Assembly: GCA_963700065.1 (NCBI GenBank)
Contig: CAVOWJ010000014.1
Location: forward strand, 35,692 to 99,691
DNA from: an uncultured Acidobacteriota bacterium
GTDB taxonomy: Bacteria > Acidobacteriota > Vicinamibacteria > Vicinamibacterales > JAKQTR01
Length of the DNA stretch: 64,000 nt
Direction of reading: 5' to 3'
The notes beneath the pieces were generated by a model that searched no databases, was not told where the DNA came from, and saw only the letters and a program-made list of their open reading frames with translations. This document shows, piece after piece, positions 1 through 64,000 of this stretch; within the stretch, counting starts at the first letter, position 1, and every line of letters starts with the position of its first letter. The translations under genes were made by a program, and so were the position numbers.

Positions 1-537
1 TCGCTCAAGACGCACCGCGAGTTCTTCGGGAGCGCCGGGCACGGGGAGGGTGAAGAGGCGGTTTGGCCGCTGGGCCTGGCCCTGCCGACGCTCGCCGGGG
101 TGACCGTGCTGGTGGCGCTGGTCAGCGAAGTGTTCGTCGAGTCGGTGCAGGGGGCCGCGCTCGAGTTGGGCATGACACCGGCCTTCGTGGGCTTCGTCGT
201 CGTGGCGCTGGTGGGAGGGGCGGCCGAGATGGCGTCCGCGTTCTCCGGCGCGCGCAAGAACAGGCTCGACTTGAGCGTGGGCATCGCCCTGGGCAGCGCC
301 TCCCAGATTGCGCTCTTCGTCGCGCCGGTGCTCGTGCTGCTCAGCTACGTGCTCGGCCCGTCGCCGATGGACCTGCAGTTCTGGCCCGGCGCCGTTGTCA
401 TGATGTTCCTCGCCACGATGACCGCGACCTTCCTGACAGGCGGCGGCCGTTCGGCGTGGTTCGTCGGCGCGCTGATGCTGATGGTGTATGCGGTGTTCGC
501 CATGACGCTGTACCTCCTGCCGCCGCAGGCGCGGTGA
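1..537 (+). CDS. Ca2+/H+ antiporter (CaCA/ChaA-CAX family), 3' part, truncated by the window edge
   Basis: Frame is open from position 1 (SLKTHREFF...). Alpha-2 repeat GGAAEMASA...LGSASQIALFVAPVLV and hydrophobic helices are present. Confidence 0.85.
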   Translation, partial: SLKTHREFFGSAGHGEGEEAVWPLGLALPTLAGVTVLVALVSEVFVESVQGAALELGMTPAFVGFVVVALVGGAAEMASAFSGARKNRLDLSVGIALGSASQIALFVAPVLVLLSYVLGPSPMDLQFWPGAVVMMFLATMTATFLTGGGRSAWFVGALMLMVYAVFAMTLYLLPPQAR

Positions 538-1196
538 TGCAGGGCCTTCCCTCGTCCTCCCGGCGCGTGCTGGATCCGGTGGACCGCGTGGCCGAGGTGC
601 TGTTCGGCCTCATCATGGTCCTCACCTTCACCGGGTCGCTCAGCGTCGCGGAGGCGGGCCGCGACGACGTGCGCGCCATGTTGATCGGCGCGCTGGGGTG
701 CAACCTGGCATGGGGCCTCATCGACGCCATCCTGTATCTCATGGGCTGCCTGGGGGAGCGCAGCAGGCAGGTGATGACCTTCCGGGCCGTGCGCGCGGCC
801 GGGAGCCCGGAACAGGCGCGCGCCATCCTCGCCGACGCGCTGCCGTCAGCCATCGCGCAGGTCATGGAGCCGGCGGAGTTCGAGGCCCTGCGCGCCCGGC
901 TGGCGAGATTGCCCGAGCCGCCGCCGCACGCACCATTGACGAAAGGAGACTGGCGCGGGGCGGCGGGCGTGTTTCTCCTGGTGTTCCTGTCCACCTTTCC
1001 GGTGGTGATTCCCTTCATCGTCATGCAGCAGGCCATGCCGGCCCTCCGCGTCTCCAACGTCATCGCCGTCCTGATGCTGTTCATGACCGGCGTGGCATAC
1101 GGGCGGGCCATCGGCCACCGTCCCCTCGGCATCGGGATTTCGATGGTCGCCCTCGGCCTCGCCCTGGTGGCCGTCACGATGGCGCTCGGAGGATGA
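537..1196 (+). CDS. VIT1/CCC1-like membrane protein
   Basis: ATG overlaps the upstream TGA (TGATG). Motifs LDPVDRVAEVLFGLIMVLTFT and GCNLAWGLIDA; about 5 TM helices. Confidence 0.7.
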   Translation: MQGLPSSSRRVLDPVDRVAEVLFGLIMVLTFTGSLSVAEAGRDDVRAMLIGALGCNLAWGLIDAILYLMGCLGERSRQVMTFRAVRAAGSPEQARAILADALPSAIAQVMEPAEFEALRARLARLPEPPPHAPLTKGDWRGAAGVFLLVFLSTFPVVIPFIVMQQAMPALRVSNVIAVLMLFMTGVAYGRAIGHRPLGIGISMVALGLALVAVTMALGG

Positions 1197-1873
1197 GGCG
1201 CATGAGAGCGGTCGCGCTCGCCGTCCTCGCCGCGGTCGTCGGTGCCAGCGCGGCCTGGGCCCAGACCGGGACGGGGACGCCCCCCGTGACGGCAACAGCG
1301 CCGCCTCCCGCCGAGGCGGCGGCGCCAGAGAAGGCGTGGTCGTTCTCCGCCGCCGCCAACACCTATGTCCTTCCGGACGAGCCGAACTATGTGCAGCCGG
1401 CGGCCACGGCCGACCGCGGCTGGCTGCACCTCGAAGGGCGTTTCAACTACGAAGACCGCGACACCGGGTCGGTCTGGTTCGGCTACAACTTCAGCGTCGG
1501 CGACCGGCTCGTCTTCGAGTTCACCCCGATGGTGGGCGCCGTCTTCGGGAGCACGGATGGCGTGGCGCCGGGCTACAGTGGATCGCTCGGTTGGGGCATG
1601 CTGACGCTCTACAGCGAAACCGAGTTCGTGTTCGACGCCGGCGACTCCGCCGACAACTTCCTCTACACCTGGTCGGAATTCGAAGTGGCGCCGGTGGACT
1701 GGTTACGCTTCGGGCTGGTGGCTCAGCGCACGAAGGTCTACCAGACGGATTTCGACATCCAGCGCGGCTTCTTCGCAGGGGTGTCGTACAAGCGTGCCGA
1801 TCTGACGACGTACGTGTTCAACCCGGACGCCGACCGGCCCACGGTCGTTGTGACCGTCGCGGTCGGCTTCTAA
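1193..1873 (+). CDS. Putative outer-membrane beta-barrel protein
   Basis: ATGA overlap with the upstream stop; signal peptide (AWA-Q); alternating aromatic strands; C-terminal ...VAVGF. Confidence 0.65.
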   Translation: MRRMRAVALAVLAAVVGASAAWAQTGTGTPPVTATAPPPAEAAAPEKAWSFSAAANTYVLPDEPNYVQPAATADRGWLHLEGRFNYEDRDTGSVWFGYNFSVGDRLVFEFTPMVGAVFGSTDGVAPGYSGSLGWGMLTLYSETEFVFDAGDSADNFLYTWSEFEVAPVDWLRFGLVAQRTKVYQTDFDIQRGFFAGVSYKRADLTTYVFNPDADRPTVVVTVAVGF

Positions 1874-2149
1874 ATGAGAGGCCGCGACTTGAGATCGCCG
1901 CGGGGCGGGTCGAGCCTGGCAGCGGACGAGCCGTACGGAGCAGGCCGCGCGGGATGGCCGGAACCCGACGAGCGGGCGGAGGGTTCCCGGGCGCGGCGCG
2001 TAGCGGTCGAGCCAGCGCGGATCGCGCGAGCCCGTGGAGAGAGCCGGAACCCGACGCCAAGCCGAGGAGGGTTCCCGGCCTGCGGAGTCCGGCTCGGGAG
2101 CCGGCGGGCCCGACCCGCCAGCGACCCAGCATCGTGGCCTCTCATTTAG
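1870..2149. mobile_element. MITE-like element, long copy (terminal inverted repeats, TA duplication at CTAG)
   Basis: CTAAATGAGAGGCCGCGA (1870-1887) and TCGTGGCCTCTCATTTAG (2132-2149) form a 17/18 inverted repeat. Removing the element restores TTC TAG followed by the amylase RBS. Homologous to 14933-15039. Confidence 0.75.
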
Positions 2150-2168
2150 GAAGCGGGAGGGAGTCACC

Positions 2169-3665
2169 ATGGAGCGAACGCATCGGCCGGCGCCGCGCTA
2201 CCCGTCGCTTTACCAGGTCAACACCAGGGTGTGGCTGACGGACCTCGCGAGGGCCCTGGGCCGCCCGGCCACGCTCGACGACATCCCGGACGCCGAGCTC
2301 GACCGGCTCGCCGCGTCGGGCTTCGACTGGGTCTGGCTGCTGAGCGTCTGGCAAACGGGCGAGGCCGGGCGCCAGGTGTCGCGGGCGAACCCCGAGTGGC
2401 GAAGGGAGTTCGAGGCGACCCTCCCCGACCTGCGCGAGGACGACATTGCCGGGTCCGGGTTTGCCATTACGGCCTACCGCGTGGCGGACCACCTGGGAGG
2501 CGACGCGGCGCTCGCCAGGCTCCGCAAACGGCTGCAGAAACGGCGCCTCCGGCTGATGCTGGACTTCGTGCCGAACCACTCGGGACTCGACCATCCATGG
2601 GTGCTCGAGCATCCTGACTACTATGTGGCAGGGTCCGAGGAAGACCTGGCGCGAGCGCCCGCGAACTACACACGTCCTCCGCTGGCGCCAGGCGGCCTGA
2701 TCCTCGCCCACGGCCGCGACCCGTACTTCCCGGGCTGGCCGGACACGCTGCAACTCGACTACGGCAACCCGGCGGCGCGGCAGGCCATGATCGCCGAGTT
2801 GACGCGCATTGCCGACCAGTGCGACGGCGTGCGCTGCGACATGGCGATGCTGTTGCTCCCCGACGTGTTCGAACGCACGTGGGGCCGGCCGTCCGGACCG
2901 TTCTGGCCGCGCGCCACCGAAGCGGTGCGCCAGCGGGTGCCCGGGTTCTGCTTCATGGCCGAGGTCTACTGGGACCTGGAATGGGCGCTGCAGCAGCAGG
3001 GGTTCGACTACACTTACGACAAGCGGCTGTACGACCGCCTGCGTGAGGGGCAGGCCCGGCCGGTGCGCGAGCACCTGCACGCGGGCCTCGACTTCCAGGA
3101 CAGGCTGGCCCGCTTCCTCGAGAACCACGACGAGCCGCGCGCGGCGGCAACGTTCCCGGAAGGCCGGCATGAAGCGGCGGCCGTGCTCACCTATCTGGCG
3201 CCTGGCTTTCGCTTCTTCCACCACGGCCAGTTTGAGGGGCGCACCCGCAGGATCTCCCCGCACCTCTGCCGGGCCCCGGACGAGCCGGTCAACGAGCGCC
3301 TTGCCGCGTTCTACGATCGCCTGCTGGCCGTGTTGCGGCGCCCCGAGGTGCGCCACGGCGACTGGCGGCTGCTGCCGTGCGGGGTCGCATGGGACGGCAA
3401 TGCGACCTGGGAGAACTACGTCGCCTATGGCTGGGATCAGGGCGGTGAGAACCGGCTGATCGTTGCCGTCAACGCGGCGCCGGTATACGGCCAGTGCTTC
3501 ATCCGGCTGCCGTTCCACGACCTCGGCGGCCGCCGGTGGCGGCTGACCGACCTGATGGGCACGGCGGTCTACGATCGGGATGGCAGCGAGCTGCAGACCT
3601 GGGGCCTGTTCCTGAACGAGCCCCCGTGGAAGGCCCAGGTCTTCGCCATGAGTGCAGTAGAATGA
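2169..3665 (+). CDS. GH13 alpha-amylase family glycoside hydrolase
   Basis: RBS GGGAGGGAG; conserved regions LDFVPNH, DGVRCDMAM, MAEVY and FLENHDE. Confidence 0.9.
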   Translation: MERTHRPAPRYPSLYQVNTRVWLTDLARALGRPATLDDIPDAELDRLAASGFDWVWLLSVWQTGEAGRQVSRANPEWRREFEATLPDLREDDIAGSGFAITAYRVADHLGGDAALARLRKRLQKRRLRLMLDFVPNHSGLDHPWVLEHPDYYVAGSEEDLARAPANYTRPPLAPGGLILAHGRDPYFPGWPDTLQLDYGNPAARQAMIAELTRIADQCDGVRCDMAMLLLPDVFERTWGRPSGPFWPRATEAVRQRVPGFCFMAEVYWDLEWALQQQGFDYTYDKRLYDRLREGQARPVREHLHAGLDFQDRLARFLENHDEPRAAATFPEGRHEAAAVLTYLAPGFRFFHHGQFEGRTRRISPHLCRAPDEPVNERLAAFYDRLLAVLRRPEVRHGDWRLLPCGVAWDGNATWENYVAYGWDQGGENRLIVAVNAAPVYGQCFIRLPFHDLGGRRWRLTDLMGTAVYDRDGSELQTWGLFLNEPPWKAQVFAMSAVE

Positions 3666-3728
3666 ACGCTTGCAATGGAGACCGTGAGCACCGCCCGGCG
3701 ATGTTCTTGAACAGATGAGGTCCTCGAG

Positions 3729-4871
3729 ATGATGCGCAATCCAATCCTCTTCCTCTGTGGCGTGGCGCTGGTGACAGCCTCGGCGTGTTCGAAGGAAGCG
3801 CCTCCGGCCGCGCCTCCGCCGCCCGAGGTGATGGTGACCGAGCCTATCCAGCGAGACGTTCCTGTCTTCATGGAGCTGGTGGGCCAGGCCGTCGGGTTCC
3901 AGGATGTCGAAATCCGGGCGCGCGTCGAGGGTTTCCTCGAGACGGTGGCCTTCACGGAAGGCACGCTGGTGCGCAAGGGTCAGTTGCTGTACCACGATCG
4001 ACCCCAAGCCGCTGCAGGCGGCCGTCGCCAACGCGAAGGCCAATCTCGCGACGTGGCAGGCCAGGCTCGAGAAGTCGAAGAACGACGTCGCCCGCCTCAA
4101 GCCCCTGGCGGCGCAGCAGGCCGTCAGCCAGCAGGAACTGGACAACGCCCTGGCGGCCCAGGACGCGGCGGTCGCCCAGGTGGACGCCGCGAAAGCGGCT
4201 CTCGAGAAGGCTGAGTTCGATCTCGAGCTACACGACGATCAGCGCGCCGCATCGACGGCCTCATCGGGACGACGAAGGTGAAGGCGGGCAACCTCGTCGG
4301 GCGCGGCGAGAGCACGCTGCTCGTGACCATCTCGCAGATCGATCCGATCCTGTTCCGCGCGGGCATCGCCGAGGCCGAGTATCTCAAGGTGGCCAGGCGC
4401 TTCTCAGGAAGCGAGGGCGCAGGGGGTCGTCCAGGGCGAGAAGATGCCCATCCAGCTCGATGCTGGCTGACGGCACCGTGCATCCGCACGACGGGCCGCC
4501 TGGACGCCGTCGAGCGGAACGTCGACACGACCACCGGCACAATCGCGCTGCAGATCAAGTTCGCCAACCCCGAGCGCCTCGTCCGTCCGGGCCAGTTCGG
4601 CCGCGTGAAGTTCGACATCGACCAGAAGAAGGGCGCCCTGCTGGTGCCCCAGCGGGCCGTCCAGGAGCTGCAGAACCTCTACAGCCTGGCCGTGGTCGGG
4701 CCCGACAACAAGGTCACCTTCCGCAACGTGACGGTGGGGCCGCGCGAAGGGAGCCTCTGGGTGATCGAGGAGGGGCTGAAGGCCGGCGAGCGGGTGATTG
4801 TCGAGGGGCTCCAGAAGGTCCGCGAGGGAGCCGTCGTGGCGCCAAAGCCCATGGCGGCGGAGGTGAAGTAG
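3729..4871 (+). CDS. RND efflux periplasmic adaptor (MFP) lipoprotein; apparent frameshifts near 3995 and 4230, with a local shift near 4430-4490
   Basis: Lipobox ASAC; motifs VEIRARVEGFL, GNLVGRGE and LVRPGQFGRV are spread over three frames. Confidence 0.85.
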
Positions 4872-4873
4872 CC

Positions 4874-7800
4874 ATGGCGCGCTTCTTCATCAACCGGCCC
4901 ATCGTGGCGATGGTCATCTCCATCGTCACGGTGCTGCTCGGCTTCGTGGCCATGTCCGGGCTGCCGATCGCGCAGTACCCGGAGATCGTGCCGCCGATGG
5001 TGCAGGTCACGACGACGTTCGTCGGCGCGAGCGCCACCGACGTCGAGGCCTCGGTCGCCACACCGGCCGAGCAGAAGATCAACGGCGTCGAGAACTCGAT
5101 CTACATGAAATCGACCAACGCCAACGACGGCACGCTGACCCTGAAGGTGAGCTTCGACGTCGGGTCGAACCTCGACATGGCGAACGTCCTGACGCAGAAC
5201 AAGCTGTCGGAGGCGATGCCCCAGCTGCCCGCGTCGGTCAAGACCTACGGCGTCGCGGTGAAGAAGGCGCTGGCCTTCCCGCTACTGGTCATCTCGATCA
5301 AGTCGCCGAACGGGACGTACGACAACAACTTCCTGTCGAACTACACGACGATCAACATCCAGGACAACCTGGCGCGCATCAAGGGCGTCGGCCAGATCAA
5401 CCTGTTCGGCGGCAGCGACTACGCGATGCGCGTCTGGCTCAGACCGGACCGGATCGCGCGCCTCGGCATCACGGTGCCGGACATCGTGAACGCCATCTCG
5501 CAGCAGAACACCCTGTCGCCGTCGGGGCAGTTCGGAGGCCAGCCGGCTGTCGCCGGGACGGAATTCACCTACACCGTCCGGACCCAGGGGCGCCTGCTGA
5601 ACGAGGCCGAATTCGGCGAGATCATCGTCCGCTCGAACCCTGACGGGTCGCAGGTCCGCCTGAAGGACGTGGCGCGCATCGAGCTCGGCACGCAGCTCTA
5701 CAACGCCGTCGGCCGCCACGACGGGAAGCCCGCGGCCGTCCTCGCCGTCTTCCAGATCCCCGGCACCAACGCCCTCGCGGTCGCCGACGAGATCAAGAAG
5801 ACGATGGAAGACCTGAAGACGCGGTTCCCGCGGGACCTCGAGTACAAGGTCTCGCTCGACACCACGCTGCCGGTCTCGGAGGGCATCACCGAAATCGTCC
5901 ACACGCTGTTCGAGGCCGTCGCCCTCGTCATCATCGTGGTGTTCATCTTCCTGCAGAACTGGCGCGCCACGCTGATCCCGCTGATGACCGTACCGGTTTC
6001 GCTGGTCGGCGCGTTCATCTTCTTCCCGATGCTCGGGTTCTCGATCAACGTGCTGTCGCTGCTCGGCCTCGTGCTCGCCATCGGCATCGTTGTCGACGAC
6101 GCGATCGTCGTGGTCGAAGCGGTCATGCACCACATCGAGCACGGCATGTCCCCGAAGGAAGCCACGTACAAGGCCATGGAGGAAGTGTCGGGGCCGGTGG
6201 TGGCCATCGCCCTCATCCTGGCGGCGGTGTTCGTGCCGGTCGGCTTCATGCCCGGCATCTCGGGCATGCTCTACCAGCAGTTCGCCATCACCATCGCGAT
6301 CTCGGTGCTGCTGTCGGCGTTCAACGCGCTGACGCTGTCGCCGGCGCTCGCGGCGCTCCTGCTCAAGCCGCGCGACGGGGAAGAAGACGCTGCTGACGCC
6401 GTTCTACCGCGTCTTCAACAAGGCCTTCGGCAAAGGGACCGACGTCTACATCACCTTCGCGGGCTTCCTGGCCCGCAAGCTGGTGGTGAGCGTCGCGCTC
6501 ATCGGCGTGCTCGTGTTCCTGACCGTGGCGCTGGTCGGCCGCATCCCGGGCGGGTTCGTGCCGGAGGAGGACCAGGGCTACATCCTCGTGAACGCGATGC
6601 TGCCCGACGCCTCGTCGCTGCGAGCGGACCGACACCGTGATGAAGAAGGTCGAGCAGATCCTGCACGAGAACGAGGGCGTCGAGGGCTACAACACGATCA
6701 GCGGCTTCAGCCTGATCACCGGCGCGTACTCCTCGAACATGGGCTTCTTCTTCGTCCAGCTCAAAGAGTGGAAGGAGCGCACCACCCCCGAGTTGCACTC
6801 GAACGGCATCGTCAACGCGCTCAACAACGCGTTCGCCAAGGAGATCCCGGAGGGGGTCATCGTGGCCTTCGGTCCGCCGTCCATCCCCGGCCTCGGCACC
6901 GGAGCGGGGTTCACGATGGAACTGCAGGACCGGATCGGCCATACCCCGGAATGGCTGGCCCAGCAGGCGGATCAGTTCATCGCCGCCGCCAGGAAGCGGC
7001 CCGAGATTGGACGCCTCAGCACGCTGTACCGCGCGAACGTGCCGCAGGTGTACGCCGACATCGACCGCAGCAAGGTGCTGAAGGTCGGCGTGCCCATCGC
7101 GGACGTCAACACCACGCTCGGGGCGCTGCTCGGCAGTTCGTACGTCAACGACTTCAACCGGTTCGGGCGCGTCTACAAGGTCTACGTCCAGGCTGAGGCC
7201 GAGTTCCGGCGCGACCCGAAGCAGCTCGGCCTCTTCTACGTGCGCAGCGCCAAGGGCGACATGGTGCCGCTCGACACCGTGGTGTCGACGCGATCGACCA
7301 GCGGGCCGGAGTTCACCAACCGGTTCAATCTCTATCGTGCGGCCGAAGTTACGGGCGTGCCCGCGGAGGGCTTCAGCTCCGCGCAGGCGCTGAAGGCGCT
7401 CGAGGAGGTGGCGGCCGAGGTGCTGTCGCCGGACATGGGCTACGACTGGGCCGACATGTCGTACCAGGAGAAACGCGCGCCCAACCCGCTCCCGACCTTC
7501 GCGGTCGCGATCTTCCTCGTGTTCCTGGTGCTCGCGGCGCAGTACCAAAGCTGGACGCTACCGTTCAGCGTCCTGCTCGGCACGCCGTTCGCGGCTTTCG
7601 GGGCCTACTTCGGCCTGTGGGCGGCGCGGCACTCCTCGAACAGCTACGTGAACAACATCTTCGCGCAGATCGGCCTCATCATGCTGATCGGCCTGGCGGC
7701 GAAGAACGCGATCCTGATCGTCGAGTTCGCCAAGATGCTGCACGAACAGGGCAAGGACGTGTACTCCGCCGCGATCGAGTCCGCGAGGCTGCGCTTCCGC

Positions 7801-8053
7801 CCAATCCTCATGACGGCGTTCGCGTTCATTCTAGGGCGTCGTCCCCCTGGTGCGTGCCAGCGGCGCCGGCGCCGAGTCGCGCAAGGTCATGGGCATGACC
7901 GTGTTCGCCGGCATGCTGATCGCCACGATCCTCGGCGTCCTGCTGGTGCCGATGCTCTTCACGCTGGTCGGCAAGCTGACCGGCTCCAAACCCGGGCCGG
8001 TGCCCGAGGCCGGTCCGCCGGCCGCCGGCGAGGCGCACGGAGGAGGCCACTGA
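4874..8053 (+). CDS. RND efflux permease (HAE1/AcrB family); apparent frameshifts near 6378, 6620 and 7837
   Basis: Motifs MARFFINRPI, GIVVDDAIVVVE, GLAAKNAILIVEFA and RFRPILMT. Confidence 0.9.
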
Positions 8054-9528
8054 TGAACACCCAACACCTCTTCCGCAGGGCTGGGATTTCGGCGGCGTCC
8101 GCCGTGATCGCGCTGACGCTGGCGGGCTGCACGGTGGGCCCCAACTACGAACGTCCAAAACTGGAGCCGCCGGCGCAGCATCGGAACCTGCCGCCGGCCC
8201 CCGCGCCGAGCCCGGAAACGGTCGCCGACCTGCACTGGTGGCAACTGTTCCAGGATCCCGCCCTCCAGGCCCTGATCCGCGACGGCGTGGCCAACAACCT
8301 CGACCTGCGGGTCGCCTCGGCGCGCGTGGTCGAGGCCCGCGCCCTGGCCGGCGTCGCCAAGTCGTTCCTCTACCCGGAGGTTGGCGCCGGCTTCGGGACC
8401 TCGCAGCAGCAGCAGTCGCGCGTCGGCGATCCGAAGCTCTCCAAGGAGCAGGTGCCTGATCGGACCTACAGCAACTGGGCGCTCACCGGCTCGCTGTCCT
8501 GGGAGATCGACCTGTTCGGCAAGCTCCGCCGCAACAGGGAAGCCGCCTTCGCGCAGTACATCGCGTCGGAGGAGGGCCGGAAGGCCCTGCTGGTCACGCT
8601 TGTCGGCGACATCGCGTCGACCTACTTCTACCTGCGCGAACTGGATCTCCAGCTCGAGATCGCCCGGCGGACCGTCACGCTCAACGACGACACCGTCCTG
8701 TACTACACCCGGCGGCTTCAGGGCGGCGTGTCCAACCGGCTCGAGGTGGATCAGGCCAAGGCCAACAGGGCGGTGACGGGGGCGGCTATTCCCGACATCG
8801 AGCGCCAGATCGCCATCGCCGAGAACGCGCTGAGCGTGCTGCTGGGCCGGGCACCGGGTGCCGTTGCCAGGTGGAAGCCCCTGTCCGAGAAGGAGGTTCC
8901 GCCGCAGGTGCCCAGCGGCCTGCCGGCCCAGTTGCTCGAACGGCGGCCGGACGTGCTGCAGGCGGAGCAGTTGCTCGTCGCCGCGAATGCGAACATCGGC
9001 GTGGCCAAGGCACTGTTCTACCCGTCCATCAGCCTCACCGGCTCTCTGGGCACGGTGAGCAGCTCGCTCTCGGACTTCATGAGCGCCGACTCGCTCGTCT
9101 GGTCGTTCGGGGCCGGCCTCTTTCAGCCGATCTTCAACGGCGGCCGGATCAAGCAGAACTACGAGGCCGCGGTGGCCCGCTACGATCAGGCGCTGGCCCA
9201 GTACCAGCGGTCGGCGCTCAACGCGTACCGCGAAGTGGCCGACGCACTCATCACGATCCAGAAGCTGGCCGAGCGGCGGACGGAGATCGAGTCGGGCGTC
9301 GAGGCCCTGCGGGACGCGCAGCAATTGTCGCGCGCGCGCTATGACACGGGGCTGTCGAGCTACCTCGAGGTGCTCATCGCCGACCAGCAGTTGTTCTCCC
9401 AGGAGCTCCAGCTCGCCCAGGTGCGCGGGTCGCAGCTGCGGGCGGTCACGCAGCTCTACCGGGCGCTTGGCGGCGGATGGCAGCCTGAGACGCTGCCGGC
9501 TCCCGCGCCGGGCACGGAGAAGAAATAG
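8053..9528 (+). CDS. RND efflux outer-membrane factor lipoprotein (OprM/NodT family)
   Basis: TGATG coupling; lipobox LAGC-TVGPNY; motifs WEIDLFG, LLERRPDV and LYRALGGGW. Confidence 0.9.
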   Translation: MNTQHLFRRAGISAASAVIALTLAGCTVGPNYERPKLEPPAQHRNLPPAPAPSPETVADLHWWQLFQDPALQALIRDGVANNLDLRVASARVVEARALAGVAKSFLYPEVGAGFGTSQQQQSRVGDPKLSKEQVPDRTYSNWALTGSLSWEIDLFGKLRRNREAAFAQYIASEEGRKALLVTLVGDIASTYFYLRELDLQLEIARRTVTLNDDTVLYYTRRLQGGVSNRLEVDQAKANRAVTGAAIPDIERQIAIAENALSVLLGRAPGAVARWKPLSEKEVPPQVPSGLPAQLLERRPDVLQAEQLLVAANANIGVAKALFYPSISLTGSLGTVSSSLSDFMSADSLVWSFGAGLFQPIFNGGRIKQNYEAAVARYDQALAQYQRSALNAYREVADALITIQKLAERRTEIESGVEALRDAQQLSRARYDTGLSSYLEVLIADQQLFSQELQLAQVRGSQLRAVTQLYRALGGGWQPETLPAPAPGTEKK

Positions 9529-9615
9529 GGTCGCCCCCGGCGAGGCACCCGAAACGAACGCGCGAGCGTCATATCACCAGTGGGATTCCACCCCCGCGAC
9601 AAGGAGGACACGTCG

Positions 9616-10194
9616 ATGCGCAAGATCGTGGCGTTGGCCATCGTAGCCGGGTTCCTGCTGACCGGACCGGCCCGGGCGCAGGACAAGGAAGAGAAGACGA
9701 AGCCCTACCGCTTCACGGCGTTCGCGATCAACATGAACAGCGGCCCGAGGGCGGGAGCGGTCGACATCGTCCTCGAACGCCTGACGACCGACGAGGAGCG
9801 CCAGAGCCTGATCGCCGCCTTCATGGAGGGGGGGCAGGATGCGCTGCTGAAGGCGCTGCAGAAGGTGAAGCCGCGCGTCGGCTACATCCGCACGCCGAAC
9901 TCGCTCGGGTACGACCTTCAGTACGCCTACCGCTTCGCGAACTCCGACGGCACCAGCCGCGTGATCATCGGCACCGATCGCCCGATCAACTTCTGGGAAG
10001 CCAGCACCAGGCCGCGGACGATTGACTATCCGTTCACGATCATCGAGATGCGCCTTGACGCCAAGGGGCAGGGTGAAGGCCGGATGGCGGCAGGCACGAA
10101 GATTTCCAGGAGCAAGGACGGCAAGACCATCGAGCTCGAGAACTACGGCATCTCGCCGGTGGCGCTGAACGAGATCAAGCTCCAGAAGCGGTGA
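9616..10194 (+). CDS. Secreted hypothetical protein
   Basis: Strong RBS AAGGAGG; signal peptide ending ARA-Q; typical codon usage. Confidence 0.75.
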   Translation: MRKIVALAIVAGFLLTGPARAQDKEEKTKPYRFTAFAINMNSGPRAGAVDIVLERLTTDEERQSLIAAFMEGGQDALLKALQKVKPRVGYIRTPNSLGYDLQYAYRFANSDGTSRVIIGTDRPINFWEASTRPRTIDYPFTIIEMRLDAKGQGEGRMAAGTKISRSKDGKTIELENYGISPVALNEIKLQKR

Positions 10195-10204
10195 CCTGGC
10201 GACC

Positions 10205-10867
10205 ATGGACCAGCGAGGGGCCTTGCTGCATGCGCGATTCGGCTTCGTGCTGCTCCTGCAGTTTGGCCTCCTCATCTGGCTCGTGGCGTTCGACCGGGGC
10301 CGGGACTCCCGGCTGCTCCTGAACCTCACGGGCGTCCTCGTCCCGCTATTCGCGTTCGTCGTCATCACCAGCCGCAAACGCGACCGGTGGGCCGTCATCG
10401 CCCTCGCCGCCGGCGCGATGGTGTTCAGCGGAGGCGCGATCTCCGGCATCCGCCCCGGCAGCATCGATGCGGGCCCGCTGCTGGCGGTCGTGTTCTCCGG
10501 CTATGCCACCTGGAGAATGCTCGCCGGGATCCTCCGCAGCCAGCAGGTGTCGGGCGACGTCCTGGCCGGGGCGCTCGCCACCTACATCATGGCCGGCCTG
10601 GCGTTCGCGCTGGTGTACGGCGTGCTGGTCAACATTCGGCCTGACGCCTTCCTGACCGGCACGGCCGGGCCAGCCTCGTTCCCGGATCTCGTCTACTTCA
10701 GCTTCGTGACGCTGCTGACGATCGGCTTCGGTGACGTGACGCCGGTGACGCCCGTCGCCCGGGCCGTGGTCCTCGTCGAGGGGCTCTTCGGCGTGGTCTT
10801 CACCACGGTCGTCATGGCATCCCTCGTCGCCGCGCACCTGCAGCAGCGGGCGCGCGAGTCGGGCTGA
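10205..10867 (+). CDS. Potassium channel family protein (Ion_trans_2)
   Basis: Selectivity filter YFSFVTLLTIGFGDVTP; multiple TM helices. Confidence 0.85.
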   Translation: MDQRGALLHARFGFVLLLQFGLLIWLVAFDRGRDSRLLLNLTGVLVPLFAFVVITSRKRDRWAVIALAAGAMVFSGGAISGIRPGSIDAGPLLAVVFSGYATWRMLAGILRSQQVSGDVLAGALATYIMAGLAFALVYGVLVNIRPDAFLTGTAGPASFPDLVYFSFVTLLTIGFGDVTPVTPVARAVVLVEGLFGVVFTTVVMASLVAAHLQQRARESG

Positions 10868-10907
10868 GTCGCGGCCGGACCGGCCTTCGCGTGATCGGCG
10901 GGCCCTC

Positions 10908-13358
10908 CTACTTCGCCAGATCTGCCTTCCTCGCGGCGTCGGCGCCGGCCTTGGCGGCGTCGGCCTTCACGGCCGCCCCCATCTCCGCGACGTCCACCGT
11001 CACCTTGAGGATCCTGCCGCTGAACTTGTTGTCGTAGGCCTTGTAGTCCTCCGTCACCGGCGTGGCATCGTCTTCTCCGACGTCGGCGGTCTCGTCGGCC
11101 GAGAAGATCATGGGCTGGGTGCGCTCAATCCGTCCCTCGGCCACTTTCTTGTCGTTCACATAGATCGTCGCCAGGCCGCCTTTGCCCACGCCGCCCCCGT
11201 CGTAGGCGAACTCGAGGCGGATCGTCGACTTGCCGGCCGGCACGGCCTGCGGCGACGCCACTGAGGTGCGTTGGAGGCCCAGGAAGTTGTAGACGTAGAT
11301 CGGCCTGCCGGCCTTCATGTAGAGGCTCCAGCCGCCGAAGCGCCCGCCCTGGGCGAGGATCACGCCGCTCGTGCCGCCTGCCGGGCTCTCCACGTCGGCG
11401 GTGATCGTCAGGGACCGGTTCTTCACATTGAGGAAGACGTTCTCGGACATCCCCTTCATGCCGGCGTGAAGGGTGAGCGACGTGCGGCCGCCCATCAGGT
11501 CCGGCCGTCCGGCCAGTGTGGCATTCACGCGTTCGACGCTGCGGTCGTCGATGGGCAGCACGCGGTGCTTCGCGGCCTCCTTCATGAACAGGTCCTGGAG
11601 CTCCTTCAGCTTCGCGGGGTTCTGAGCCGCCAGATCGTTCACCAGGCTGAAGTCGGTCCTCGTGTCGTACAGCTCCCACACGTCGTCCAGGAGCGGCCGA
11701 CGCGGCTGCGGCTCCCACGGCGCCTTGTGCACGGTGCCGGCGAACCACCCGTTGGCGTAGATACCGCGGTTGGCAAAGATCTCGAAGTACTGGACCTGGC
11801 GCCGGCTCTCGGCCTTGGCATCGTCGAACGCGTACATCATGCTGACGCCCTCGATGGGCGCCTGCACGGTCCCGTTCACGCTCTTCGGCTCGGGGAGGCT
11901 GGCGGCCTCGAGCACGGTCGGCGCCACGTCGATCACGTGGTGGAACTGCGAGCGCACCTCGCCCTTCGCCGCGACCCGCTTCGGCCAGTGCACGACCATG
12001 CCGTTGCGGGTGCCGCCGAAGTTCGATGCGACCTGCTTGGTCCACATGAACGGCGTGTCCCCTGCGACCGCCCAGCCCGCGGCCATGTGGGGGTACGTGG
12101 TCGGCCCGCCCCACTCGTCGTACTTCTGGAGCATGTCCGCCACGGTTTCCTGCACGCCGTTGAAGTAGGTCATCTCGCTGAACATGCCGTTCATGCCGCC
12201 CTCGGCGCTGGTCCCGTTGTCGCCGAGGATGTAGAAGACCAGCGTGTTGTCGAGCTGGCCCGTGGCGCCGATGGCGTCGATGAGCCGCCCGACCTCGGTG
12301 TCGGCGTACTCGCCGAAGCCCGCGTACACCTCCATCTGGCGCGCGAAGAGCTTCTTCTCGTCGGCCGAGAGCGCCGTCCAGTCCTTGATCGCCTCCGGCT
12401 TGGCGGCCAGCTTCGTTCCTGCGGGGACCACGCCGAGCCTGATCTGGCGGGCGAGGGTCTCCTCGCGCAGCGCGTCCCAGCCGCTGTCGAACCTGGCCTT
12501 GTACTTGGCGATCCAGGCCTTCGGCACGTGGTGCGGCGCGTGCGTGGCGCCAGGCGCGAAGTACATGAAGAACGGCTTGTCGGGCGTCAGCGCCTTCTGG
12601 AACTGCATCCAGGCAATCGCCTTGTCCGTCATGTCGGTCATGAAGTTGTAGTCCGGGTCGCGCGGCGTCTCGACCGGGTTCATGCCGTGATAGAGATACG
12701 GCGCCCACTGGTTCGTTTCGCCCCCGAAGAAGCCGTAGAACTCGTCGAACCCGGACCGCGTCGGCCAGCGGTCGGTCGGCCCGGATGGGCTGACCTCCCA
12801 GGGCGCCGTCTCGTGGTTCTTGCCGAAGAAGCCCGTGCTGTAGCCGTTCAACCGCAGCATCTCGGCGAGCGGCGCCACGTTGTTCGGGCGCTGGCCCGTG
12901 TTGCCCGGGAACGCGGTGGCCGTCTCGGTGATCCCGCCCATGTTGTTCATGTGGTGGTTGCGGCCGCTCAGCAGCGCCGTCCGGGTTGGCGAGCACACCG
13001 CCGTCGTGTGGAACTGGTTGAAGCGCAGCCCCTCCCGCGCCAGCCGCTCGGCGGTCGGCGTGTAGACGGGGCCGCCGAAGGCGCTCGGCATCCCGAAGCC
13101 CATGTCGTCGATGAGCACGATGAGGACGTTCGGCGCGCCAGCGGGCGCTTTCACCTCGAAGCGTGGCGGCGGCGTAACCTTGCGCGCGTCGAGTTCCGTG
13201 ACCGGCGGATACACGGGCTCCTGGATTGGCAGCACCGTGCGATCGGGCGCTCCTGTCCCCGCGGGAGCTGCGGGTACGGGAGGCTCCGGCTTGGCCTGGC
13301 AGCCCCAGGTGCCCGCTAGGGCCACTGTCAGTGCTGAGGCGATGAGTGCCTTACGCAT
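10908..13358 (-). CDS. Arylsulfatase (Cys-type, formylglycine-dependent), probable lipoprotein
   Basis: Motifs PNVLIVLIDDMG, CSPTRTALLSGR, GKNH and GDNG; N-terminal signal with WGC. Confidence 0.9.
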   Translation of the reverse strand: MRKALIASALTVALAGTWGCQAKPEPPVPAAPAGTGAPDRTVLPIQEPVYPPVTELDARKVTPPPRFEVKAPAGAPNVLIVLIDDMGFGMPSAFGGPVYTPTAERLAREGLRFNQFHTTAVCSPTRTALLSGRNHHMNNMGGITETATAFPGNTGQRPNNVAPLAEMLRLNGYSTGFFGKNHETAPWEVSPSGPTDRWPTRSGFDEFYGFFGGETNQWAPYLYHGMNPVETPRDPDYNFMTDMTDKAIAWMQFQKALTPDKPFFMYFAPGATHAPHHVPKAWIAKYKARFDSGWDALREETLARQIRLGVVPAGTKLAAKPEAIKDWTALSADEKKLFARQMEVYAGFGEYADTEVGRLIDAIGATGQLDNTLVFYILGDNGTSAEGGMNGMFSEMTYFNGVQETVADMLQKYDEWGGPTTYPHMAAGWAVAGDTPFMWTKQVASNFGGTRNGMVVHWPKRVAAKGEVRSQFHHVIDVAPTVLEAASLPEPKSVNGTVQAPIEGVSMMYAFDDAKAESRRQVQYFEIFANRGIYANGWFAGTVHKAPWEPQPRRPLLDDVWELYDTRTDFSLVNDLAAQNPAKLKELQDLFMKEAAKHRVLPIDDRSVERVNATLAGRPDLMGGRTSLTLHAGMKGMSENVFLNVKNRSLTITADVESPAGGTSGVILAQGGRFGGWSLYMKAGRPIYVYNFLGLQRTSVASPQAVPAGKSTIRLEFAYDGGGVGKGGLATIYVNDKKVAEGRIERTQPMIFSADETADVGEDDATPVTEDYKAYDNKFSGRILKVTVDVAEMGAAVKADAAKAGADAARKADLAK

Positions 13359-13586
13359 GAAGCGTCCTTTCGTCCTCGGTGGCCTGTCGATGCCGTCGCG
13401 ACGGCGGCGGGGCCAGCGTGCGTGTGTCGTGTCCCAATTGTGGCACATGCGACAGCGCGGCGGCCATCACCCCGGCGCCGCGCTGGATCACGCTGCCGGG
13501 CTGGGGTAGTGTGGTGCGATGAACACGCCACGCTGGCCCCGGCGGCAGGGCGTGGCTGGACCGACGCACGATCGGGAACCGCAGCG

Positions 13587-14897
13587 ATGAGTTTCGAGGC
13601 CCTCCTCTCGGCCACCAACGCCGCCGCGCGGGCCGAGGCATTCGCGGCGCTCATCCATGCCGTCCGCCCGCCCTCGGACCTTGACTGGAAGCGCGGCGCG
13701 CTCACCACGCTGCTCGACGCCGTCGAACAGCCGGGACCGGCACGGGAGCGCTTTGGCGCGGCCCTCTCCGCGCTGCTCGCCGAGACTGACGCGACGAACC
13801 TCATCGCGTGCGCCGGCATTCCTGGACACCGGGGGTTCTTCTCGGAGTTCGGAGACCGGCTTGCCAGCCGCCTACTTCCGTCGCCGGTCGACGAGCGCGA
13901 CCTGCGGGGGCTCGTGCACCGCCTCTATCGCACCGAGCACGCCGTTCGGGCGTTCGGCGGGCTGCCGCTGGACCTGTTCCACCGCGTGGCCGGCGCCTTC
14001 ACCCAGGCGCCGCCGCCGCTGCCGGAAGGCCTGCTGTAGGGCCTCAACTACGCCGTGAGCTTTCTGGCCCTGCAGCACCTGGGCCTGATCCTGGCCACCA
14101 AGCAGCCGGCCATGACGGCCGCCCGCCTGGCCGGGATCATCAGGGAGCGCGAAGGCGAGGACCGGGAGGACCGCATTGCCGACACGGCCGCGCAGCTGAC
14201 CAGTTCGCAGCTCGCCGCGGCCATCGCCAACGTCGCGGTGGTGGCCGCCGGCGCCGGCCTCTTCAGCTGGCTGTTCCTGACCCTGGCGGGGCGGCCGTTT
14301 CTCCCCGAGCAGGAGGCGCTCGAGACGCTTCGCGTGATGAGCCCCATCGATTCCTTCACGATCTGGTACGCGGGGCTGACCGGCGTGGTCCTCTGGCTGG
14401 CGAGCGTGGCGGGAGGCTGGTTCGACAACTGGGTCGTGTACCACCGGCTCGCCGACGGCCTGTCGCAGCGGCCGGCCGGCCCGGCGTGGGGCCGCCGGCT
14501 GCTGGCCAGGGCCGGCCGGGGGCTGTCGCGGCACGCCTCCGGATGGGGCACGAACGTGTCGCTCGGCTTCATGCTCGGCATGATGCCCGAGATCGGGCGG
14601 TTCACGGGCCTGCCGGCCGACGTGCGCCACGTCACGCTGAACACGGGCATCGTGGCGCTCGCGGCGGCCGGCGCCGGCGGGGAGGGCAGTGGGCTCGCCT
14701 GGCTCGTCCGGGCCATCGCCGGGATCGGCGTGATGTTCGTCCTGAACCTCTCGGTGAGCTTCGCCTGTTCGCTGTTCAGCGCCGCGCGGGCGTACGAACT
14801 GCCGGCCAGCGACGTGCGCGGGATCCTGAAGGAAATCGGGAAGCGCCTCGCCCGATCACCGCTCGTGTTCGTGCGCTGGCCCCGCACCTCCGCCTAG
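13587..14897 (+). pseudogene. Gcr-like 'site-specific recombinase' (SpecificRecomb-type membrane protein) with an in-frame TAG at 14037-14039 and a probable large internal deletion
   Basis: N-terminal GIPGHRGFFSEFGDRL and C-terminal GLNYAVSF...LATKQPAMTAA, NVSLGFMLGM and DVRHVTL are in one frame, split by TAG. Only about 436 codons in total. Confidence 0.7.
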
Positions 14898-14932
14898 CGC
14901 TCGCAGGGAGTTGCGCGGCGGCCGGCCGCCTT

Positions 14933-15039
14933 CTAGATAGGAAGCCGCGATTCGGGATCACCGCAGGACAGACCGGGGCCGGCTCGGGATCCGCCGGCCC
15001 CGGTCCTTCGGCGACTCAGAATCGCGGTCTTCTGTATAG
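14933..15039. mobile_element. MITE-like element, short (internally deleted) copy of the 1870-2149 family
   Basis: Ends CTAGATAGGAAGCCGCGATTC and GAATCGCGGTCTTCTGTATAG; ungapped similarity to both ends of 1870-2149; internal perfect 13-bp hairpin GACCGGGGCCGGC/GCCGGCCCCGGTC. Confidence 0.7.
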
Positions 15040-15078
15040 GATAGACAAGATACCCGCTTCACGAAAGGACCAGGAACC

Positions 15079-15894
15079 GTGACCCAGGAACTCGGAGCCC
15101 AGATCTCGGCGTTTGTCAGCACCTACATCGTGCCGTTCGGCTGGAAGCTGCTCGGCGCCCTCGCCGTGTGGATCGTCGGGGGATGGATCGTGCGCGGCGT
15201 GCGCACCGCCCTCGGCAAGTACCTGGTGTCGCGCCACGTCGACACCACGCTCATCCGCTATCTCGACGCGAGCGCCAACGTCCTGATGAAGGTCCTCGTC
15301 CTCATCGGCGTGCTCGGCGTGCTCGGCATCGAGACCACCTCGTTCGCGGCCTTGATCGCCGCGGTGGGCGTGGCGATCGGCGCCGCCTGGGCCGGCCTGC
15401 TCTCGAACTTCGCGGCGGGCATCTTCCTGATGGTCCTGCGGCCGTTCAAGGTGGGCGACTTCATCCAGGGCGGCGGCATGCTCGGCACGGTGCGCGAAAT
15501 CGGCCTGTTCGTGACGGCCATCGACACGCCCGACAACGTCCGCACGTTCGTCGGCAACGCGAAGCTGTTCTCGGACACGATCCAGAACTTCTCGACCAAC
15601 CCGTTCCGCCGCGTCGAACTGACGGCGCAGATCGCGCACGCCGTGACGCCGGCCGACGCCATCGCGAGGCTGCGCGATCGGGTCGCGAAGATCCCCCACG
15701 TGCTCGCCGACCCGGCGCCCAGCGTCGAAATCCTGACCTTCAACCCCATGGGCACCGTGATCGCCGTGCGGCCGTTCTGCCACACGGATCACTACTGGCA
15801 GGTTTACTTCGACACGAACAAGGCGATTGCGGACGTCGGCGCGGAAGCCAACTTCCCGGCCCCCGAGACGCGGCACCTCGTGCGGAATTCCTAG
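15079..15894 (+). CDS. mscS: Small-conductance mechanosensitive channel (MscS, short form)
   Basis: Motifs LSNFAAGIFLMVLRPFKVGDFI and GTVREIGLF. Confidence 0.85.
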   Translation: MTQELGAQISAFVSTYIVPFGWKLLGALAVWIVGGWIVRGVRTALGKYLVSRHVDTTLIRYLDASANVLMKVLVLIGVLGVLGIETTSFAALIAAVGVAIGAAWAGLLSNFAAGIFLMVLRPFKVGDFIQGGGMLGTVREIGLFVTAIDTPDNVRTFVGNAKLFSDTIQNFSTNPFRRVELTAQIAHAVTPADAIARLRDRVAKIPHVLADPAPSVEILTFNPMGTVIAVRPFCHTDHYWQVYFDTNKAIADVGAEANFPAPETRHLVRNS

Positions 15895-15913
15895 GTCACG
15901 ACCGGGCCCGGCC

Positions 15914-17145
15914 TCAGGCCGGGCCCATGGTCCAGCCGCGGCCGGCCAGTTCCTTCGAGGCGGCCGGAGACGCCTTCCCGGTGAGGACGATCGTGAGGCT
16001 CTTCGCGTCGAGCTCTTTGCGGGCCCGGGCGTCGATCTCACGCCAGGTGGCATCGGCTTCTGACGTCCAGCGCAGCCAGTCCACCGGGAGCAGGACCAAC
16101 GCCTGGCCGCGCGCCGTCACCCCCACCGTCGCGACGCTGTCCGCCAGCAGCGCCGTGAACGGCGCGTTCGCATGCCGCTGCTGGAGGAGTTCCGCGCTCT
16201 CCACGTGGAAGAGCGCTTCCCGCTCGTGGCGCGAATCCGCCGCCGCCGCGACGCGGTCGGCAGCTCCCCGGACCTTCACGGCATGGAGCGCGGCGACCAG
16301 TCTGGTCTCGTAGCTCAGCGTCATCGCGCTGTTGAGAAAGAGCGTCTTCGCCGTCGCGTCCGGCACGCCGAGCTCGCGAGCCGCTGCTCGTTGATCTTCC
16401 GCAGTTCCTCGGGATCCTTGCCCCAGACCATGCCGCTGACTGTTGCGGTCATGCCGACAAAGCCGGGGACCGGGAGCACGACCTTCGTGGCGATCGATCC
16501 CGCCGCGTCGATCTCAGCGATGCTGCTGAGCGCGTTCCGCAGCACGGCGTTGGTCGTATACGGATCGACGCCGAGCTTCTGCGCCCACCGCCGGTACGCC
16601 TTGTTCACGCCGAGGACGGCCTTGCCGGCCGAGACCGCGGCGTTGTCCCCTTGCGTCGACGCCTCGGCGGGATCGTCGTTCGTCGTCGAGTCGTACGCGC
16701 GCTTGCTCTGGCGGCCGAGATTGACCCCGAACCGCTTGACGCCGGAGCCGAGCCCCTTCGCCGTCTCCGTCGGAGCGGTCACCACGTTGGCCACGCCCTT
16801 GCCGAGGTTGAGGACGGAGTTCCCGGCGGCCGCGAGGAAGACTTCGGTCTTGGAGACCTCCTCCAACTGAGCCAGCGCCTCGACCTCCCGCAGCCGCACC
16901 GCCAGCAACGACCGCCCGGCGGCGTCGAACGCTCCGAAGTCGGATTGGACGTGAAACACGTGGTAGTAGCCCTCGGTCTGCACGCCGCTCGCGACGGTGT
17001 GGTGCGGTCCCTTGATCTGGGCCTGGTTCAGGAGTTGGACGGCCGTGAAGGTCGGCGGCGGTTCGTCGGCTGGCGCCGCAGCGAGACGGAGGCCGGCGGC
17101 ACCTGCGCCGGCGAGGAACAGGACTCCGATGAGCGCAGTCTTCAT
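15914..17145 (-). CDS. Secreted hypothetical protein; apparent frameshift near 16370
   Basis: Signal peptide MKTALIGVLFLAG...; WAQKLGVDPYTTN; the reading continues in the frame of ORF 15914..16366. Confidence 0.65.
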
Positions 17146-17219
17146 GGAACTCGTCATCCTCCCATTATCGCCGGAGCCCATGCTAACCTAGCCGGACTTC
17201 AGGAGTGCACGGGCCGCGG

Positions 17220-18714
17220 ATGTCATTCCACCTTGTCCCCGGGCGGTCGGCGGCCCTCGCACCGGCCATCCTGGCCATCGCGCTGGCCGTCGCGGGCCCC
17301 TCCTCCGCGCAGGGCCCCGCGCCGCCATCGGGCGGCTACACCCCTCCCGTATTCGGGACAATCGCGCCGCGGTTGCTCGAGAGCGTGCCCGTCAGCTCCG
17401 CCTCCGACGGCTCGAACCGCGCGTGCCCGGGGTGCCCGCCCAGGCGCCCGTTCTGGGCCATGGCCGAGGTCGTCGGGATCAACCTCCTCTACCAGGGCAT
17501 CAACCTGGCGTTCAAGCCGGAGGAAGAGAAGATCTACTACCGGACGTACCCGAAGATCTGGTGGAACAACATCAGCTACGGGTTCGAGTGGGACGACAAC
17601 ACGTTCATGATCAACCAGTGGGGCCACCCGCAACAGGGCGCCACTTACTTCTCGGCCGGCCGCGGCAACGGTCTGAGCTTCTGGGAATCCGCTCCGCTCG
17701 CGGCGCTCGGGGCGCTGACGTGGGAGTACCTCGCCGAACGGCACAAGCCGTCGTTCAACGACGTCATCATGACCACGCTCGGGGGCATCACCCTCGGGGA
17801 AGTGCTGCACAGAACGGCCTGGCTCCTCAGGGACACGACCGACACCGGACAGAGCCGGATGACCAGGGAGATCGTCGCCGCGGTGGTGGATCCCGTCACG
17901 GGAATCAACCGGTTCATCGATGGGGACGCGCTCAAGGTGGTGGAGAAGCCGGCCGTGTACGTGCCGTCGAACCTGGTCGCGGCGTTCGACGTCGGCGTGC
18001 TGTGGCGGGGAGAAAACCTGTCGTTCCTGGACGCCCAGGGCGAGCCGTTCCTGCAGGCCAACGTCGGCTACGGGACGCTCTCGAAGGGCCGGTCCACGCT
18101 GCCCTTCGATGCCTTCGGCGTCAGCCTGCGCATGGCGGGCGGCGGCAGCGCGATTTCCGAGCTTCGCGCACGCGGGAGGCTGTTTGGCGTGCCCCTGGGC
18201 CACGCGCGCGACACGTCCGCGCGCCACACCCTGCATTTCATGACGGCCCTGGGTTACGACTACGACAACAACTCCGCCTACCAGTTCGGCGGGCAGGACA
18301 TCTCGGGAGCCTTCACCAGCGAGTGGCGCTTCACACCCGAGTGGCGCCTCGTGACGAGCGCCAGCGGGGGGTTCCTCGTGCTCGGCGCGATAGACTCCCT
18401 GTACGTGGCCAGCCCTGACCGGCAGTACCGATTTCGGGCCCGGGCTCAGCTACGGCGGGAGCCTGGCGCTCATGAGGCGCGGGCATCCGTTCGTGCGAGC
18501 CACGTACAGCGCCGTATGGCTTCATACCGTCGACGGGGCGCAGGCGGACCATTGGACCCAGAACGTGCGCCTCGACCTCCTCGTGCCCGTCGCGAAGCGT
18601 CTCGGGATAGGAACGACGGGGGAGTTCATCCGCCGCAAGTCCTACTACGACACAGCCGACGACGTGCTGAACCGGTTTCCCCAGGTGCGGGTCTACCTCT
18701 CGTGGATGTACTGA
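17220..18714 (+). CDS. DUF3943-like outer-membrane protein; apparent frameshift near 18430
   Basis: Signal peptide; FEWDDNTFMINQWGHPQQGATYF...WEYLAERHKPSFND; C-terminus VRVYLSWMY lies in the shifted frame. Confidence 0.7.
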
Positions 18715-19349
18715 TGATGCTCACGGGCCTGCGGGGGTCGAAGGCGGTACTGGCCATCGCCGCGGCCCTGGTGATGGCCGCCGCAGACACCGCTGCCGCG
18801 CAGCAGGCGGCATCGACGCGGCCGGGCAGTTTCGTCCTGGGCCTGGGAGGCGGGTACGCCGCCACGAAAACGGACTGCGGCGACTGCGGGACGGGCGAAG
18901 ATGGGAGTGAGGGCGGCGACGGAGCCACCTACGACGACGTCGGCTTCGTCTCGCTCGCCGCGCTCTGGCGTGTGGACCCCAAAGCCGTCGCGGGCGCCGA
19001 GGTGCAGTTCGAGTCGTCCCGCGGGGACGCGCGAGTGCTCTATGTGATGGGCACCATCCGCTTTCACCCCTGGGCCTCGCGGGGGCTGTTCCTCGGGGCC
19101 GGCTTCGGCATGGTCCAGGTGAGATCGCGCCAGTCGAATCCGGACGGCTCGGACGGGACAGGCACCTACCGGGGCATCGGCCTTCAGTACGGCATCGGGT
19201 GGGAGTTCCTGAAGGACAAGGCGATCTCGCTCGCGCCGTACGGGGCCCACTACGTGTCGACGCTGAGCAGCGTGACGATCGGGGACACCGAGCGGGCGAA
19301 CGTGATTGGCAACGTCTGGGTGGCAGGCCTCCGCGTGTTCTTCAACTGA
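18714..19349 (+). CDS. Small outer-membrane beta-barrel protein with a CxxC loop
   Basis: TGATG coupling; signal peptide; amphipathic strands; ends AGLRVFFN. Confidence 0.65.
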   Translation: MMLTGLRGSKAVLAIAAALVMAAADTAAAQQAASTRPGSFVLGLGGGYAATKTDCGDCGTGEDGSEGGDGATYDDVGFVSLAALWRVDPKAVAGAEVQFESSRGDARVLYVMGTIRFHPWASRGLFLGAGFGMVQVRSRQSNPDGSDGTGTYRGIGLQYGIGWEFLKDKAISLAPYGAHYVSTLSSVTIGDTERANVIGNVWVAGLRVFFN

Positions 19350-19389
19350 CGCCAGCCGGCGTATACTCGCGCAGCATGCAGGTGCCGAT

Positions 19390-20970
19390 GTGACCACGCC
19401 CCCGCGACCGCCTGGCGCCCTCCGCGGGCTCGCCCGCGCGCTCCTCTCGTGGCGGACCGCGTCGGTCGCGCTGCTCTCGTTTTCCTCGGGGCTTCCCCTC
19501 GGCCTCGTCTGGTATTCCATCCCCGACTGGATGCGCAGCATCGGCGTGGACATCCGCATCGTCGGCCTGTTCACGCTGGCGCAGGCGCCGTGGGCGTTCA
19601 AGGTCCTGTGGTCGCCGCTGATGGACCGCTACGTGCCGCCGTTCTGGGGGCGGCGGCGCGGATGGATGGCGGTCACGCAGGTCGCCCTCGGCGTCCTCGG
19701 GCTCCTCTTCGCGGGCGTCGGGCGCCACCCCGATGCGCTCTGGGTGGTGGGCGCCCTCGCGCTCGCCGTCGCGCTCGCGTCGGCCTCCCAGGACATCGCG
19801 ATTGACGCGTACGCCGTCGAGGTCCTGCGCGAGGACGAGCAGGGTGCCGCCGTCGGCGCCCGCATCGCCCTGTACCGGGCCGCGCTCCTCGTGTCCGGCG
19901 GCGCGGCGATCACCGCGGCCGGGCGCCTGGGCTGGCCGGCCGTCAACCTCATCCTCGGCCTGATCTACCTGCCGATCCTCCTGATCACGTGGAAAGCGCC
20001 TGAGCCGGAACGGACGACGCTCGCGCCAACGAGCCTGCGCGACGCCGTCTGGCACCCGTTCCTCGGCTTCCTGGCGCGCCATCGCGCGCTGGAGATCCTG
20101 GCGTTCGTCTTCCTCTACAAGTTCGCCGACCAGCTCACGCAGGCGCTGACCAGGCCGTTCCTCATCGACATGGGGTACAACGCGGACCACCGGGGGATCG
20201 CGCTGGCCACGGTGGGCCTCGTCGCCACGATCGTCGGCGCGCTCCTCGGAGGCTGGATCACCACGCTCATCGGCCTCGGGCATTCGCTCTGGGTGTTCGG
20301 GGTCCTGCAGATCTTCTCGAACCTCGGCTACTATTTCGTGTCGCTCGCCGCCGGGCCCGTGCTGCCGCTGATGTACGGCGCGGCCGGATTCGAACTGCTG
20401 ACAGGGGGACTCGGCACCGGGGCCTTCTCGGTGCTGCTGCTGCGCATGACGCAGAAGCGGTTCTCGGCCACGCAGTACGCCTTGTTCTCGAGCCTCTTCG
20501 CCCTGCCCCGGCTGCTGGCAGGCCCGATCGCGGGCGTGGCGGTGGACGCGGCCGGGTGGTCGACGTTCTTCCTGTCGACGCTGGTCGTCGGGATTCCCGG
20601 GCTCGTGATGCTCGCGCGCTTCGCGCCGCTGGGGGTACGCGAGCCGACCTTCTCGGTCGAAGCGGTGACGCCTCGCGCGCCGCTCGGAGCCGCGCAGATC
20701 GCCCTCAGGGGGGCGATGGGAGGGCTCGTCGTCGGCGCGGCCGGGTTCGTCCTGGATGCCGCCCTCTTCGCGGTCAAGACGATGCGCGAGACCAAGGGGG
20801 CGTTCGATCTCTGGGCCGCGATGTGGCGCCTGGCGCACCCCGCTTCCATCACCGACTGGATGGAATTGGTCGGCGTCGCGGCGTTCGGCGTCATCAGCGG
20901 CCTGTTCGTCGCGGCCCTCACCGCCGCGCGCCGGGGCGAGGGCCGGAACCTGGCTGCCGCGCAGGAGTAA
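19390..20970 (+). CDS. ampG: AmpG-family muropeptide MFS transporter
   Basis: Motifs FSSGLPL, PWAFKVLWSPLMD, SASQDIAIDAY and SATQYALFSSL. Confidence 0.85.
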   Translation: MTTPPRPPGALRGLARALLSWRTASVALLSFSSGLPLGLVWYSIPDWMRSIGVDIRIVGLFTLAQAPWAFKVLWSPLMDRYVPPFWGRRRGWMAVTQVALGVLGLLFAGVGRHPDALWVVGALALAVALASASQDIAIDAYAVEVLREDEQGAAVGARIALYRAALLVSGGAAITAAGRLGWPAVNLILGLIYLPILLITWKAPEPERTTLAPTSLRDAVWHPFLGFLARHRALEILAFVFLYKFADQLTQALTRPFLIDMGYNADHRGIALATVGLVATIVGALLGGWITTLIGLGHSLWVFGVLQIFSNLGYYFVSLAAGPVLPLMYGAAGFELLTGGLGTGAFSVLLLRMTQKRFSATQYALFSSLFALPRLLAGPIAGVAVDAAGWSTFFLSTLVVGIPGLVMLARFAPLGVREPTFSVEAVTPRAPLGAAQIALRGAMGGLVVGAAGFVLDAALFAVKTMRETKGAFDLWAAMWRLAHPASITDWMELVGVAAFGVISGLFVAALTAARRGEGRNLAAAQE

Positions 20971-20997
20971 TCGAGGCGGAGCCCACCCCCGCCTCGA
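20971..20997 (+). terminator. GC-rich hairpin after ampG, no U-tract
   Basis: TCGAGGCGG-N9-CCGCCTCGA directly after the stop codon. Confidence 0.35.
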
Positions 20998-21059
20998 GCC
21001 CGCGCGGACTGCGCTATCATCCACTGCGGCAGTCCATGCGTGTCTTCCTGGGAGTTCCC

Positions 21060-22733
21060 ATGACGCGAACATCGCCAAGGCTCCTCGGCCTCGCCGCTGC
21101 AGCCCTGCTTCTGACACTCGCGCCGATTCCGGCCATCGCCCAGGAGCCGCGGCCGGCCCAACCAGCCGCGGACGCCGCCCAGTTCGAACAGGACGTGCCC
21201 ACGGCCCCCGTCGTGGTCGACGGCGCGACGATTCTCCAGCTACGAGGCACCTCTGCGTTCCCGGCCGATCATCGCGCCCGGGTGGTGGCCGACCGGATCC
21301 GTACCGCTGCGGCCAACCCCGCCGTCCAGGCCGACGCGCTGCGCATCGAGGAGACCGAGTTCGCGAGCCAGATCATGGCCGGCACGCAGTTGCTCATCGG
21401 CGTGTATGACGCAGACGCGCTGGTTGAGGGTGTGCCTCGGAGGGCGCTCGCCGGCATGTACCTCAACCGTATCCGGATGGCCATCACCGCCTACCGCGCG
21501 GATCGAAGCGCGCCAGCCCTTCGGCGTGCCGGCATCGCGGCCGCTGTCGCGACCGTCGTCTTCGTCGTGTTGGTGGTCGTGCTCATCTGGCTGAGGCGGA
21601 AACTCGACGCGCTGCTCGACAGGCGGTACGGCCAGAAGATCGAGTCGCTTGCCGCCAAGTCCCAGGACGTCGTCAGCGTCCGGCGCCTCTGGCATTTCCT
21701 CGACGCCGCGCTGCGCTTCGTCCGTTCGGCCTCGATCGTCGTGCTGGCCCTGGTGTACGTGCAGTACCTGCTCGGGCTGTTTCCGTACACGCGACTGGCC
21801 GCGAACCGGGTGACCGGCTATGTGATCGGGCCGGTGGAGACGATGGGGGCGTCGCTGCTGAGCAATGTCCCGAACCTGATCTTCCTGGTGATCCTGGTCT
21901 ACGTGGTGCGCATCGTCCTGCGCATGATCCGCCGCTTCTTCGAGGCCGTAGAACAGGGCCGGATCCAGCTCGCCAACTTCGACCGGGAGTGGGCCACGCC
22001 GACCTACAAGCTGATGCGCCCACTGGTCATCGCGTTTGCGATCATCGTCGGCTACCCGTACATTCCCGGCTCGGACTCGGAAGCGTTCAAGGGCGTCTCC
22101 CTCTTTCTCGGCATCATCTTCTCGCTCGGGTCCTCGTCGTTCATCGCCAACATGATCGCCGGCTACAGCATGACCTACCGCCGCGCGTTCAAGCTCGGCG
22201 ACTTCGTGCAGATCGGCGACGTGAGGGGCGTGGTGTCGTCGGTACGGCTGCAGGTCACCCACATCAGGACGATCAAGAACGAGGAGATCGTCGTCCCGAA
22301 CTCCCAGATCCTGGGGGCGTCGGTCACGAACTACAGCTCGCTGGCCCAGTCGAAGGGCCTGATTCTGCACACCACGGTCGGCATCGGGTACGAAACGCCG
22401 TGGCGGCAGGTGGAGGCGATGCTGATCGAAGCGGCGCGCCGGACGCCGGGCCTGCTGACCGAGCCGCCGCCGTTCGTGTTCCAGTTGCAGTTGGGCGACT
22501 TCTGCGTCACCTACGAGCTGAACGTCTACTGCGCCGACCCGCTGAAGATGCGGGCCACGTACTCGGACCTCCATCGCCACATCCTCGACGTGTTCAACGA
22601 GTATGGCGTCCAGATCATGACGCCGGCCTACGAGGGCGACCCGGAGGTCCCGAAGGTCGTGCCGAAGGAGCAGTGGTACCTGGCGCCTGCGAAGCCCGAC
22701 GCCGCCACCACCGATCCCCGCCCGCGTCTATGA
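21060..22733 (+). CDS. MscS-family channel with a periplasmic N-terminal domain
   Basis: Signal-like N-terminus; motifs IANMIAGYSMTYRRAFKLGD, VPNSQIL and GVQIMTPAYE. Confidence 0.85.
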   Translation: MTRTSPRLLGLAAAALLLTLAPIPAIAQEPRPAQPAADAAQFEQDVPTAPVVVDGATILQLRGTSAFPADHRARVVADRIRTAAANPAVQADALRIEETEFASQIMAGTQLLIGVYDADALVEGVPRRALAGMYLNRIRMAITAYRADRSAPALRRAGIAAAVATVVFVVLVVVLIWLRRKLDALLDRRYGQKIESLAAKSQDVVSVRRLWHFLDAALRFVRSASIVVLALVYVQYLLGLFPYTRLAANRVTGYVIGPVETMGASLLSNVPNLIFLVILVYVVRIVLRMIRRFFEAVEQGRIQLANFDREWATPTYKLMRPLVIAFAIIVGYPYIPGSDSEAFKGVSLFLGIIFSLGSSSFIANMIAGYSMTYRRAFKLGDFVQIGDVRGVVSSVRLQVTHIRTIKNEEIVVPNSQILGASVTNYSSLAQSKGLILHTTVGIGYETPWRQVEAMLIEAARRTPGLLTEPPPFVFQLQLGDFCVTYELNVYCADPLKMRATYSDLHRHILDVFNEYGVQIMTPAYEGDPEVPKVVPKEQWYLAPAKPDAATTDPRPRL

Positions 22734-22744
22734 GGGTCAGACCC
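22734..22744. repeat. REP-like palindrome GGGTCAGACCC
   Basis: Directly after the stop codon; shares the GGGTCAGAC core with 23735-23773. Confidence 0.4.
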
Positions 22745-22913
22745 GGGGGGGAGCCTCCCCACAAGGCTTCTCGCCGCGAGGTGTTCAAGAGCGCACAGCC
22801 GGGGTGATTGCGGCTGCGGTACAGTGCCGGCGACCGGTTGCGCCGTGCCGCGCCCGAGCCGGACGGCGTGTCTGTCCGGGGCCCTGCCGCGGCCAGCACA
22901 GGGGAGGAAGCCC

Positions 22914-23711
22914 GTGAAGACCATCAGGCTTGTCGCGATCGCGCTCGTCATCCTCGCCACGGCGATGCCCGCCGCGGCACAGCCCGCCAAGATGTACGAC
23001 AAGGACGTGAAGGCCCTGATCGAAGACTCCAAGAAGACGTTCGAGCGCTTCTGGGATGCCGTCGACGACAAGACGAAAAACGCCGTGTTCAAGGGGCCGG
23101 CCGGCGAGTACGTCGCCAAGTTGATGGCCGATGATTACAAGAAGGCCATCGAGAACGCCATCAGCCGGTTCAGCCCCAGTTATTCGGCCAGCACCGAAGT
23201 GGGCGCATTCATGAAGGACGCGGTCCGGTTCCAGGGTTTCGTGAGGCAGCAGGACGCCAGCTTCAAGGGCGCCTCGGAGTGGCAGGCGCACACGGGCGTG
23301 CTCGGCAAGCTCGCGACGGAGTACGGCGCCAGCTTCCCGCCGGCGCAGGATCAGCCGTTCCGCTGGCACACCGACCAGGAGGTCATTTCTGCGACCGCGG
23401 CCATCGAGGCGACCAGCAAACAGGCGGCGACCGCCGTCGAGGACGCGCTGAAGAAGGACAAGACCACTCCCGAACCTGCCAGGAAGGCGCTCGTCGGGGA
23501 GATCAAGGGGCTCGGTGAGGCCGCCAAGGCGCTGGGGTCGGCTGTCAAGGACGGCAAGCCGGCGTCGGCACTCGTGACGAACCTCTTCGATCAGACGAAG
23601 AAGGCGCAGGATGCGCTCGGATCCAACCCGACCGCGAGCAAGTTCCAGGGCCAGTTGGGCGCGGTCAACGCGCAGAACGCGACCATCCGCAGCGCGTTTC
23701 ACGTGAAGTAG
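22914..23711 (+). CDS. Secreted helical hypothetical protein
   Basis: RBS GGGGAGG; GTG start; signal peptide ending AAA-Q. Confidence 0.7.
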   Translation: MKTIRLVAIALVILATAMPAAAQPAKMYDKDVKALIEDSKKTFERFWDAVDDKTKNAVFKGPAGEYVAKLMADDYKKAIENAISRFSPSYSASTEVGAFMKDAVRFQGFVRQQDASFKGASEWQAHTGVLGKLATEYGASFPPAQDQPFRWHTDQEVISATAAIEATSKQAATAVEDALKKDKTTPEPARKALVGEIKGLGEAAKALGSAVKDGKPASALVTNLFDQTKKAQDALGSNPTASKFQGQLGAVNAQNATIRSAFHVK

Positions 23712-23734
23712 CGCGGCGTGCCGCCGGAAGAAGA

Positions 23735-23773
23735 ACGGGGTCAGACACCACACGGCATGGTGTCTGACCCCGT
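23735..23773. repeat. REP-like perfect 16-bp inverted repeat between convergent genes
   Basis: ACGGGGTCAGACACCA-N7-TGGTGTCTGACCCCGT. Confidence 0.75.
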
Positions 23774-23803
23774 CTGTCTGAGGGGAATCGGGAACCCCTT
23801 GCG

Positions 23804-23866
23804 CTACCCGACGAACACCCGCCCGTTGCGGAACAGGCGCATCCAGCGGCTGTCCTCGCCCCAGCC
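23804..23866 (-). repeat. Displaced duplicate of the purL 3' end (direct repeat of 25143-25205)
   Basis: Encodes GWGEDSRWMRLFRNGRVFVG* versus pur[21 protein letters not shown]; 57/60 nt identical before the stop codon. Confidence 0.92.
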
Positions 23867-25042
23867 CTACCACTCAATCTCGTGGACCGCGAACCACGGC
23901 ACGACCGCGGCCTGCGTGCGCCGCTGGCGTTCCTGGCCGCCATACACCAGAATCGGATCGATCCGGGTATTGGCGGCGCCGAGGTCCTGGTTCGCGAGCC
24001 ACGACAGATCTCCGAAGAACTCACCGGCGACGGTCTGACCGGACTTGACCTCCACGGCCACGATGGCGTCGCCGCGCTCGACGACGAGGTCGACCTCGTG
24101 GCCCTGATGGTCGCGATAGAACGAGATCCGCGGGCGGCGGCCGGTGCTGAACATGGCCTTCAGCGCCTCGCAGACGACGTAGTTCTCGAAGAGCGCACCG
24201 CGCAGCGGGTGAGTGACCAACTGTACGGGCGTGCGGATGCCGAGCAGATAGCAGGCGAGCCCCGTGTCGTAGAAGTACGTCTTCGGCGCGCGGACAAGCC
24301 GCTTTCGGGTGTTGGTGTGGAACGGGTGAAGCCGGAACGCGACGTAGCTCGCCTCGAGCACGGACAGCCACGCCCGGGCCGTGTTGTGCGTCACACCCGC
24401 GTCGGCACCCAGCCGGGAGAGATTGAGCAACTGGCCCGTGCGGCCGGCCATCAGGCCGAGAAAAGCCTGGAACGCGGAGAGGTCGAGCACGTTCGTGATC
24501 CGGCGCACGTCCCGCTCGACGTAGGTCGACACATACGCCTCGTACCAGTCCGGCGGCGGAATGGCCCGATCGGGGATCGCCGGAAACCCTCCACGCCAGA
24601 TCTGGTCCCACAACGAGGGTGGTGTTCCGGGGAACCTCTCGTACTCCGGCCGCGAGCACGGCAACAGCGTCACCAGGCCCGTGCGTCCAGTCAGCGACTG
24701 CGAGACCGACGCCAGCAGGGCCAGATTCGCGGACCCGGTGAGCACGAAGCGTCCAGCCTCGGGCCGCTGGTCGACTTCCACCTGCAGATAGGACAGCAGA
24801 TCGGGTGCCCGCTGGACCTCGTCGATCACGGCTCCGGAGGAGTGAGCCTCCAGAAAGCCGCGCGGATCGCCGGTGGCGAAGGCGCGCTGGTCCAGCGCCT
24901 CGAGCGACACGTAGTGCTTGTCGGGAAAGAGCTGGCGGCACAACGTCGTCTTTCCCGACTGCCTGGGCCCTGTGATCGTGACGACGGGGAAGGACTGGCA
25001 GAGCGCCCGAACGTGCGGAGCGATGTCCCGTTGCACGGGCAT
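23867..25042 (-). CDS. AAA_14 + DUF4143 ATPase with a C-terminal PD-(D/E)xK-like domain
   Basis: Walker A GPRQSGKTT; Walker B VIDEVQ; LTGS; PKTYFYDTGL; GALFEN; EVDLVV...VEVKSG. Confidence 0.88.
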   Translation of the reverse strand: MPVQRDIAPHVRALCQSFPVVTITGPRQSGKTTLCRQLFPDKHYVSLEALDQRAFATGDPRGFLEAHSSGAVIDEVQRAPDLLSYLQVEVDQRPEAGRFVLTGSANLALLASVSQSLTGRTGLVTLLPCSRPEYERFPGTPPSLWDQIWRGGFPAIPDRAIPPPDWYEAYVSTYVERDVRRITNVLDLSAFQAFLGLMAGRTGQLLNLSRLGADAGVTHNTARAWLSVLEASYVAFRLHPFHTNTRKRLVRAPKTYFYDTGLACYLLGIRTPVQLVTHPLRGALFENYVVCEALKAMFSTGRRPRISFYRDHQGHEVDLVVERGDAIVAVEVKSGQTVAGEFFGDLSWLANQDLGAANTRIDPILVYGGQERQRRTQAAVVPWFAVHEIEW

Positions 25043-25048
25043 GCAAAG

Positions 25049-25077
25049 AGGATGTGGCAATCTATGAAAATTGTCAA
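25049..25077 (-). promoter_or_regulatory. Sigma70-type promoter giving a probable leaderless ATPase mRNA
   Basis: TTGACA-N17-CATCCT-N6-ATG in an AT-rich patch. Confidence 0.55.
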
Positions 25078-25142
25078 TCGGATTTACAGATTTCACGTCG
25101 CCGCCGCCGAACAACCGGAACATCGAAAAGACGACTGGGTCT

Positions 25143-28100
25143 TCACCCGACAAACACCCGCGCGTTGCGGAACAGGCGCATCCAGGGGCTGTCCTCGCCC
25201 CAGCCGTCCGGGTGCCACGAGAGCTGAACAGTCCGGAACACCCGCTCCGGATGCGGCATCAGCGCGGTGAAACGGCCGTCGGCCGTGGTCACGGCCGTGA
25301 GCCCGCCGGCCGACCCATTGGGGTTGAGCGGATAGGTTTCTGCCGGGCGGCCGCGGTTGTCGACGAACCGGCCGGCCGCCACGACCTTGCCCGCGTGCTC
25401 GGGCGTCTCGAACAGCGCCCGGCCCTCGCCGTGCGCCGTGACGACCTGGAGCCGGCTGCCCGCCATGCCCGAGAAGAACAGCGACGGGCTCTCCAGGATC
25501 TCCATCGTCGAGAGCCGCGCCTCGAACTGCTCGGAGGTGTTCTTGACGAAGCGCGGCCACGCCTCCGCCCCGGGGACGAGTTCCTTGAGCGCCGCCATCA
25601 TCTGGCAGCCGTTGCAGACGCCCAGGGCAAAGGTGTCGGGCCGCGCAAAGAACGCCGCGAACTCGTCGCGCGCGCGCGGGTTGTAGAGGATCGACTTCGC
25701 CCAGCCCTCGCCGCCGCCGAGCACGTCGCCGTAGGAGAAGCCGCCGCATGCGGCGAACGCGCGGAACGACGCGAGCGAGACCCGTCCTTCGATGATGTCG
25801 CTGACATGGACGTCGTGCGCCTCGAACCCTGCGCGATCGAAGGCGGCCGCCATCTCGACTTCCCCATTGACTCCCTGATCGCGGAGAATCGCGACTGGCG
25901 GCCTGGCGCCGGTGGCGATATAGGGCGCGGCGACGTCGTCGGCAGGATCGAAGGGCACGAACGGAGAGATGCCTGGGTCGCCCGCGTCGAGAATCCGGTC
26001 GTACTCCTCGCGGGCGGATTCGGGGTTGTCGCGCAGCGACTGCATCTGCCAGGTCGTCTCGCTCCAGGCGCGATGGAGCGCCGTCCGCGAGTCGCTGAAG
26101 AGCACATCCGAGCCTCGCACCACTCGGATCTCGCCGTCCTCGGTCACGCGGCCCACGGCGCGCGCGTCGAGGCCCCGAGCGCGCAAGGCGCCCAGTGCCA
26201 CATCGAGGTCGGCCTGGCGAACCTGGACGACCACTCCCAACTCCTCGGCGAACAGCGCCGCCGCCAGCCGGCCGTCGGTCGCGCACAGCGCGGCGGCGTC
26301 AATCGTCACGCCGGCGCGCCCCGCGAACGCCATTTCACAGATGGTCACGAACAGCCCGCCGTCGGAACGATCGTGGTAGGCGAGCACGCGGCCGGCCCGG
26401 CGCAATTCCGCGAGCGCGTCGAACAGGCCGCGAATCCTGGCCGGGTCGCCGACGTCAGGGGCCTCGTCGCCCGTCTCGTTGTAGACCTGCGCAAGGACGG
26501 ACCCGCCCAGCCGCGCCTGGCCGTTCGACAGATCGATGAGGACCAGGACGGTCGGTCCCGCGTCCTTCCGCAGCTGGGGCGTCCACGTCTCGCGCACGTC
26601 GTCGCACGGCGCGAAGGCGGAGACAAAGAGCGAGACCGGGCTGACGACCTCGGCTCGGCCGTCTCGGTCCTCCCAGGCGGTGCGCATCGACATCGAGTCC
26701 TTGCCGACCGGAATGCTCACGCCCAGGGCGGGGCAGAGGTCGAGGGCGACGGCGCGGACCGTGTCGAAGAGGGCCGCGTCCTCGCCCGGCGCGCCGGCGG
26801 CGGCCATCCAGTTCGCGGACAGTTTCACCAGCGAGAGCGCGCGAACGGGTGCCGCGGCCAGGTTCGTCAGCGCCTCGCCCACCGCCATCCGCCCCGACGC
26901 CGGCGCGTTGACCACCGCGAGCGGCGTGCGCTCGCCGATGGCGAACGCTTCCCCCGCGTAGCCGTGAAACGACAGCAGCGTGGTGGCGCAGTCGGCCACG
27001 GGCACCTGCCAGGGCCCGACACACTGATCGCGGGAGCACAGGCCGCCCACCGTCCGATCGCCGATCGCGATGAGGAAGGTCTTGTCGGCGACGGCCGGCG
27101 CGCGAAGGACGCGTGACACGGCATCGGCGAGGCTGACCGACGCGGCGTCGAACGGCCGGAGCGCCGGCGCGACGCGGCGCACCTCGCGCGTCATGCGCGG
27201 GGGCTTGCCCAGCAGGGCCGGCAGATCCATGTCGACCGCGTCGTTGCCGAACAGCGGGTCGTGGACCACGAGGTGATGGTCGTCGGTGACCGTGCCGACG
27301 ACGGCGAACGGGCAGCGCTCGCGCCGGCAGAGCGCGCCGAACGCGTCGAGGCGCTCGGGCGCGATCGCGAGCACGTAGCGCTCCTGGGCCTCGTTGCACC
27401 ACACCTCGCGCGGCGACATGCCGGGCTCTTCGTTCGGCGCCGCGCGCAGGTCGATGCGCGCGCCGCGGCCGGCCCCGTGGGCGATCTCGGGCAGGGCATT
27501 CGAGAGCCCGCCCGCGCCGACGTCGTGGATCGAGAGAATCGGGTTCGCGCCGCCGAGCGCCCAGCACCGATCGATCACCTCCTGGGCGCGGCGCTGGATC
27601 TCCGCGTTGCCTCGCTGCACGGAATCGAAGTCCAGATCGGCCGTGTTGGCGCCGGTCGTCATAGACGAGGCGGAGCCGCCGCCCATGCCGATCAGCATGC
27701 CGGGCCCGCCCAACTGGATGAGCAGGGCGCCGGCCGGAACGTCCGCCTTGTGCGCGTCGGCGGCCCGGATGTTGCCCACGCCGCCGGCCAGCATGATGGG
27801 CTTGTGGTAGCCGCGCCTGACGCCCGCGGCTTCCTGCTCGTAGGTCCGGAAATAGCCGGCGAGGTTCGGCCGCCCGAACTCGTTGTTGAACGACGCCGCC
27901 CCGATGGGCCCTTCGAGCATGATGGCGAGCGGTGAGGCGATGCGATCCGGCTTCGACTCGGCGCCCTCCCACGGACGCTCGAACCCGGGGATGCGCAGGT
28001 TCGACACCGAGAAGCCGCACAGACCGGCCTTCGGCTTCGAGCCCCGCCCGGTGGCGCCTTCGTCGCGGATCTCGCCGCCCGAACCGGTGGCCGCGCCCGG

Positions 28101-29001
28101 GAACGGCGAGATCGCCGTCGGGTGGTTGTGCGTCTCCACCTTCATCAGCGTGTGCGTCTCGTCTTCCCGGTAGCCGTAGCGGCCGGTGGCGGGGTCCGCG
28201 AAGAAGCGCCGCGCCATCCCGCCTTCCATCACCGCGGCGTTGTCCGAGTAGGCGCTCACGGTGCCCTGGGGGTTGGCCGCGTGCGTGGTGCGGATCATGC
28301 CGAAGAGCGAATGCGGCTGGGGCTCGCCGTCGACGACCCACGACGCGTTGAAGATCTTGTGGCGGCAGTGCTCCGAGTTCGCCTGCGCGAACATGGTGAG
28401 CTCGACGTCGGTCGGATTCCTGCGGCGGCCCGTGAAGTACGTCGACGAGGTAGTCGATCTCGTCCGGCGCCAGCGCCAGGCCGAATGCCTGGTTCGCTTC
28501 TTCGATCGCCTGCCGGCCGCGCGCGAGCACGGCGATCGTCGTCAGCGGCTTCGGCGGGACATGGCGGAAGAGCTCGTCGGCGTCGTCACACGAGCCGAGC
28601 ACCGTCTCCGTCATGCGGTCGTGCAGCAGCGGCAGGATCGGGCTGAGATCGCCTGTCGCCTCGAGATAGTAGACCGTTCCGCGCTCGATGCGGCGGATCG
28701 CGCCAAGCCCGCAGTGCGTTGCGATGTCGGTGGCCTTCGACGACCAGGGCGAGATCGTCCCCAGTCTCGGCGTGACGAGCACCTCGCGTCCGGCGGCCGC
28801 CGCAGCCGGGGCGCCGTACGTCAGCAGGCGATCGAGCGTCACCGCCTCTGCCGGATCGAGCGGCCGCTCCACCTCGACGAAATGCCAGAACCGGGCCGCG
28901 ACGACGCGCGCCGCCGGCTGGTCACGCTGCATGCGCGCGTTGAGCTTGTCGAGGCGGAACGCTGACAGGGCAGAGCCGCCGGCAATCTTGAGGACCGTCA
29001 T
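25143..29001 (-). CDS. purL: Phosphoribosylformylglycinamidine synthase, large single-chain type; apparent frameshift near 28440
   Basis: Motifs [44 protein letters not shown] and MPHPER. Confidence 0.95.
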
Positions 29002-29044
29002 CTGCCCCCGATTCTACCTGACCGGGCGGGGCCCGTCGGCGGCG

Positions 29045-30581
29045 TCACTTGCCCCGGAGTTTCGCAACCGGGCCATCCACGCCCGCCGGCGGCTGGGTGG
29101 CGGCGAACTGATCCTCGTCGCCGAGCGCCTGCTTCAGACGCATCAACTCCGCCTTGAGCTCCGCGGTGATCGTCTCGTGCCCCGGCTGGCCGTAGAGGTT
29201 GTGCAGTTCACCCGGGTCGTTCACGAGGTCGAACAGCTCCCACTGCCCGCTCTTCCAGAAGGAGATGAGCTTGTGCGTCGCCGTACGGACGCCGTAGTGC
29301 GCCCGCGTGTTGTGATCGCCAGGGTCGTGGTAGTAGCGGTAGTACATCGAGGTCCGCCAGCCCGCGGGCGTGTGCCCCTTCATGAGCGGGACGAGGCTGC
29401 GGCCCTGCATGTCGGCCGGTGTCTGGAGCCCGGCGGCCTCGAGGAACGTGGGCGCGAAGTCCACGTTGAGCGCCATCGCCTTCGCCACCGCGCCTGCCTT
29501 GATGCCGGCAGGCCATCGCACGAGGAACGGCATCCGCAGGCACTCCTCGGTACATGAACCGCTTGTCGTACATCCCGTGATCGCCGAGGAAGAACCCCTG
29601 ATCGCTGGTGTAGACGACGATGGTGTGCTTCGACAGGCCGGCCGCATCGAGCGCGGCAAGGACGCGGCCGACGCTGTCGTCAACCGACTGGACCGTGGCG
29701 AGGTAGTCCTGCATGTAGCGCTGGTACTTCCATCGCGTGAGTGCCTCGCCCGTCAGCGTCGCCTGCCGGCCGCCGGCGTCGATGGTCACCTCGTCGGGCT
29801 TGGTGCCGAGCCACTGGTTGAGGTCCGGCCCGGTGAGCCCGGCCGGGTGCTCGAGCTTGAGATCGCGGCGGGTCAGGTCGGCGGCCACGCGCTGCTTGTT
29901 CTCGTGAAGGGCGTCGGTCCGCGTCGCGTACGAGTCCCACAGCGTCGGCGGCTCCGGGATCCACCGGTTCTCGAACAGCTTCCGGTATCGCTCCTCCGGC
30001 ACCCAGTGCCGGTGCGGCGCCTTGTGGTGCATCATCAGAAAGAAGGGCCTGCCGGCCGGCCGCGTGCGGATGAAGTCGAGCGCCAGCTCGGTGATGACGT
30101 CGGTGACGTACCGGCCCGCGTAGGTCTTCTCGCCCGACGCGGTATAGAGCACCGGATCGTTGTAGGCGCCCTGGCCCGGCAGGATCTCCCAGCGATCGAA
30201 GCCCGCCGGATCGCTGCCGAGGTGCCACTTGCCGATCATGCCCGTGTAGTACCCGCCGGCCTGGAGCAGGCGCGCGACGGTTTGCCGCGAGCTGTCGAAC
30301 CGGTTGAAGACCGGCACCCCGTTCCGATGCGAGTACTGGCCCGTCAGGATGGCCGCGCGGCTCGGCGTGCAGATGGAGTTCGTGACGAACACGTTGTCGA
30401 ACCTCATGCCCTCGCGCGCCAGGCGGTCGATGTTCGGCGTGGTGTTCACCCGCGAGCCATACGCGCCGATCGCGTGGGCCGCGTGGTCGTCCGACATGAT
30501 GAAAACGATGTTCGGGCGATCGGCGGCCGAGGCCGGCCCGGCCAGGACCGCCACCAGGAGCGTCAGAAGGGTCAGGCGCAT
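29045..30581 (-). CDS. Sulfatase (Cys-type, probably carbohydrate-active); apparent frameshift near 29550
   Basis: Motifs RPNIVFIMSDDH, CTPSRAAILTG, GKWHLG and SDQGFFLGDHG..DKR; signal peptide. Confidence 0.88.
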
Positions 30582-30642
30582 GGCCCTGATTCTAGATCGG
30601 GACGGCACCATGCTACAATCGCGGGCAGCGAGCCGCCACCAG

Positions 30643-31944
30643 ATGATGCCACCAGCCCCGACCCTGTCCCCGGAGGCCAAGTACCGCCTCCTGCTGAAGC
30701 TGTCGCAGGAGATCGGACGGAGCCTCGACCTCCAGGAAGTGCTCGCCTATCTGCTCGAAGCGGTGCGGACGGCCGTGCAGTTCGACGCCGCGGGCGTCTT
30801 CGTCCTGAACCGGATCGTGCCCCTCGGCCAGGACACCGGCGGGCTCCTGATTGCCGGCATGGCCGCGGTGGGATTCGACGACCTGCCCCGCGACGATGAC
30901 CCGATGCTGCGGCAGGGCAAGGGCATCATCGGCCACGTGATCGCGACGGGCCAGACCGTCATCGCGCCGGACGTTCGCCTCGATCCTTACTACGTCGAGG
31001 GCAAAGCCTCGACCCGGTCCGAGATCGCCGTGCCGATTGTCAGCGGCGGCGCCGTCATCGGCGCGCTGAACCTGGAGAGCGACACGCTGGACGCGTTCTC
31101 GGACGCGGATGTCGAGTACCTGGAGTTCTTCGCCGTCGCGGCGGCCATCTCCATCGAGAAGGCCGTGGTGCACCTCGAGATGCTCGAGAAAGAGCGCATC
31201 GAGCACCAGCTCCGCATCGCCAGGCAGGTGCAGGCGGCCCTGCTCCCGGCGGCCGACCCGGCCGTCCCCGGGTACGACATCGCCGGCACCAACGTGCCGA
31301 CGTGGGAAATCGGGGGCGATTACTACGACTACCTGCCGCAGCCGGACGGCCGCCTCGGGGTGGCTATCGCCGACGTCTCGGGCAAGGGCGTGCCCGCGGC
31401 GCTCATCATGGCGACGTTTCGCGCGGCGCTCCGCGCCCAGCGCGTCCGGGACATGGCGCTGGACGGCATGGCGGACCGCCTGAACCGCATCCTGCTCGAT
31501 TCGATGGACACCTCGCGCTTCGTGACGGCCTTCTACGGGCTGCTCGATCCCGCCAGCGGCGAGCTCGGCTTCGCCAATTGCGGGCACAATCCGCCGATCC
31601 TGCTTCGCGGCGCCGGGCCCCGCGAGACGCTGCCGAGCGGCGGCCCGGCCCTGGGCATGTGGCGCGAGGCACGCTTCGCGACGGGCTCGGTGGCGCTGCG
31701 GCCTGGCGACATCCTGGTGCTCTACACCGACGGCGTGATCGAGGCGATGAACGGGTCGGGCGAGATGTTCGGCGTCGATCGCCTCGAGCGCGTGATCGCC
31801 AGCCGCCGCGACGACGCCGCGCGCGACCTTGTCGAGGCGGTCGTCGACGCCACCCGCGCGTTTGCCGGGCGTTCGACCTACGAGGACGACTTCACCCTGG
31901 TTGTCGTCAAGCGACAGGGCGGCGTGCAGGCCGATCCGGCATGA
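30643..31944 (+). CDS. GAF + PP2C (SpoIIE/RsbU-like) serine phosphatase
   Basis: GAF motif RSEIAVPI; PP2C motifs GGDYYD, IADVSGKG, YTDGVIEA and DDFT. Confidence 0.88.
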   Translation: MMPPAPTLSPEAKYRLLLKLSQEIGRSLDLQEVLAYLLEAVRTAVQFDAAGVFVLNRIVPLGQDTGGLLIAGMAAVGFDDLPRDDDPMLRQGKGIIGHVIATGQTVIAPDVRLDPYYVEGKASTRSEIAVPIVSGGAVIGALNLESDTLDAFSDADVEYLEFFAVAAAISIEKAVVHLEMLEKERIEHQLRIARQVQAALLPAADPAVPGYDIAGTNVPTWEIGGDYYDYLPQPDGRLGVAIADVSGKGVPAALIMATFRAALRAQRVRDMALDGMADRLNRILLDSMDTSRFVTAFYGLLDPASGELGFANCGHNPPILLRGAGPRETLPSGGPALGMWREARFATGSVALRPGDILVLYTDGVIEAMNGSGEMFGVDRLERVIASRRDDAARDLVEAVVDATRAFAGRSTYEDDFTLVVVKRQGGVQADPA

Positions 31945-32705
31945 CGGCGTCCATCATCCTGGCCCTGCTACTGGCGGTGCTGATCGGCGTCTCGCTCGGC
32001 ACCCTGGGCAGCGGCGGGTCGATCATCACCATGCCGGTGCTGGTCTACGTGGCCGGCGTGCCCGCGCACACCGCGGTGGGCATGTCCCTCGTCATCGTCG
32101 GGGCAACCGCCGCGGCGGGAAGCTGGCTGCAGTCGCGCAGGGTCGGGCTCGATGCGCGAACTGTGGCCATCTTCGCCGTCACAGGCGCCGCGGGGGCGTA
32201 CGGCGGCGCGCAGCTGACTCCGCTGGTCGGCAGCGCGACGCTCATGGGGATCTTCGCCGTGCTGATGCTGCTGGCCGGGTGGAGGATGCTGGCGGCGCGC
32301 ACCGATTTGCCCGCGCCGCAGGACTGCCGTGTCTGGCGCTGCGCCGTCACGGGGCTGGCGCTCGGCGTGCTGACAGGCTTCCTCGGCATCGGCGGAGGCT
32401 TTCTCATCCTGCCTGCGCTCGTCCTCGCCGCGGGGCTCGACATGAAGCGCGCCGTGCCGACATCGCTGGCTATCATCGCCTTTAATGCCGCCGGCGGGCT
32501 TGCCGGCCAGCTGCGCCAGGCAGCGTTCGATTGGAGCCTGACGGCGGCCTTTCTCGGCTTCGCGCTGACAGGCATGGCCGGCGGGTCGATGATCACCAGG
32601 CGCGTCGCCGGCGACAGGCTCCGGCGGGGGTTCGCGTGGGCCGTGATCGCGCTCGGGACGGCCATCCTCGGGTTCCAGGTTTTGCGCCGCGCGGGTCTCG
32701 CCTGA
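31941..32705 (+). CDS. TauE/SafE sulfite exporter family protein
   Basis: Motifs LGSGGSIITMPVLVY and GFLGIGGGFLILPAL; ATGA overlap. Confidence 0.85.
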   Translation: MTASIILALLLAVLIGVSLGTLGSGGSIITMPVLVYVAGVPAHTAVGMSLVIVGATAAAGSWLQSRRVGLDARTVAIFAVTGAAGAYGGAQLTPLVGSATLMGIFAVLMLLAGWRMLAARTDLPAPQDCRVWRCAVTGLALGVLTGFLGIGGGFLILPALVLAAGLDMKRAVPTSLAIIAFNAAGGLAGQLRQAAFDWSLTAAFLGFALTGMAGGSMITRRVAGDRLRRGFAWAVIALGTAILGFQVLRRAGLA

Positions 32706-32746
32706 GGGTAAGATGACGGATGGCTTCCCTGCATAGGAGACGTGGC

Positions 32747-33371
32747 ATGCGTCGGACCCTCCTGACGGCGGTGATGCTCGCGCTCGCGGCGAGCGCGGTG
32801 GTGTACGGGGCGAAATTCAAGTCCACCTGGAAGGCGCCGGACGTCGATCGGCTGAACTTCGCCGGCAAGAAGGTCGCCGCCGTCGTCATCAGCCCGGACC
32901 AGGATCTTCGAGATCTCGGCCGAAGAAGAACTGGCGCGTCAGCTGACGGCGCTCGGCGTGCAGGGCGTGCCGTCCTACAGGCTGGTTCCGAAAGAGGTGC
33001 TCCAGGACAAGGTCAGGGTCAAGGAGTGGTTCCAGCAGTCCGGCACCGCAGGCCTCGTCGTGATCCGTGTCGTATCGGCGGACAAGGAGATTACGTACAC
33101 GCCGGACGTGTGGGTCACGTCGATGTATGCGAGCCCGTGGGACTACTACGCCTACGGGTGGGGCTCGGCCATCGGGGGGGTCAGCAGGCGCGAGGAACTC
33201 GTCGTGACGATTGAGACGATGGTGTACAGCGTCCCGCTGAGCAAGCTCGTGTGGGCCGGCGTGAGCGAGAAGACCAACCCGAAGGACGCCCAGAAGATCG
33301 TCAAGGAGCTGCTCGGAGCCGTCGTGTCCGAGATGCGCAAGCAGGGCCTCGTGCCCAAGGGCACGCCGTAG
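32747..33371 (+). CDS. Secreted hypothetical protein (DUF4136-like fold suspected); apparent frameshift near 32910
   Basis: RBS AGGAGA; signal peptide; WDYYAYGW...VTIETMVYS..KLVWAGVS. Confidence 0.6.
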
Positions 33372-33392
33372 ACCCGGGCGGAGTCCCGAACC

Positions 33393-34674
33393 ATGGTTGC
33401 GAGGCTTCGCATCGCGGCCGCCGCGACTTGGCTGGCTATCCTCGGGATTGTCGTGTCGGCCGGGGCGGCCAGCGCCCAGACGGTCCAGGCGGCCCAGGGG
33501 GCGGCGACCCCCCAACCTCCGCCCGAACCGCAGGTCGACATCTTCGACATCGCCCGAAAGCTCTACAGAGACCCCCCGGCCAACCCGCCGGATCCGGACC
33601 CGCAGATTGACCGGGGTCTCCAGCTGAGTCTCGCGCCGGGCTTTGCCTACAACCCGTCCGCCGGGTTCATCATCGGCGCGTCGGGGAGCCTGTCGAAGTA
33701 CTTCGGCGATCCCGCGACGACCCGAATCTCGTCGGCCGTGGCCGGGGCGTCGTACTCGTCGAAGCAGCAGGCCTCCCTCACCTTCAAGTTCGGCATGTCC
33801 TCCAGCGGGAACCGCTGGCGCTTCGACGGCGACAACCGTTTTCAGTGGACCTCGCAGGACAGCTACGGATTGGGGACGGGCACCGCGCCATCCGACGGCG
33901 TGTACACGAAGTTCACCTACGTCCGGATGTTCGATGCGGCGTGGTACAAGCTGGTGAAGAATCTCTACGCCGGCGCGGGCTTTCACTACAGCCTGCACAC
34001 GAACGTGCGGCCGGGCACCGACGGCGACCCTGCGTGGGAAGATTCCGACTACGTCACCTACACCGAGGAGAACGGCTTCGACCCGGAGGGCCAGACATCC
34101 GCCGGCTTCGCCGCGGGCCTGATGCTGGATACCCGCGACAACCCCATCAATGCCTCCCGCGGGTGGCTTGCCCTTGTCGCCTACCGGCCGTCGGCCAAAG
34201 GGCTGTTCGGCGCCGACGCGTCGTTTCAGGAAACCCTCGTGGACGTGCGCTCGTTCTTCAGCGTCACCAAGGACCGCCGTCAGCGGCTCGCGGTGTGGGT
34301 CCAGGGAGACTTCACCGGATCGGGCGCGCCGCCTGTACTTCGACGTCCCCGCCCTTGGCGTGAGCGTCGTAGGCCGGTCGGGGAGGGGCTACACCGAAGG
34401 CCGGTTCAGAGGCGAGAAGCTGATGTACGGGGAACTGGAGTACCGGGCCACGCTGATGCGCAACGGACTGCTGGGCATCGTGGCGTTCCTGAACACCACC
34501 ACCGTGTCGGACCGACAGACCGGCGAAGAGCTGTTCGACGGATTCGCGACCGCGGGGGGCATCGGGCTGAGAGTGCTGTTCGCCAAGCGCACCGGCACCA
34601 ACCTGTGCATCGACTACGCCTGGGGACGCCAGGGCTCCAAGGGCTTCTACCTGGGGCTCCAGGAAGCGTTCTAG
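33393..34674 (+). CDS. Omp85-family barrel without a POTRA domain; apparent frameshift near 34330
   Basis: Signal peptide; motifs DTRDNPINASRG, GRGYTEGRFRG and GGIGLR; C-terminal LGLQEAF. Confidence 0.75.
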
Positions 34675-34697
34675 GCCCGACCAGGACCGGCGCGGGG

Positions 34698-35250
34698 TCA
34701 GAATCCGGCCCCGGCCCCGATCAGCGAGCATGGCATCGACGGCCTGCCGCGCCCTGGCGCGGCGCGAGGGCCAGTCGCCGCTGACATGGACGACGCGTGC
34801 GCCGAGGGCGGACAGCCGGTCCTCGAACAACCGATGCAACTGCGCGCGGGCTGCCGGCCGGTCCCGCTGCAGGCCGTCTTCGACCCACGGGACATCTGGA
34901 TGCAGCAGCAGGTAGAGATCGCCGAGCCGCGCCTCCGCCTCGCGCTCGACCCACGCGGGACACGCCCCGTAGTAGTGGTGCGCGTACACGACCGTGCTCA
35001 CAAGGTCGGTGTCCTTGATGGCGACAACCGACGCCGCGCGGAGGGCCGCGTCCTCCTGCTCCATCTGCCCGTGCGCGATGGCCTCGACATCGCCTGCGGT
35101 GAGAGGCGCGCCTTTCCGGTCGAGGTACTCGCGGGCAAACTCCGGCGAACACGGCGCTCCGAGGCGATCCGCCAGGTCCCGCGCGAGCGTCGTCTTCCCG
35201 GTACACTCCGAGCCGGTGACGACGACTACCAGCGGCCTCGCCCGGGTCAT
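34698..35250 (-). CDS. NadR-type kinase domain (AAA_28, ribosylnicotinamide kinase-like); true 3' end uncertain
   Basis: Motifs VTGSECTGKTTLA, PEFAREYL, DTD and DVPWVEDGLQRD; start overlaps the pnuC stop. Confidence 0.8.
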
Positions 35251-35822
35251 GGGCGGCCCCCGGTTGTCATCGATCGCCTCCAGTCGCGGAACCCCAGCAG
35301 CGCGAGGCCGACGTAAATCCCGTAGAGCCCCGCCGTCAGCGTCAGCCCCTGCGACAGGCCCATGCCTACGTAGACCACGTCGACCGCCACCCACAACACC
35401 CAGTTCTCCAGGAACTTCCGCGCCTGCATCCATTGAGCGGCGAGGCTGAACGAGGTGGCAACGCCATCGAGGTACGGCATGGCGTGGTCGGTCCGGGTGC
35501 GGAGCCAGTAGCCCGAGGCCCAGGCGGCGGCTGCGCCCACAGCCACGAGCCCGACGGCCAGCCCCTTCGGCAGGCGCGACACGGTCAACGCCTGGTGCCC
35601 CTCGCCGCCGCGCAACCACGCGTGCCACCCGTACGCGAGCAGCCCGACGTAGACGCCCTGCAATCCCATGGCGCCATAGAGCTTCGCGTCGTAGAACACC
35701 ACGATGAACGACACGACCGAGACGATCCCGGCAGGCCAGCACCAGATGTTCTGGCGGGTGGTGAGCCAGACTCCCAGCACCCCGGTGACGACGCCGACGA
35801 CCTCGAACGGGTTCGCGGCCAC
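35247..35822 (-). CDS. pnuC: PnuC-family vitamin transporter (probably thiamine, PnuT-like)
   Basis: Motifs RQNIWCWPAG, YGWHAW, PYLDG and ARKFLENWVLWVAVD; lies in a TPP-regulated operon. Confidence 0.88.
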   Translation of the reverse strand: MAANPFEVVGVVTGVLGVWLTTRQNIWCWPAGIVSVVSFIVVFYDAKLYGAMGLQGVYVGLLAYGWHAWLRGGEGHQALTVSRLPKGLAVGLVAVGAAAAWASGYWLRTRTDHAMPYLDGVATSFSLAAQWMQARKFLENWVLWVAVDVVYVGMGLSQGLTLTAGLYGIYVGLALLGFRDWRRSMTTGGRP

Positions 35823-35823
35823 G

Positions 35824-38160
35824 TCAGAACCTGGATTCCAGCGCCACGAACACGCTCCGCGTCGCCAGCGGATAGTAGTAGCGCGTGCCGGCCGCCTGCA
35901 TCGCGCCGCCGCCATCCATGACGAAGTACTGATAGCTGTAGCCGCTCGGGAACATCCGGCGGTTGTCGAGCAGATTGGTCGCCTGCACCCGCACCCGCGG
36001 CCCGGCGGCGGCCGTGAACGGCAGGAGCCGGGCGAGGGAGATGGACAGGTCCGCGTCGAGGCCGAAGAAGCCCGGCGCCTTGAAGTCGGCGCTATCCGTG
36101 TTGTCCAGGTGCGCCGCACCGACGTACCGGCCGGCGGCGCCGACGGTGAGCCACTGCGCCGGCGAGTACGCCGCGCCGAGGGTGAACAGGACGGCCGGCG
36201 TCAAGAGGGGCGCCACGTTGTCGTGCGTCAGGCTGGTCGTCCCGGTCCAGGCGCCGCTCCCGTCATAGACGTCGTAGAACTGCGTCCATGACCGGATGCG
36301 GTTGTAGCTGTACGTCGCCGAGTGCCGCACCTGCAGCGGCTTTGCCGGCGTCCACGTGACGTCGAATTCCACGCCTCTCCGGACGCTCTCGTCCACGTTC
36401 CGCCTGAGCGGCAGGCCGATCTCCGACAGTTCGCCCGTCTGCGCAATCTCGTTTTCGAACGACATCGAGTAGACGTTCGCGCGCAGGGTGAGGCCCGGCC
36501 GCGACCATTCGGCGCCGGCCTCCACGTTCACCACGTCTTCCGGCTTCACGGCCGAGAGGTCGTACTGCACCGTCGGGTTGTCCTCGCCCTGCAGCATGTC
36601 GCTGCGCGCGGGCTCGCGGCCGGCGCGACCGATCGACGCGTACGCGCTGACGCCGCGCCCCAGGTCGAGCCGGGTCCCGACCTTCGGGTTGAAGAAGGTC
36701 CAGTCGATCGACCCGAGGTCGAGATCCCCGTCGAAGCGGAAACGCACCCAGCGAACCTGAACGTCGCCGTAGTGATGCCACCGGCCGCTGGCGTAACCCA
36801 GTTTCACGAACGTGTTCGCCTCGTTCTTGAAGCCATGATTCACGTATTCGGCCGGCCCGCCGACGATCTCGCGGGCGTGCCGGCTCTCGAAGTCGTTGGC
36901 ATGCCCGCCCCACGTCAGGTCGAACGCCCCGCGGACGGCGCGGTACGTCGCCGTCGCGCCCACGCTGCTCCAGTCGAGGTTGTACTGATACAGCCCGGCG
37001 GTCGCGCTCTGGATCCGGTACCAGCCGCCGGCGCCGTTGTAGTAGCCCTGCACCGACAGCTCGGCGGCCGGCCCGAAGGCGCGGTGGTACTGGGCCGTCA
37101 CGAAGCGCTGCGTGAACTGGTCACGCTCGTCCGGGCTCATCGGGTTGGCGCGAAGATCCGTCTCGAGCGCCTCCTCATCGGCCGCCAGGAACGCGAGTTG
37201 TGACGCCTGCCTCCCGGCGAAGCCGAACACCTTGAAGTACGAGGTGTCCGTGTCCCTCGATGCGCCGGCGTACACGCTGCGCTGCGTCGACCCCGCGTGC
37301 TCCCGGAACCCATCGGCCTCCTGGTACGCCGCCTGGCCGTAGAGCTTGATCCCGCCGCCCAGCCTGCCCGAGTGCGCCGCTGCGCTGAACCGGCGGGTCC
37401 CGAACGATCCGCCGCCGAGGCGGACATCGGCGGCGGCCTTCTCCTTCAAGTCGACGCTGGCGAAGTTGATCGAACCGACGAACGAGGCCGCGCCCACCGT
37501 CGACGTTCCGACGCCCCGCTGCACCTGCAGGCTCTCGATCGCATTGGCGAAGTCGCCGAAGTTGGCGAAGTAGAACGCCGAGTCCTCGGGCTCGTTCAGG
37601 GGCACGCCGTCGAGCGTGATGTTCATCCGCGTCTGCGGGATGCCCCGCAGGTAGATGTACGAATAGCCCGTGGCCGAGCCGGAGTCCGAGTACTGGGTGA
37701 CCGACGGCACCTCCTTCAGGAGGAACGGCATCTCCTGGCCCGTGTTCAGCTGCTCGATCTCGCGCCGGTCCAGGTCGCGCTTCGTGATCGGAGCGTCGGC
37801 GTCGGCGCGCACCGCGGCCACGGTGATCTCCTCCGCGAAGCGCGCAACCGGGCTCAGGAGGACATCGACGCCGACGAGCGGTCCGGCGACGTCGATGTCC
37901 TGCACGGCCTCGGCGTGGCCTGGCGCCCGCACATGCAACCGGTGCCGCCCGGGCGCGAGCTGCAGCGTGAAGCGCCCGTCTTCGCCCGTCTGCGCTGCGC
38001 CACCGCCATCCGTGCGGACCGACGCGCCGGCAACCGGCGACCCCGACACGGTCCGTACGACGCCGCTGACCGGAACGTGCGGGTCCTGCGCGTCCGCCGC
38101 GGCCGGGCCAGCGGCGGCGAACCCTGCGATCAAAGCGGCAACGACGAGCCGCGCGTTCAT
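35824..38160 (-). CDS. TonB-dependent receptor (probably thiamine)
   Basis: Carboxypeptidase-regulatory-like N-domain; plug YIYLRGI..RMNITLDGVPLNEPED..QVQRGVGTS; C-terminal F; downstream of a TPP riboswitch. Confidence 0.9.
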   Translation of the reverse strand: MNARLVVAALIAGFAAAGPAAADAQDPHVPVSGVVRTVSGSPVAGASVRTDGGGAAQTGEDGRFTLQLAPGRHRLHVRAPGHAEAVQDIDVAGPLVGVDVLLSPVARFAEEITVAAVRADADAPITKRDLDRREIEQLNTGQEMPFLLKEVPSVTQYSDSGSATGYSYIYLRGIPQTRMNITLDGVPLNEPEDSAFYFANFGDFANAIESLQVQRGVGTSTVGAASFVGSINFASVDLKEKAAADVRLGGGSFGTRRFSAAAHSGRLGGGIKLYGQAAYQEADGFREHAGSTQRSVYAGASRDTDTSYFKVFGFAGRQASQLAFLAADEEALETDLRANPMSPDERDQFTQRFVTAQYHRAFGPAAELSVQGYYNGAGGWYRIQSATAGLYQYNLDWSSVGATATYRAVRGAFDLTWGGHANDFESRHAREIVGGPAEYVNHGFKNEANTFVKLGYASGRWHHYGDVQVRWVRFRFDGDLDLGSIDWTFFNPKVGTRLDLGRGVSAYASIGRAGREPARSDMLQGEDNPTVQYDLSAVKPEDVVNVEAGAEWSRPGLTLRANVYSMSFENEIAQTGELSEIGLPLRRNVDESVRRGVEFDVTWTPAKPLQVRHSATYSYNRIRSWTQFYDVYDGSGAWTGTTSLTHDNVAPLLTPAVLFTLGAAYSPAQWLTVGAAGRYVGAAHLDNTDSADFKAPGFFGLDADLSISLARLLPFTAAAGPRVRVQATNLLDNRRMFPSGYSYQYFVMDGGGAMQAAGTRYYYPLATRSVFVALESRF

Positions 38161-38226
38161 GGCCACCCCTCCTCTCGATCCGCAGACGCGTGCCGGACGA
38201 GTGAAAAGGATGCTTTGGGGAGTTCC

Positions 38227-38306
38227 TGCCTTCCCTACGCCGGTACTACCCGGTTCAGGTTCGAGGGTGTGATCTCAGGCCGTTCCTTTTGGCCACCCCT
38301 AGGCGT
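38227..38306 (-). ncRNA. TPP (THI-box) riboswitch
   Basis: Minus strand AGGGGTGGCC...GGCCTGAGATCACACCCTCGAACCTGAACCGGGTAGTACCGGCGTAGGGAAG matches the TPP consensus (CTGAGA, ACCTGA, GCGTAGGGA). Confidence 0.95.
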
Positions 38307-38319
38307 CCTGCCACCCACG

Positions 38320-38349
38320 AGTGTGAATCCGAACCCCGCCCGGGGTCAA
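38320..38349 (-). promoter_or_regulatory. Candidate sigma70 promoter for the TPP operon
   Basis: TTGACC-N18-CACACT just upstream of the aptamer. Confidence 0.4.
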
Positions 38350-38488
38350 GCGCCCACCTTCGCCTCGGGACGGCGATCTCCACCGGGCGGCGCGCCGCCA
38401 CCTTTCTTGGGGCCCGCAGCCCCGGCCGGGTTACGATCGGTGCGCGCGCGGCCAACCCGGGCACCGGGCGGCCCGGCAGGGAGGGCAG

Positions 38489-38743
38489 ATGCGAAAAGCG
38501 ATCCTCACGATGCACTTCATGGACGGCACGAAGATCGTGGTGCGGTATCCGAAACAGGCCGGCACGGACGCGGCGACGATTGCCTCGTCGGTCAAGCGGG
38601 CCCTCGACGCGGATAAACTCGTCTTCGAAATCGACGGCGACCTGATCATCGTCCCCACCCTTAGCATCAAATACATCCACCTGACCCCGGCACCGGATCA
38701 CCTGCCCTCCGGCGTGATCAGGGAAGGGAAGCTGCTCGGCTGA
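38489..38743 (+). CDS. Small hypothetical protein (84 aa)
   Basis: RBS GGGAGGG; protein-like composition and codon usage. Confidence 0.65.
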   Translation: MRKAILTMHFMDGTKIVVRYPKQAGTDAATIASSVKRALDADKLVFEIDGDLIIVPTLSIKYIHLTPAPDHLPSGVIREGKLLG

Positions 38744-38765
38744 CGGCCGGCGCGGCCCGACGTTC

Positions 38766-41165
38766 ATGGTCAGACTCAGGGGAACCCCTCGCGTTATCGC
38801 CATCGCGGCGGCCTTGCTCGGCATCGCCGCCGGCGCGTACTTCTGGCAACGGGGCCTCGCCCCAGCTGAGGGCCCTGCCGGCAGGGCCGAGCTGGCCCCG
38901 GAAGCGGTCGCCCGCGCCACGTACGTCGGCGAGCCGGCGTGCACGCCGTGCCATGAGGGCCAGACGAAGGAGTGGCGCCAGTCGCACCACGCCCGCGCCA
39001 TGGAGCCCGTGAGCGAGTCGACGGTACTGGGCGATTTCGACAGCGCGTCGTTCACCTCCGCGGGCATCACGTCGACCTTCTCGAAGCGGGACGGGAAGTT
39101 CATCGTGCGCACCGATGGGCCTGACGGCCAGCTTCACGACTACGAGATCGCCTACACGTTCGGGTTCACGCCGCTTCAGCAGTACCTGGTGGCGTTTCCC
39201 GGGGGGCGCTACCAGTGCCTCCCCATCGCGTGGGACACCCGGCCGGCAGAGAAGGGCGGCCAGCGCTGGTTCCACCTCTACCCTCAGGAGCGCATCACGT
39301 CGACGGATCCGCTCCACTGGACGGGACCGAACCAGAACTGGAACTACATGTGCGCGGACTGCCATTCGACCAACCTGGTCCGCAACTTCGATCTCGCCAC
39401 GAACAGCTACAAGACCACCTGGTCCGAGATCCACGTGTCGTGCGAAACGTGTCACGGCCCCGGATCGACGCACGTGACGTGGGCGGAGGAGCGGAAGAAG
39501 CGGGGCCTGACCGGCCGCGACGACAGCGCCATGGGCCTCGTCGTGCAGGGCCTGCGGGCGGTGGACTACAGCGGCTTCGGCGTCGGCGACGCGTCGAGCC
39601 TCGCCTCGCGCCCCGTCGACCGCAGGCGCCAGCAGGCCGAGGTGCAGGCCTGCGCGCCGTGCCACGCCCGGCGCGGCCCGATCACCGACGTGCCGGACAT
39701 CGGCCGGACGTTTCTCGACAGCTACCGCCCGGCGCTCCTGGACGACGGGCTGTACTACGCCGACGGGCAGATTCTCGACGAGGTGTACCAGTACGGGTCG
39801 TTCACGCAGAGCAAGATGTACGCGGCGGGCGTCACCTGTTCCGACTGCCACAACGCGCACAGCCTGAAGCAGCGCGGCACCGGCAACAACGTGTGCAACC
39901 ACTGCCACCTGCCGCTGACGTACGACACGCCGGCGCACCACCATCACAAGCAGGGCACCGAGGCGGCGCGGTGCGCGAGTTGTCACATGCGGACCACCAC
40001 CTACATGGTGGTGGACCCCCGCCAGGACCACAGCTTCCGGGTGCCCAGGGTGGACTACACGCTCACGTACGGCATCCCGAACGCCTGCACGACGCCCTGC
40101 CACGCCGACAAGAGCATGAAGTGGTCCCATGACGCGGTCGTCAAGTGGTACGGCCCGGAGCGGAAGCGCGGCAACGGCTACGTCGCGGCGCTGGCGGCCG
40201 CACGGCAAGGGCTCCCGGAGAGCGAGAAACAGCTTCGCGCCGCGATCCTGATGGCGGACTTCCCGCCGATTGCGCGGGCCACGGCGCTGGGGCTGCTCGG
40301 CGAGTACTACTCGCCGGCCTCCATTGACGCGCTGCAAGCCGGGCTCACCGACCCGGATGCGCTCGTCCGCTCGGCCGCCGCGCGCATGCTCGAGTCGCTC
40401 CAGCCCCCTGATCGTGTGCGGCTCGGGCGCTCCCTGCTCACCGATCCCGTGCGCGTGGTCCGCGCATGGGCGGCGTCCTCGCTCGCCGGCGCGCCCCGGG
40501 ACCTGTTCACCCAGGATGAAGCTTCGGCGCTCGCCCGTGCCATGGAGGAGTACGTCGCCCTCGAAACGGCCGTGGCTGAACGCCCGGAGGCGCACGTCAA
40601 CCTGAGCACCTTCTATCTCCGCCAGGGGAAGACCGCCGAGGCGGAGGCCGCGCTGCAGACCGCCCTGCGCCTCGACCCCCGGAACGTGCCGGCGCGCGTC
40701 AACCTGGCCGATCTCTATCGCTCCGCGAGCCGCGACGCTGACGGCGAGAAGCTGCTTGCCGAGGCGGTCAGGCTTGATCCCACGGCGGCGGAGGCGGCGC
40801 ACGCGCTCGGCCTGCTCTACGTGCGCCTCGGGCGGCGAGACGAGGCGCTGTCGCTCCTCGAGCGGGCCTACACGCTGCTGCCGCGGACCCCGCGCTACGG
40901 CTATGTCTATGCGGTGGCCCTTCACGATGCCGGCGCCGCCGGCAAGGCCATCGCCGTGCTCTCCAAGGTGCACGCGGCCCGGCCGTCGGATGCCGACACC
41001 CTCGCGGCGCTCGCCATGTTCGAACGCGACCGCGGCAACCTGCGCGCCGCCACCGAATGGGCAGAGAAGCTGGTGGCGTTGCGGCCCGACGACCCGGGGG
41101 CCGGCGAGCTCCTGAACCAGCTGAGGGCGGCCGCGACGGGCCGGCGCTCGGGGCCCGTACGGTAG
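38766..41165 (+). CDS. Membrane-anchored multiheme cytochrome c with HEAT and TPR repeats
   Basis: Seven CxxCH (CTPCH, CADCH, CETCH, CAPCH, CSDCH, CNHCH, CASCH) plus CTTPCH; HEAT-like DPDALVRSAA; C-terminal TPRs. Confidence 0.88.
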   Translation: MVRLRGTPRVIAIAAALLGIAAGAYFWQRGLAPAEGPAGRAELAPEAVARATYVGEPACTPCHEGQTKEWRQSHHARAMEPVSESTVLGDFDSASFTSAGITSTFSKRDGKFIVRTDGPDGQLHDYEIAYTFGFTPLQQYLVAFPGGRYQCLPIAWDTRPAEKGGQRWFHLYPQERITSTDPLHWTGPNQNWNYMCADCHSTNLVRNFDLATNSYKTTWSEIHVSCETCHGPGSTHVTWAEERKKRGLTGRDDSAMGLVVQGLRAVDYSGFGVGDASSLASRPVDRRRQQAEVQACAPCHARRGPITDVPDIGRTFLDSYRPALLDDGLYYADGQILDEVYQYGSFTQSKMYAAGVTCSDCHNAHSLKQRGTGNNVCNHCHLPLTYDTPAHHHHKQGTEAARCASCHMRTTTYMVVDPRQDHSFRVPRVDYTLTYGIPNACTTPCHADKSMKWSHDAVVKWYGPERKRGNGYVAALAAARQGLPESEKQLRAAILMADFPPIARATALGLLGEYYSPASIDALQAGLTDPDALVRSAAARMLESLQPPDRVRLGRSLLTDPVRVVRAWAASSLAGAPRDLFTQDEASALARAMEEYVALETAVAERPEAHVNLSTFYLRQGKTAEAEAALQTALRLDPRNVPARVNLADLYRSASRDADGEKLLAEAVRLDPTAAEAAHALGLLYVRLGRRDEALSLLERAYTLLPRTPRYGYVYAVALHDAGAAGKAIAVLSKVHAARPSDADTLAALAMFERDRGNLRAATEWAEKLVALRPDDPGAGELLNQLRAAATGRRSGPVR

Positions 41166-41260
41166 GCGCGTTCGCCAGCCCGTGCCCGGGGCAGGCCGGG
41201 CCGGCGCGAAGGCCGAACGTGGTATCGTGACCGACAGGACTGGTGAAGGAGCAAGCTGGC

Positions 41261-41854
41261 ATGACGCATGGACGGACGCGGGCACTCGTAGTCGTGGCGG
41301 TGCTGACCCTGGCTGTGGCCGTGGCCCACGCCGGCATGAAGGTCAAGGTCGAATTCGACAAGGAGTACGATTTCACGAAGGTCCGCACCTTCGCCTGGCA
41401 CCCCGACGGCGCGGGAGAAGTCAAGATGCTCATCCGGGAAGGCGGCGATCCCGAGGCCATCCGGGCCCGCTGGGAGCCGACGATCAAGGACGCGGTCGAG
41501 CAGGAACTGAAGAAGCAGGGCCTCGTGCCGGCCACCGGCGGCACGCCGGACGTCTATCTGAACTACTACTTCCTCTCGGGCCCCAATTCCGAGGCCCAGA
41601 CCCGGGGCCAGTTCATCGGCGCGATCCCGCCATGGGGCGTTCCGGATTTCGAGATGACGACCACGTCGCTGAAGATCTTCGAGCAGGGGACCCTCATCCT
41701 CGACATCATTGACGCCCCGAAGCGCCAGATCAACTGGCGGGGCATCGTCCAGGCGGAAGTCGACCGCCAGGCCACGCCGGCCAAGCGCGAGCAGCGGATC
41801 CGCGAGGCGATGCGCGAGATGCTGAAGAAGTTCCCCCCGAAGCCGAAGAAGTAG
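41261..41854 (+). CDS. DUF4136-family secreted protein
   Basis: Motifs YDFTKVRTFAW, GTLILDIIDA...WRG and MLKKFPP. Confidence 0.78.
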   Translation: MTHGRTRALVVVAVLTLAVAVAHAGMKVKVEFDKEYDFTKVRTFAWHPDGAGEVKMLIREGGDPEAIRARWEPTIKDAVEQELKKQGLVPATGGTPDVYLNYYFLSGPNSEAQTRGQFIGAIPPWGVPDFEMTTTSLKIFEQGTLILDIIDAPKRQINWRGIVQAEVDRQATPAKREQRIREAMREMLKKFPPKPKK

Positions 41855-41866
41855 CAGCCCGGGTCC

Positions 41867-42385
41867 ATGGTTCCGGAACAGCCTGAGCAACCCGCGCGGC
41901 GCTCGGTGCTCGTGAAGCTGGGCACCGCCGCCGGCGCCGCGGCCCTCGCGGCGCAGGGTGGAATCGTCCTGCGATCCCTCGTCGCCAACGTGTCGTACGA
42001 CACGCCGTCGAGAGCCAGGCTCGGGCTCCCGGCGGCATTCCCGGAGGGCCTGACGCTCGTCGCCGCGACGCGCCTGTTCGTGTCGCGGCGCGGGAAGCAG
42101 TTCAGGGCCCTCTCGGCGGTCTGCACGCACCTCGGCTGCACGGTGCGCGCCGAGGCGAGCCTGCGCCCCGATCCCGCCGACCCGGATCCCCGGCGCGCCG
42201 TGCAGGTCTTCGAGCTGGCCTGCCCCTGCCACGGGTCGCGTTACCAGGAAGACGGCGCCAACATCTCCGGCCCGGCGCCGCGGCCGCTCCCCACGTACCG
42301 GCTCACCCTGGCCCCGGACAACGGGCAGTTGGTGGCGGACCTAGACGACGAGGTCGCCCCCGACGTCGAGTTGACGGTGCCGTGA
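41867..42385 (+). CDS. Rieske 2Fe-2S subunit of a quinol:cytochrome c reductase
   Basis: Tat-like RRSVL anchor; CTHLGC, CPCHGS and GPAPRPL. Confidence 0.9.
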   Translation: MVPEQPEQPARRSVLVKLGTAAGAAALAAQGGIVLRSLVANVSYDTPSRARLGLPAAFPEGLTLVAATRLFVSRRGKQFRALSAVCTHLGCTVRAEASLRPDPADPDPRRAVQVFELACPCHGSRYQEDGANISGPAPRPLPTYRLTLAPDNGQLVADLDDEVAPDVELTVP

Positions 42386-42395
42386 GGGCGGCGTG

Positions 42396-43583
42396 ATGGC
42401 GCAGCGCAGGTTCTGGAGTCTCCGCCCGTCCACGGCCCGCGAGGTCGCCGATGCGATCTTCGCGAACTTCCTGCTGCACTGGTTCCCGGCCCGGATGCGG
42501 GCCGCGTCGCTCGCATGGCTGCCGACGTTCTGGCTGGGCACCGTGTCGTGGGTGCTCTTCGTCGTGCTGCTCGTCTCGGGCCTGCCGCTGATGATGTTCT
42601 ACATCCCGTCGGTGGAGGACGCCTACCGATCCGTCAAGGACATCGAGCACGTCGTGTCGTTCGGCTGGTGGCTCCGGGCGGTCCATCGGCTCGGCGCGCA
42701 CCTGATGGTCATCACCGTCACGCTGCACCTCGCGCGCGTGTTCGTCACCGGCGCCTACAAGAACCAGCAGGAAGGGAAGCAGCGGCGCGAGTGGAACTGG
42801 GTGATTGGCGTCGCGATGCTCCTTTGCACGCTGCTCCTCTCGTTCACGGGCTACCTGCTCCCCTGGGATCAGCTGGCGTTCTGGGCGGTCACCGTGGGCA
42901 CCAACATCGTGTCGTCGGCGCCAATGGCGGGCGCAGTCATGCGCCAGACGCTCATCGGCGGGCGCGAGATCGGCGAGGCCACGCTCGTCCGGTTCTACCT
43001 GCTCCACATCATCGCGTTGCCGCTGGCGACAACGGTGCTGTTCGGGTATCACATGTGGCGCGTGCGCAAGGACGGCGGGCTGGCGCACAGCAACGGCAGC
43101 GGCGACGGCGCCGAGGTCCCGGCCGTCCCAGCGGTCGTCCGCCGGATTGCGGTGGTGACGCTGGCCACCGTGCTGGTGGTCACCGTGCTCGCCGCATTCA
43201 TCCCGTCGCCGCTGCTCGAGCCGGCGAACCCGGACGTGACGCCGAATCCGGCCAAGGCCCCGTGGTACTTCCTGTGGCTGCAGGAAGTGGTCGCCGACAC
43301 GACAGTCAGGCTTGGGCCTGTGCGCGTGAACGGCGCCCTCCTGGGAGGCGTCCTGCTGCCGCTGGTGCTCACCGTCGCGCTGACGCTCTGGCCGTGGCTG
43401 GATCGATCGCCCGGAGCCTCCGCGGGCGTGGCGCTTCCGCGCGAGCGCCGCGTCCAGAATGCCGTGTTCCTGGCCATTGCCCTGGCGATCACGGCGTTCA
43501 CGATCGTCGGCCTGCTGCGCGGCCCTTCATGGGGGCTCTGGTGGCCGTGGGATTCGTGGCCGTCCCTGCCCGCGAGGTTCTGA
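42396..43583 (+). CDS. Cytochrome b (b6 and subunit IV fused)
   Basis: Motifs RAVHRLGAH, LHLARVF, GYLLPWDQ and RFYLLHII; Qo-site variant PAKAPWYF. Confidence 0.9.
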   Translation: MAQRRFWSLRPSTAREVADAIFANFLLHWFPARMRAASLAWLPTFWLGTVSWVLFVVLLVSGLPLMMFYIPSVEDAYRSVKDIEHVVSFGWWLRAVHRLGAHLMVITVTLHLARVFVTGAYKNQQEGKQRREWNWVIGVAMLLCTLLLSFTGYLLPWDQLAFWAVTVGTNIVSSAPMAGAVMRQTLIGGREIGEATLVRFYLLHIIALPLATTVLFGYHMWRVRKDGGLAHSNGSGDGAEVPAVPAVVRRIAVVTLATVLVVTVLAAFIPSPLLEPANPDVTPNPAKAPWYFLWLQEVVADTTVRLGPVRVNGALLGGVLLPLVLTVALTLWPWLDRSPGASAGVALPRERRVQNAVFLAIALAITAFTIVGLLRGPSWGLWWPWDSWPSLPARF

Positions 43584-43584
43584 G

Positions 43585-44818
43585 ATGGGCCGGAGCAGAG
43601 CCGCAGCAAAGCCGCCGCCGCAACCTGCGCCCCCGGGCCGCCGGGACCACATCACTCTTGCTGTGCTCGGCGTCGCACTGGCGGCGGCAACGGTCTTCGT
43701 GATCGCGCGCGACGCGCGGCACGACTACCGGTTCTACCAGCGGGAATTCCGGCGCGCCGTCGAGCGCACATCCGGCGCCGGCGCGGCGAGAGCCGTGCCA
43801 ACGGGCCCGCAGCAGATCTGGGTCGCGGGCCTTCAACGGGCCGATCGGTGCATCACGTGCCACCAGGGCGTCAGTTGGGCTGGTTTTGAAAAGGCCGAAC
43901 ATCCGTGGAGGACGCATCGGCGCGATCTACTCGCGGCGCACCCGGTCGAGCGCTTCGGCTGCACGGTGTGCCACGGCGGGCAAGGCTGGGCCGTCGATGC
44001 CGCCGGCGCGCACGGGCGCGTGGCCGGGTGGGGCGAGCCGCTGCTCGACGACGCCCTGGCCGCCGCGCTGCCGTCCGCCGCGGCAGGCCGTTCGCTCGTT
44101 GAGACGAACTGTAATATCTGCCATCGCTACGAGCCGGCCACGCCTGGCGCGCCGTCGATCAACCGCGCCAAGACCCTGGTGCGCGAGAAAGGCTGCCGCG
44201 CCTGCCACCTGATCAACGGGCGCGGCGGGCTCATCGGCCCCGATCTGACGTGGGCCGGGGACAAGAACCCCGCGCAGTACCGACTACAGCCGGCTCGGTG
44301 GCCGGCACAGCGTGCTGGCGTGGCACATCGACCACCTGCGCGATCCGCGCGCCCTCGTGCCCGACAGCGTGATGCCCAACTTCCACCTGCCGCCGGAGGA
44401 CACGGTCGCGCTGGCGGTGCTCGTCTTGTCCTGGCGGCGCGGGCCCGTGGATGCGTCGCTCCTCGGCAGCACGCCCAGAGCCGACACGGTTCCCGAGATC
44501 GAACCGGCTGACTACGAGAAGATGGTCTCGGGCCCAGGAGCGTGGTTCGTCCGGACCGGGTGCTCGCGCTGCCACGACGTGGCGGCGATGGGCGTGAAGA
44601 GCCCGACACCGATCGGGCCCGACCTGTCGACAGCTGCCGACGACACGGTACGGCGCTTCGGCATGCCCATCGACCGCTTCCTGCGCGCGCCCGTCGGCAC
44701 CATGCGGGCGGTGCTGACGAGGCAGATCATGCTCTCGCCGGACCAGCAGGCCGAGGCCGTGCGGCAGCTTGACCGGGCGTATGCGGAATTCCAGCGGACC
44801 GCGGCGAAGCCGAAATAG
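43585..44818 (+). CDS. Membrane-anchored pentaheme cytochrome c subunit; apparent frameshift near 44285
   Basis: CITCH, CTVCH, CNICH and CRACH, then DPRALVPDSVMPNF and CSRCH in the shifted frame. Confidence 0.8.
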
Positions 44819-44827
44819 CCGCCCTCG

Positions 44828-46261
<1,434 letters not shown>

Positions 46262-46323
46262 CTTGCGATTCTCCGGTCATGATCGGCGGTGGCGCGGTCC
46301 CGGGTCTCCCGGCGCTGGTGTCA

Positions 46324-47505
46324 TCAGCGGGGCCGCGCCGCTGCAGCCGCGCGCGCGTCGAGTTCCGTCGTCGTCACCCGGACGGAGACGATGTACGGCT
46401 GGGCTCCCTTCTCCCAGTACCCGTACGTCGTTGTCACGAACGTACCGTCGGGCAGAAGCTCTAGACCCGGGTACGCGCAGTCCCAGGCATTGTGATTGTC
46501 CATCAGGCGCACGCGATACTGGCCCTCGCGGGCGTTCAGGATGTCGTCGTACGTGCCGACCCAGGCCACCCAGTCGCCCTTCGTCGCGCTCTCGTGGGCC
46601 ATGTCGCGGAAGGTGATGAACAGGCGTCCGTCTGGCGCGTACTTCGCGACGTGGCGGTCGCCTGTGAGCGCGCCCGGCAGCTGTCGCGGCGCCGACCAAG
46701 TGCGGCCCTCATCATTCGAGAAGAGCACGAAGCTGTTCAGCTTCCGGCTGTTCTCGCGCAGCAGCAGGGCGATTCGTTTCCCGTCCGGCGACCGGAGGGC
46801 GCCGGGCTCGCACAGATGGGCCGCCGGATGCGACACCACCACCTCGGGTGGCCCCCAGGTCAGCCCGCCGTCGGTAGAGACCGACTTGTACACGGTGAAC
46901 GCGCGCGCGCCCTCCGCGGCGCGCTCGGCGATGAACCGCCCGTCGTCGTGGAACAACGACATGTAGTGACCGGCGCCGGTGCGGAGCGGCACGAGGCTGG
47001 CCATCGCGACGATACCGCCGAAGTCGCCGATCGGCGCCAGGCCGCTCCACGTGGCGCCATCGTCCTCGGACACGGCCAGGCGGATGGGATACAAGCCGGA
47101 GAAGACGATGAGGCGCTTCGTGCCCTTGGCATCGACAACGCGATACAGGGTCGGCACCTCGAGCGACGTCTCCCAGTTCGGCGGCGTCTGCAGGCGCCCG
47201 CTCCACGTCCGGCCGCCGTCCGTGCTGCGCTTCATGACGATGGCGCCGCGGCCGTGGCCCTTCGGGTACACGGCGATGATGGTGCGGCCGTCCTCGAGCA
47301 GAACCGTCGTTGGATGGCCGAGGTACTGGCCCGGCTCGCGATCGACGATGACCTGGCGCGCGGTGTCGGCGGAGAGGTCGATGACCGGGACCGAGTACCC
47401 GCGTCCCGGCGCAGGCGCCTGCCCCAATGCTGCCGGTGCGCGGGTGATGCCTGCGAGCGCCAGGATCGTCAGCGTGGGTGCGATGCGGGAGAACCGTTTG
47501 CGCAT
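46324..47505 (-). CDS. Sialidase-family (BNR/Asp-box) secreted protein
   Basis: Asp-boxes STDGGRTW, SEDDGATW, STDGGLTW and SNDEGRTW; signal peptide. Confidence 0.85.
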   Translation of the reverse strand: MRKRFSRIAPTLTILALAGITRAPAALGQAPAPGRGYSVPVIDLSADTARQVIVDREPGQYLGHPTTVLLEDGRTIIAVYPKGHGRGAIVMKRSTDGGRTWSGRLQTPPNWETSLEVPTLYRVVDAKGTKRLIVFSGLYPIRLAVSEDDGATWSGLAPIGDFGGIVAMASLVPLRTGAGHYMSLFHDDGRFIAERAAEGARAFTVYKSVSTDGGLTWGPPEVVVSHPAAHLCEPGALRSPDGKRIALLLRENSRKLNSFVLFSNDEGRTWSAPRQLPGALTGDRHVAKYAPDGRLFITFRDMAHESATKGDWVAWVGTYDDILNAREGQYRVRLMDNHNAWDCAYPGLELLPDGTFVTTTYGYWEKGAQPYIVSVRVTTTELDARAAAAARPR

Positions 47506-47538
47506 GGCCAAGCGTAGCAGAAGGGTTGCCGCGCGTGT

Positions 47539-47649
47539 GCCGGGTCTGAAGGCCAGGCCTCCATCAGGCACGCTGTCACGCCGCGTGCGCCGGGTCTACA
47601 GACCCGGCCTCCACGTTCAATATGGAGCCCGGGGGCTTCAGCCCCCGGG
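47539..47649. repeat. Cluster of three REP-like palindromes (TGGAG-foot family)
   Basis: GCCGGGTCTGAAGGCCAGGCCTCCA (47539), GCCGGGTCTACAGACCCGGCCTCCA (47589) and an inverted unit TGGAGCCCGGGGGCTTCAGCCCCCGGG (47623). Confidence 0.75.
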
Positions 47650-47662
47650 GCAACCATGCGTG

Positions 47663-50600
47663 CTAGAAGATCTGCCCGATCGAGAAGTGGAAGCGGTAGC
47701 TGCGATCTTCCGGCCGGCGGTCGAGGGGATAGCCGACGTCGATCCGGATCGGCGCGAAGGGCGTCATGACGCGGATGCCGAATCCGGTCCCCACGGCGAG
47801 CTCGTCGAGCCTGATGGACGTGCCCGGCCTGAACGTGTTGCCGGCGTCGATGAAAACGGCGCCCTGCAGCCACTTGGAGAACAGCCGGAACCGCACCTCC
47901 TGGTTCAGCAGCAGCAGTTTGCTGCCGCCGACGGGCACGCCGAAGACCTCGAAGGCCGACAGGGAGTCCTCGGCGTAGCCGCGGACCGTCGTCGACCCGC
48001 CCGCGTCGAAGAAGCGGTCGAAGATCGTAATCGGCGGAAGGCCGGTGTAGTCGCCGAGCCCGTGCAGCCAGCCCCAGCGGACGCCGCTCGCGAAGATCAG
48101 CGGCCCGGCCGGCTTGTAGTAGAACTGGCGAAGCAGGATTCGGAAGTAGTTGAGATCCGAGCCGAGCGGCTCCAGGCCCCACTGGAAGTTGGAGGACTGG
48201 AACCAGCCGCGCGACGCGTCGAACGGCTTGTCGCGGGCGTCCAGGACGAACGTGCCGTTCAGCGAGGCGAGTACGCCCTTCAGTTCCGCTGACACCGTGC
48301 CCTCCGGGGCCAGAAACTCCACGTCACGCAGGTTGTAGCTGTAGCCCCACGACACTTCCATGCGACGTGGCAGGCGGAAGCGCTGCTCGAACGTGATGTC
48401 GCGCTCCTTGTCCGTGTAGCTGATGTCTTGCTCGGACGTGTCCGTCTCGGACCGGATCGTCGCGAACAGGCTGGTCTGCAGCCGCTGGCTGAGCAGGGGC
48501 GGCAACGAGAACTGGCCGCGCAGGCTCTGGAGGTTCTTCTCGAGCCGGCCGCTGGCGCCGAGACCGAAGGCGCGGCCCAGGAAATTGCGGTCGCGAACAT
48601 CGGCGGCCACTCCGACGGCCGACGTGAAGTCCTCGAAGATCGGGCCGTACTCGTTCGACAACTGGACGCCGTAGCGGAGTTGATAGCGGCGCGCCTCCTC
48701 CAGCGAGACCTTCACGTTGACCGGCACGGCGCCTTCGACCGTGGGCGCTGCCGCCGGTGCGGGCTCGAAGCTCACGTCGGCCCTGCGGAAGACGCCGAGG
48801 CCGTAGAGCTGCTTCTGGGTGTCGGCCGCGTCCTGTTGACCGGCCGGATCACCGGGCTTCAGCGTCACGGCGCCAGCGGCGAAGGCCTGTTTGGTCGCCT
48901 GCAGGCCCTCGAACATGAGGCCGGTCACCACCGACATCGGGCCCTCGGTCACCGCGAATCCCATCGTGACACGGCCCTCGGCGTCGAGGCTCCGCGTGGT
49001 CGCGACCTTCGCCGATCGGAACCCTCGATCGAGGTAGAAGCGTTCGAGCCGCCGCCGGGCATCGAGCTCGGTCGACGGCTCGACGGACGTGCCCGGCGCG
49101 ATGCCCAGCGAGGCACGCACGGCCCCGTCGCGCTCCTGAGCGATGCCGGTCAGGATAATCTCTCCCAGGACGGCCGCAGGCGCTTCGCGGACGCGGATGC
49201 GCAGCGCCGCCGTGCCGCCCTCGAACGCGATCGGGTCGGCGGCGACTCGCGTCCCTGAACGGCCGCGCTCCTCGTAAAGGGCCTTCACCGCATCGACCAG
49301 CGGCGCCGGGTCCACCCACGCCGCCGCCAGGTCGACGCGGTCTTCCAGCGCCGCTCGAAGCTCCGCCTCGCCGAGAGCCTGCACGCCTTCGAACGTCAGT
49401 TCGCGGGTTCTGGTCTCGGGCCCGCCGTCCACGGTCACGCTCGCGCGGTACACGTCCGGGTCGGTCGCGTCGACCGACACCGTCATGGTCGGACGCAGAT
49501 GCCCTCGCGAGGCCAGCAGGCCGCGCACCTCCCGCGTCAAGTCGTCTTTCACGAACTCGGGGAGCACCGACGCGCTCCAGGCTCTCATCAGCGACTCGCG
49601 CTCGTCGTCGTCGAGGTCGATGCCCTCGACCGCCAACGACGTTCTGGGGCCGCGATCGATGCGATACGTCAGCGCCACCAGTTCCCGGTCCGCGTCACGC
49701 CCGAAGGTCCTGCTCTGGGCAATGCGGGCGACGGCATGTCCGCGGTCCCGATAGAACCCCTCGAGCCGCTCCCGATCCGCCTGCCACCGGCCGGCGTCGA
49801 ACTCGTCCGACCGCTTGAGCTTGGTCACGGACGCCAGCTCAGAGGCCGGGAAACCGAGTTCTCCGGTGAAGCTCACGTCGGACACGCGGGGCCCCTTGAC
49901 CCGCTTCCTCAGACCGGCGCTGCTCGGCGGAGACACGCCCGGGCCAAACGCGATCTCCTGGCGGAACTCGATCACCTCCTCCACGTTGTCGCGCTGGGAG
50001 AGCCGGACCTCGTATCCGCGCCTGGGCGAGAGAATGGCGATCCAGGTCAGCTTGTTGTTCTCCAGGTCCTGCGACAACACGAGACTGGTCCGGGCGTTGA
50101 GGCGTTTCGAAACGGTCAGCCGCATCGCGGGGCTGACGTCGCTCGAGCCGAGTTCGAAGTCGCCCCTGCCAAGCTGGACCGAATCGAGCCCGACCATCTG
50201 GCCCGCTATGCCCAACAAATCCGAGGAAGCCGTGCCGAGCACGAACTCCTCGTCGGCGTTGCTCTTCGTCGCCGAGGCGTCCGTCGTGCGGCCGGTGACG
50301 AGCAGCGACTGAACATCACGCTGGCTGAGCGGCGGGTCGGAGGTGTAAGTCGCCTCCATGTCCGTCACCGGTCCCTGCGTGCGGAGCGTCACCTGGTAGT
50401 CGCCGACCCGGGTTTCCCCAATCAACTGCACGGCCGGATCGCCGGCACCCGGAAACACCACCCGGCCTTCGCTCAAGCGGAAGGTGCGCCCCATCAAGGT
50501 CAGGCGCCCCTCGTCGACCATGTTCAGGCTGCCGAAGATGAGGGGTTCCGCGAGCGTCCCCTTGAGCGTCATGCTCGGCACCAAGTCAAGGTGTCCGGCG

Positions 50601-53600
50601 CTGTTGTCGATGATGATGGGCGACGATGCGGTGAGTTCGACGTCCAGCGCAACGCCATCCAGCGCGGACGATCCGCCGGCGGGTGCCGCTGCCGGCGTCC
50701 GTGGCGACGAGAAGAGGCGAGCCATGGCGGTGATCGGTTCGCGATAGGCGCCGGATGTGACGGTGACCTTGCCCGACAGCCTGGCGCCGTCGTCAGCCGA
50801 GGTCAGCGTCAGCTCCGCGTCGGCCTGGCTGCGGAGTCCCTTGACGACTTCCACGAACGCGTCGCGGACGCGCATCGTCAGCCCCGCGCCGCCCTGGCCG
50901 CCCAACTGGACCGAACCGGAGACGCTGGCGTCGCCGCCGTTGACCTGGCCCTCGAGACGCTCGATGGTGAGGGCCTTCGCCGAGAGCGTCGCCTCGCCGG
51001 ACCAGTCCCTGAGCGCGAGGCGTTGCTCCTGCCATACCCACGCCGCGTCTTCGAGCGACAGATTGCCGCGCACGACCGGATCGGCAACCGGGCCGGAGGC
51101 CTTGAACGAGCCCTTGAACGCGCCCGCCAGACGGCCCGGGATGAGTGACGACAGAAACCCCAGCGCCCCCGAGGCCGAGACGTCTGCATCGACAACCCGC
51201 TCGCCCGTCAGACCGAGGCTGCCCGAGACCGACGCCGTGGTGCCCGGGGCGGTGATCGCGACATCGTCGACCGTGGCCCGCCCGTTCTCGATGCGCACCT
51301 CGGCTGCGCGGGGCAACGTGAAGGGGACATCCCTGACCGTCACCGTGTCGGGCTCCAGGACCATGCGCCCGTCGATGGCGCCGATCGATGGAGCCGACGC
51401 AGTGCCGGACACGGACAGCCGCAGCGAGCCCGTCATCGTTCCCGGTTCGTCCGGCCTGAGCCACGCGCCCAGCGTCTTCACGTCAGGCTCGGCACGCAGG
51501 TCGAACGACGCGGGCTTCGGAGCCGCCGGCGTCTCATCCACACGCCAGCCCTCTGGCAGATAGTCTTCGACCCAGTTCAGGGGAAGGTCGCCGGATGCCG
51601 ACAGGGGCCCGCCGAACCCGCGGCCGGTCAGGCGCGAGAGCCACAGCCGGCCATCGCGGATATCGGCCGTCGCATCGAGGGCTTCGACAAACGACGTTCC
51701 GCCGCTGTTGATCCCGGCGCCCGACAGTGACGCGTGCCCGGCAAGGAGGACCCTGCGGCGATCGAAGTCTCCGGACGCTTCCACTGTCGCCGAGATCGAG
51801 CCGCCGCCCAGCGCATCCAGGTCCTGCGCGCCAACGAGCGTCCGGAACCGATCGGTGGCCAGATCGGCAATCGACAGCGTGGCGGTGAATGCGTGGGGCG
51901 CCTGCACCAACGCGTGGCCCGTCACTGATGCCGCCCAGTCGGGCAGCTTCGCGGCAAGTTCGATCCGGCCCGACGCGAGCGAGAGCTGTGCCTCTGCAGG
52001 CACTGGCGTCAGGGACGCCGCGCGCACGGCGGCCGCGGTGATACGGACGGTCGCCTCCGGGTTCGACAGCGGCCCGTCGACCCGGCCTTCCACGGTTCCG
52101 CGCTCGAGGCGGAACGCCTCGTTTTCCAGGGAGACGTCGGTCGCGCCGGCCGTCACCGAGACGACGGGATCGGCAACCGGCCCCTTCCAGTCGCCGGCGA
52201 TGGCGAACGACCCGCCGGCCGTCAGCGCCTCATCGGCCGGCGTGCCGGTGGCCGCACCGAGGACCGTCTTCAGCACCTGGCCGGGATTCTCAATCCTCGC
52301 CGTGAAGGCTCCCGTCGTCACGGCCGAGTCAAAGTCGAACGAGGCGCTGCCTTCGACGCGATTGCCCATCCCGTTGTCGCCGGTCAGCTTCGCGACTTCC
52401 AGGCGCGAAGGCGTGGCCACGAAGTCCGCTGAGGCAGCGAGAGGCGGCAGAGCGAGCAATCGCAGCGCCCCGGACGCCGCCGCACCGCTGAAACGCGGTT
52501 CGCCGAGCGTGCCGTCGACGGTGCCGTCGAGTGTCAGCGGGGCGTCGGCAATCCACGCGGCCGCGTCGGGCAGGTCAGGAAACGCCAGCCGCGCCTCCGT
52601 CAGGGCCTCCTGCGCGTGCGCGCTGGAGACATGGAGCGTGCCGGCCACCGGCGAAGCGCTGATGGCGGCGGGGTTGACGGTGATGGTCGCCTCGAGATCC
52701 GCCGCGGTGCCGCCGGCGAGCTCCTGCCGGCCGCGCACCGACCACCGACCTGGAGCCGCATCCACGGTGACTCGCGCCGGCGGCAAGTCCGGCGCCAGCC
52801 AGAGCTCGGATGTCACCTCGCCCGCCACCGTCTCGAAGCCCAGCGCCATGCCCGGCCAATGCACCTGCGCGGATCCTGTGGCGACCACGCCAATCGGATC
52901 GGCCGGCAGGAGCGGAAAGACCCGACGGAGGCCGGCGATCGAGACGCTAGCCCACTTCAGCGAGAACCGGCTGTTCGCATCGGCCGGGCCAAGCGGGAGC
53001 CTGCCGGACGCCTCGACCCAGCCCTTGCCGACGCCGGTCCGCAGCCGATCGACGTAGATCCCCGTCCGTGAAATGCGGCCCTCGGCGGCCGAGGCTGGCA
53101 GCCGGATGTCAGGCAGACTGACGCCTGCCGACCGCACGGAGTACGTGAACTGCGGGTCGTTCAACGGCCCGGTCACGCGCCCGTCGAGCTGAAGCGCGCC
53201 GCTGCCCGCCGGCAGCGCGGGGAACCACGGTCCGACGTTCGAGACATCGAACGCTCCCGAGATCCCAAGATCGAATTGGGGCGACGGGCCGGTGAACACG
53301 ACTGAACCGTCGAGAGCCAGGCGAGCGGTCCCGACGACGGCAGACCTCGGCTCCGCGCCGATGGCATCGCCGTCGAGCGTCGCCCGGCCTTCGAGGCGAT
53401 CGACGCGCACGCGCGCGTCGTCGCTATCGAGCGAAAGCCCACCGGCCACTCGGAACTGACCGGCCAGGCGCCTCGGCCCGTTACCCCGGACCTCGAGTGT
53501 GACATCGCGCGCGCGGAGGTGGCCGATTCCGTCCTGATCGATGAACTCGAGATCCGCGTGCCGCACCACCGCCTGGCTGACGGTGAATGCCGGCACTTTG

Positions 53601-53992
53601 AAAGGCGCGGGTGATCGAGCCGGCTCGCCGCCGCGCGGTTCGAGGGCGATGACGAGCGCCACGCCGTCCGCGTCGAGGCGGTCCACCTCGACGACGCCCG
53701 TCAGCACGCGGGGTGACAGCGCGGCTTCCACGTGGCGCACACGAAGGAGTGGTGCGCCCGTCGATCCGCGCCGGCTGATCTGCAGGCCCTCGACCGTGGC
53801 GGTCAGGCGGAAGAGGTTGTAGTCGAGCGCGGACGCGGAATAGTCGAACGACGAGCCCTCGCTCAACCGGGTGGTGACCTCGCGCAGCACCCTCCCGCGC
53901 GCCCACGACGAATGAAGCACGGCCGCGAGCACCGCCAGACCGGCGCCCAGCACCAGCAGACGGAGGGCCCACCGGATCGCGGCTCGCTTCAC
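47663..53992 (-). CDS. TamB/AsmA-like (DUF490) - POTRA - Omp85 (TamA/BamA-like) fusion protein, 2109 aa
   Basis: N-terminal TM anchor; long beta-strand-rich AsmA-like region; DUF490-like TSDPPLSQRDVQSLLVTG; about 5 POTRA-like repeats; barrel motifs DARDKPFDASRG, GGSTTVRGY, GFGIR...PIRIDVG and FHFSIGQIF. Confidence 0.88.
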   Translation of the reverse strand: MKRAAIRWALRLLVLGAGLAVLAAVLHSSWARGRVLREVTTRLSEGSSFDYSASALDYNLFRLTATVEGLQISRRGSTGAPLLRVRHVEAALSPRVLTGVVEVDRLDADGVALVIALEPRGGEPARSPAPFKVPAFTVSQAVVRHADLEFIDQDGIGHLRARDVTLEVRGNGPRRLAGQFRVAGGLSLDSDDARVRVDRLEGRATLDGDAIGAEPRSAVVGTARLALDGSVVFTGPSPQFDLGISGAFDVSNVGPWFPALPAGSGALQLDGRVTGPLNDPQFTYSVRSAGVSLPDIRLPASAAEGRISRTGIYVDRLRTGVGKGWVEASGRLPLGPADANSRFSLKWASVSIAGLRRVFPLLPADPIGVVATGSAQVHWPGMALGFETVAGEVTSELWLAPDLPPARVTVDAAPGRWSVRGRQELAGGTAADLEATITVNPAAISASPVAGTLHVSSAHAQEALTEARLAFPDLPDAAAWIADAPLTLDGTVDGTLGEPRFSGAAASGALRLLALPPLAASADFVATPSRLEVAKLTGDNGMGNRVEGSASFDFDSAVTTGAFTARIENPGQVLKTVLGAATGTPADEALTAGGSFAIAGDWKGPVADPVVSVTAGATDVSLENEAFRLERGTVEGRVDGPLSNPEATVRITAAAVRAASLTPVPAEAQLSLASGRIELAAKLPDWAASVTGHALVQAPHAFTATLSIADLATDRFRTLVGAQDLDALGGGSISATVEASGDFDRRRVLLAGHASLSGAGINSGGTSFVEALDATADIRDGRLWLSRLTGRGFGGPLSASGDLPLNWVEDYLPEGWRVDETPAAPKPASFDLRAEPDVKTLGAWLRPDEPGTMTGSLRLSVSGTASAPSIGAIDGRMVLEPDTVTVRDVPFTLPRAAEVRIENGRATVDDVAITAPGTTASVSGSLGLTGERVVDADVSASGALGFLSSLIPGRLAGAFKGSFKASGPVADPVVRGNLSLEDAAWVWQEQRLALRDWSGEATLSAKALTIERLEGQVNGGDASVSGSVQLGGQGGAGLTMRVRDAFVEVVKGLRSQADAELTLTSADDGARLSGKVTVTSGAYREPITAMARLFSSPRTPAAAPAGGSSALDGVALDVELTASSPIIIDNSAGHLDLVPSMTLKGTLAEPLIFGSLNMVDEGRLTLMGRTFRLSEGRVVFPGAGDPAVQLIGETRVGDYQVTLRTQGPVTDMEATYTSDPPLSQRDVQSLLVTGRTTDASATKSNADEEFVLGTASSDLLGIAGQMVGLDSVQLGRGDFELGSSDVSPAMRLTVSKRLNARTSLVLSQDLENNKLTWIAILSPRRGYEVRLSQRDNVEEVIEFRQEIAFGPGVSPPSSAGLRKRVKGPRVSDVSFTGELGFPASELASVTKLKRSDEFDAGRWQADRERLEGFYRDRGHAVARIAQSRTFGRDADRELVALTYRIDRGPRTSLAVEGIDLDDDERESLMRAWSASVLPEFVKDDLTREVRGLLASRGHLRPTMTVSVDATDPDVYRASVTVDGGPETRTRELTFEGVQALGEAELRAALEDRVDLAAAWVDPAPLVDAVKALYEERGRSGTRVAADPIAFEGGTAALRIRVREAPAAVLGEIILTGIAQERDGAVRASLGIAPGTSVEPSTELDARRRLERFYLDRGFRSAKVATTRSLDAEGRVTMGFAVTEGPMSVVTGLMFEGLQATKQAFAAGAVTLKPGDPAGQQDAADTQKQLYGLGVFRRADVSFEPAPAAAPTVEGAVPVNVKVSLEEARRYQLRYGVQLSNEYGPIFEDFTSAVGVAADVRDRNFLGRAFGLGASGRLEKNLQSLRGQFSLPPLLSQRLQTSLFATIRSETDTSEQDISYTDKERDITFEQRFRLPRRMEVSWGYSYNLRDVEFLAPEGTVSAELKGVLASLNGTFVLDARDKPFDASRGWFQSSNFQWGLEPLGSDLNYFRILLRQFYYKPAGPLIFASGVRWGWLHGLGDYTGLPPITIFDRFFDAGGSTTVRGYAEDSLSAFEVFGVPVGGSKLLLLNQEVRFRLFSKWLQGAVFIDAGNTFRPGTSIRLDELAVGTGFGIRVMTPFAPIRIDVGYPLDRRPEDRSYRFHFSIGQIF

Positions 53993-53994
53993 AT

Positions 53995-54738
53995 CTACTT
54001 CTTCAATTGCGCAGCCACGGCCTCGGCGGCCTTCTTCACCGCTTCGGGATCCCCGAGGTAGTAGTTCTTGATCGGCTTCAGGTCGTCGGTCAGCTCATAC
54101 ACCAGCGGGATGCCCGTCGGGATGTTCAGGCCGACGATGTCCGCGTCTGGGATGTTGTCGAGGTACTTCACGAGCGCGCGCAGGCTGTTGCCGTGCGCGG
54201 TGATGAGCACGCGCTGCCCGGAGCGTACCGCCGGCGCGACGGTTTCGTGCCAGAACGGCAGAAAGCGGGCGACGGTGTCTTTCAGGCACTCGGTCAGCGG
54301 CAGGTCGGCCGGGGCAAGGCCGGCGTACCGCGGGTCGCGGCTCGGGTGCCGCGGGTCGTCCGGCGTCAGGGCGGGCGGCGGAATGTCGTAGCTCCGGCGC
54401 CAGAGGTTGGTCTGCTCCATGCCGTGTTTCGCCGCCGTCTCGGCCTTGTTGAGGCCCTGCAGCGCCCCGTAGTGCCGCTCGTTGAGGCGCCAGGTGTTGT
54501 GCACCGGAATCCACATCTGGTCCAGCTGTTCGAGCGCAATCCAGAGCGTCTTGATGGCTCGCTTCAGCACCGACGTATAGGCCACGTCAAACACGTACCC
54601 TTCATCGCGCAGCGCCCGGCCTCCTGCGATGGCCTCCTCGACGCCCTTCTCACTCAGATCCACGTCGGTCCAGCCGGTGAACCGGTTCTCCTTGTTCCAG
54701 GTGCTTTCTCCGTGACGAACGAGAACGAGTTTCTTCAT
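53995..54738 (-). CDS. gpmA: 2,3-bisphosphoglycerate-dependent phosphoglycerate mutase
   Basis: Motifs [21 protein letters not shown] and AHGNSLR. Confidence 0.97.
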
Positions 54739-54773
54739 GACGCGTCCAGACCCCCTGCTTTATGATCGCCGAA

Positions 54774-54834
54774 AAAAGGGGACAGGCCCCTTATTCGTTC
54801 CGCTGCTCCAAGAAAAAGGGGCCTGTCCCCTTTT
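54774..54834. repeat. Perfect 19-bp inverted repeat with internally palindromic arms (REP-like, possibly a terminator)
   Basis: AAAAGGGGACAGGCCCCTT-N23-AAGGGGCCTGTCCCCTTTT. Confidence 0.75.
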
Positions 54835-54835
54835 C

Positions 54836-55924
54836 TCACCCTTCCGCCGGCTCGTCGCGGTCGGCCGAATCGCCCGGCACCGCCGCGGCTTCCGGGGCCC
54901 CTGCCGGGTCCACGTCCTGCCGAGCCACCAGCCGATCGGCCACCCAGCCGAGGGCGGCCTCGTCGCCCCGCGCCAGCAGCGCCTCGAGCGGCGACCGCGC
55001 GAAGGCCGACGACTCGCGCGTCTGCATGCCGGGCCACGAGCCGTCGGCGCGGCGCGGCGCGTAACGGCACCAGAACCCCAGGTGCCACACGAGGAACTCG
55101 CGCAGGCGCGTCAGCCCGTGCTCGTCCTCGCCCCAGTGTTCGCGGGCGAGCTCGACATAGCGCCGGTAGATGGCGAGCCGCTCGTCCGCGCGGATGTCCC
55201 AGTAGCCGTCCAGCGCTTCCTTGAAGAGCCACGGCTTGATGAGCGCGCCGCGCCCGGCCATGACAGCCACACATCCCGACCTGGCTCTCGCCTCCGCGAT
55301 CTCGTGCGGAAACAGGATGTCGCCGTTGCCCACCACGGGCACCGGCACGGCGGCCGCCACTTCCCCGATCGCATCCCAGTCGGCGGACTGGCGGTACCGG
55401 GCGTCCCGCGTCCGGCCGTGCACGATGACGGCGTCGGCCCCTCCCTCCACGGCGGCCCGGGCCTGCTCCAGGTAGTTCCGATCGCCGTCGTTCCACCCCA
55501 GGCGGATCTTCGCCGTGACCGGCACCGCCGCGACCGCGCGCTTCATGGCTTCCACGATGCGCCGGATGCGCTTGGGCTGGCGGCCCAGGGCCGCGCCCAT
55601 CCCCTTGCGGGTGAAATGATCGATGGGGCAGCCGAAGTTGACGTCCACCAGGTCCGCCCCGCGTGACTCGACCAGGGCCGCCGCCCACCCCATCTCCTCC
55701 GGGTCGGTGCCCGCCAGCTGCACGCCGAAGAACGGCTCGTCGGGGGCGCGCCTGATCAGGGCGAACTCGCCCCGGCGCTTCTGCTTGAGGCGGCGGGCCA
55801 CCGTCATCTCGCTCATGAGCACCCGCGCGCCAAGCTCGGCGCACAGGCGCCGGTACGGCAGGTTGCCGCCCCTGGTCATCGGGGCCAGCACCACCGTCCC
55901 CTCGAGCCGCTGCCGGAGGTCCAT
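54836..55924 (-). CDS. tRNA-dihydrouridine synthase family protein
   Basis: Motifs LAPMT, DVNFGCP, KIRLG, VHGRT and GNGDI. Confidence 0.9.
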   Translation of the reverse strand: MDLRQRLEGTVVLAPMTRGGNLPYRRLCAELGARVLMSEMTVARRLKQKRRGEFALIRRAPDEPFFGVQLAGTDPEEMGWAAALVESRGADLVDVNFGCPIDHFTRKGMGAALGRQPKRIRRIVEAMKRAVAAVPVTAKIRLGWNDGDRNYLEQARAAVEGGADAVIVHGRTRDARYRQSADWDAIGEVAAAVPVPVVGNGDILFPHEIAEARARSGCVAVMAGRGALIKPWLFKEALDGYWDIRADERLAIYRRYVELAREHWGEDEHGLTRLREFLVWHLGFWCRYAPRRADGSWPGMQTRESSAFARSPLEALLARGDEAALGWVADRLVARQDVDPAGAPEAAAVPGDSADRDEPAEG

Positions 55925-56038
55925 CCTCTAATCGTAGCCGTATTTGAACTCCCTGACCGGAGCCGTCGTCCAATGGGTAGAATGGTCACTCCGGGGCAGC
56001 CCCGGGGTATGCCTTCTCGCGAAAGGACTCCTCCTGCC

Positions 56039-56716
56039 ATGAAGCGGATGATCGGCGGACTGTTGCTGGTGGGCCTGGTCTTGACGTCGTCGCCGGCGGC
56101 AGCGGGCGACAAGCCGTGGTCGTTCAGCCTCGGGGGCGGCGTGGCCGTGCCCGTGGGCGGGGCGGGCGACAGCCTCGGTTCCGGCGGCCAGGTGACGCTT
56201 GGGTTCGGTTACAGGGTCCGGCCGCAGATCGAGGTGTTCGGCGAGTACAACTTCTCGAGCCTCGGCGACAAGACGCTCACGCTTCCGCAGCCCCTCATCA
56301 CCGGGGCCCAGAGCTTCTCCGGAAACGGCTGGTTTCAGTACGGCGGCGGCGGCGTGACCTTCACACCGTGGCAGTCCGAGAAGTCCAGCGTGTACGTGCT
56401 TGGGGGCGCGGGGGTCTACTACCGCTCGGTCTACGTCACCACGCCGGCCACCGGGCTGGTCACCGTCTGCAGGCCGGACTGGTTCATCTGCTACCCGACG
56501 CCGGTCACCGTCGATCAGGTCGTCGCCTCGCGCAACACCACCGATCCCGGAGTGAGCTTCGGCGGCGGGTTCACGTACCGGCTGAGCGCCCTCGCGTCGT
56601 TCTACGTCGAGGCCCGGTACCACTACGTGTGGGGCCCCGACGTGCCGACGTCGACGGGCGGCACCGAGAAGGCCGACGCGCAGTTCTTCCCCATCACGTT
56701 CGGGTTCCGGTTCTAG
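56039..56716 (+). CDS. Small outer-membrane beta-barrel protein
   Basis: Signal peptide; YVLGGAGVY and FYVEARYHY; C-terminal PITFGFRF. Confidence 0.8.
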   Translation: MKRMIGGLLLVGLVLTSSPAAAGDKPWSFSLGGGVAVPVGGAGDSLGSGGQVTLGFGYRVRPQIEVFGEYNFSSLGDKTLTLPQPLITGAQSFSGNGWFQYGGGGVTFTPWQSEKSSVYVLGGAGVYYRSVYVTTPATGLVTVCRPDWFICYPTPVTVDQVVASRNTTDPGVSFGGGFTYRLSALASFYVEARYHYVWGPDVPTSTGGTEKADAQFFPITFGFRF

Positions 56717-56738
56717 CGGCCGCACCTGCCAGCACGCC

Positions 56739-56763
56739 CCGGGGTCTGAAGACCCCGGCTCCA
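56739..56763. repeat. REP-like palindrome (TGGAG-foot family)
   Basis: CCGGGGTCTGAAGACCCCGGCTCCA. Confidence 0.7.
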
Positions 56764-56822
56764 CCGACCGCGTTTCTCTGCTAAGCTGGCGTGAGGTCAG
56801 CGCTACATCTGAGGTCATCGCC

Positions 56823-57359
56823 ATGTTGAGACAGCTCCGCGCGGTCGTGTGGGTTGTGCTGCCGGCCGTGGTGCTGGCGACGGTGTCGGCCTGTGCCACG
56901 TCCCGCCCGCGCCAGCGCCCGGTCGAGGGAGGCCCCGTCAACGCCGGCCCCGGCTCGCTCGAATCGGTCCGCCGGCAGCTCGAGGGCACCTGGAACCTCG
57001 TGTCGGCCGAGGTCGTGTCGGGCGCCGGTGTGCGGACGACGGTCAAGGCCACCGCCGTGCTCAGCTACGACGCCTTCGGCAACCTGTCGCTCAAGGGCAC
57101 GTACGACGATCCCGCCGCAACGGCCGAGCAGAAGGCGGGATTGAACTTCACGGGCCGCGCGGTCATCGACACCCAGCGCCAGGTGCTCCGCCTGCTCGAC
57201 GTCCAGCAGTCGGAAGGGGAGTTCGCCGCCCTTCCACCCGACATGGCTGCGCTCCGCGAGCGCGCATACGCGTTCCAGGGCGATCTGCTCACGCTCACGG
57301 TGAAGGACTCGACGGGCCGTGTGACCGCGGTGAACACCTGGCGCAGGCAGGCCAGGTAG
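56823..57359 (+). CDS. Lipocalin-like lipoprotein
   Basis: Lipobox VSAC; LEGTWNLVS; C-terminal TWRR. Confidence 0.7.
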   Translation: MLRQLRAVVWVVLPAVVLATVSACATSRPRQRPVEGGPVNAGPGSLESVRRQLEGTWNLVSAEVVSGAGVRTTVKATAVLSYDAFGNLSLKGTYDDPAATAEQKAGLNFTGRAVIDTQRQVLRLLDVQQSEGEFAALPPDMAALRERAYAFQGDLLTLTVKDSTGRVTAVNTWRRQAR

Positions 57360-57361
57360 TC

Positions 57362-58078
57362 GTGCCCGCGTACGGCGATCGCGTCGAGTACGCGGTCAGG
57401 CGCAAGGTGCGCGAGCGGAACACGCTCAGGTATCGCATCCTGCACTGGCCGGTCTGGGCGTGGGTGTACTTCCTGCTCCCGGGACCGCTCGTCGCGAGCC
57501 TCTTTCATCGCGGGTTCGATTCGCGCCTGGCCGTCTGGATCGCCTGCGTCCTCGCGGGCACCGCCGTCGCGGCGTATTTCGGAAAGCTGCCGGGCACCGA
57601 AACGCGCCCGTACGTGATGTTCTTCACGGAAGACAAACCGAATCCGGGCTACCGCCGGGTCTGCTACACGATGGCGTGGGGCGTCATCGCGGCGTACCCC
57701 GCCGTGAACATCACCGGCATCCTCGTCGCCCTCCTCTCTGGGCGCTGGATGATGCACCAGCTCTACGCCACGCTCTTCCTGCCCGTGATGGCGGGCATGT
57801 GGCTGGCCGGCGCGCTCGGCAAGCTCCCGCGCACCAAGCCGTCGGTGCAGTTCGAGGGCTACGAGCGCCGCGTGTTCTACGGCGCGGTCTGGACGGTCAC
57901 CGTCGCCCAGGTCGTGCTCTGGGGCCTCTGGAAGGCGCTGCCGCGCGACCCCGCCGCCGACGCCGCGATGCTCGCCGTGTTCGCGGCGCTCATCGCCCTG
58001 ATGGGGTGGCTGGCCTGGCGCGGCTACCTTCCGCGCACCCGTCCCATCGTTCCCGGCGAGCCCCTCACCCTCGACTGA
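57362..58078 (+). CDS. Hypothetical membrane protein
   Basis: About 6 TM helices; repeated G-K/Y-LP-x-T motif (GKLPGTE, GKLPRTK, GYLPRTR). Confidence 0.65.
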   Translation: MPAYGDRVEYAVRRKVRERNTLRYRILHWPVWAWVYFLLPGPLVASLFHRGFDSRLAVWIACVLAGTAVAAYFGKLPGTETRPYVMFFTEDKPNPGYRRVCYTMAWGVIAAYPAVNITGILVALLSGRWMMHQLYATLFLPVMAGMWLAGALGKLPRTKPSVQFEGYERRVFYGAVWTVTVAQVVLWGLWKALPRDPAADAAMLAVFAALIALMGWLAWRGYLPRTRPIVPGEPLTLD

Positions 58079-58118
58079 TCCCGGAGCTCACATCGGTTGG
58101 TGAGGTTCGCTCCGCTCA

Positions 58119-58143
58119 CGCAGGCTGAAGCCTGCGGGCTCCA
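58119..58143. repeat. REP-like palindrome (TGGAG-foot family)
   Basis: CGCAGGCTGAAGCCTGCGGGCTCCA. Confidence 0.6.
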
Positions 58144-58177
58144 TGCCGGCGCTTCACCGACCGAAGCGAGCGCCGGT

Positions 58178-59854
58178 CTAGCCAGGCATCTTGATCGGCA
58201 GCGCCTCCGACGCTGTTGTGTCCGTCCTCACGTACATCGTCTGCGACGGGAACGCCAAACCGGTCCCCGCGTACTTCACGATGCCCATGATGCGCATCAG
58301 CAGCTCTTCCTGCACCGCGAGAAACGACGGGTAGTCCGCCGCTTTCACGTACGCGAACACCTCGACGTCCAGCGAGTACGCGCCGAAGCGCGCCAGCCGC
58401 ACGCGCAGCGTCTCGTTTTCGACGCGAGTGTCGGTGGTCAGGCTCTCCCGGATGTCGGTCGCCACGCGCTGGAGCTGTTCGAGCGTCGTCTCGTACCGCA
58501 GCCCGACGACCGGGTTGAACAGGAACTTGTCGCGGCGGCTCAGGTTCTCGACTTCCATCGTGGCCAGCGTGCCGTTCGGCACGTAGACGACCGTGCGGCT
58601 CACGGTGCGCAGCTGCATCGATCGCAAGCCGACGTCCAGCACTTCTCCCGTGTACTGGCCGATCTTGCAGACGTCGCCCACGACGATGCTGCGATCGCTC
58701 AGGACGAGGATGCCGCTGAAGATGTTCTCGAGCGTCTTCTGGGACGCGAAGGCCAGGGCCACGCCGCCGATGCCCAGGCCGGCGAGCGTCGCGGTGAGAT
58801 CGACGCCGAAGGCGGCGAGGCCGGCCAGCACCGCGATGGCGAGCGCCACGCCCTTGAGCAGGCGGCGGCCGAGCACGTGGACCGACTGGGCCGTCTGCGG
58901 ATGATCGGCCAGCAGGCGGTTCCGCACCCGCTCGGCGACCAGGTCCACCGCCCGCCAGAGCCACCAGACGATGCCGGCGAGCAGCAGGACGGTCATGGTC
59001 CGCGAGTAGTACTGGCGGTGGAGCAGCGGGATGCCGACGTGTGGCGAAATGAGGCGGTGGAGACCGAGCGTGATCAGGAAGGCCGACGGCCGGGACAGCG
59101 CCCGCCACCCCCGCGACCGGCGGAGCGGCACCGACAGGCCGCTCAACCTGAATGCGAGCCGGTAGACCCCCACCAGCGTCCACAAGAGCAGCTTGGAGAC
59201 CGCATACAGGATCGGGACAAGCGCGAGCAGCGCCAGCGGCACCCAGAGCGGCAGTTCACCGAGGCTCGCGGCGGTCAGGAATCTCGGGAGCCGCCGTTCG
59301 ATTTGCGGCAGGCCGGCGTGCTCGTGCATGCGCGGGACGTCGGCCACCGTGTCGGCCGCGATCAGCCAGATGTGGGGCCCCTTCTCCTGCGCTACGCGCG
59401 TGAGGTAGATGTCCACCCGCTCGCCGTTGGCCAGCACCGCGGTTCCCGCACGCTCGCGGTCAATCGCCAGCCCGTCGTTGGGGTTGCCCCCCTGGTCACG
59501 GCTCAGCCAATCGATGTTGCCCTCGAACCCGTGGTTGAGCACGAAACGGAGCTGGTCGGCGGCCTCCTCCTTGGCAATCGGCATCTTCTGCCGAGGCCAT
59601 TGCAGGTATTCGGCAGCCACGGCGCGGTTGCCCCGCTGAGACGACTCGACGAACCCCATGAAGGCGCCCCGCGGAGTCTCGCGACGAAGCGGGTCTTCGG
59701 CGGGCGCTGCGGCGGGCGCCGCGGAGGGTGCAGCGGCGGGCGCTGCGGCAGGCGCCTGCGCGTCCTGTGACCGGGCCGGGCGCGCGGAGGCGGCGAGGCC
59801 GAGGATGATGAGCAACGCGGCGAGGCCGGCTCGCCGGCGCCTGGGCATGAACAT
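58178..59854 (-). CDS. MscS-family channel (YnaI-like) with a periplasmic domain
   Basis: Motifs LAGLGIGGVALAFASQKTLENIFSG, VGLRS, VPNG and LAFPSQT. Confidence 0.88.
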   Translation of the reverse strand: MFMPRRRRAGLAALLIILGLAASARPARSQDAQAPAAAPAAAPSAAPAAAPAEDPLRRETPRGAFMGFVESSQRGNRAVAAEYLQWPRQKMPIAKEEAADQLRFVLNHGFEGNIDWLSRDQGGNPNDGLAIDRERAGTAVLANGERVDIYLTRVAQEKGPHIWLIAADTVADVPRMHEHAGLPQIERRLPRFLTAASLGELPLWVPLALLALVPILYAVSKLLLWTLVGVYRLAFRLSGLSVPLRRSRGWRALSRPSAFLITLGLHRLISPHVGIPLLHRQYYSRTMTVLLLAGIVWWLWRAVDLVAERVRNRLLADHPQTAQSVHVLGRRLLKGVALAIAVLAGLAAFGVDLTATLAGLGIGGVALAFASQKTLENIFSGILVLSDRSIVVGDVCKIGQYTGEVLDVGLRSMQLRTVSRTVVYVPNGTLATMEVENLSRRDKFLFNPVVGLRYETTLEQLQRVATDIRESLTTDTRVENETLRVRLARFGAYSLDVEVFAYVKAADYPSFLAVQEELLMRIMGIVKYAGTGLAFPSQTMYVRTDTTASEALPIKMPG

Positions 59855-59898
59855 GATCTGGCTCCGGCAGCCATTCTACCCGAGGCCCGTGCGCCCCT

Positions 59899-61161
59899 TC
59901 AGAACTTGAAGCCGGCCATCACGTGCACCCGTGTGCCGCTGTCGAAGCCGTAGGCGACATCGACCTCGAACTGGAAGAGCGGGACCCGCAGGTACCATCC
60001 GCCGCCGGCGCCGTACTCGAAGCGCGCGTCGGCCAGCGCCACGCCGTGCGCGTACGCGGCGCCCAGGTCGCCGAAGATCTTCAGCCCCGTCTGGCCGAGG
60101 CGCAGGGGTGAATGGAACGGCACGCGAAGCTCGACCGAGGCGTTGGCCGCATTGTCGCCGGTGAACGCGCCGGCCCTGAATCCGCGCAGCGAGCCGAAGC
60201 CGCCCACCAGCGCGCGTTCGTACACCGGCAACGGCCCGTCGGCCGTCTCGGTGCGCGCCCGCAGGGCCAGCACGCTCGAGCCGATGAGCCCCAGGTACGC
60301 CTGGCCGTCGAGGGTGTACCGGTTCACGGTGGGCCCGGAGTCCGGCGACAGCCCCTCCCAGGCGGCGCTGGCGAAGACCGCGTTGCGCGGGAACGACGGG
60401 TTGACGCGGGTGTCCAGCGAAAGGCTGGCGCCGCCGGTGACCAGTTGATCGTGCACGTCGCCGAAGGACACGTCGGCCCAGCCGGCCCGGGTGCTCGCGT
60501 TCAGCACGCGCGCGAACCGGCGGGATCCCTCCACCCAGAACTGGTTGCGCAGATCGCGGATGTCATAGCCGGGGTTCTCGCGGCTGATGATGCGGTATCC
60601 GCCGTGCAGGCGGCCTCCCGACGCGGTGCCGAACGTCTTGTCGAGCTCGATGCCGGCCTGCCGCGTCGAGCCGACGCTGAGGGGCGCGATGATGTGCCCG
60701 CCCTTGCCGAGCACGTTGACGAAGCTGAGGCGGCCGCCCGCGATGATCCCGTAGCCGTCGACGTATTCCAACGATGGCGACGCCATCAACGCGTTGCGGA
60801 CCCGCTTCAGGGGGCCGGGCATCTCGCCGCCCTTCTCGACGCCGGGGCGCTCGGTGACGGCGATAATGACCGAAACCTGCGACGCGTCGTCGAGCGAGCG
60901 GTAGCGCTTGCGGACGTCGACCGCGTCGAACCGGCCGCTTTGCCGCAGGCGGCCGGCGGCCGCGTCGATCGCGCCGGCTTCGAGAGGACTGCCGACCGCG
61001 ATCCCGGCGAGCTTCAGCACCTCGTCGTCGGGCGTGCGGTAGTTGCCGTGGATGCGGACCTCGGCGACCACCTCGGGCCCCGCGGTCTGCGCCAGGGCGG
61101 GGGCGCAGCCGGCGGCCAGCAGCAGCACGGCCACGAGCAGGCGAGCCATCGGGCGCGGCAT
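59899..61161 (-). CDS. Omp85-family protein with a single POTRA domain
   Basis: Signal peptide; POTRA VAEVRIHGNYRT...LRQSGRF; barrel motifs LDTR and GGFGSLRGF; C-terminal AGFKF. Confidence 0.8.
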   Translation of the reverse strand: MPRPMARLLVAVLLLAAGCAPALAQTAGPEVVAEVRIHGNYRTPDDEVLKLAGIAVGSPLEAGAIDAAAGRLRQSGRFDAVDVRKRYRSLDDASQVSVIIAVTERPGVEKGGEMPGPLKRVRNALMASPSLEYVDGYGIIAGGRLSFVNVLGKGGHIIAPLSVGSTRQAGIELDKTFGTASGGRLHGGYRIISRENPGYDIRDLRNQFWVEGSRRFARVLNASTRAGWADVSFGDVHDQLVTGGASLSLDTRVNPSFPRNAVFASAAWEGLSPDSGPTVNRYTLDGQAYLGLIGSSVLALRARTETADGPLPVYERALVGGFGSLRGFRAGAFTGDNAANASVELRVPFHSPLRLGQTGLKIFGDLGAAYAHGVALADARFEYGAGGGWYLRVPLFQFEVDVAYGFDSGTRVHVMAGFKF

Positions 61162-61165
61162 CGGG

Positions 61166-62288
61166 TTACGGCTCCTTGGGCACGTAGCCGCGGATCTTCG
61201 CGCTGACCTCGCCCTTGCGATAGTCGAAGAACTCACGCACGTACCGGAAGCTGTAGGAACCAGCCGCGAAGGTCGCGCCGAAGTCGAACGAGATCTCCCT
61301 GGGGAGCCAGACGTTGTCGAAGTACCGGCCCATGGCCATGGCCGCCTTCGCCTGGTCCACCCGGACAATGGCGCGGCCGGGCAGGAAGCCCCAGTCGGCG
61401 TTGTCGAAGGCGAACCTGACGATCTGGAACTCCTGCGGATTCGATCCACATCGTCACCATCGTCACCTTGTTGAGCGCCGCCTCGATCTCGTCCTCGAGA
61501 TCGTCACCCTTGTCGCGCTTCGCCGGCTTCTTTCGCGCGTCCTTGGCGGCCGGTGGCTCTCCGGCCGACTGGACCTTGACGTCGCCTCCGGCGGTGATGG
61601 TGACCTCCTTCTTCTCGCGCTCCTTGTCTTCGGTGAAGAGACGGGTGGGGTAGTACTCGACCTTGACGACCGGGCGGCCGTCGATGGCCTCGCGCCCGGC
61701 CAGGTAGTAGTTGCCCGGCTCGAACGGGAATTTCATGAAGTACGCCTCGGAGATGAACCGCGGCTCGGTGCCCGCCAGCGCGACAACCTCCTTGTCGGTG
61801 CCGATGTCGAGGGATTGGAGTTCCTCGACCACCTCCGCCTCCACGGAATCCGCGCCCGGTTTCGCGGCATCGTCCTTCCTGGCCGCCTTCTCCTTCGCCC
61901 GCCGCTCCCGGTCCTGTTCCTTCTTCAGCCAGTCGGCCTCGTACTTCCGGCGATCCGCCTCGCCGAGCGAGGCGCCGTTCGCCTTGACGGGGCTCCGCAC
62001 CAGGTAGCCGTCGCGGATGAACCACTGGTACTCGCGGCGCTGGCCGGCCAGGGGCATGCCGCCCGGGCCCAGGATCTGAAACGTTTCGCGCTCGCTCAGG
62101 ATGTAGTCGTGCAGCGTCTTCCAGTTCTCGTTCCGCCGCTCGAGGACGCGCGACATGAACGCATCGAGATCCGTGAGCGCTGCCCCCGGCTTCGCCGGGT
62201 TCTGCGGCGCCGCGCCCGCGGCCTGCACGAGCCAGCCGGCCGCCGCCAGGGCCAGGACTGCGGGGACTGTCCGTCGATGCACGAGCAC
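61166..62288 (-). CDS. Secreted protein with a suspected LolA/RseB-like fold; apparent frameshift near 61435
   Basis: Signal peptide; [21 protein letters not shown]...QIVR, VWLPREI and FFDYRK. Confidence 0.6.
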
Positions 62289-62368
62289 CTCCCTGACGGC
62301 CGCGTCGCGGCCCTAGGTGTACTACGGAGGCGGGCGCCGTCTGGTTCGACCGGCCCGTTTCCCTGCCG

Positions 62369-64000
62369 CTACACGTATCCCTCGCGCAGGACGCGGTCCA
62401 GCGTCTCGACGAGGCGGTCGGCATCGGACGCCGTGAAGCACAGGGGCGGCTTGATCTTCAGGACGTTGTGGAAGGGGCCGTCGGTGCTCACCAGCACACC
62501 CTGGTCCCGCATCCGGTTCGCGACCAGGCCGGCCGCGGGGCCGGCCGGCTCGCGGCTGGCCTCGTCGCGCACCAGCTCGACGCCGACAAACAAGCCGAGG
62601 CCCCGCACATCGCCCAACGACGGGTGGACGGCCTGGAGCGCGCGCAGCCCGCGCATCAGGTGCTCGCCGGTGTCGAGCGCGCGGGCCTGCAGGCCCTCGT
62701 CGCGGATGACATCGAGCACGGCCAGGCCGATCGCGCACGAGACGGGGTTGCCGCCAAACGTGTTGAAGTACTCCATGCCGTTGGCGAACGCCCGCGCGAT
62801 GTCGGGCGTCGTCACGACCGCGCCGAGCGGGTGGCCGTTCCCGATCGGCTTGCCCATGGTCACGATGTCGGGCACGACGCCCTGGGCCTCGAACGCCCAG
62901 AAGTGGCGTCCGACGCGGCCGAAGCCGACCTGCACTTCATCGGCGATGCACACGCCGCCCGCGCTCCGAACCGCGTCGTAGGCCGCGCCGAGGTAGCCCG
63001 CGGGCAGCGGGATCTGGCCGGCGCAACTGAGGATCGACTCCGCGATGAAGGCCCCGACGCGGCCGCCGCGGCCCGCGATGCGATCAACCGCCGCGGCGAC
63101 GTGGGCGGCGTAGCGGGCGCCGGCGTCACTCGTGCCGTCGCGGTAGATCCCGCGGTAGAGGTCCGGCGTCGGCACCACGTGCACGTGCGCCGGCGCGCCC
63201 GCGCCGCCGGGGCCGTTGAACTTGTAGGGGCTGATCTCGACAACGGCGTTCGTGTTGCCGTGGTACCCGACGTCGACCACGATGGTCTCGCGGCTGCCGG
63301 TGTATGCCCGCGCGAGACGAAGGGCGAGCTCGTTCGCCTCGCTGCCGGAATTGACGAAATAGCAGACGCGGAGCGGATCGGGCAGCGTGGCGCAGAGGCG
63401 TTCGGCGTACTCCACGATCCGCGCGTGCAGGTAGCGCGTGTTCGTGTTCAGCGCCGTCATCTGCCGCCCGCCCGCCTCGACCACGCGCGGATGGCAGTGG
63501 CCCACATGCGGCACGTTGTTGACGGCGTCCAGGTAGGCGCGGCCGTCCGCGTCGTACAGGTACTGCATCCAGCCCCGGACGATGGTGAGCGGCCGGCGGT
63601 AAGAGACGCTGAGCGACGGCCCGATGTGCGCGTGCCGAGAGGCGAGAATCTCGCTCCCGCTGCGGTCCCGGGGCGCCGTCACCCCGCCAGGGATCTGCGC
63701 CACCAGGTTCGGATCCGGAGCGAGGCTCAGCCACACGCGGCGCTCGGCGGGGTCGGCCACGCCGGGAAAGTCGCCGTGCCGATCGAGCAGATCGGTGATC
63801 ACCTGGAAATGCAGATGCGGCGGCCATCCGCCGTTCTCGCCCATGGAGCCGATCCGGGCCACGATGGTTCCCGCGCTCACCCGATCGCCGAGGCTGAACG
63901 CCGCCGACGATCCCCGCGCGAGGTGCCCGTACAGCGTGTAGAAGCGCGGCCCGCCAGGCCCCGCCTCGTGTTCCAGGATGACGGTCGGGCCGTAGTCGAG
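62369..64000 (-). CDS. Class III PLP aminotransferase (phospho-lyase ETNPPL/PHYKPL-like) preceded by an M23-like domain; 5' end lies outside the window
   Basis: Frame is open from 64000; [25 protein letters not shown] (M23); [17 protein letters not shown] and TMGKPIGNG. Confidence 0.88.

What the first reader, a model, noticed from the sequence alone, without database searches (positions are those of the whole stretch)
1870..2149. Unannotated MITE inserted in a stop codon, with a reconstructable empty site
Seen: 17/18-bp terminal inverted repeats (CTAAATGAGAGGCCGCGA ... TCGTGGCCTCTCATTTAG) bound a 280-bp intergenic block. Deleting 1873-2146 plus one TA gives GGC TTC TAG GAAGCGGGAGGGAGTCACC ATG. 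That is a normal stop codon followed by the amylase RBS and start, so the element landed in CTAG, duplicated TA and changed the stop from TAG to TAA. Established: TA duplication at CTAG is typical of IS630/ITm-family elements. Inference: a non-autonomous element mobilised in trans, which now sits inside an operon transcript.
Basis: partly seen in the sequence, partly recalled or inferred. Interest (0 to 1): 0.7.

Follow-up and report, generated by a model that had tools for sequence, protein, structure and literature searches.

The report
Palindromic mobile repeat in a stop codon
A 276-base hairpin-forming mobile repeat of soil Acidobacteria (order Vicinamibacterales) has landed exactly in the stop codon between two genes; this is an ordinary kind of bacterial miniature transposon, though its central part looks conserved.

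Summary
Window 1870-1887 and 2132-2149 are 17/18 inverted repeats (the mismatch is G·T). Two same-genus genomes have the same gene pair without the block, and one reads TTC TAG GAC..ATG, almost exactly the predicted empty site. The element is multi-copy in its own genome: 3 full copies, 2 tandem core-only units, at least 5 short forms and 4 with another interior. It is patchy among relatives, in 9 of 22 family genomes and 3 of 9 in the genus. An exact core pattern matched only Vicinamibacterales/Acidobacteriota MAGs. A second copy also has a CTAG empty site.

It is therefore a non-autonomous mobile insertion at the TA of CTAG. The transposase is unknown. No IS with matching ends was found at 44 IS630-type or about 33 Y1-type loci, nor in a metagenome scan.

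- The whole element is one long hairpin, and 31 of 59 pairs show compensatory changes.
- The plus strand folds better in 32 of 35 copies.
- In two orthologous pairs the 173-nt core is 91% and 97% identical, against 76-83% at third codon positions.

The core thus looks constrained, as reported for ERIC-type repeats. Verdict: new member of a known kind, of moderate interest.

The parts
1202..1873 (+). Its stop codon TAA 1871-1873 is built from the target TA plus the first base of the element.
   Evidence: No Pfam family. Orthologues in G002 and G003 end TTC TAG and TTC TAA.
1871..1872 (.). Left TA, the putative target duplication, within C-TA.
   Evidence: The G002 empty site has a single CTAG.
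1873..2146 (+). Element body, 274 nt. Alternatively 1872-2147, 276 nt, if nothing was duplicated.
   Evidence: Absent from G002 and G003. 90% and 86% identical copies on contig C5.
1870..1887 (+). Left terminal inverted repeat. The conserved terminus extends to about 1909.
   Evidence: The terminus profile finds 6 strong and about 9 weaker matches in the genome.
2132..2149 (+). Right terminal inverted repeat. The conserved terminus starts at about 2103.
1928..2100 (+). Conserved core of about 173 nt, forming the inner part of the long hairpin. It has two GGAACCC/GGGTTCC arm pairs, two conserved purine-rich internal loops and an invariant apex.
   Evidence: Alignment A2 has 50 invariant columns. 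Covariation. Orthologous identity 91.3% and 97.1%.
2147..2148 (.). Right TA, within TA-G.
2155..2163 (+). Shine-Dalgarno-like GGGAGGGAG of the downstream gene, untouched by the insertion.
   Evidence: G002 has GCGGAGGGA at the same place.
2169..3665 (+). Downstream gene, alpha-amylase-family catalytic domain.
   Evidence: PF00128, E 1.6e-10. ORF.
14933..15039 (+). Second member in the window (copy G). A 107-nt short form flanked C-TA..TA-G, with termini identical to full copy C and a remnant of the core's 3' end at its apex.
   Evidence: It lies between a PF10136 gene fragment and an MscS-like gene.

Best explanation
The block is one copy of a non-autonomous, palindromic mobile repeat (a MITE in the broad sense) found in Vicinamibacterales. 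It integrated at the TA of a CTAG formed by the last codon and TAG stop of the upstream gene. TA now sits on both sides, the stop is TAA, and the downstream ribosome-binding site is intact. That much is shown. The rest is inferred. The element has no gene of its own, so it must be moved in trans. The CTAG/TA signature points to an IS630/Tc1-mariner-type DDE transposase, but that enzyme has not been identified. In a 69% G+C genome TA-containing sites are concentrated at stop codons, which explains why many copies sit on a stop codon. The two flanking genes are co-directional and only about 20 nt apart in the empty state. The element is therefore probably transcribed with them and folds into a roughly 130-bp imperfect hairpin that holds the stop codon and the RBS at its base. 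The core of the hairpin is kept by selection on a single-stranded form of the + strand. The most likely form is RNA acting on processing or stability of the transcript, as proposed for ERIC and Correia repeats.
For: Insertion: the orthologous junctions in G002 and G003 lack 276 nt, and G002 reads CTAG. The second full copy C also has a CTAG empty site in G002. Multi-copy: own genome has B (90%), C (86%), two tandem core units, short forms E, F, G, I, P, and H, J, K, Lx with another interior between the same termini. Recent activity: C and G share identical termini, and E and F share one deletion junction at different loci. Patchy distribution: 9 of 22 family genomes, and 3 of 9 in the genus. 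The exact core pattern gave 24 stretches in 9 MAGs, all titled Vicinamibacterales, Acidobacteriota or Acidobacteria. No coding capacity: the 91-aa frames have no Pfam hit, and copies B and C lack the ATG. Target signature: most copies are flanked C-TA..TA-G or a transition of it. IS630-family ISs of these genomes have the same flanks, and the one in this genome sits on the TAG stop of its neighbour. TA duplication is described for the family (PMC2170065, passages read), and a CTAG preference for IS630 appears in that paper's reference list (Tenzen & Ohtsubo 1991, title only). Structure: 59 consensus pairs, 31 with changes on both sides. 94.1% of cells are paired against 83.4% in shuffles (0 of 500 reach the observed value) and 32-41% when slid. 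Polarity: the + strand is more stable in 32 of 35 copies with RNA parameters (mean -12 kcal/mol) and with DNA parameters (mean -6.4). G·U pairs number 74 against 24-26 A·C. Constraint: orthologous copies in G021/G012 have the core at 158/173 (91.3%) against third codon positions at 76-78%. In G006/G007 the core is 168/173 (97.1%) against 81.5-82.9%.
Against: No autonomous element with matching ends was found. The own-genome IS630 copy has unrelated repeats. None of 16 + 28 DDE_3 loci matched the terminus profiles. The metagenome scan for the terminus gave 5 stretches, of which 2 were real copies and none was long. DDE_3 presence does not track the element. Because the target is a palindrome, the TA duplication is not proven. 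Across genera the core is better conserved than the termini, and several copies (D1, L039, L056, L057, L140, L143, L146) lack the termini altogether. That is the reverse of what a transposase-driven family usually shows. Strand polarity has no place in a plain DDE cut-and-paste model. Orientation relative to neighbouring genes shows no clear bias. With a crude GC3-based gene caller, tandem-gene contexts split 4 co-directional to 3 opposite, and many copies lie between convergent genes. Transcription was not shown.
Confidence: 0.7

Rival explanations
1. The conserved core is a functional structured RNA (or single-stranded DNA) module in its own right, kept by host-level selection in intergenic spacers. 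The terminal repeats are only its vehicle. On this reading the copy at 1870-2149 is a cis-acting element of the two-gene transcript, affecting processing, stability or coupling, rather than neutral junk.
For: The core is 91.3% and 97.1% identical in two orthologous pairs, against 76-83% at third codon positions and 82% in adjacent intergenic DNA. The outer stems decay to 55-90%. 31 of 59 pairs show compensatory change. The long-range pairing is supported by L062 and L132, where each arm matches its distant partner and not the near one. The + strand is favoured in 32 of 35 copies. 50 columns are invariant, including unpaired apex and loop residues. Orthologous copies sit between hdrA-like and mvhD-like genes in two genera. 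Contigs from two RNA libraries of one study hold core-like pieces, a weak hint because DNA carry-over is not excluded.
Against: Presence is patchy and polymorphic. There is no orientation bias to genes. The core occurs inverted relative to the termini in L169. No Rfam family matches. Arm-to-arm template switching in palindromes could mimic compensatory change. Copies are related, so the 32/35 and shuffle statistics overstate the case.
Confidence: 0.25
2. The element is moved as single-stranded DNA by a Y1 (HUH) transposase, in the manner of REPINs with RAYTs or IS200/IS605 derivatives. It would insert 3' of a ..CTA target and itself end in ..TA, which would mimic a TA duplication.
For: Hairpin structure and strand polarity are what such enzymes read. 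The genome has two Y1 genes, and one (L053) hits the REP-associated transposase model at 70 bits, below the cut-off of 80. A degenerate composite copy lies about 120 nt upstream of the other Y1 gene. REPINs are inverted doublets that form hairpins and sit beside single-copy RAYTs (PMC3116915, passages read).
Against: The L052 Y1 gene is an IS200-type IS with its own end hairpins, conserved in G009 and G013 and unlike the element's ends. That type was found in only 3 of 22 family genomes and not in G007 or G011, which have the most copies. No terminus match was found at about 33 Y1 loci. L053 has no repeat in its flanks. Three carrier genomes (G006, G021, G012) gave no Y1 hit. The termini are true inverted repeats, and copy number is in the tens rather than hundreds.
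Confidence: 0.1
3. The block is a chance inverted repeat in an ordinary, locally evolved spacer.
For: A single 17/18 repeat within 440 nt is not vanishingly rare: 1 of 10 shuffled windows had one.
Against: There are full-length copies at 86-95% identity elsewhere and in other genomes. Precise absence at the orthologous site. Fold z-score of -6.6.
Confidence: 0.01

Closest known systems
ERIC / IRU repeats of Enterobacteriaceae (about 127-bp MITE-like intergenic repeats)
   Same: Imperfect palindrome with terminal inverted repeats. TA at both ends (PMC3184786, passage read: ERIC-type sequences have TIRs, target duplications and a 5'-TA-3' motif at both termini). Intergenic within transcription units. 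Folds into a long stem-loop as RNA. Size variants arise by internal insertion or deletion. No known cognate transposase. Recalled, not checked here: sequence conservation higher than expected for junk, and orientation-dependent effects on mRNA decay in Yersinia.
   Different: No sequence similarity was tested or expected. This element is twice as long, far more G+C-rich, restricted to Vicinamibacterales, present in tens of copies at most, and prefers the CTAG context (2 of 2 empty sites).
IS630/Tc1-mariner-derived MITEs
   Same: TA target that appears on both sides. CTAG context as for IS630 (reference title in PMC2170065). IS630-family ISs in the same genomes show identical C-TA..TA-G flanks.
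   Different: The defining link, ends shared with an IS630-family IS, was looked for and not found.
Correia elements (CREE) of Neisseria
   Same: Small TIR-bounded repeat listed as a MITE (PMC3184786, Table 1), often next to gene starts, with effects on expression. TA duplication and cleavage of the transcribed hairpin are recalled, not checked.
   Different: No promoter-like site was found in this copy, and the only terminator-like site lies on the - strand. The sequence, host and length are unrelated.
REPINs with RAYT transposases
   Same: Inverted doublet forming a hairpin, non-autonomous, with conservation of structure (PMC3116915).
   Different: No RAYT flanked by these repeats, no co-occurrence, much lower copy number and a longer element.
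MITEPsy1 of Pseudomonas syringae (IS5-related)
   Same: Inserts at CTAG or YTAA (PMC3189936, passage read).
   Different: MITEPsy1 duplicates the whole 4-nt target. Here at most 2 nt are duplicated, since the filled site has one C and one G.

Membership tests
Bacterial MITE (non-autonomous TIR element) | Terminal inverted repeats | tested here: met
   17/18 at 1870-1887 / 2132-2149. Shuffles average 0.1 such pairs per window.
Bacterial MITE (non-autonomous TIR element) | Small size, no transposase gene | tested here: met
   274-276 nt. The two 91-aa frames have no Pfam hit and are not kept in copies B and C.
Bacterial MITE (non-autonomous TIR element) | Several dispersed copies in the genome | tested here: met
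   3 full, 2 core-only, at least 5 short and 4 with another interior, on 7 contigs.
Bacterial MITE (non-autonomous TIR element) | Presence/absence polymorphism with a clean empty site | tested here: met
   Copy A against G002 and G003. Copy C against G002. For copy B the G002 spacer was too diverged to align.
Bacterial MITE (non-autonomous TIR element) | Target-site duplication | tested here: inconclusive
   TA lies on both sides and a single TA in the empty sites. Because CTAG is palindromic, insertion between T and A without duplication fits as well.
Bacterial MITE (non-autonomous TIR element) | A related autonomous IS with the same ends | tested here: not met
   Not found in the own genome (87.5% complete), at 44 DDE_3 loci, at about 33 Y1 loci, or in 5 metagenome stretches. 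The searches were neither exhaustive nor across all transposase families.
IS630/Tc1-mariner derivative | Insertion at TA, with CTAG preference | tested here: met
   2 of 2 readable empty sites are CTAG. Most copies are flanked C-TA..TA-G or transitions of it.
IS630/Tc1-mariner derivative | Terminal repeats homologous to those of an IS630-family element | tested here: not met
   The repeats recovered at 8 of the 16 IS630-family loci scanned for inverted repeats, in this genome and its family, differ from the element's. No profile hit at E<=0.05 or 0.1.
IS630/Tc1-mariner derivative | Co-occurrence with a DDE_3 transposase | tested here: not met
   DDE_3 is present in 4 of 9 carrier genomes and 7 of 13 non-carriers in the family. 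G011, with 18 hits, has none.
REPIN / RAYT system | Single-copy RAYT gene flanked by the cognate repeat | tested here: not met
   L053 (RAYT-like, 70 bits against a cut-off of 80) has no repeat in its flanks. L052 is an IS200-type IS with its own end hairpins.
REPIN / RAYT system | Repeat and transposase co-distributed | tested here: not met
Described RNA families (Rfam 15) | Match to a covariance model | tested here: not met
   No hit inside 1870-2149 even at E<=10.

The most novel reading that the evidence does not exclude
The roughly 173-nt core is a new structured RNA class of Vicinamibacterales that spreads as the cargo of a TA-targeting palindromic transposon. Once it lands between cistrons it is kept by purifying selection, because the folded hairpin governs processing, stability or translational coupling of the operon transcript. 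It would be a mobile, ready-made intercistronic regulator.
Probability: 0.22. Interest if true: 0.65.

Novelty: new member of a known kind. Interest (0 to 1): 0.4.

Why it matters
It adds a documented mobile repeat family, with two clean empty sites, to an abundant but poorly studied soil order in which repeats are unannotated. My two literature searches for MITEs in Acidobacteria or Vicinamibacter returned nothing on such an element. It also shows why TA-targeting elements end up on stop codons in high-G+C genomes. The family breaks assemblies, since many G011 hits lie at contig ends, and it can be mistaken for a regulatory RNA. If the constraint on the core is real, it offers a testable case of a transposon-borne RNA structure co-opted inside operons.

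Tried and rejected
1. Local-hairpin model. The two GGAACCC..GGGTTCC units looked like two direct-repeat hairpins of the IS200/IS605 LE/RE type. Covariation in L062/L066/L070 and L132 shows that each arm pairs with the distant partner, so the element is one long hairpin.

2. RAYT link. A repeat next to the L052 Y1 gene suggested a REPIN system. The gene proved to be an IS200-type IS with its own conserved end hairpins, and that type is rare in the family.

3. Nested-insertion model. I considered that the core had inserted into the apex of a short palindrome. Copy G keeps a remnant of the core's 3' end, and the C/G and A/E boundaries differ. Both are flanked by 5-6-nt direct repeats. Short forms are therefore better read as slippage deletions. 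For E/F, insertion is not excluded.

4. Orientation bias. A first tally looked like 13 co-directional to 5 opposite. On strict recount the tandem contexts split 4:3 and the rest are convergent or divergent, so there is no bias. My gene calls rest on ORF length and GC3 only.

5. Decay pattern of the flanking TA. In the own genome 9 of 10 departures from TA hit the base next to the element. In relatives the split was 7 inner, 7 outer and 3 both. No conclusion on duplication follows.

6. Order-wide search with the 81-nt short form. 8 of 121 genomes had a match, but only 7 candidates per genome were scored, so this is useless for finding long elements.

7. Public runs. No run held half of the sampled words. 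The laid contigs are short and mostly from relatives. One DNA contig (X2) bridges the left junction at 1739-1911 with 4 differences. The joints across the element had short sides or unknown inserts, and I do not read them as empty alleles. Uncovered parts mean nothing.

8. Promoter/terminator scan. No promoter-like site was found. One terminator-like hairpin lies on the - strand in the left terminus.

9. Earlier findings of the scan: nothing relevant.

10. The repeat finder did not list the finding's repeat pair, so I checked it with my own script.

Full report
**What is in the sequence**

At window 1870-1887 and 2132-2149 lie 18-nt arms that are complementary in 17 positions. The mismatch is a G·T pair on the + strand.
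- The upstream ORF (ATG 1202, 223 aa, no Pfam family) ends with TAA at 1871-1873, inside the left arm.
- Six bases after the right arm comes GGGAGGGAG, and then ATG 2169 of a gene with an alpha-amylase catalytic domain (PF00128, E 1.6e-10).
- In my scan of the window only two arm pairs reach 17/18 within 440 nt. Ten dinucleotide shuffles gave a mean of 0.1.
- The 280 nt fold into one long hairpin far better than shuffles: z -6.6 on the + strand and -6.4 on the - strand.
- Rfam has nothing for it, even at E 10.

**It is an insertion**

A 1301-nt query spanning both flanks was searched in 40 relatives. It found the two flanking genes adjacent in two genomes of the same genus, with the block missing.
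- G002 reads GGC TTC TAG GACGCGGAGGGATTCACC ATG in the alignment.
- G003 reads TTC TAA followed by a short spacer.
- The filled site is TTC-TA-[274 nt]-TA-GGAAG, so 276 nt were added at a CTAG and the stop changed from TAG to TAA.
- G007 carries the repeat family elsewhere. It has a different gene upstream of its amylase homologue and no element there.

**It is a repeat family**

BLAST and terminus profiles against the 5.54-Mb genome (15 contigs, 87.5% complete) find the following:
- two more full-length copies on contig C5, 90% and 86% identical;
- two tandem units of the inner 200 nt with different outer stems;
- short forms that keep only the roughly 40-nt termini: E, F, G, I and P;
- four elements (H, J, K, Lx) with the same termini around an unrelated interior;
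- three solitary termini.

Copy G lies in this window at 14933-15039.

E and F share the same internal junction at different loci. C and G have identical termini. The termini therefore suffice for spread, and the family has been active recently.

The short forms are best read as deletions between 5-6-nt direct repeats, because G keeps a remnant of the core.

**Distribution**

- The element is found in 9 of 22 genomes of the family, but in only 3 of 9 genomes of its own genus.
- An exact 38-letter degenerate core pattern was scanned over one genome for each of 185,579 species. It hit 24 stretches in 9 MAGs, all titled Vicinamibacterales, Acidobacteriota or Acidobacteria.
- A 69% G+C Vicinamibacterales genome is thus the likely host.

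**Target**

A second empty site could be read. Where G000 has copy C flanked C-TA..TA-G, G002 has TTTTTC TAG AAACG. For copy B the spacer in G002 was too diverged to align.
- Most copies, here and in other genomes, begin C-TA and end TA-G or a transition of these.
- Many sit on the stop codon of the upstream gene.
- Stop codons are where TA and CTAG are to be found in such a G+C-rich genome.
- IS630-family insertion sequences in these genomes have the same flanks. The single copy in this genome itself sits on the TAG stop of its neighbour.
- TA duplication is established for the family (PMC2170065, abstract and passages read). The CTAG preference of IS630 is known to me from the title of Tenzen & Ohtsubo 1991 in that paper's reference list.
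- CTAG is a palindrome, so an insertion of 276 nt between T and A with no duplication explains the data equally well.

**Who moves it: not settled**

- The terminal repeats of the IS630 copy in this genome are unrelated to the element's.
- The terminus profiles match none of 16 DDE_3 loci from the family, 28 from the order, or about 33 Y1 loci.
- DDE_3 is present in 4 of 9 carrier genomes and in 7 of 13 non-carriers.
- An exact-terminus scan of the metagenome collection gave 5 stretches. Two were ordinary copies, three were solitary or chance matches, and none was a long element.
- A Y1 gene with a degenerate composite copy upstream looked like a RAYT. It is instead an IS200-type IS with its own conserved end hairpins, and it is present in only 3 of 22 family genomes.

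I aligned 35 copies:
- A, B, C and one tandem unit;
- 20 from related genomes;
- 11 new ones from the pattern scan.

Rows dropped:
- L041, cut by the end of its contig;
- L061, which has a roughly 40-nt insertion;
- L058, which is partly deleted;
- the second tandem unit;
- the scan loci that repeated sequences already held.

The consensus is a single long hairpin of 59 pairs.
- 31 pairs show changes on both sides.
- 94.1% of cells pair, against 83.4% in shuffles (0 of 500 reach the observed value) and 32-41% when the partner is slid.
- What look like two direct-repeat hairpins are in fact long-range partners, as shown by L062/L066/L070 and L132.

Groups of copies from different genera differ in the outer stem by paired substitutions. 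This rules out independent target palindromes as the source of the outer-stem variation.

The fold has polarity:
- The + strand is the more stable one in 32 of 35 copies, with both RNA and DNA parameters.
- G·U pairs number 74, against 24-26 A·C.
- The + strand is purine-rich in its unpaired parts.

Two pairs of orthologous copies allow a rate comparison:

| Pair | Core identity | Third codon positions of flanking genes | First and second positions | Outer stems |
|---|---|---|---|---|
| G021 / G012 (different genera) | 158/173 (91.3%) | 76-78% | 90-94.5% | 55% and 75% |
| G006 / G007 (same genus) | 168/173 (97.1%) | 81.5-82.9% | 88.6-96.4% | 86-90% |

For G006/G007 the neighbouring intergenic DNA is 82% identical.

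So the core evolves like a constrained sequence. Caveats: this rests on two pairs only, the copies are related, and arm-to-arm repair in palindromes could produce paired changes without selection.

**Evidence against a simple RNA gene**

- The orientation of the core relative to neighbouring genes is not biased. With my crude GC3-based gene calls, tandem contexts split 4 co-directional to 3 opposite, and many copies lie between convergent genes.
- One metagenome copy has the core inverted between the termini.
- This copy has no promoter-like site.
- Public runs gave only short metagenome contigs. Core-like pieces occur in two RNA libraries of one study, which is a hint at most.

**Comparison with what is known**

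The element meets the descriptive definition of a bacterial MITE in PMC3184786 (passages read): terminal inverted repeats, flanking repeats, a core without a transposase, and a long stem-loop as RNA.

It works most like ERIC/IRU and Correia repeats, with TA flanks, an intergenic position inside transcription units and an unknown mover.

It cannot be filed as an IS630 derivative. The target signature fits, but the defining shared ends were sought and not found. It fails the REPIN/RAYT tests. MITEPsy1 also uses CTAG but duplicates all four bases (PMC3189936, passage read), which the single C and G here exclude.

My literature searches found no description of such a repeat. For Acidobacteria plus MITE, 7 papers were seen as listings only. 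For Vicinamibacter plus MITE, 10 papers held both terms; the 8 listed were all about mites or unrelated topics. Subscription literature and ISfinder/Dfam were not searchable.

**Verdict**

- The family assignment of the transposase and the co-transcription remain inferences.
- It is a new member of a known kind.
- The signs of a constrained, strand-specific core lift it somewhat above a routine repeat annotation.

Noticed in passing
window 14933-15039: A 107-nt short form of the same family (copy G), flanked C-TA..TA-G. It lies between a gene fragment matching only the C-terminal part of PF10136 (site-specific recombinase) and an MscS-like channel gene. Its termini are identical to full copy C on contig C5.
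   Followed up: partly
G000 contig C5:860380-860915 (loci L004/L005): Two near-identical tandem units (period 245 nt) of the core, with a different outer stem and without the usual termini.
   Followed up: partly
G000, about 28 loci, e.g. C4:11886-12058, C8:284229-284390, C6:71074-71230, L052:2011-2236: A second palindromic repeat family of about 100-170 nt. In four copies it sits between the same termini as the element studied, and its interior occurs in both orientations (K versus Lx).
   Followed up: partly
L052:~1380-2000 (G000 C2:~516,900-517,500); L081-L083: An IS200-type insertion sequence (143-aa Y1 transposase, PF01797 at 137.6 bits, no NCBIfam hit). The same small hairpin occurs at both ends in the copies of G009 (2 copies) and G013; in G000 it was seen at one end.
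   Followed up: partly
L031:1-2070 (G000 C14:~209,559-211,630, outside the window): An IS630-family IS with 20-nt perfect inverted repeats, inserted on the TAG stop of a 286-aa ORF. That ORF lies in a markedly A+T-rich stretch of an otherwise 69% G+C genome and is probably foreign DNA.
   Followed up: no
window 54771-54837: A 26-nt-arm palindrome (92% complementary, 15-nt loop) with A/T runs on both sides. It looks like a bidirectional terminator.
   Followed up: no
L040:1736-1790 and the same place in L044: The FlpD/MvhD-like gene just downstream of the orthologous element copies has an in-frame TGA 17 codons after its ATG, and the Pfam match begins only after it. This may be a selenocysteine codon.
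   Followed up: no
L128, L148 (alignment A2 columns ~118-160); L061, L145, L135, L147: Some copies carry an extra hairpin of about 40 nt inserted in an internal loop of the core, so the family grows by nested additions as well as shrinking by deletions.
   Followed up: no
G011: Many hits to half of the core lie at contig ends in this 410-contig assembly. The repeat probably breaks short-read assemblies, and copy numbers in draft genomes are underestimates.
   Followed up: no

Follow-up and report, generated by a model that had tools for sequence, protein, structure and literature searches.

The 64,000-nt stretch of an uncultured Acidobacteriota genome analysed here (the window) very probably contains a genuine insertion into the end of purL, in which a cassette with a single AAA_14/DUF4143 ATPase gene is flanked by two copies of the purL tail. 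All features of this locus lie on the minus strand. The insertion target is a large-type purL, encoding FGAR amidotransferase (25143-29001), whose Pfam domains are found in two frames and whose assembly sequence has one frame break near 28441-28447. The two tail copies form a direct repeat of 61 nt (23806-23866 and 25145-25205) with 58/61 identical positions and a spacing of 1339. A blastn-short comparison of the pair gives E=1e-24, and no further copy of the tail is present in the assembly. Each copy encodes the final 20 residues of PurL, and 57 of the 60 coding positions are identical between them. The proximal copy (25145-25205) is joined to the gene body as its working 3' end and stops in TGA (25143-25145); the distal copy (23804-23866 with its stop codon) encodes GWGEDSRWMRLFRNGRVFVG and stops in TAG. 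The 1,339-bp unit between the copies contains one AAA_14/DUF4143 gene, a 391-aa ORF at 23867-25042, and the distal tail begins at the base directly after the ATPase stop codon, with 0 nt in between. Upstream of the ATPase start codon, at a distance of 23-53 nt, lies a 31-nt AT-rich imperfect palindrome that includes TTGACA (25065-25095). A spacer of about 49 nt (25096-25144) then leads to purL and is not part of the conserved unit described below; its last two bases complete the TGA stop. The identity of 57/60, the differing stop codons, and the abutment of the distal copy on the ATPase stop had all been reported in a sequence-only reading of this DNA and were reproduced here.

The empty form of the site is found in two genomes of the same genus (G003 and G002), which have a single purL tail followed directly by the same downstream gene and terminator. 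Both flanks of our query match one and the same tail in each of these genomes, and this tail ends in TAG, like the distal copy of the window. A terminator-like hairpin with perfect arms of 16 nt and a 7-nt loop (23735-23773) is shared with G003, where it stands after the one purL tail; in the window, this original terminator of purL now lies downstream of the relic tail. The distal copy has acquired two unique non-synonymous changes (P to R and A to G) at residues that are kept in 12/12 full-length tails of relatives, and against each of 13/13 relative purL tails the proximal copy has fewer mismatches than the distal one. Because it retains the ancestral TAG stop and the terminator and carries two derived non-synonymous changes, the distal copy is, as judged by sequence comparison, the displaced original tail of purL, now a decaying, non-coding relic, with the proximal copy keeping purL intact. 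The comparison with relatives lacking the ATPase, proposed in the earlier reading as a way to find the ancestral tail, thus points to the distal one.

The insert contains one ORF family, with no recombinase gene within or adjoining it, and a search of the 226-kb contig C14 for Phage_integrase (PF00589) gave no match. Together with the empty site in G003 and G002, this bears out the earlier description of a real, integrase-free, single-gene insertion. It is highly improbable that the cassette was instead ancestral at purL and lost from the relatives by recombination between the repeats, or that the arrangement is an assembly artefact or a chance repeat. Repeat-mediated loop-out would restore exactly the single-tail state of G002 and G003, and the source assembly (5.5 Mb in 15 contigs, 87.5% complete) does break the frame of purL at least once. 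However, an ATPase at purL occurs in one genome only (G000) among the 41 related genomes searched, a loss would leave the origin of the duplication unexplained, and the significance of the repeat match and the independent public contigs that bridge both junctions speak against chance and artefact. In the collected sets, none of the other loci of the family adjoins purL.

The bridging of the junctions was assessed in those parts of the window that are covered by public metagenome contigs. Positions 23848-25535 are covered without gaps by a 1688-nt contig from run X1, possibly the source sample, and positions 23833-24176 by a 344-nt contig from run X3. Misassembly at the purL tail duplication, which would have undone the sequence-only reading, is unlikely because these contigs bridge both junctions. 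A contig from run X5 displays a different joint, in which the spacer is connected to 16 nt of the native flank that follows the stop codon, and then to the tail (25145 joined to 23790); one X5 contig "goes back 1356". This contig could represent a chromosomal variant with a 77-nt repeat, or alternatively a circle or tandem form. Since it joins the spacer to the 16-nt post-stop flank and the tail, the original duplication was probably 77 nt long and ran 16 nt past the stop codon.

Across relatives, the gene and its upstream palindrome of about 31 bp appear from their sequences to behave as a discrete unit. A palindrome score of at least 10 was reached in 39/142 upstream windows of the family versus 3/250 control windows. 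The conserved unit has its 5' edge at the palindrome, and nucleotide homology to the cassette at locus L015 starts 54 nt upstream of the ATG. Three cassettes (in G063, G310, and G129) are 96% identical to each other and have no adjacent flank in common; their homology begins at the edge of the palindrome and ends 0-2 nt beyond the stop codon. The locus occupied in G063 is free of the cassette in G310 and G282, which provides an empty site within the same genus; the intergenic DNA of the occupied and empty loci could not be aligned, such that the presence or absence of a short duplication could not be read there. In all loci viewed, the cassettes are solitary. The palindrome presumably acts as an operator or promoter. 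As a scan for consensus promoters gave no site above its thresholds, this assignment derives from its position and its conservation across relatives.

Flanking direct repeats recur around the AAA_14/DUF4143 family beyond the purL locus, in 14/117 other family loci compared with 0/139 shifted windows. The earlier reading had staked its case on tail duplications being more frequent here than around other accessory genes, and this expectation was borne out in part. Two other accessory families have flanking repeats in 4/58 loci, which does not differ clearly from 14/117 (p=0.22). Repeats of at least 60 nt, in contrast, flank 10/117 family loci and 0/58 loci of the two other families (p=0.016), so that the enrichment holds for these long repeats but not at the general threshold. 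The repeats are also heterogeneous: they comprise gene tails, tRNA ends, and dispersed repeats that differ from locus to locus, their lengths range from 22 to 219 nt, and many cassettes have none. Rfam and tRNA scans of the repeat-bearing loci called the known tRNAs of L019 and L063 only, and a tRNA-like fragment at L202 was not called. The window's own genome contains 320 pairs of close direct repeats; most of these are paralogous genes or tandem repeats, and the list is unfit as an unbiased screen.

How the cassette arrived can be approached from these repeats, and the mechanism that we tentatively place first is homology-anchored recombination, with one homologous side and one illegitimate joint; a long duplication at a staggered break comes second, and an integrase in trans third. 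Under homology anchoring, the incoming DNA would bring a copy of the purL tail, which would undergo ordinary homologous recombination with the resident tail on one side, and on the other side an illegitimate join would form exactly at the cassette 3' end. The donor would be either a linear fragment, in a one-sided, homology-facilitated illegitimate recombination, or a small circle entering by a single crossover. Such an event would duplicate the purL tail and shift the former end of the gene, TAG stop and terminator included, 1.34 kb downstream. A cassette held between such repeats could then be excised by looping out and insert again wherever a genome retains that conserved gene tail.

Homologous anchoring seems to be visible in the sequence of relative L068. 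Here, the repeat copy attached to the gene continues into 55 nt with a 92% match to the native upstream region of a paralogue, and the second copy consists of nothing but a 91-nt gene fragment located 16 nt after the ATPase stop. At a paralogue of the cassette gene in the window's own genome, next to a tRNA-Ser, the part of the repeat that covers the tRNA 3' end is identical at 35/35 positions and the adjoining 125 nt at only about 77%, which fits an origin of this flank from a related donor. In the window, the proximal copy is followed by a different stop codon and 49 nt of apparently foreign spacer. Homology-facilitated illegitimate recombination and Campbell-type single crossover are known to leave foreign DNA flanked by a duplicated anchor, mainly in laboratory transformation and not as a way in which one gene family repeatedly spreads in nature. 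The structure of L068 fits them, but the sharp cassette ends are left unexplained.

Several observations run counter to homology anchoring. Spacer-like sequence follows purL in 0/13 relative tails, and no donor was found among them. Neither is there a foreign tract at the purL 3' end, where sliding identity against G003, G002, and two other genomes detected no unusual divergence. The 77-nt duplication implied by the X5 contig runs past the stop codon. A donor of the same species should usually recombine on both sides, leaving no repeat, and the coincidence of the repeat edge with the cassette 3' end points to a defined DNA end, for which this model has no explanation. The homology-anchored option of the sequence-only reading is ranked first here, with its purL donor missing among the 13 relatives.

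A defined DNA end is the starting point of a second explanation, which we regard as somewhat unlikely. It proposes that a staggered double-strand break, with nicks 61-77 nt apart, received a defined linear cassette by ligation and that fill-in produced a target-site duplication that is unusually long and varies in length. Either the PD-(D/E)xK nuclease and ATPase encoded by the cassette or a host system could have made the cuts. Both repeat copies would then be derived from the target, in keeping with repeats that are unrelated between loci, and the distal copy would directly abut (0 nt) the cassette 3' end, which is the end of the unit throughout the family. The X5 duplication of 77 nt across the stop codon is what a blind cut would give, an equally good fit with one event fewer. 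At L058, the repeats directly abut the unit, with gaps of 5 nt and 29 nt, and L197 has a 95-nt repeat pair that is unique in its genome. L068, on the other hand, cannot have arisen by simple duplication of its target. Nor does insertion always produce long duplications, because the 96%-identical trio has none, and each genome checked has one close copy of the cassette, with no burst. To our knowledge, no prokaryotic transposition generates duplications of 22-219 nt, and the protein has the folds of a STAND ATPase and a nuclease effector but neither a DDE or HUH fold nor that of a recombinase. The cassette further differs from insertion sequences and transposons in having one palindrome, at its 5' end only, in place of terminal inverted repeats, and no target duplication that is short and constant in length.

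The sequence-only reading had seen in the two tails the attL/attR signature of integration into a gene. Such a pair would result if a tyrosine recombinase had acted in trans or if an integrative island had decayed to a CIME-like remnant, yet we consider this origin quite unlikely. Classically, an att site reveals itself by a duplicated 3' end of a tRNA or conserved gene, and such a duplication is seen in the purL repeats and, with the identical tRNA-Ser 3' end, at the own-genome paralogue. The tRNA-like 3' fragment with which the repeat at L202 starts is present at four other places in the same genome, a pattern like that of accretion at an att site, and the cassette at L063 lies about 0.8 kb from an integrase and a tRNA-Asn. 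The genome of the window also has 13 Phage_integrase matches, all off contig C14, that could act in trans. Against this, neither the insert nor contig C14 contains an integrase, and tblastn with a single query, a search of low sensitivity, detected none beside purL in 13 relative loci. The repeats differ by locus, an attP would not fit into the conserved unit, the X5 contig suggests a duplication that continues past the stop, and the copies differ at 3/61 positions. Decayed islands of independent origin are also unlikely to have all retained precisely this gene, each time with 0-33 nt between its stop codon and the repeat. CIMEs are integrase-less, att-flanked elements that are mobilised in trans and have the defined attL and attR of a known integrase family. 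Like the insert in the window, they are small, lack a recombinase of their own, and have direct repeats containing the 3' end of a conserved gene; unlike in CIMEs, the repeats of this family vary between 22 and 219 nt, are locus-specific and often absent, and no cognate integrase was identified.

Integron cassettes and Xer-dependent dif/pdif modules are likewise one-gene units with a palindromic site at one end that occur in many contexts. An integron cassette consists of an ORF that lacks a promoter and precedes an attC, and it stands in an array beside intI. In the present cassette, however, the palindrome lies upstream and overlaps a -35-like hexamer, and the unit has its own putative expression signals, with no attC-like 3' site, array, or neighbouring intI; dif-like sequence is also absent from it.

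The encoded protein resembles a defence protein more than a recombinase. It matches AAA_14 (PF13173, E=4e-24) and DUF4143 (PF13635, E=2e-48), as well as the PADLOC model PDLC04790, candidate PDC-S01, over its full length (residues 3-382, E=7e-105); NCBIfam gave weak YraN-like matches only. In an alignment of 16 sequences, the Walker A motif GPRQSGKT, D74-E75, D318, E331, and K333 are invariant or nearly so, the last three being invariant in 16 relatives. A sequence search of solved structures gave a best E value of 0.22; a structure model of the 391-aa protein has a pLDDT of 87. Foldseek matched the ATPase-winged-helix part of this model best to the STAND protein 6mfv, followed by the archaeal ATPases 2qen and 2fna (TMq 0.43-0.45), with further matches to Orc1/Cdc6, MalT, NLRs, and Avs5, and matched the nuclease part to the CARF nucleases Card1 and Can2 and to Cdn1. 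Sequence identity to all structural matches is 7-18%, and the matches listed are STAND/AAA+ ATPases and PD-(D/E)xK nucleases only; folds of transposases or recombinases (DDE, HUH, Tyr, or Ser) are not among them. On this model, the protein is a STAND/Orc-like ATPase with a winged-helix region and a PD-(D/E)xK nuclease. It ends after the nuclease, with its native C-terminus and no repeat domain. Its NTPase/winged-helix and nuclease parts correspond to those of Avs-like STAND NTPases, but the C-terminal sensor repeats are missing; the modelled protein may share a STAND-like working mode, yet it is no member of that group.

PDC-S01 is described, in the available parts of one study, as an ATPase fused to a PD-(D/E)xK domain and the fourth most common prokaryotic defence candidate, with tens of thousands of copies and unvalidated anti-phage activity (PMC12988326). 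The window protein has the same two Pfam domains as PDC-S01 and COG1373, in addition to the full-length HMM match. Another study, in the parts available, treats PDC-S01 as a defence candidate found through its embedding in other systems and offers a "genomic sink" idea for single defence genes inside operons (bioRxiv 10.1101/2024.01.29.577857). The available parts of both sources make no mention of cassette boundaries, an upstream palindrome, or flanking duplications, and the accessible passages of the literature on DUF4143, COG1373, and PDC-S01 yielded no description of mobility.

An unlikely but consequential possibility is that PDC-S01 genes are autonomous selfish cassettes. The winged-helix ATPase would bind the palindrome and the PD-(D/E)xK nuclease would cut, moving the palindrome-to-stop unit without a recombinase and either leaving long, variable target duplications or carrying the old flank along as a homology "address"; embedding in defence operons would then be a consequence of the cassette's own mobility. 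The sequence-only reading had likewise suggested that the ATPase-nuclease promotes its own spread, a proposal to which the fold, defence-like rather than recombinase-like, lends no support. If the cassette does move by itself, the PDC-S01 family would have to be rethought as a mobile element, beside or instead of an immune gene. If its transfer is homology-anchored, conserved gene tails and tRNA ends would serve as addresses for integrase-free gene transfer. Either way, the question bears on how single defence genes reach operons and the ends of housekeeping genes, for which the purL locus is a clean natural example, with an empty site in congeners, both junctions intact, and population variants in public metagenomes. 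A scan of the genome contigs with a single protein query detected four relatives.

The purL gene, whose Pfam domains are those of the large FGAR amidotransferase type, ends at 25143 on the minus strand, which carries every gene discussed here. Its attached tail (the proximal copy, 61 nt, 25145-25205) ends in TGA and is followed, in gene direction, by a spacer of about 49 nt, an imperfect 31-nt palindrome containing TTGACA (25065-25095), and a 391-aa open reading frame with AAA_14 and DUF4143 domains that runs from 25042 down to 23867. A second, distal copy of the tail (61 nt, 23806-23866), ending in TAG, abuts the stop codon of this ATPase with 0 nt between them, and a hairpin with a perfect 16-bp stem lies after it (23735-23773). 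The two copies are identical at 58/61 positions (E=1e-24), each encodes the purL C terminus on translation, and the tail occurs nowhere else in the 5.5-Mb assembly; the repeat and its differing stops, first noticed in a sequence-only reading, are thus confirmed, as is that observation overall by the empty site and junction contigs described below. The locus is an insertion that lacks an integrase and has duplicated the end of a gene, a known kind of event that is found here in a family of defence candidates. Within purL itself, near 28441-28447 (minus strand), the reading frame is broken between the first 185 codons (ATG at 29001) and the remainder. Compared with G002, a genome of the same genus, purL has one base too many between DEIDYLV and an 11-residue motif. 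The cause may be an indel introduced in assembly or a true frameshift; the G002 copy itself has several frame breaks.

Relatives without the ATPase indicate which tail is ancestral. In G002 and G003, both of the same genus, the site is empty: the purL body and the gene downstream of the distal copy meet at one shared 61-nt tail, which ends in TAG in each alignment, and the hairpin is also present in G003. In a search of 41 related genomes, the ATPase lies at purL in the window's own genome alone. The distal copy carries two unique nonsynonymous changes, where 12/12 full-length relative tails have P and A; the third difference between the copies falls at a synonymous site that varies among relatives too; against each of 13 relative tails, the proximal copy has fewer mismatches. 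Given the TAG stop and context shared with relatives, the unique changes, and the larger number of mismatches, the distal copy is the displaced original end of purL, now drifting, and the proximal copy is the one that serves purL. On a contig of the relative G021 (L052, G021:C1:2318-2469, and L053), a gene of the IS91 family (Y2 transposase) comes after a 152-nt fragment of the purL 3' end that shares 80% identity with purL in the window. The full purL is on another contig whose flanks are about 85% identical, so the fragment stems from a second strain or from a copy that has been rearranged.

Misassembly, which would have undone the observation, is not borne out by public metagenome contigs. 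Across 18 runs from 12 studies, 0.27-0.48 of the stretch's sampled words are present, and four runs were compared at 90% likeness. A 1688-nt contig from run X1, which may be the source sample, aligns gap-free over 23848-25535 with 47 differences, passing through the spacer and the proximal copy into purL, and a 344-nt contig from X3 (23833-24176) crosses the junction between distal copy and ATPase; X3 and a further run, X5, come from other studies. Because these contigs cross the insert junctions, the purL-tail insertion is unlikely to be an assembly artefact. On contigs from X1, X2, and X3 the neighbouring channel gene sits right beside a purL tail, and these are empty-site-like forms of other organisms.

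The encoded protein matches the PADLOC phage-defence candidate PDC-S01 (E=7e-105), and its Walker A/B motifs and D-E-K nuclease triad are conserved in alignment with relatives. Its C terminus is the family's native end (VPW, six residues, W), so the junction has neither truncated nor lengthened the reading frame. AlphaFold gives a confident model (pLDDT 87, pTM 0.88), for which the best Foldseek matches are 6mfv, a STAND protein, and two archaeal ATPases, 2qen and 2fna, followed by Orc1/Cdc6, MalT, NLRs, and Avs5; the nuclease part matches Card1, Can2, and Cdn1, and the matches listed include neither a recombinase nor a transposase fold. DUF4143 has been described as a PD-(D/E)xK family of unknown function (PMC3424549), PDC-S01 as the fourth most common defence candidate, unvalidated and transferring across domains (PMC12988326), and a preprint proposes a "genomic sink" to account for the embedding of genes of this sort (bioRxiv 10.1101/2024.01.29.577857). 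In searches of the literature on DUF4143, COG1373, and PDC-S01 we came across no account of where the cassette ends or of duplications beside it, nor of cassette-like behaviour in this abundant defence-candidate family.

The gene and its upstream palindrome behave as a discrete cassette in relatives. Among eight cassette pairs with nucleotide identity of at least 82%, homology is limited to the cassette in five, and flanks are shared in three (L064/L065, L045/L046, and L032/L035). In the clearest case, the cassettes of genomes G063, G310, and G129 are 96% identical across about 1,230 nt, with the adjoining 90 nt unrelated on either side; homology starts no more than 2 nt from the outer edge of the palindrome and stops 0-2 nt after the stop codon, the final 13 nt differing in G129. 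The G063 locus exists without the cassette in G310 and G282, where the flanks lie 256 and 293 nt apart, versus 1,476 nt in G063. Since some of the six genus-g37 loci share one-sided DNA farther out (G063/G294, G310/G129, and G282/G247), the sharpness of the edges in the 87-89% pairs may stem partly from rapid divergence of intergenic DNA where the loci are orthologous. In every genome checked there is a single close copy of the cassette. Nucleotide homology between the window cassette and that at L015 begins 54 nt upstream of the start codon, at the palindrome, and palindrome scores of at least 10 occur in 39/142 family upstream windows versus 3/250 control windows from the same loci; the upstream palindrome is a family trait. 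At the metagenomic locus L094, a 37-nt palindrome stretch (2933-2969) is repeated perfectly at 4150-4186, 4 nt past the stop and with no second ATPase gene behind it, which may hint that recombination takes place at the palindrome. At L056 (4165-4240), an ORF with an SEC-C motif overlaps the ATPase stop through a shared ATGA, and the cassette at L058 (4165-4220) carries the first 53 nt of that ORF; this truncated passenger shows that cassette copies can carry a piece of an earlier 3' neighbour.

Flanking direct repeats were surveyed by blastn-short between 500-nt flanks (E<=1e-6). They occur at 10 of 93 family loci from same-order genomes and from genome and metagenome contigs (9 of 92 without the window; loci with flanks under 300 nt left out), at 5 of 25 drawn from the phylum's 30 best Pfam DUF4143 loci (two duplicates and three short loci left out), and on 1 of 10 viral contigs (5 of 15 were short and left out). 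Shifted windows in the same loci gave 0 of 139, the AAA_21 family 1 of 29, far from the gene, the Uma2 family 3 of 29, including one tandem paralogue and one tight 25-nt pair (one unpublished genome left out of each family), and random own-genome windows with 1.4-kb flanks 9 of 450. A 22-nt pair at L023 lies on too short a contig and is not counted. The expectation that repeats are commoner around DUF4143 genes than around other accessory genes is not supported at the general threshold (14/117 versus 4/58, Fisher p=0.22, viral sample left out) and holds for repeats of at least 60 nt (10/117 versus 0/58, p=0.016, a cut-off picked after seeing the data; versus all controls, 0/197, p=4e-5), with all p values overstating the evidence because related sequences are non-independent. 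The tight Uma2 pair (L233 in G502, gene on the minus strand) is a perfect direct repeat, one copy at 803-827 and the other at 1491-1515 (numbered in gene orientation); the copies lie within 15 and 50 nt of the ends of the gene, so short flanking repeats are not unique to the DUF4143 family. The window's genome also holds three 32-39-nt direct-repeat pairs with 7-nt periodic offsets and copies spaced about 1350-1370 nt (C2:684761-686157, C2:697081-698487, and C8:617039-618434), which may be another small repeat-flanked element.

The repeats are of many kinds. Besides the purL tail, they comprise gene ends (86 nt of rsmG at L114, its edge inside the stop codon; 28 nt of a Uma2-family gene at L024), a tRNA-Ser end at the own-genome paralogue L019, and 5' gene parts (215 nt of a multi-copy IS200-like gene at L058; 91 nt of a small ORF with a paralogue nearby at L068). 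Others are a tRNA-like 3' fragment with four further occurrences in its genome (L202), a dispersed repeat with many other partial copies (L212), a tandem 52-nt array (L082), the cassette's own palindrome on either side (L094, 37 nt, 100% identical), and pairs of unknown content, one of them unique in its genome (L197). Between-locus comparison found no sequence common to repeats of different loci. The dispersed repeat of G516 (L212:1146-1272 and 2626-2768) is GC-rich, about 40-80 nt long, and REP-like, flanking the cassette on both sides and recurring on many other contigs.

L068 is the most informative relative for mechanism. Between its gene-attached copy and the palindrome lie 55 nt that are 92% identical to the native upstream region of a paralogue. 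The other copy, 16 nt past the ATPase stop, is no more than a 91-nt piece of the gene, and the AT-rich DNA beyond it is unrelated. This is the layout expected of homology-anchored recombination, which we tentatively rank first: a homologous crossover would join one side and an illegitimate joint the other, and the proximal side would derive from donor DNA. L019 (C5:370465-372776), a second DUF4143 paralogue, about 40% identical, lies alone in a segment of ~2.09 kb beside tRNA-Ser(GGA), with no integrase near it; its repeat is identical over the tRNA part (35/35) and about 77% over the next ~125 nt, consistent with a flank that came in from a related donor. The window's own evidence is split, as its foreign spacer and differing stop codon suit a donor-derived proximal side, while the lack of a donor among the 13 relatives' purL tails and of any visible foreign tract in purL counts against it.

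A long staggered-break duplication of the target is a doubtful alternative, on which a 1489-nt contig from X5 bears. This contig runs from 23839 to 25145 and resumes at 23790, a joint placed at 90% likeness and, like any below 95%, to be read with caution; in that organism the spacer meets 16 nt of native post-stop flank plus the tail. We read the joint as a variant with a 77-nt duplication that includes the TAG stop, which would make the window form a 17-nt deletion derivative with a T+GA stop left by chance, although a 1356-nt circular or tandem form could also yield it. The variant suits a 77-nt target duplication equally well, but the L068 layout is unlike what target-site duplication would leave and argues against it. 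The interpretation given in the sequence-only reading is supported in part. It had offered homology-anchored recombination, which we rank first, beside an integrase acting in trans, which we consider unlikely: 13 PF00589 (Phage_integrase) matches lie elsewhere in the genome and the tRNA-end repeats look att-like, yet the conserved unit leaves no room for attP, and several decayed islands are unlikely all to have retained just the DUF4143 gene, flush against the repeat. The rest of the probability falls to other causes or artefact. The sharp recurrent unit, running from palindrome edge to stop codon, is explained by none of these readings and is the feature in which something new is likeliest to lie.

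Follow-up and report, generated by a model that had tools for sequence, protein, structure and literature searches.

The window analysed (64,000 nucleotides from an uncultured Acidobacteriota bacterium, GCA_963700065.1 CAVOWJ010000014.1:35692-99691) was screened by open reading frame listing and translation, and a single gene of 2109 codons plus stop was located on the minus strand at 47663..53992. The gene begins with a GTG start codon (53992-53990), which lies at the same starting position in homologues, and closes with the stop codon at 47663-47665; the uninterrupted 2109-aa frame that had been described from the sequence alone was recovered and translates without an internal stop. The host of the fused gene is a soil or sediment acidobacterium.

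The encoded protein was divided into the following segments, all on the minus strand. An N-terminal signal-anchor helix (residues ~8-27; 53912..53971) was located by hydropathy, the only 19-residue Kyte–Doolittle windows with a mean of at least 1.6 starting at residues 4-13, and was modelled as a helix at residues 2-26. It is followed by an AsmA/TamB-like, beta-rich bridge with a chorein-like N-terminus (residues 28-1011; 50960..53911), assigned from the model and structural matches, and by a TamB/DUF490 domain (residues 1012-1349; 49946..50959) with two helices and six terminal strands, assigned from PF04357 and the model. Its last strand, EFRQEIAF (residues 1342-1349; 49946..49969), is beta-signal-like according to the alignment of homologues. 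The same alignment defined a linker of 18 aa, GPGVSPPSSAGLRKRVKG (residues 1350-1367; 49892..49945), behind which five POTRA domains (residues 1368-1767; 48692..49891; model, BamA structural match and PF07244) and an Omp85 beta-barrel with its own beta-signal, ...FSIGQIF, at the end (residues 1768-2109; 47666..48691; PF01103 and structural matches) complete the chain. The order agrees with that proposed in the sequence-only reading, which had named an N-terminal membrane anchor, a long TamB/AsmA-like bridge ending in DUF490 (about 1300 aa here), a short linker at about 49890-49945, about five POTRA-like domains and a complete Omp85 barrel.

In the Pfam scan, the three expected families were all above cut-off or matched: PF04357 (TamB), which scored 96 bits over residues 1012-1336 (cut-off 22.4) and was covered from profile position 2 to 369 out of 381, PF01103 (Omp85) with 144 bits against 24 (residues 1803-2109), and PF07244 (POTRA) with 76.4 bits and its best stretch at residues 1368-1448. 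DUF748 matched weakly at residues 6-168 (27.9 bits, below the cut-off of 50). Homologues of the same architecture were likewise recovered, PF04357, PF07244 and PF01103 occurring together in 91 of 110 database homologues. The signal-anchor helix expected of the TamB family was present by hydropathy and in the model, and so was the DUF490 domain, above the Pfam gathering score; the usual beta-signal-like end strand of TamB was kept but is internal, with the linker and 742 residues after it. All NCBIfam equivalog scores were below their cut-offs (NF047952, proteobacterial TamB, 18.5 bits against 825; TIGR03303, BamA orthologue, 193.8 against 297.15; NF047950, TamA orthologue, 80.4 against 625). 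No blastp match to the canonical BamA on C8 was obtained from the fused protein at E ≤ 1e-3, and the best PDB sequence match of the barrel was TamA (8us1_A, 1.7e-17). The only names given to family members in the source databases were 'TamB domain-containing protein' or 'BamA'.

Structures were predicted using AlphaFold2 and compared using Foldseek and VIA-align. The model of residues 1001-2109 (mean pLDDT 77.3, pTM only 0.53) contained five beta-alpha-alpha-beta-beta POTRA units (1369-1446, 1450-1522, 1529-1602, 1608-1682 and 1686-1767), a barrel at 1770-2105, and the DUF490 helices 1224-1233 and 1258-1266 with strands at 1271-1349. Both programs matched the model to full-length E. coli BamA from the first to the fifth POTRA domain and through the barrel (9mge_A in VIA: Z 24.2, 690 residues aligned, model positions 368..1107), and TamA 8us1 was matched with Z 23.4 and an rmsd of 5.6 over 525 residues (VIA). 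The model of the N-terminal half (mean pLDDT 85.5) consisted of almost unbroken beta strands at 49-1080, and over both models the beta-rich body was near-continuous at 49-1220. Here, the VIA matches were local and of middling Z: TamB 9xdc_B (Z 9.4, rmsd 3.8 over 156 residues), LPD-3 9cap_A (Z 9.0), the Vps13 N-terminus 6cbc_B (Z 8.1), the Atg2 N-terminus 6a9e_B (Z 7.5) and 5vtg_B (Z 7.4). Foldseek returned low-TM matches only for this half (ApoB100, LPD-3, LptD).

A chain with five POTRA domains and the full BamA-like fold could be a tethered insertase, in which the barrel assembles a special set of outer membrane proteins and the TamB part acts as a periplasmic slide or spacer; E. coli TAM, too, inserts autotransporters such as Ag43 according to the accessible text of PMC12800296. 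The covalently attached beta-signal strand would, however, compete with substrates at beta1, and the N-terminal half resembles the folds of lipid-transfer proteins. The gene neighbourhood bears on the same proposal. Both here and in G017, the fused gene has in its vicinity a small Omp85 gene and a conserved gene of unknown function, which can be counted in favour of an insertase, whereas synteny across 8 more distant loci revealed neither a conserved partner gene nor a conserved substrate gene beside the fusion. Apart from G002, which belongs to the same genus, only G017 shared neighbours, and that in part. The insertase is considered quite improbable.

The junction was examined in an alignment of 32 homologues where EFR[QH][ED][LIV]xFG is conserved and leads through a linker of varying sequence, 9-23 aa long, into POTRA1. 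Residues F1343 (24 of 32 rows), R1344 (29/32), F1349 (25/32) and G1350 (31/32) were conserved. The linkers are rich in P, R, A and S, with a basic RKRVK in this protein, where pLDDT drops to ~55. No signal-peptide-like or membrane segment was found at the junction (Kyte–Doolittle maximum 0.49 for windows starting at residues 1300-1420), as had been read from the sequence. Where the linker is as short as 9 aa, as in some homologues, five POTRA domains may be difficult to accommodate if POTRA1 does not lie near the barrel. A variable linker of low model confidence, rich in P, R, S and A with basic residues, would also suit a precursor that is made as one chain solely to let the Omp85 half, lacking a signal peptide, leave the cytoplasm with TamB in equal amounts, and that is then cut in the linker by a periplasmic protease to yield an ordinary two-subunit TAM; the F-G end of the last TamB strand, as in a free beta-signal, points the same way. 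However, conservation in the alignment was limited to G1350 and the flanking domains and gave no cleavage motif; a tether would account equally well for a short linker, 9-23 aa long, throughout the phylum, and the separate paralogue of the same lineage shows that an Omp85 protein can be exported there with its own signal peptide. Processing of this kind is regarded as unlikely.

At the DNA level, for which the sequence-only reading had suggested a check of the junction, contigs from runs of two other studies were found to span the linker with 0 gaps (X2 record 18, 49863-50201; X3 record 27, 49811-50063). Run X17 is merely presumed to be RNA, and in the other RNA runs a fraction of 0.05-0.06 of the words was present. 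Among 31 relatives, 19 carry the junction in one frame, the gene of G006 is present yet broken into several frames, and in 11 no junction-spanning match was obtained, including G004 (100% complete, 2 contigs). The fused protein is hence taken to be dispensable, because its distribution is patchy. Across the phylum the junction was found in one frame in 82 of 401 sampled genomes, about a fifth (E ≤ 1e-12); the 82 were counted by hand from 88 junction-spanning rows, six genomes having two copies, and take in G000 and the unpublished G178. The genome survey of the fusion covered Acidobacteriota only. At E ≤ 1e-30, 322 representatives were collected, and most of the best 150 cross the junction in one stretch; the family amounts to hundreds of clusters at 50% identity. 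In P0029 (63% identical) the frame is lost exactly past EFRQEI at the junction, and further relatives are truncated (e.g. P0016, P0041, P0047); these cases could reflect errors, pseudogenes or genuinely split forms. A search of genome contigs for related loci gave one 36-residue chance match (actinomycete) and nothing else.

The same genome holds a separate tamB-bamA2 operon (C7:584650-591677), whose stop and start codons overlap by four bases (ATGA), as well as the canonical bamA on C8. The operon-encoded BamA2 (973 aa) has a signal peptide of its own and exceeds the fused Omp85 half by about two POTRA domains at the N-terminus. A separate TamB was also present in 18 of 18 fusion-bearing genomes checked; the fused protein is not the only TAM of the cell. 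In the barrel tree, 6 fused barrels were placed on one side of a branch with support of 100/99, and these together with 6 TamB-linked BamA2 barrels were set apart from 8 canonical BamA barrels (98/93). In the DUF490 tree, 8 fused domains fell on one side of a branch (99/99) and adjoined 10 operon TamBs (96/96). Both halves are paralogous to the operon genes, in keeping with an ancient duplication and a later fusion. Around operon-type TamBs in G024, G428, G436 and G445, open frames of 2360-2558 aa were also noticed; the one in G024 was ruled out as a further fusion, its Omp85 lying in a different frame.

An artificial joining of two adjacent genes by a sequencing or assembly indel has to be weighed against these data. 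At least one frameshift occurs in the assembly, hitting the essential gene bamA on C8, so that the assembly's reading frames are not beyond doubt; moreover, given the ATGA overlap of tamB and bamA2, one indel could be enough to join genes of this kind. In contrast, the frame of the fused gene is intact, the junction lacks a signal peptide, the same single frame recurs in many independent genomes and metagenomes, contigs of other runs span the linker free of gaps, and the fused halves form paralogue clades separate from the operon genes. The artefact is thus refuted by the conserved frame, the gap-free contigs and both trees, and it retains practically no probability. The fusion is real and no assembly slip, because many independent genomes, like this one, have the frame unbroken; it is far more than chance. 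The earlier argument against an indel-made fusion is borne out by the junction being kept in one frame across the phylum.

To our knowledge, every bacterium studied makes TamB and the Omp85 partner as separate proteins, and no description of a natural TamB-Omp85 fusion was found in the literature searched (subscription journals and supplements lay outside the search). A word look-up in PMC4827864 likewise gave no description of one. The comparisons below refer to the accessible portions of the cited papers. Like the fusion, E. coli TamA and TamB (PDB 9xdc/9xdd; PMC12800296; bioRxiv 10.64898/2026.03.22.713439) combine an inner-membrane-anchored TamB, a beta-taco groove and a DUF490 domain ending in a beta-signal-like strand with an Omp85 barrel, which in E. 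coli is met by that strand, whereas the fusion is one polypeptide instead of two, has five POTRA domains rather than three, lacks a signal peptide on its Omp85 half and scores far under the NCBIfam TamA and TamB equivalog cut-offs. The nearest paralogue of both halves is the Acidobacteriota tamB-bamA2 operon with its duplicated, TamA-like BamA (Heinz et al. 2015, PMC4494059), which shares the order tamB then Omp85 but consists of two genes with an ATGA overlap, BamA2 carrying its own signal peptide and extra POTRA domains; the words 'fusion' and 'fused' were absent from the available text of that paper. In Borrelia and Deinococcus (PMC5582053, PMC11361582, PMC5382914), TamB is likewise combined with a five-POTRA, BamA-type Omp85 and not with TamA, though as separate proteins, and that BamA is the only one of the cell. 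PlpD and WD40-like Omp85 proteins (Heinz and Lithgow 2014, PMC4104836) also have a functional module N-terminal to the barrel, but these modules are soluble or secreted domains behind a signal peptide and, unlike the fusion, none is a periplasm-spanning, inner-membrane-anchored partner; a TamB fusion was not among the ten Omp85 subfamilies in the accessible part of that article. VPS13, ATG2 and LPD-3/BLTP1 share the chorein-like N-terminus and the long beta groove (local matches, Z 7.5-9.0), a distant structural likeness of middling Z only, and have no beta-barrel partner on the same chain.

Taken together, the locus represents a real, old and conserved gene in which TamB and its Omp85 partner form one polypeptide, probably a self-contained TAM-like bridge. 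Acting as a Sec signal-anchor, the N-terminal helix would remain in the inner membrane while the remaining ~2080 residues are exported, the TamB-like beta groove would span the periplasm, and the barrel would be inserted, presumably by the canonical BamA, at a time when the inner membrane still holds the start of the chain. Given the anatomy of the protein, a single chain would be tethered at both membranes. The bridge would chiefly serve phospholipid transfer to the outer membrane, and the fusion would impose 1:1 pairing and separate the module from the second, two-protein TAM of the cell.

For the contact between the two halves, E. coli provides the model: the last TamB strand pairs with TamA beta1, and a stable hybrid barrel has been proposed as the functional state in the accessible text of PMC12800296 and bioRxiv 10.64898/2026.03.22.713439. 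The pairing strand of E. coli (PMC12800296, accessible text) is the counterpart of EFRQEIAF. By analogy, we infer that TamB docks into its own barrel, the DUF490 terminal strands lying at the beta1 side as an intramolecular version of the hybrid barrel. In VIA, 2 of 50 rows extended the alignment of the barrel to the TamB end strands, starting at model residue 302/303. In an exploratory covariation scan (~119 effective sequences, relatedness ignored), the beta1-beta2 hairpin 1768-1804, which makes up 11% of barrel positions, took 42 of the 100 top barrel partners of TamB residues 1290-1349, against 10-25 of 100 for six control regions, the controls being generally biased to this hairpin. Both are weak hints of docking within the chain.

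A more specific version of the TAM-like bridge, put forward tentatively, is a permanent one-chain hybrid barrel connecting both membranes, with a POTRA loop at the gate and a dedicated lipid conduit without protein insertion. Here, the linker of 9-23 residues would force POTRA1 to the lateral gate, so that the POTRA chain would loop round the end of the TamB groove; as the gate would always be filled by the protein's own beta-signal strand, the conduit would be dedicated to lipids and protein insertion would be lost.

Two 2026 structural studies (PMC12800296; bioRxiv 10.64898/2026.03.22.713439; accessible parts) debate whether the hybrid barrel of TamA and TamB works as a stable state or forms only transiently, and the fusion speaks to whether an association of this type is permanent: a short covalent link right behind the strand equivalent to the barrel-pairing one fits a permanent association. 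The value as a Rosetta stone for TAM function, which the sequence-only reading had expected, holds to a limited extent, the hybrid barrel having already been solved according to the accessible text of the same studies. Structural and transport studies could use the fused gene directly as a single-chain construct. A biogenesis puzzle arises as well, namely how BAM folds a barrel while the inner membrane still holds the chain 1340 residues upstream. Should the permanent hybrid barrel be true, an alpha-helical inner-membrane anchor and an outer-membrane beta-barrel would be united in one chain, and the assembly by BAM of a barrel with such an inner-membrane tether would be a rarity. For a cell with two TAM-like systems, the fusion might be a possible way to prevent partner mixing.

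The TamB-Omp85 fusion is real. It is encoded on the minus strand (47663–53992) by one uninterrupted frame of 2109 codons with a GTG start, in DNA of 67–72% G+C. As the sequence-only reading had claimed, all three domain families were recovered in this frame above cut-off in a Pfam scan: TamB/DUF490 at residues 1012–1336 (96 bits versus a cut-off of 22.4), POTRA (76.4 bits) and Omp85 at residues 1803–2109 (144 bits versus 24). The protein contains no cysteine. Hydropathy was calculated over the whole protein; among 19-residue windows, only those beginning at residues 4–13, at the N-terminus, were strongly hydrophobic, and for windows starting at 1300–1420, around the junction, the maximum was 0.49, so that a second export signal is absent there, again in line with that reading. 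NCBIfam models of the BamA, TamA and TamB types matched, each far under its equivalog cut-off, and all three equivalog tests were thus failed; by these scores the protein is a member of the TamB and Omp85 superfamilies but is not orthologous to the proteobacterial proteins after which the models are named.

Same-architecture homologues were found. Among 31 related genomes, the junction lies in one stop-free frame in 19; in G006 (61% complete) the fused gene is present and broken over several frames, and in 11, including G004 (100% complete, 2 contigs), no junction-spanning match was obtained. Across the phylum, 401 sampled genomes were searched at E ≤ 1e-12 with a query of 451 residues that had the junction at its centre. 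Matches were obtained in 96 genomes, and a hand count gave 88 rows with the junction in one frame, from 82 of the 401 genomes (81 of 400 without the unpublished genome G178); two junction-spanning copies occurred in six genomes (G290, G381, G070, G146, G069 and G084), and in fourteen of the 96 the TamB end alone or the POTRA domains alone were matched. PF04357, PF07244 and PF01103 were combined in one protein in 91 of 110 database homologues, mostly of 2000–2470 aa. Where named, these are ‘translocation/assembly module TamB domain-containing protein’ at NCBI (from Vicinamibacterales, Vicinamibacteria or Acidobacteria bacteria) and BamA or BamA/TamB at JGI; the closest named homologue is 65% identical, and its name would put the organism in or close to Vicinamibacterales. 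When 1.84 billion representatives were scanned without a profile, 2551 matches reached E ≤ 1e-3, 322 of them E ≤ 1e-30, and most of the best 150 span the junction in one stretch.

The proposed check of reads at the junction was made with contigs of other sequencing runs mapped to the window: short contigs from two other studies (X2 record 18 and X3 record 27) span the linker with 0 gaps, and no indels were listed near it. One X3 contig carries a single-base deletion and, 3 bases away, a single-base insertion in the POTRA region (49409–49412), with the frame kept. An interrupted frame is seen in the homologue P0029 (63% identical over 1369 residues), which leaves the frame right after EFRQEI and reaches a stop 40 residues on, and a few other homologues are truncated within the POTRA region; sequencing error, decay into pseudogenes or a true split may lie behind these cases. 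In the window's own genome, the canonical bamA (contig C8, 538462–541306) contains one frameshift near position 539733, where tblastn with a relative's BamA passes from frame −1 to −2. This is probably an assembly indel, and other frames of the assembly therefore deserve care.

Two AlphaFold2 models, of residues 1–1100 and 1001–2109, were built from input alignments of 32 rows. The first (mean pLDDT 85.5) consists of helices at residues 2–26 and 29–45, followed by near-unbroken beta strands up to residue 1080. Local structural matches were obtained to E. coli TamB (9xdc_B), with Z 9.4 and an rmsd of 3.8 across 156 residues, and to the N-terminal ends of LPD-3 (Z 9.0), Vps13 (Z 8.1) and Atg2 (Z 7.5); these Z values (7.5–9.4) are middling, and every match lies at the expected place. 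The second model (mean pLDDT 77.3, pTM 0.53) begins with the end of the beta body, followed by two helices and six terminal strands (1271–1349), likewise described for the C-terminal domain of E. coli TamB (PMC12800296, section 10), and then a linker of low confidence. Five POTRA units (beta-alpha-alpha-beta-beta) lie within residues 1369–1767 and the barrel at 1770–2105. In Foldseek/VIA-align searches, residues 1368–2107 matched full-length E. coli BamA (8pzu_A, E 6.7e-40; 9mge_A, Z 24.2 over 690 aligned residues) and residues 1528–2109 matched TamA (8us1, Z 23.4, rmsd 5.6), bearing out the claimed five or so POTRA-like domains and complete barrel. Among solved structures, TamA 8us1_A comes closest to the barrel in sequence (1.7e-17).

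The last TamB strand, EFRQEIAF (1342–1349), is followed by G1350. In 32 homologues (27–79% identity), F1343 is conserved in 24, R1344 in 29, F1349 in 25 and G1350 in 31; the linker thereafter is variable and P/R/A/S-rich, with 9–23 residues (18 here), and POTRA1 starts with a conserved P-R-V. Hydrophobic and charged residues alternate in the strand, which ends in phenylalanine, a pattern that matches the beta-signal-like strand by which E. coli TamB pairs with TamA beta1 (PMC12800296, section 9).

Three large Omp85 genes are present in the genome: canonical bamA, a BamA-like gene on contig C7, and the fused gene. At C7, 584650–591677, the 973-aa BamA-like gene, with its own signal peptide, begins in a 4-base ATGA shared with the stop of a separate tamB, whose 1366-aa product ends in VRVRYVFK. 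Each half of the fused gene has its nearest paralogue in this pair: the separate TamB is 26% identical to fused residues 831–1334, and residues 189–973 of the BamA-like protein align at 27% identity. Since the alignment covers these residues only, the fused protein lacks the signal peptide of the BamA-like protein, along with roughly two of its POTRA domains at the N-terminus; no blastp match to canonical BamA was obtained at E ≤ 1e-3. In an unrooted tree of 20 barrels from 6 genomes of one order, canonical BamA (8 rows, 98/93), TamB-linked, operon-encoded BamA2 (6 rows, 99/97) and fused barrels (6 rows, 100/99) form separate branches, the latter two grouping together against BamA. In an unrooted tree of 20 DUF490 domains from 10 genomes, again of one order, the fused domains (8 rows, 99/99) adjoin the operon TamBs (10 rows, 96/96), with a third TamB class (2 rows) far away. 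Both trees are consistent with a tamB-bamA2 pair having been duplicated and one fusion having followed, ahead of the diversification of the order. The third class, found in some genomes of the order, is separate and very divergent; it scores high with Pfam and sits on a long branch (G021, contig C73, 43001–44131, locus L052; G025, contig C13, 35302–36552, locus L056). TamB occurs in all 61 sampled genomes of the order, and a separate, higher-scoring TamB is retained in 18 of 18 fusion-bearing genomes of this sample; the fusion is an extra module and not a replacement.

Neighbouring genes are conserved within the genus only, and partly in one other genus. A histidine-phosphatase-family gene (53995–54738, minus strand) abuts the fused gene's GTG directly with its stop (53990–53997), an arrangement that suggests co-transcription in this genus and is not conserved in more distant relatives. 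Upstream lie a conserved 412-aa protein without Pfam family (54735–55973, minus strand) and a small Omp85 of 516 aa with one POTRA domain, a barrel and a weak ShlB match (59899–61449, minus strand); in G017 (locus L038), both genes lie directly upstream of the fused gene, and a functional link is possible.

Every described TAM or BamA-TamB pair consists of separate chains, whereas the fused system is one chain. A word search of the broad surveys by Heinz and Lithgow 2014 (PMC4104836) and Heinz et al. 2015 (PMC4494059) returned no mention of a TamB-Omp85 fusion, and no description was found in full-text searches of openly accessible papers. The fused system probably works like TAM. The most likely mechanism was inferred from the anatomy (this and its conservation alone being observations), established knowledge of TamB and Omp85, and the 2026 TamAB structures. 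The N-terminal helix would serve as an uncleaved Sec signal-anchor and the beta groove would cross the periplasm, like that of TamB. The barrel, with its own beta-signal FSIGQIF, would exit the Sec channel last and be folded into the outer membrane by canonical BAM, the chain still tethered; the DUF490 end strands would afterwards dock at the beta1 side of the barrel, as in the E. coli hybrid barrel. One chain would thus be anchored in both membranes and move phospholipid outward.

TamB end strands and barrel strands were co-aligned in 2 of 50 VIA rows, a weak hint of intrachain docking. Another weak hint came from mutual information, scanned in an exploratory way over 167 sequences (about 119 effective): of the 100 top-ranked barrel partners for residues 1290–1349, 42 fell in the beta1-beta2 hairpin, versus 10–25 of 100 for six control regions. 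A covalent tether right behind the pairing strand would keep that strand at the gate. Such a tether would agree with a stable hybrid barrel, proposed as the working state of TAM (bioRxiv 10.64898/2026.03.22.713439), and would speak against insertion of other proteins as the chief function. The architecture is of real interest to researchers in outer-membrane biogenesis. Since a second TAM, made of two proteins, was present in each of the fusion-bearing genomes checked, a further role of the fusion may be to keep cognate partners together.
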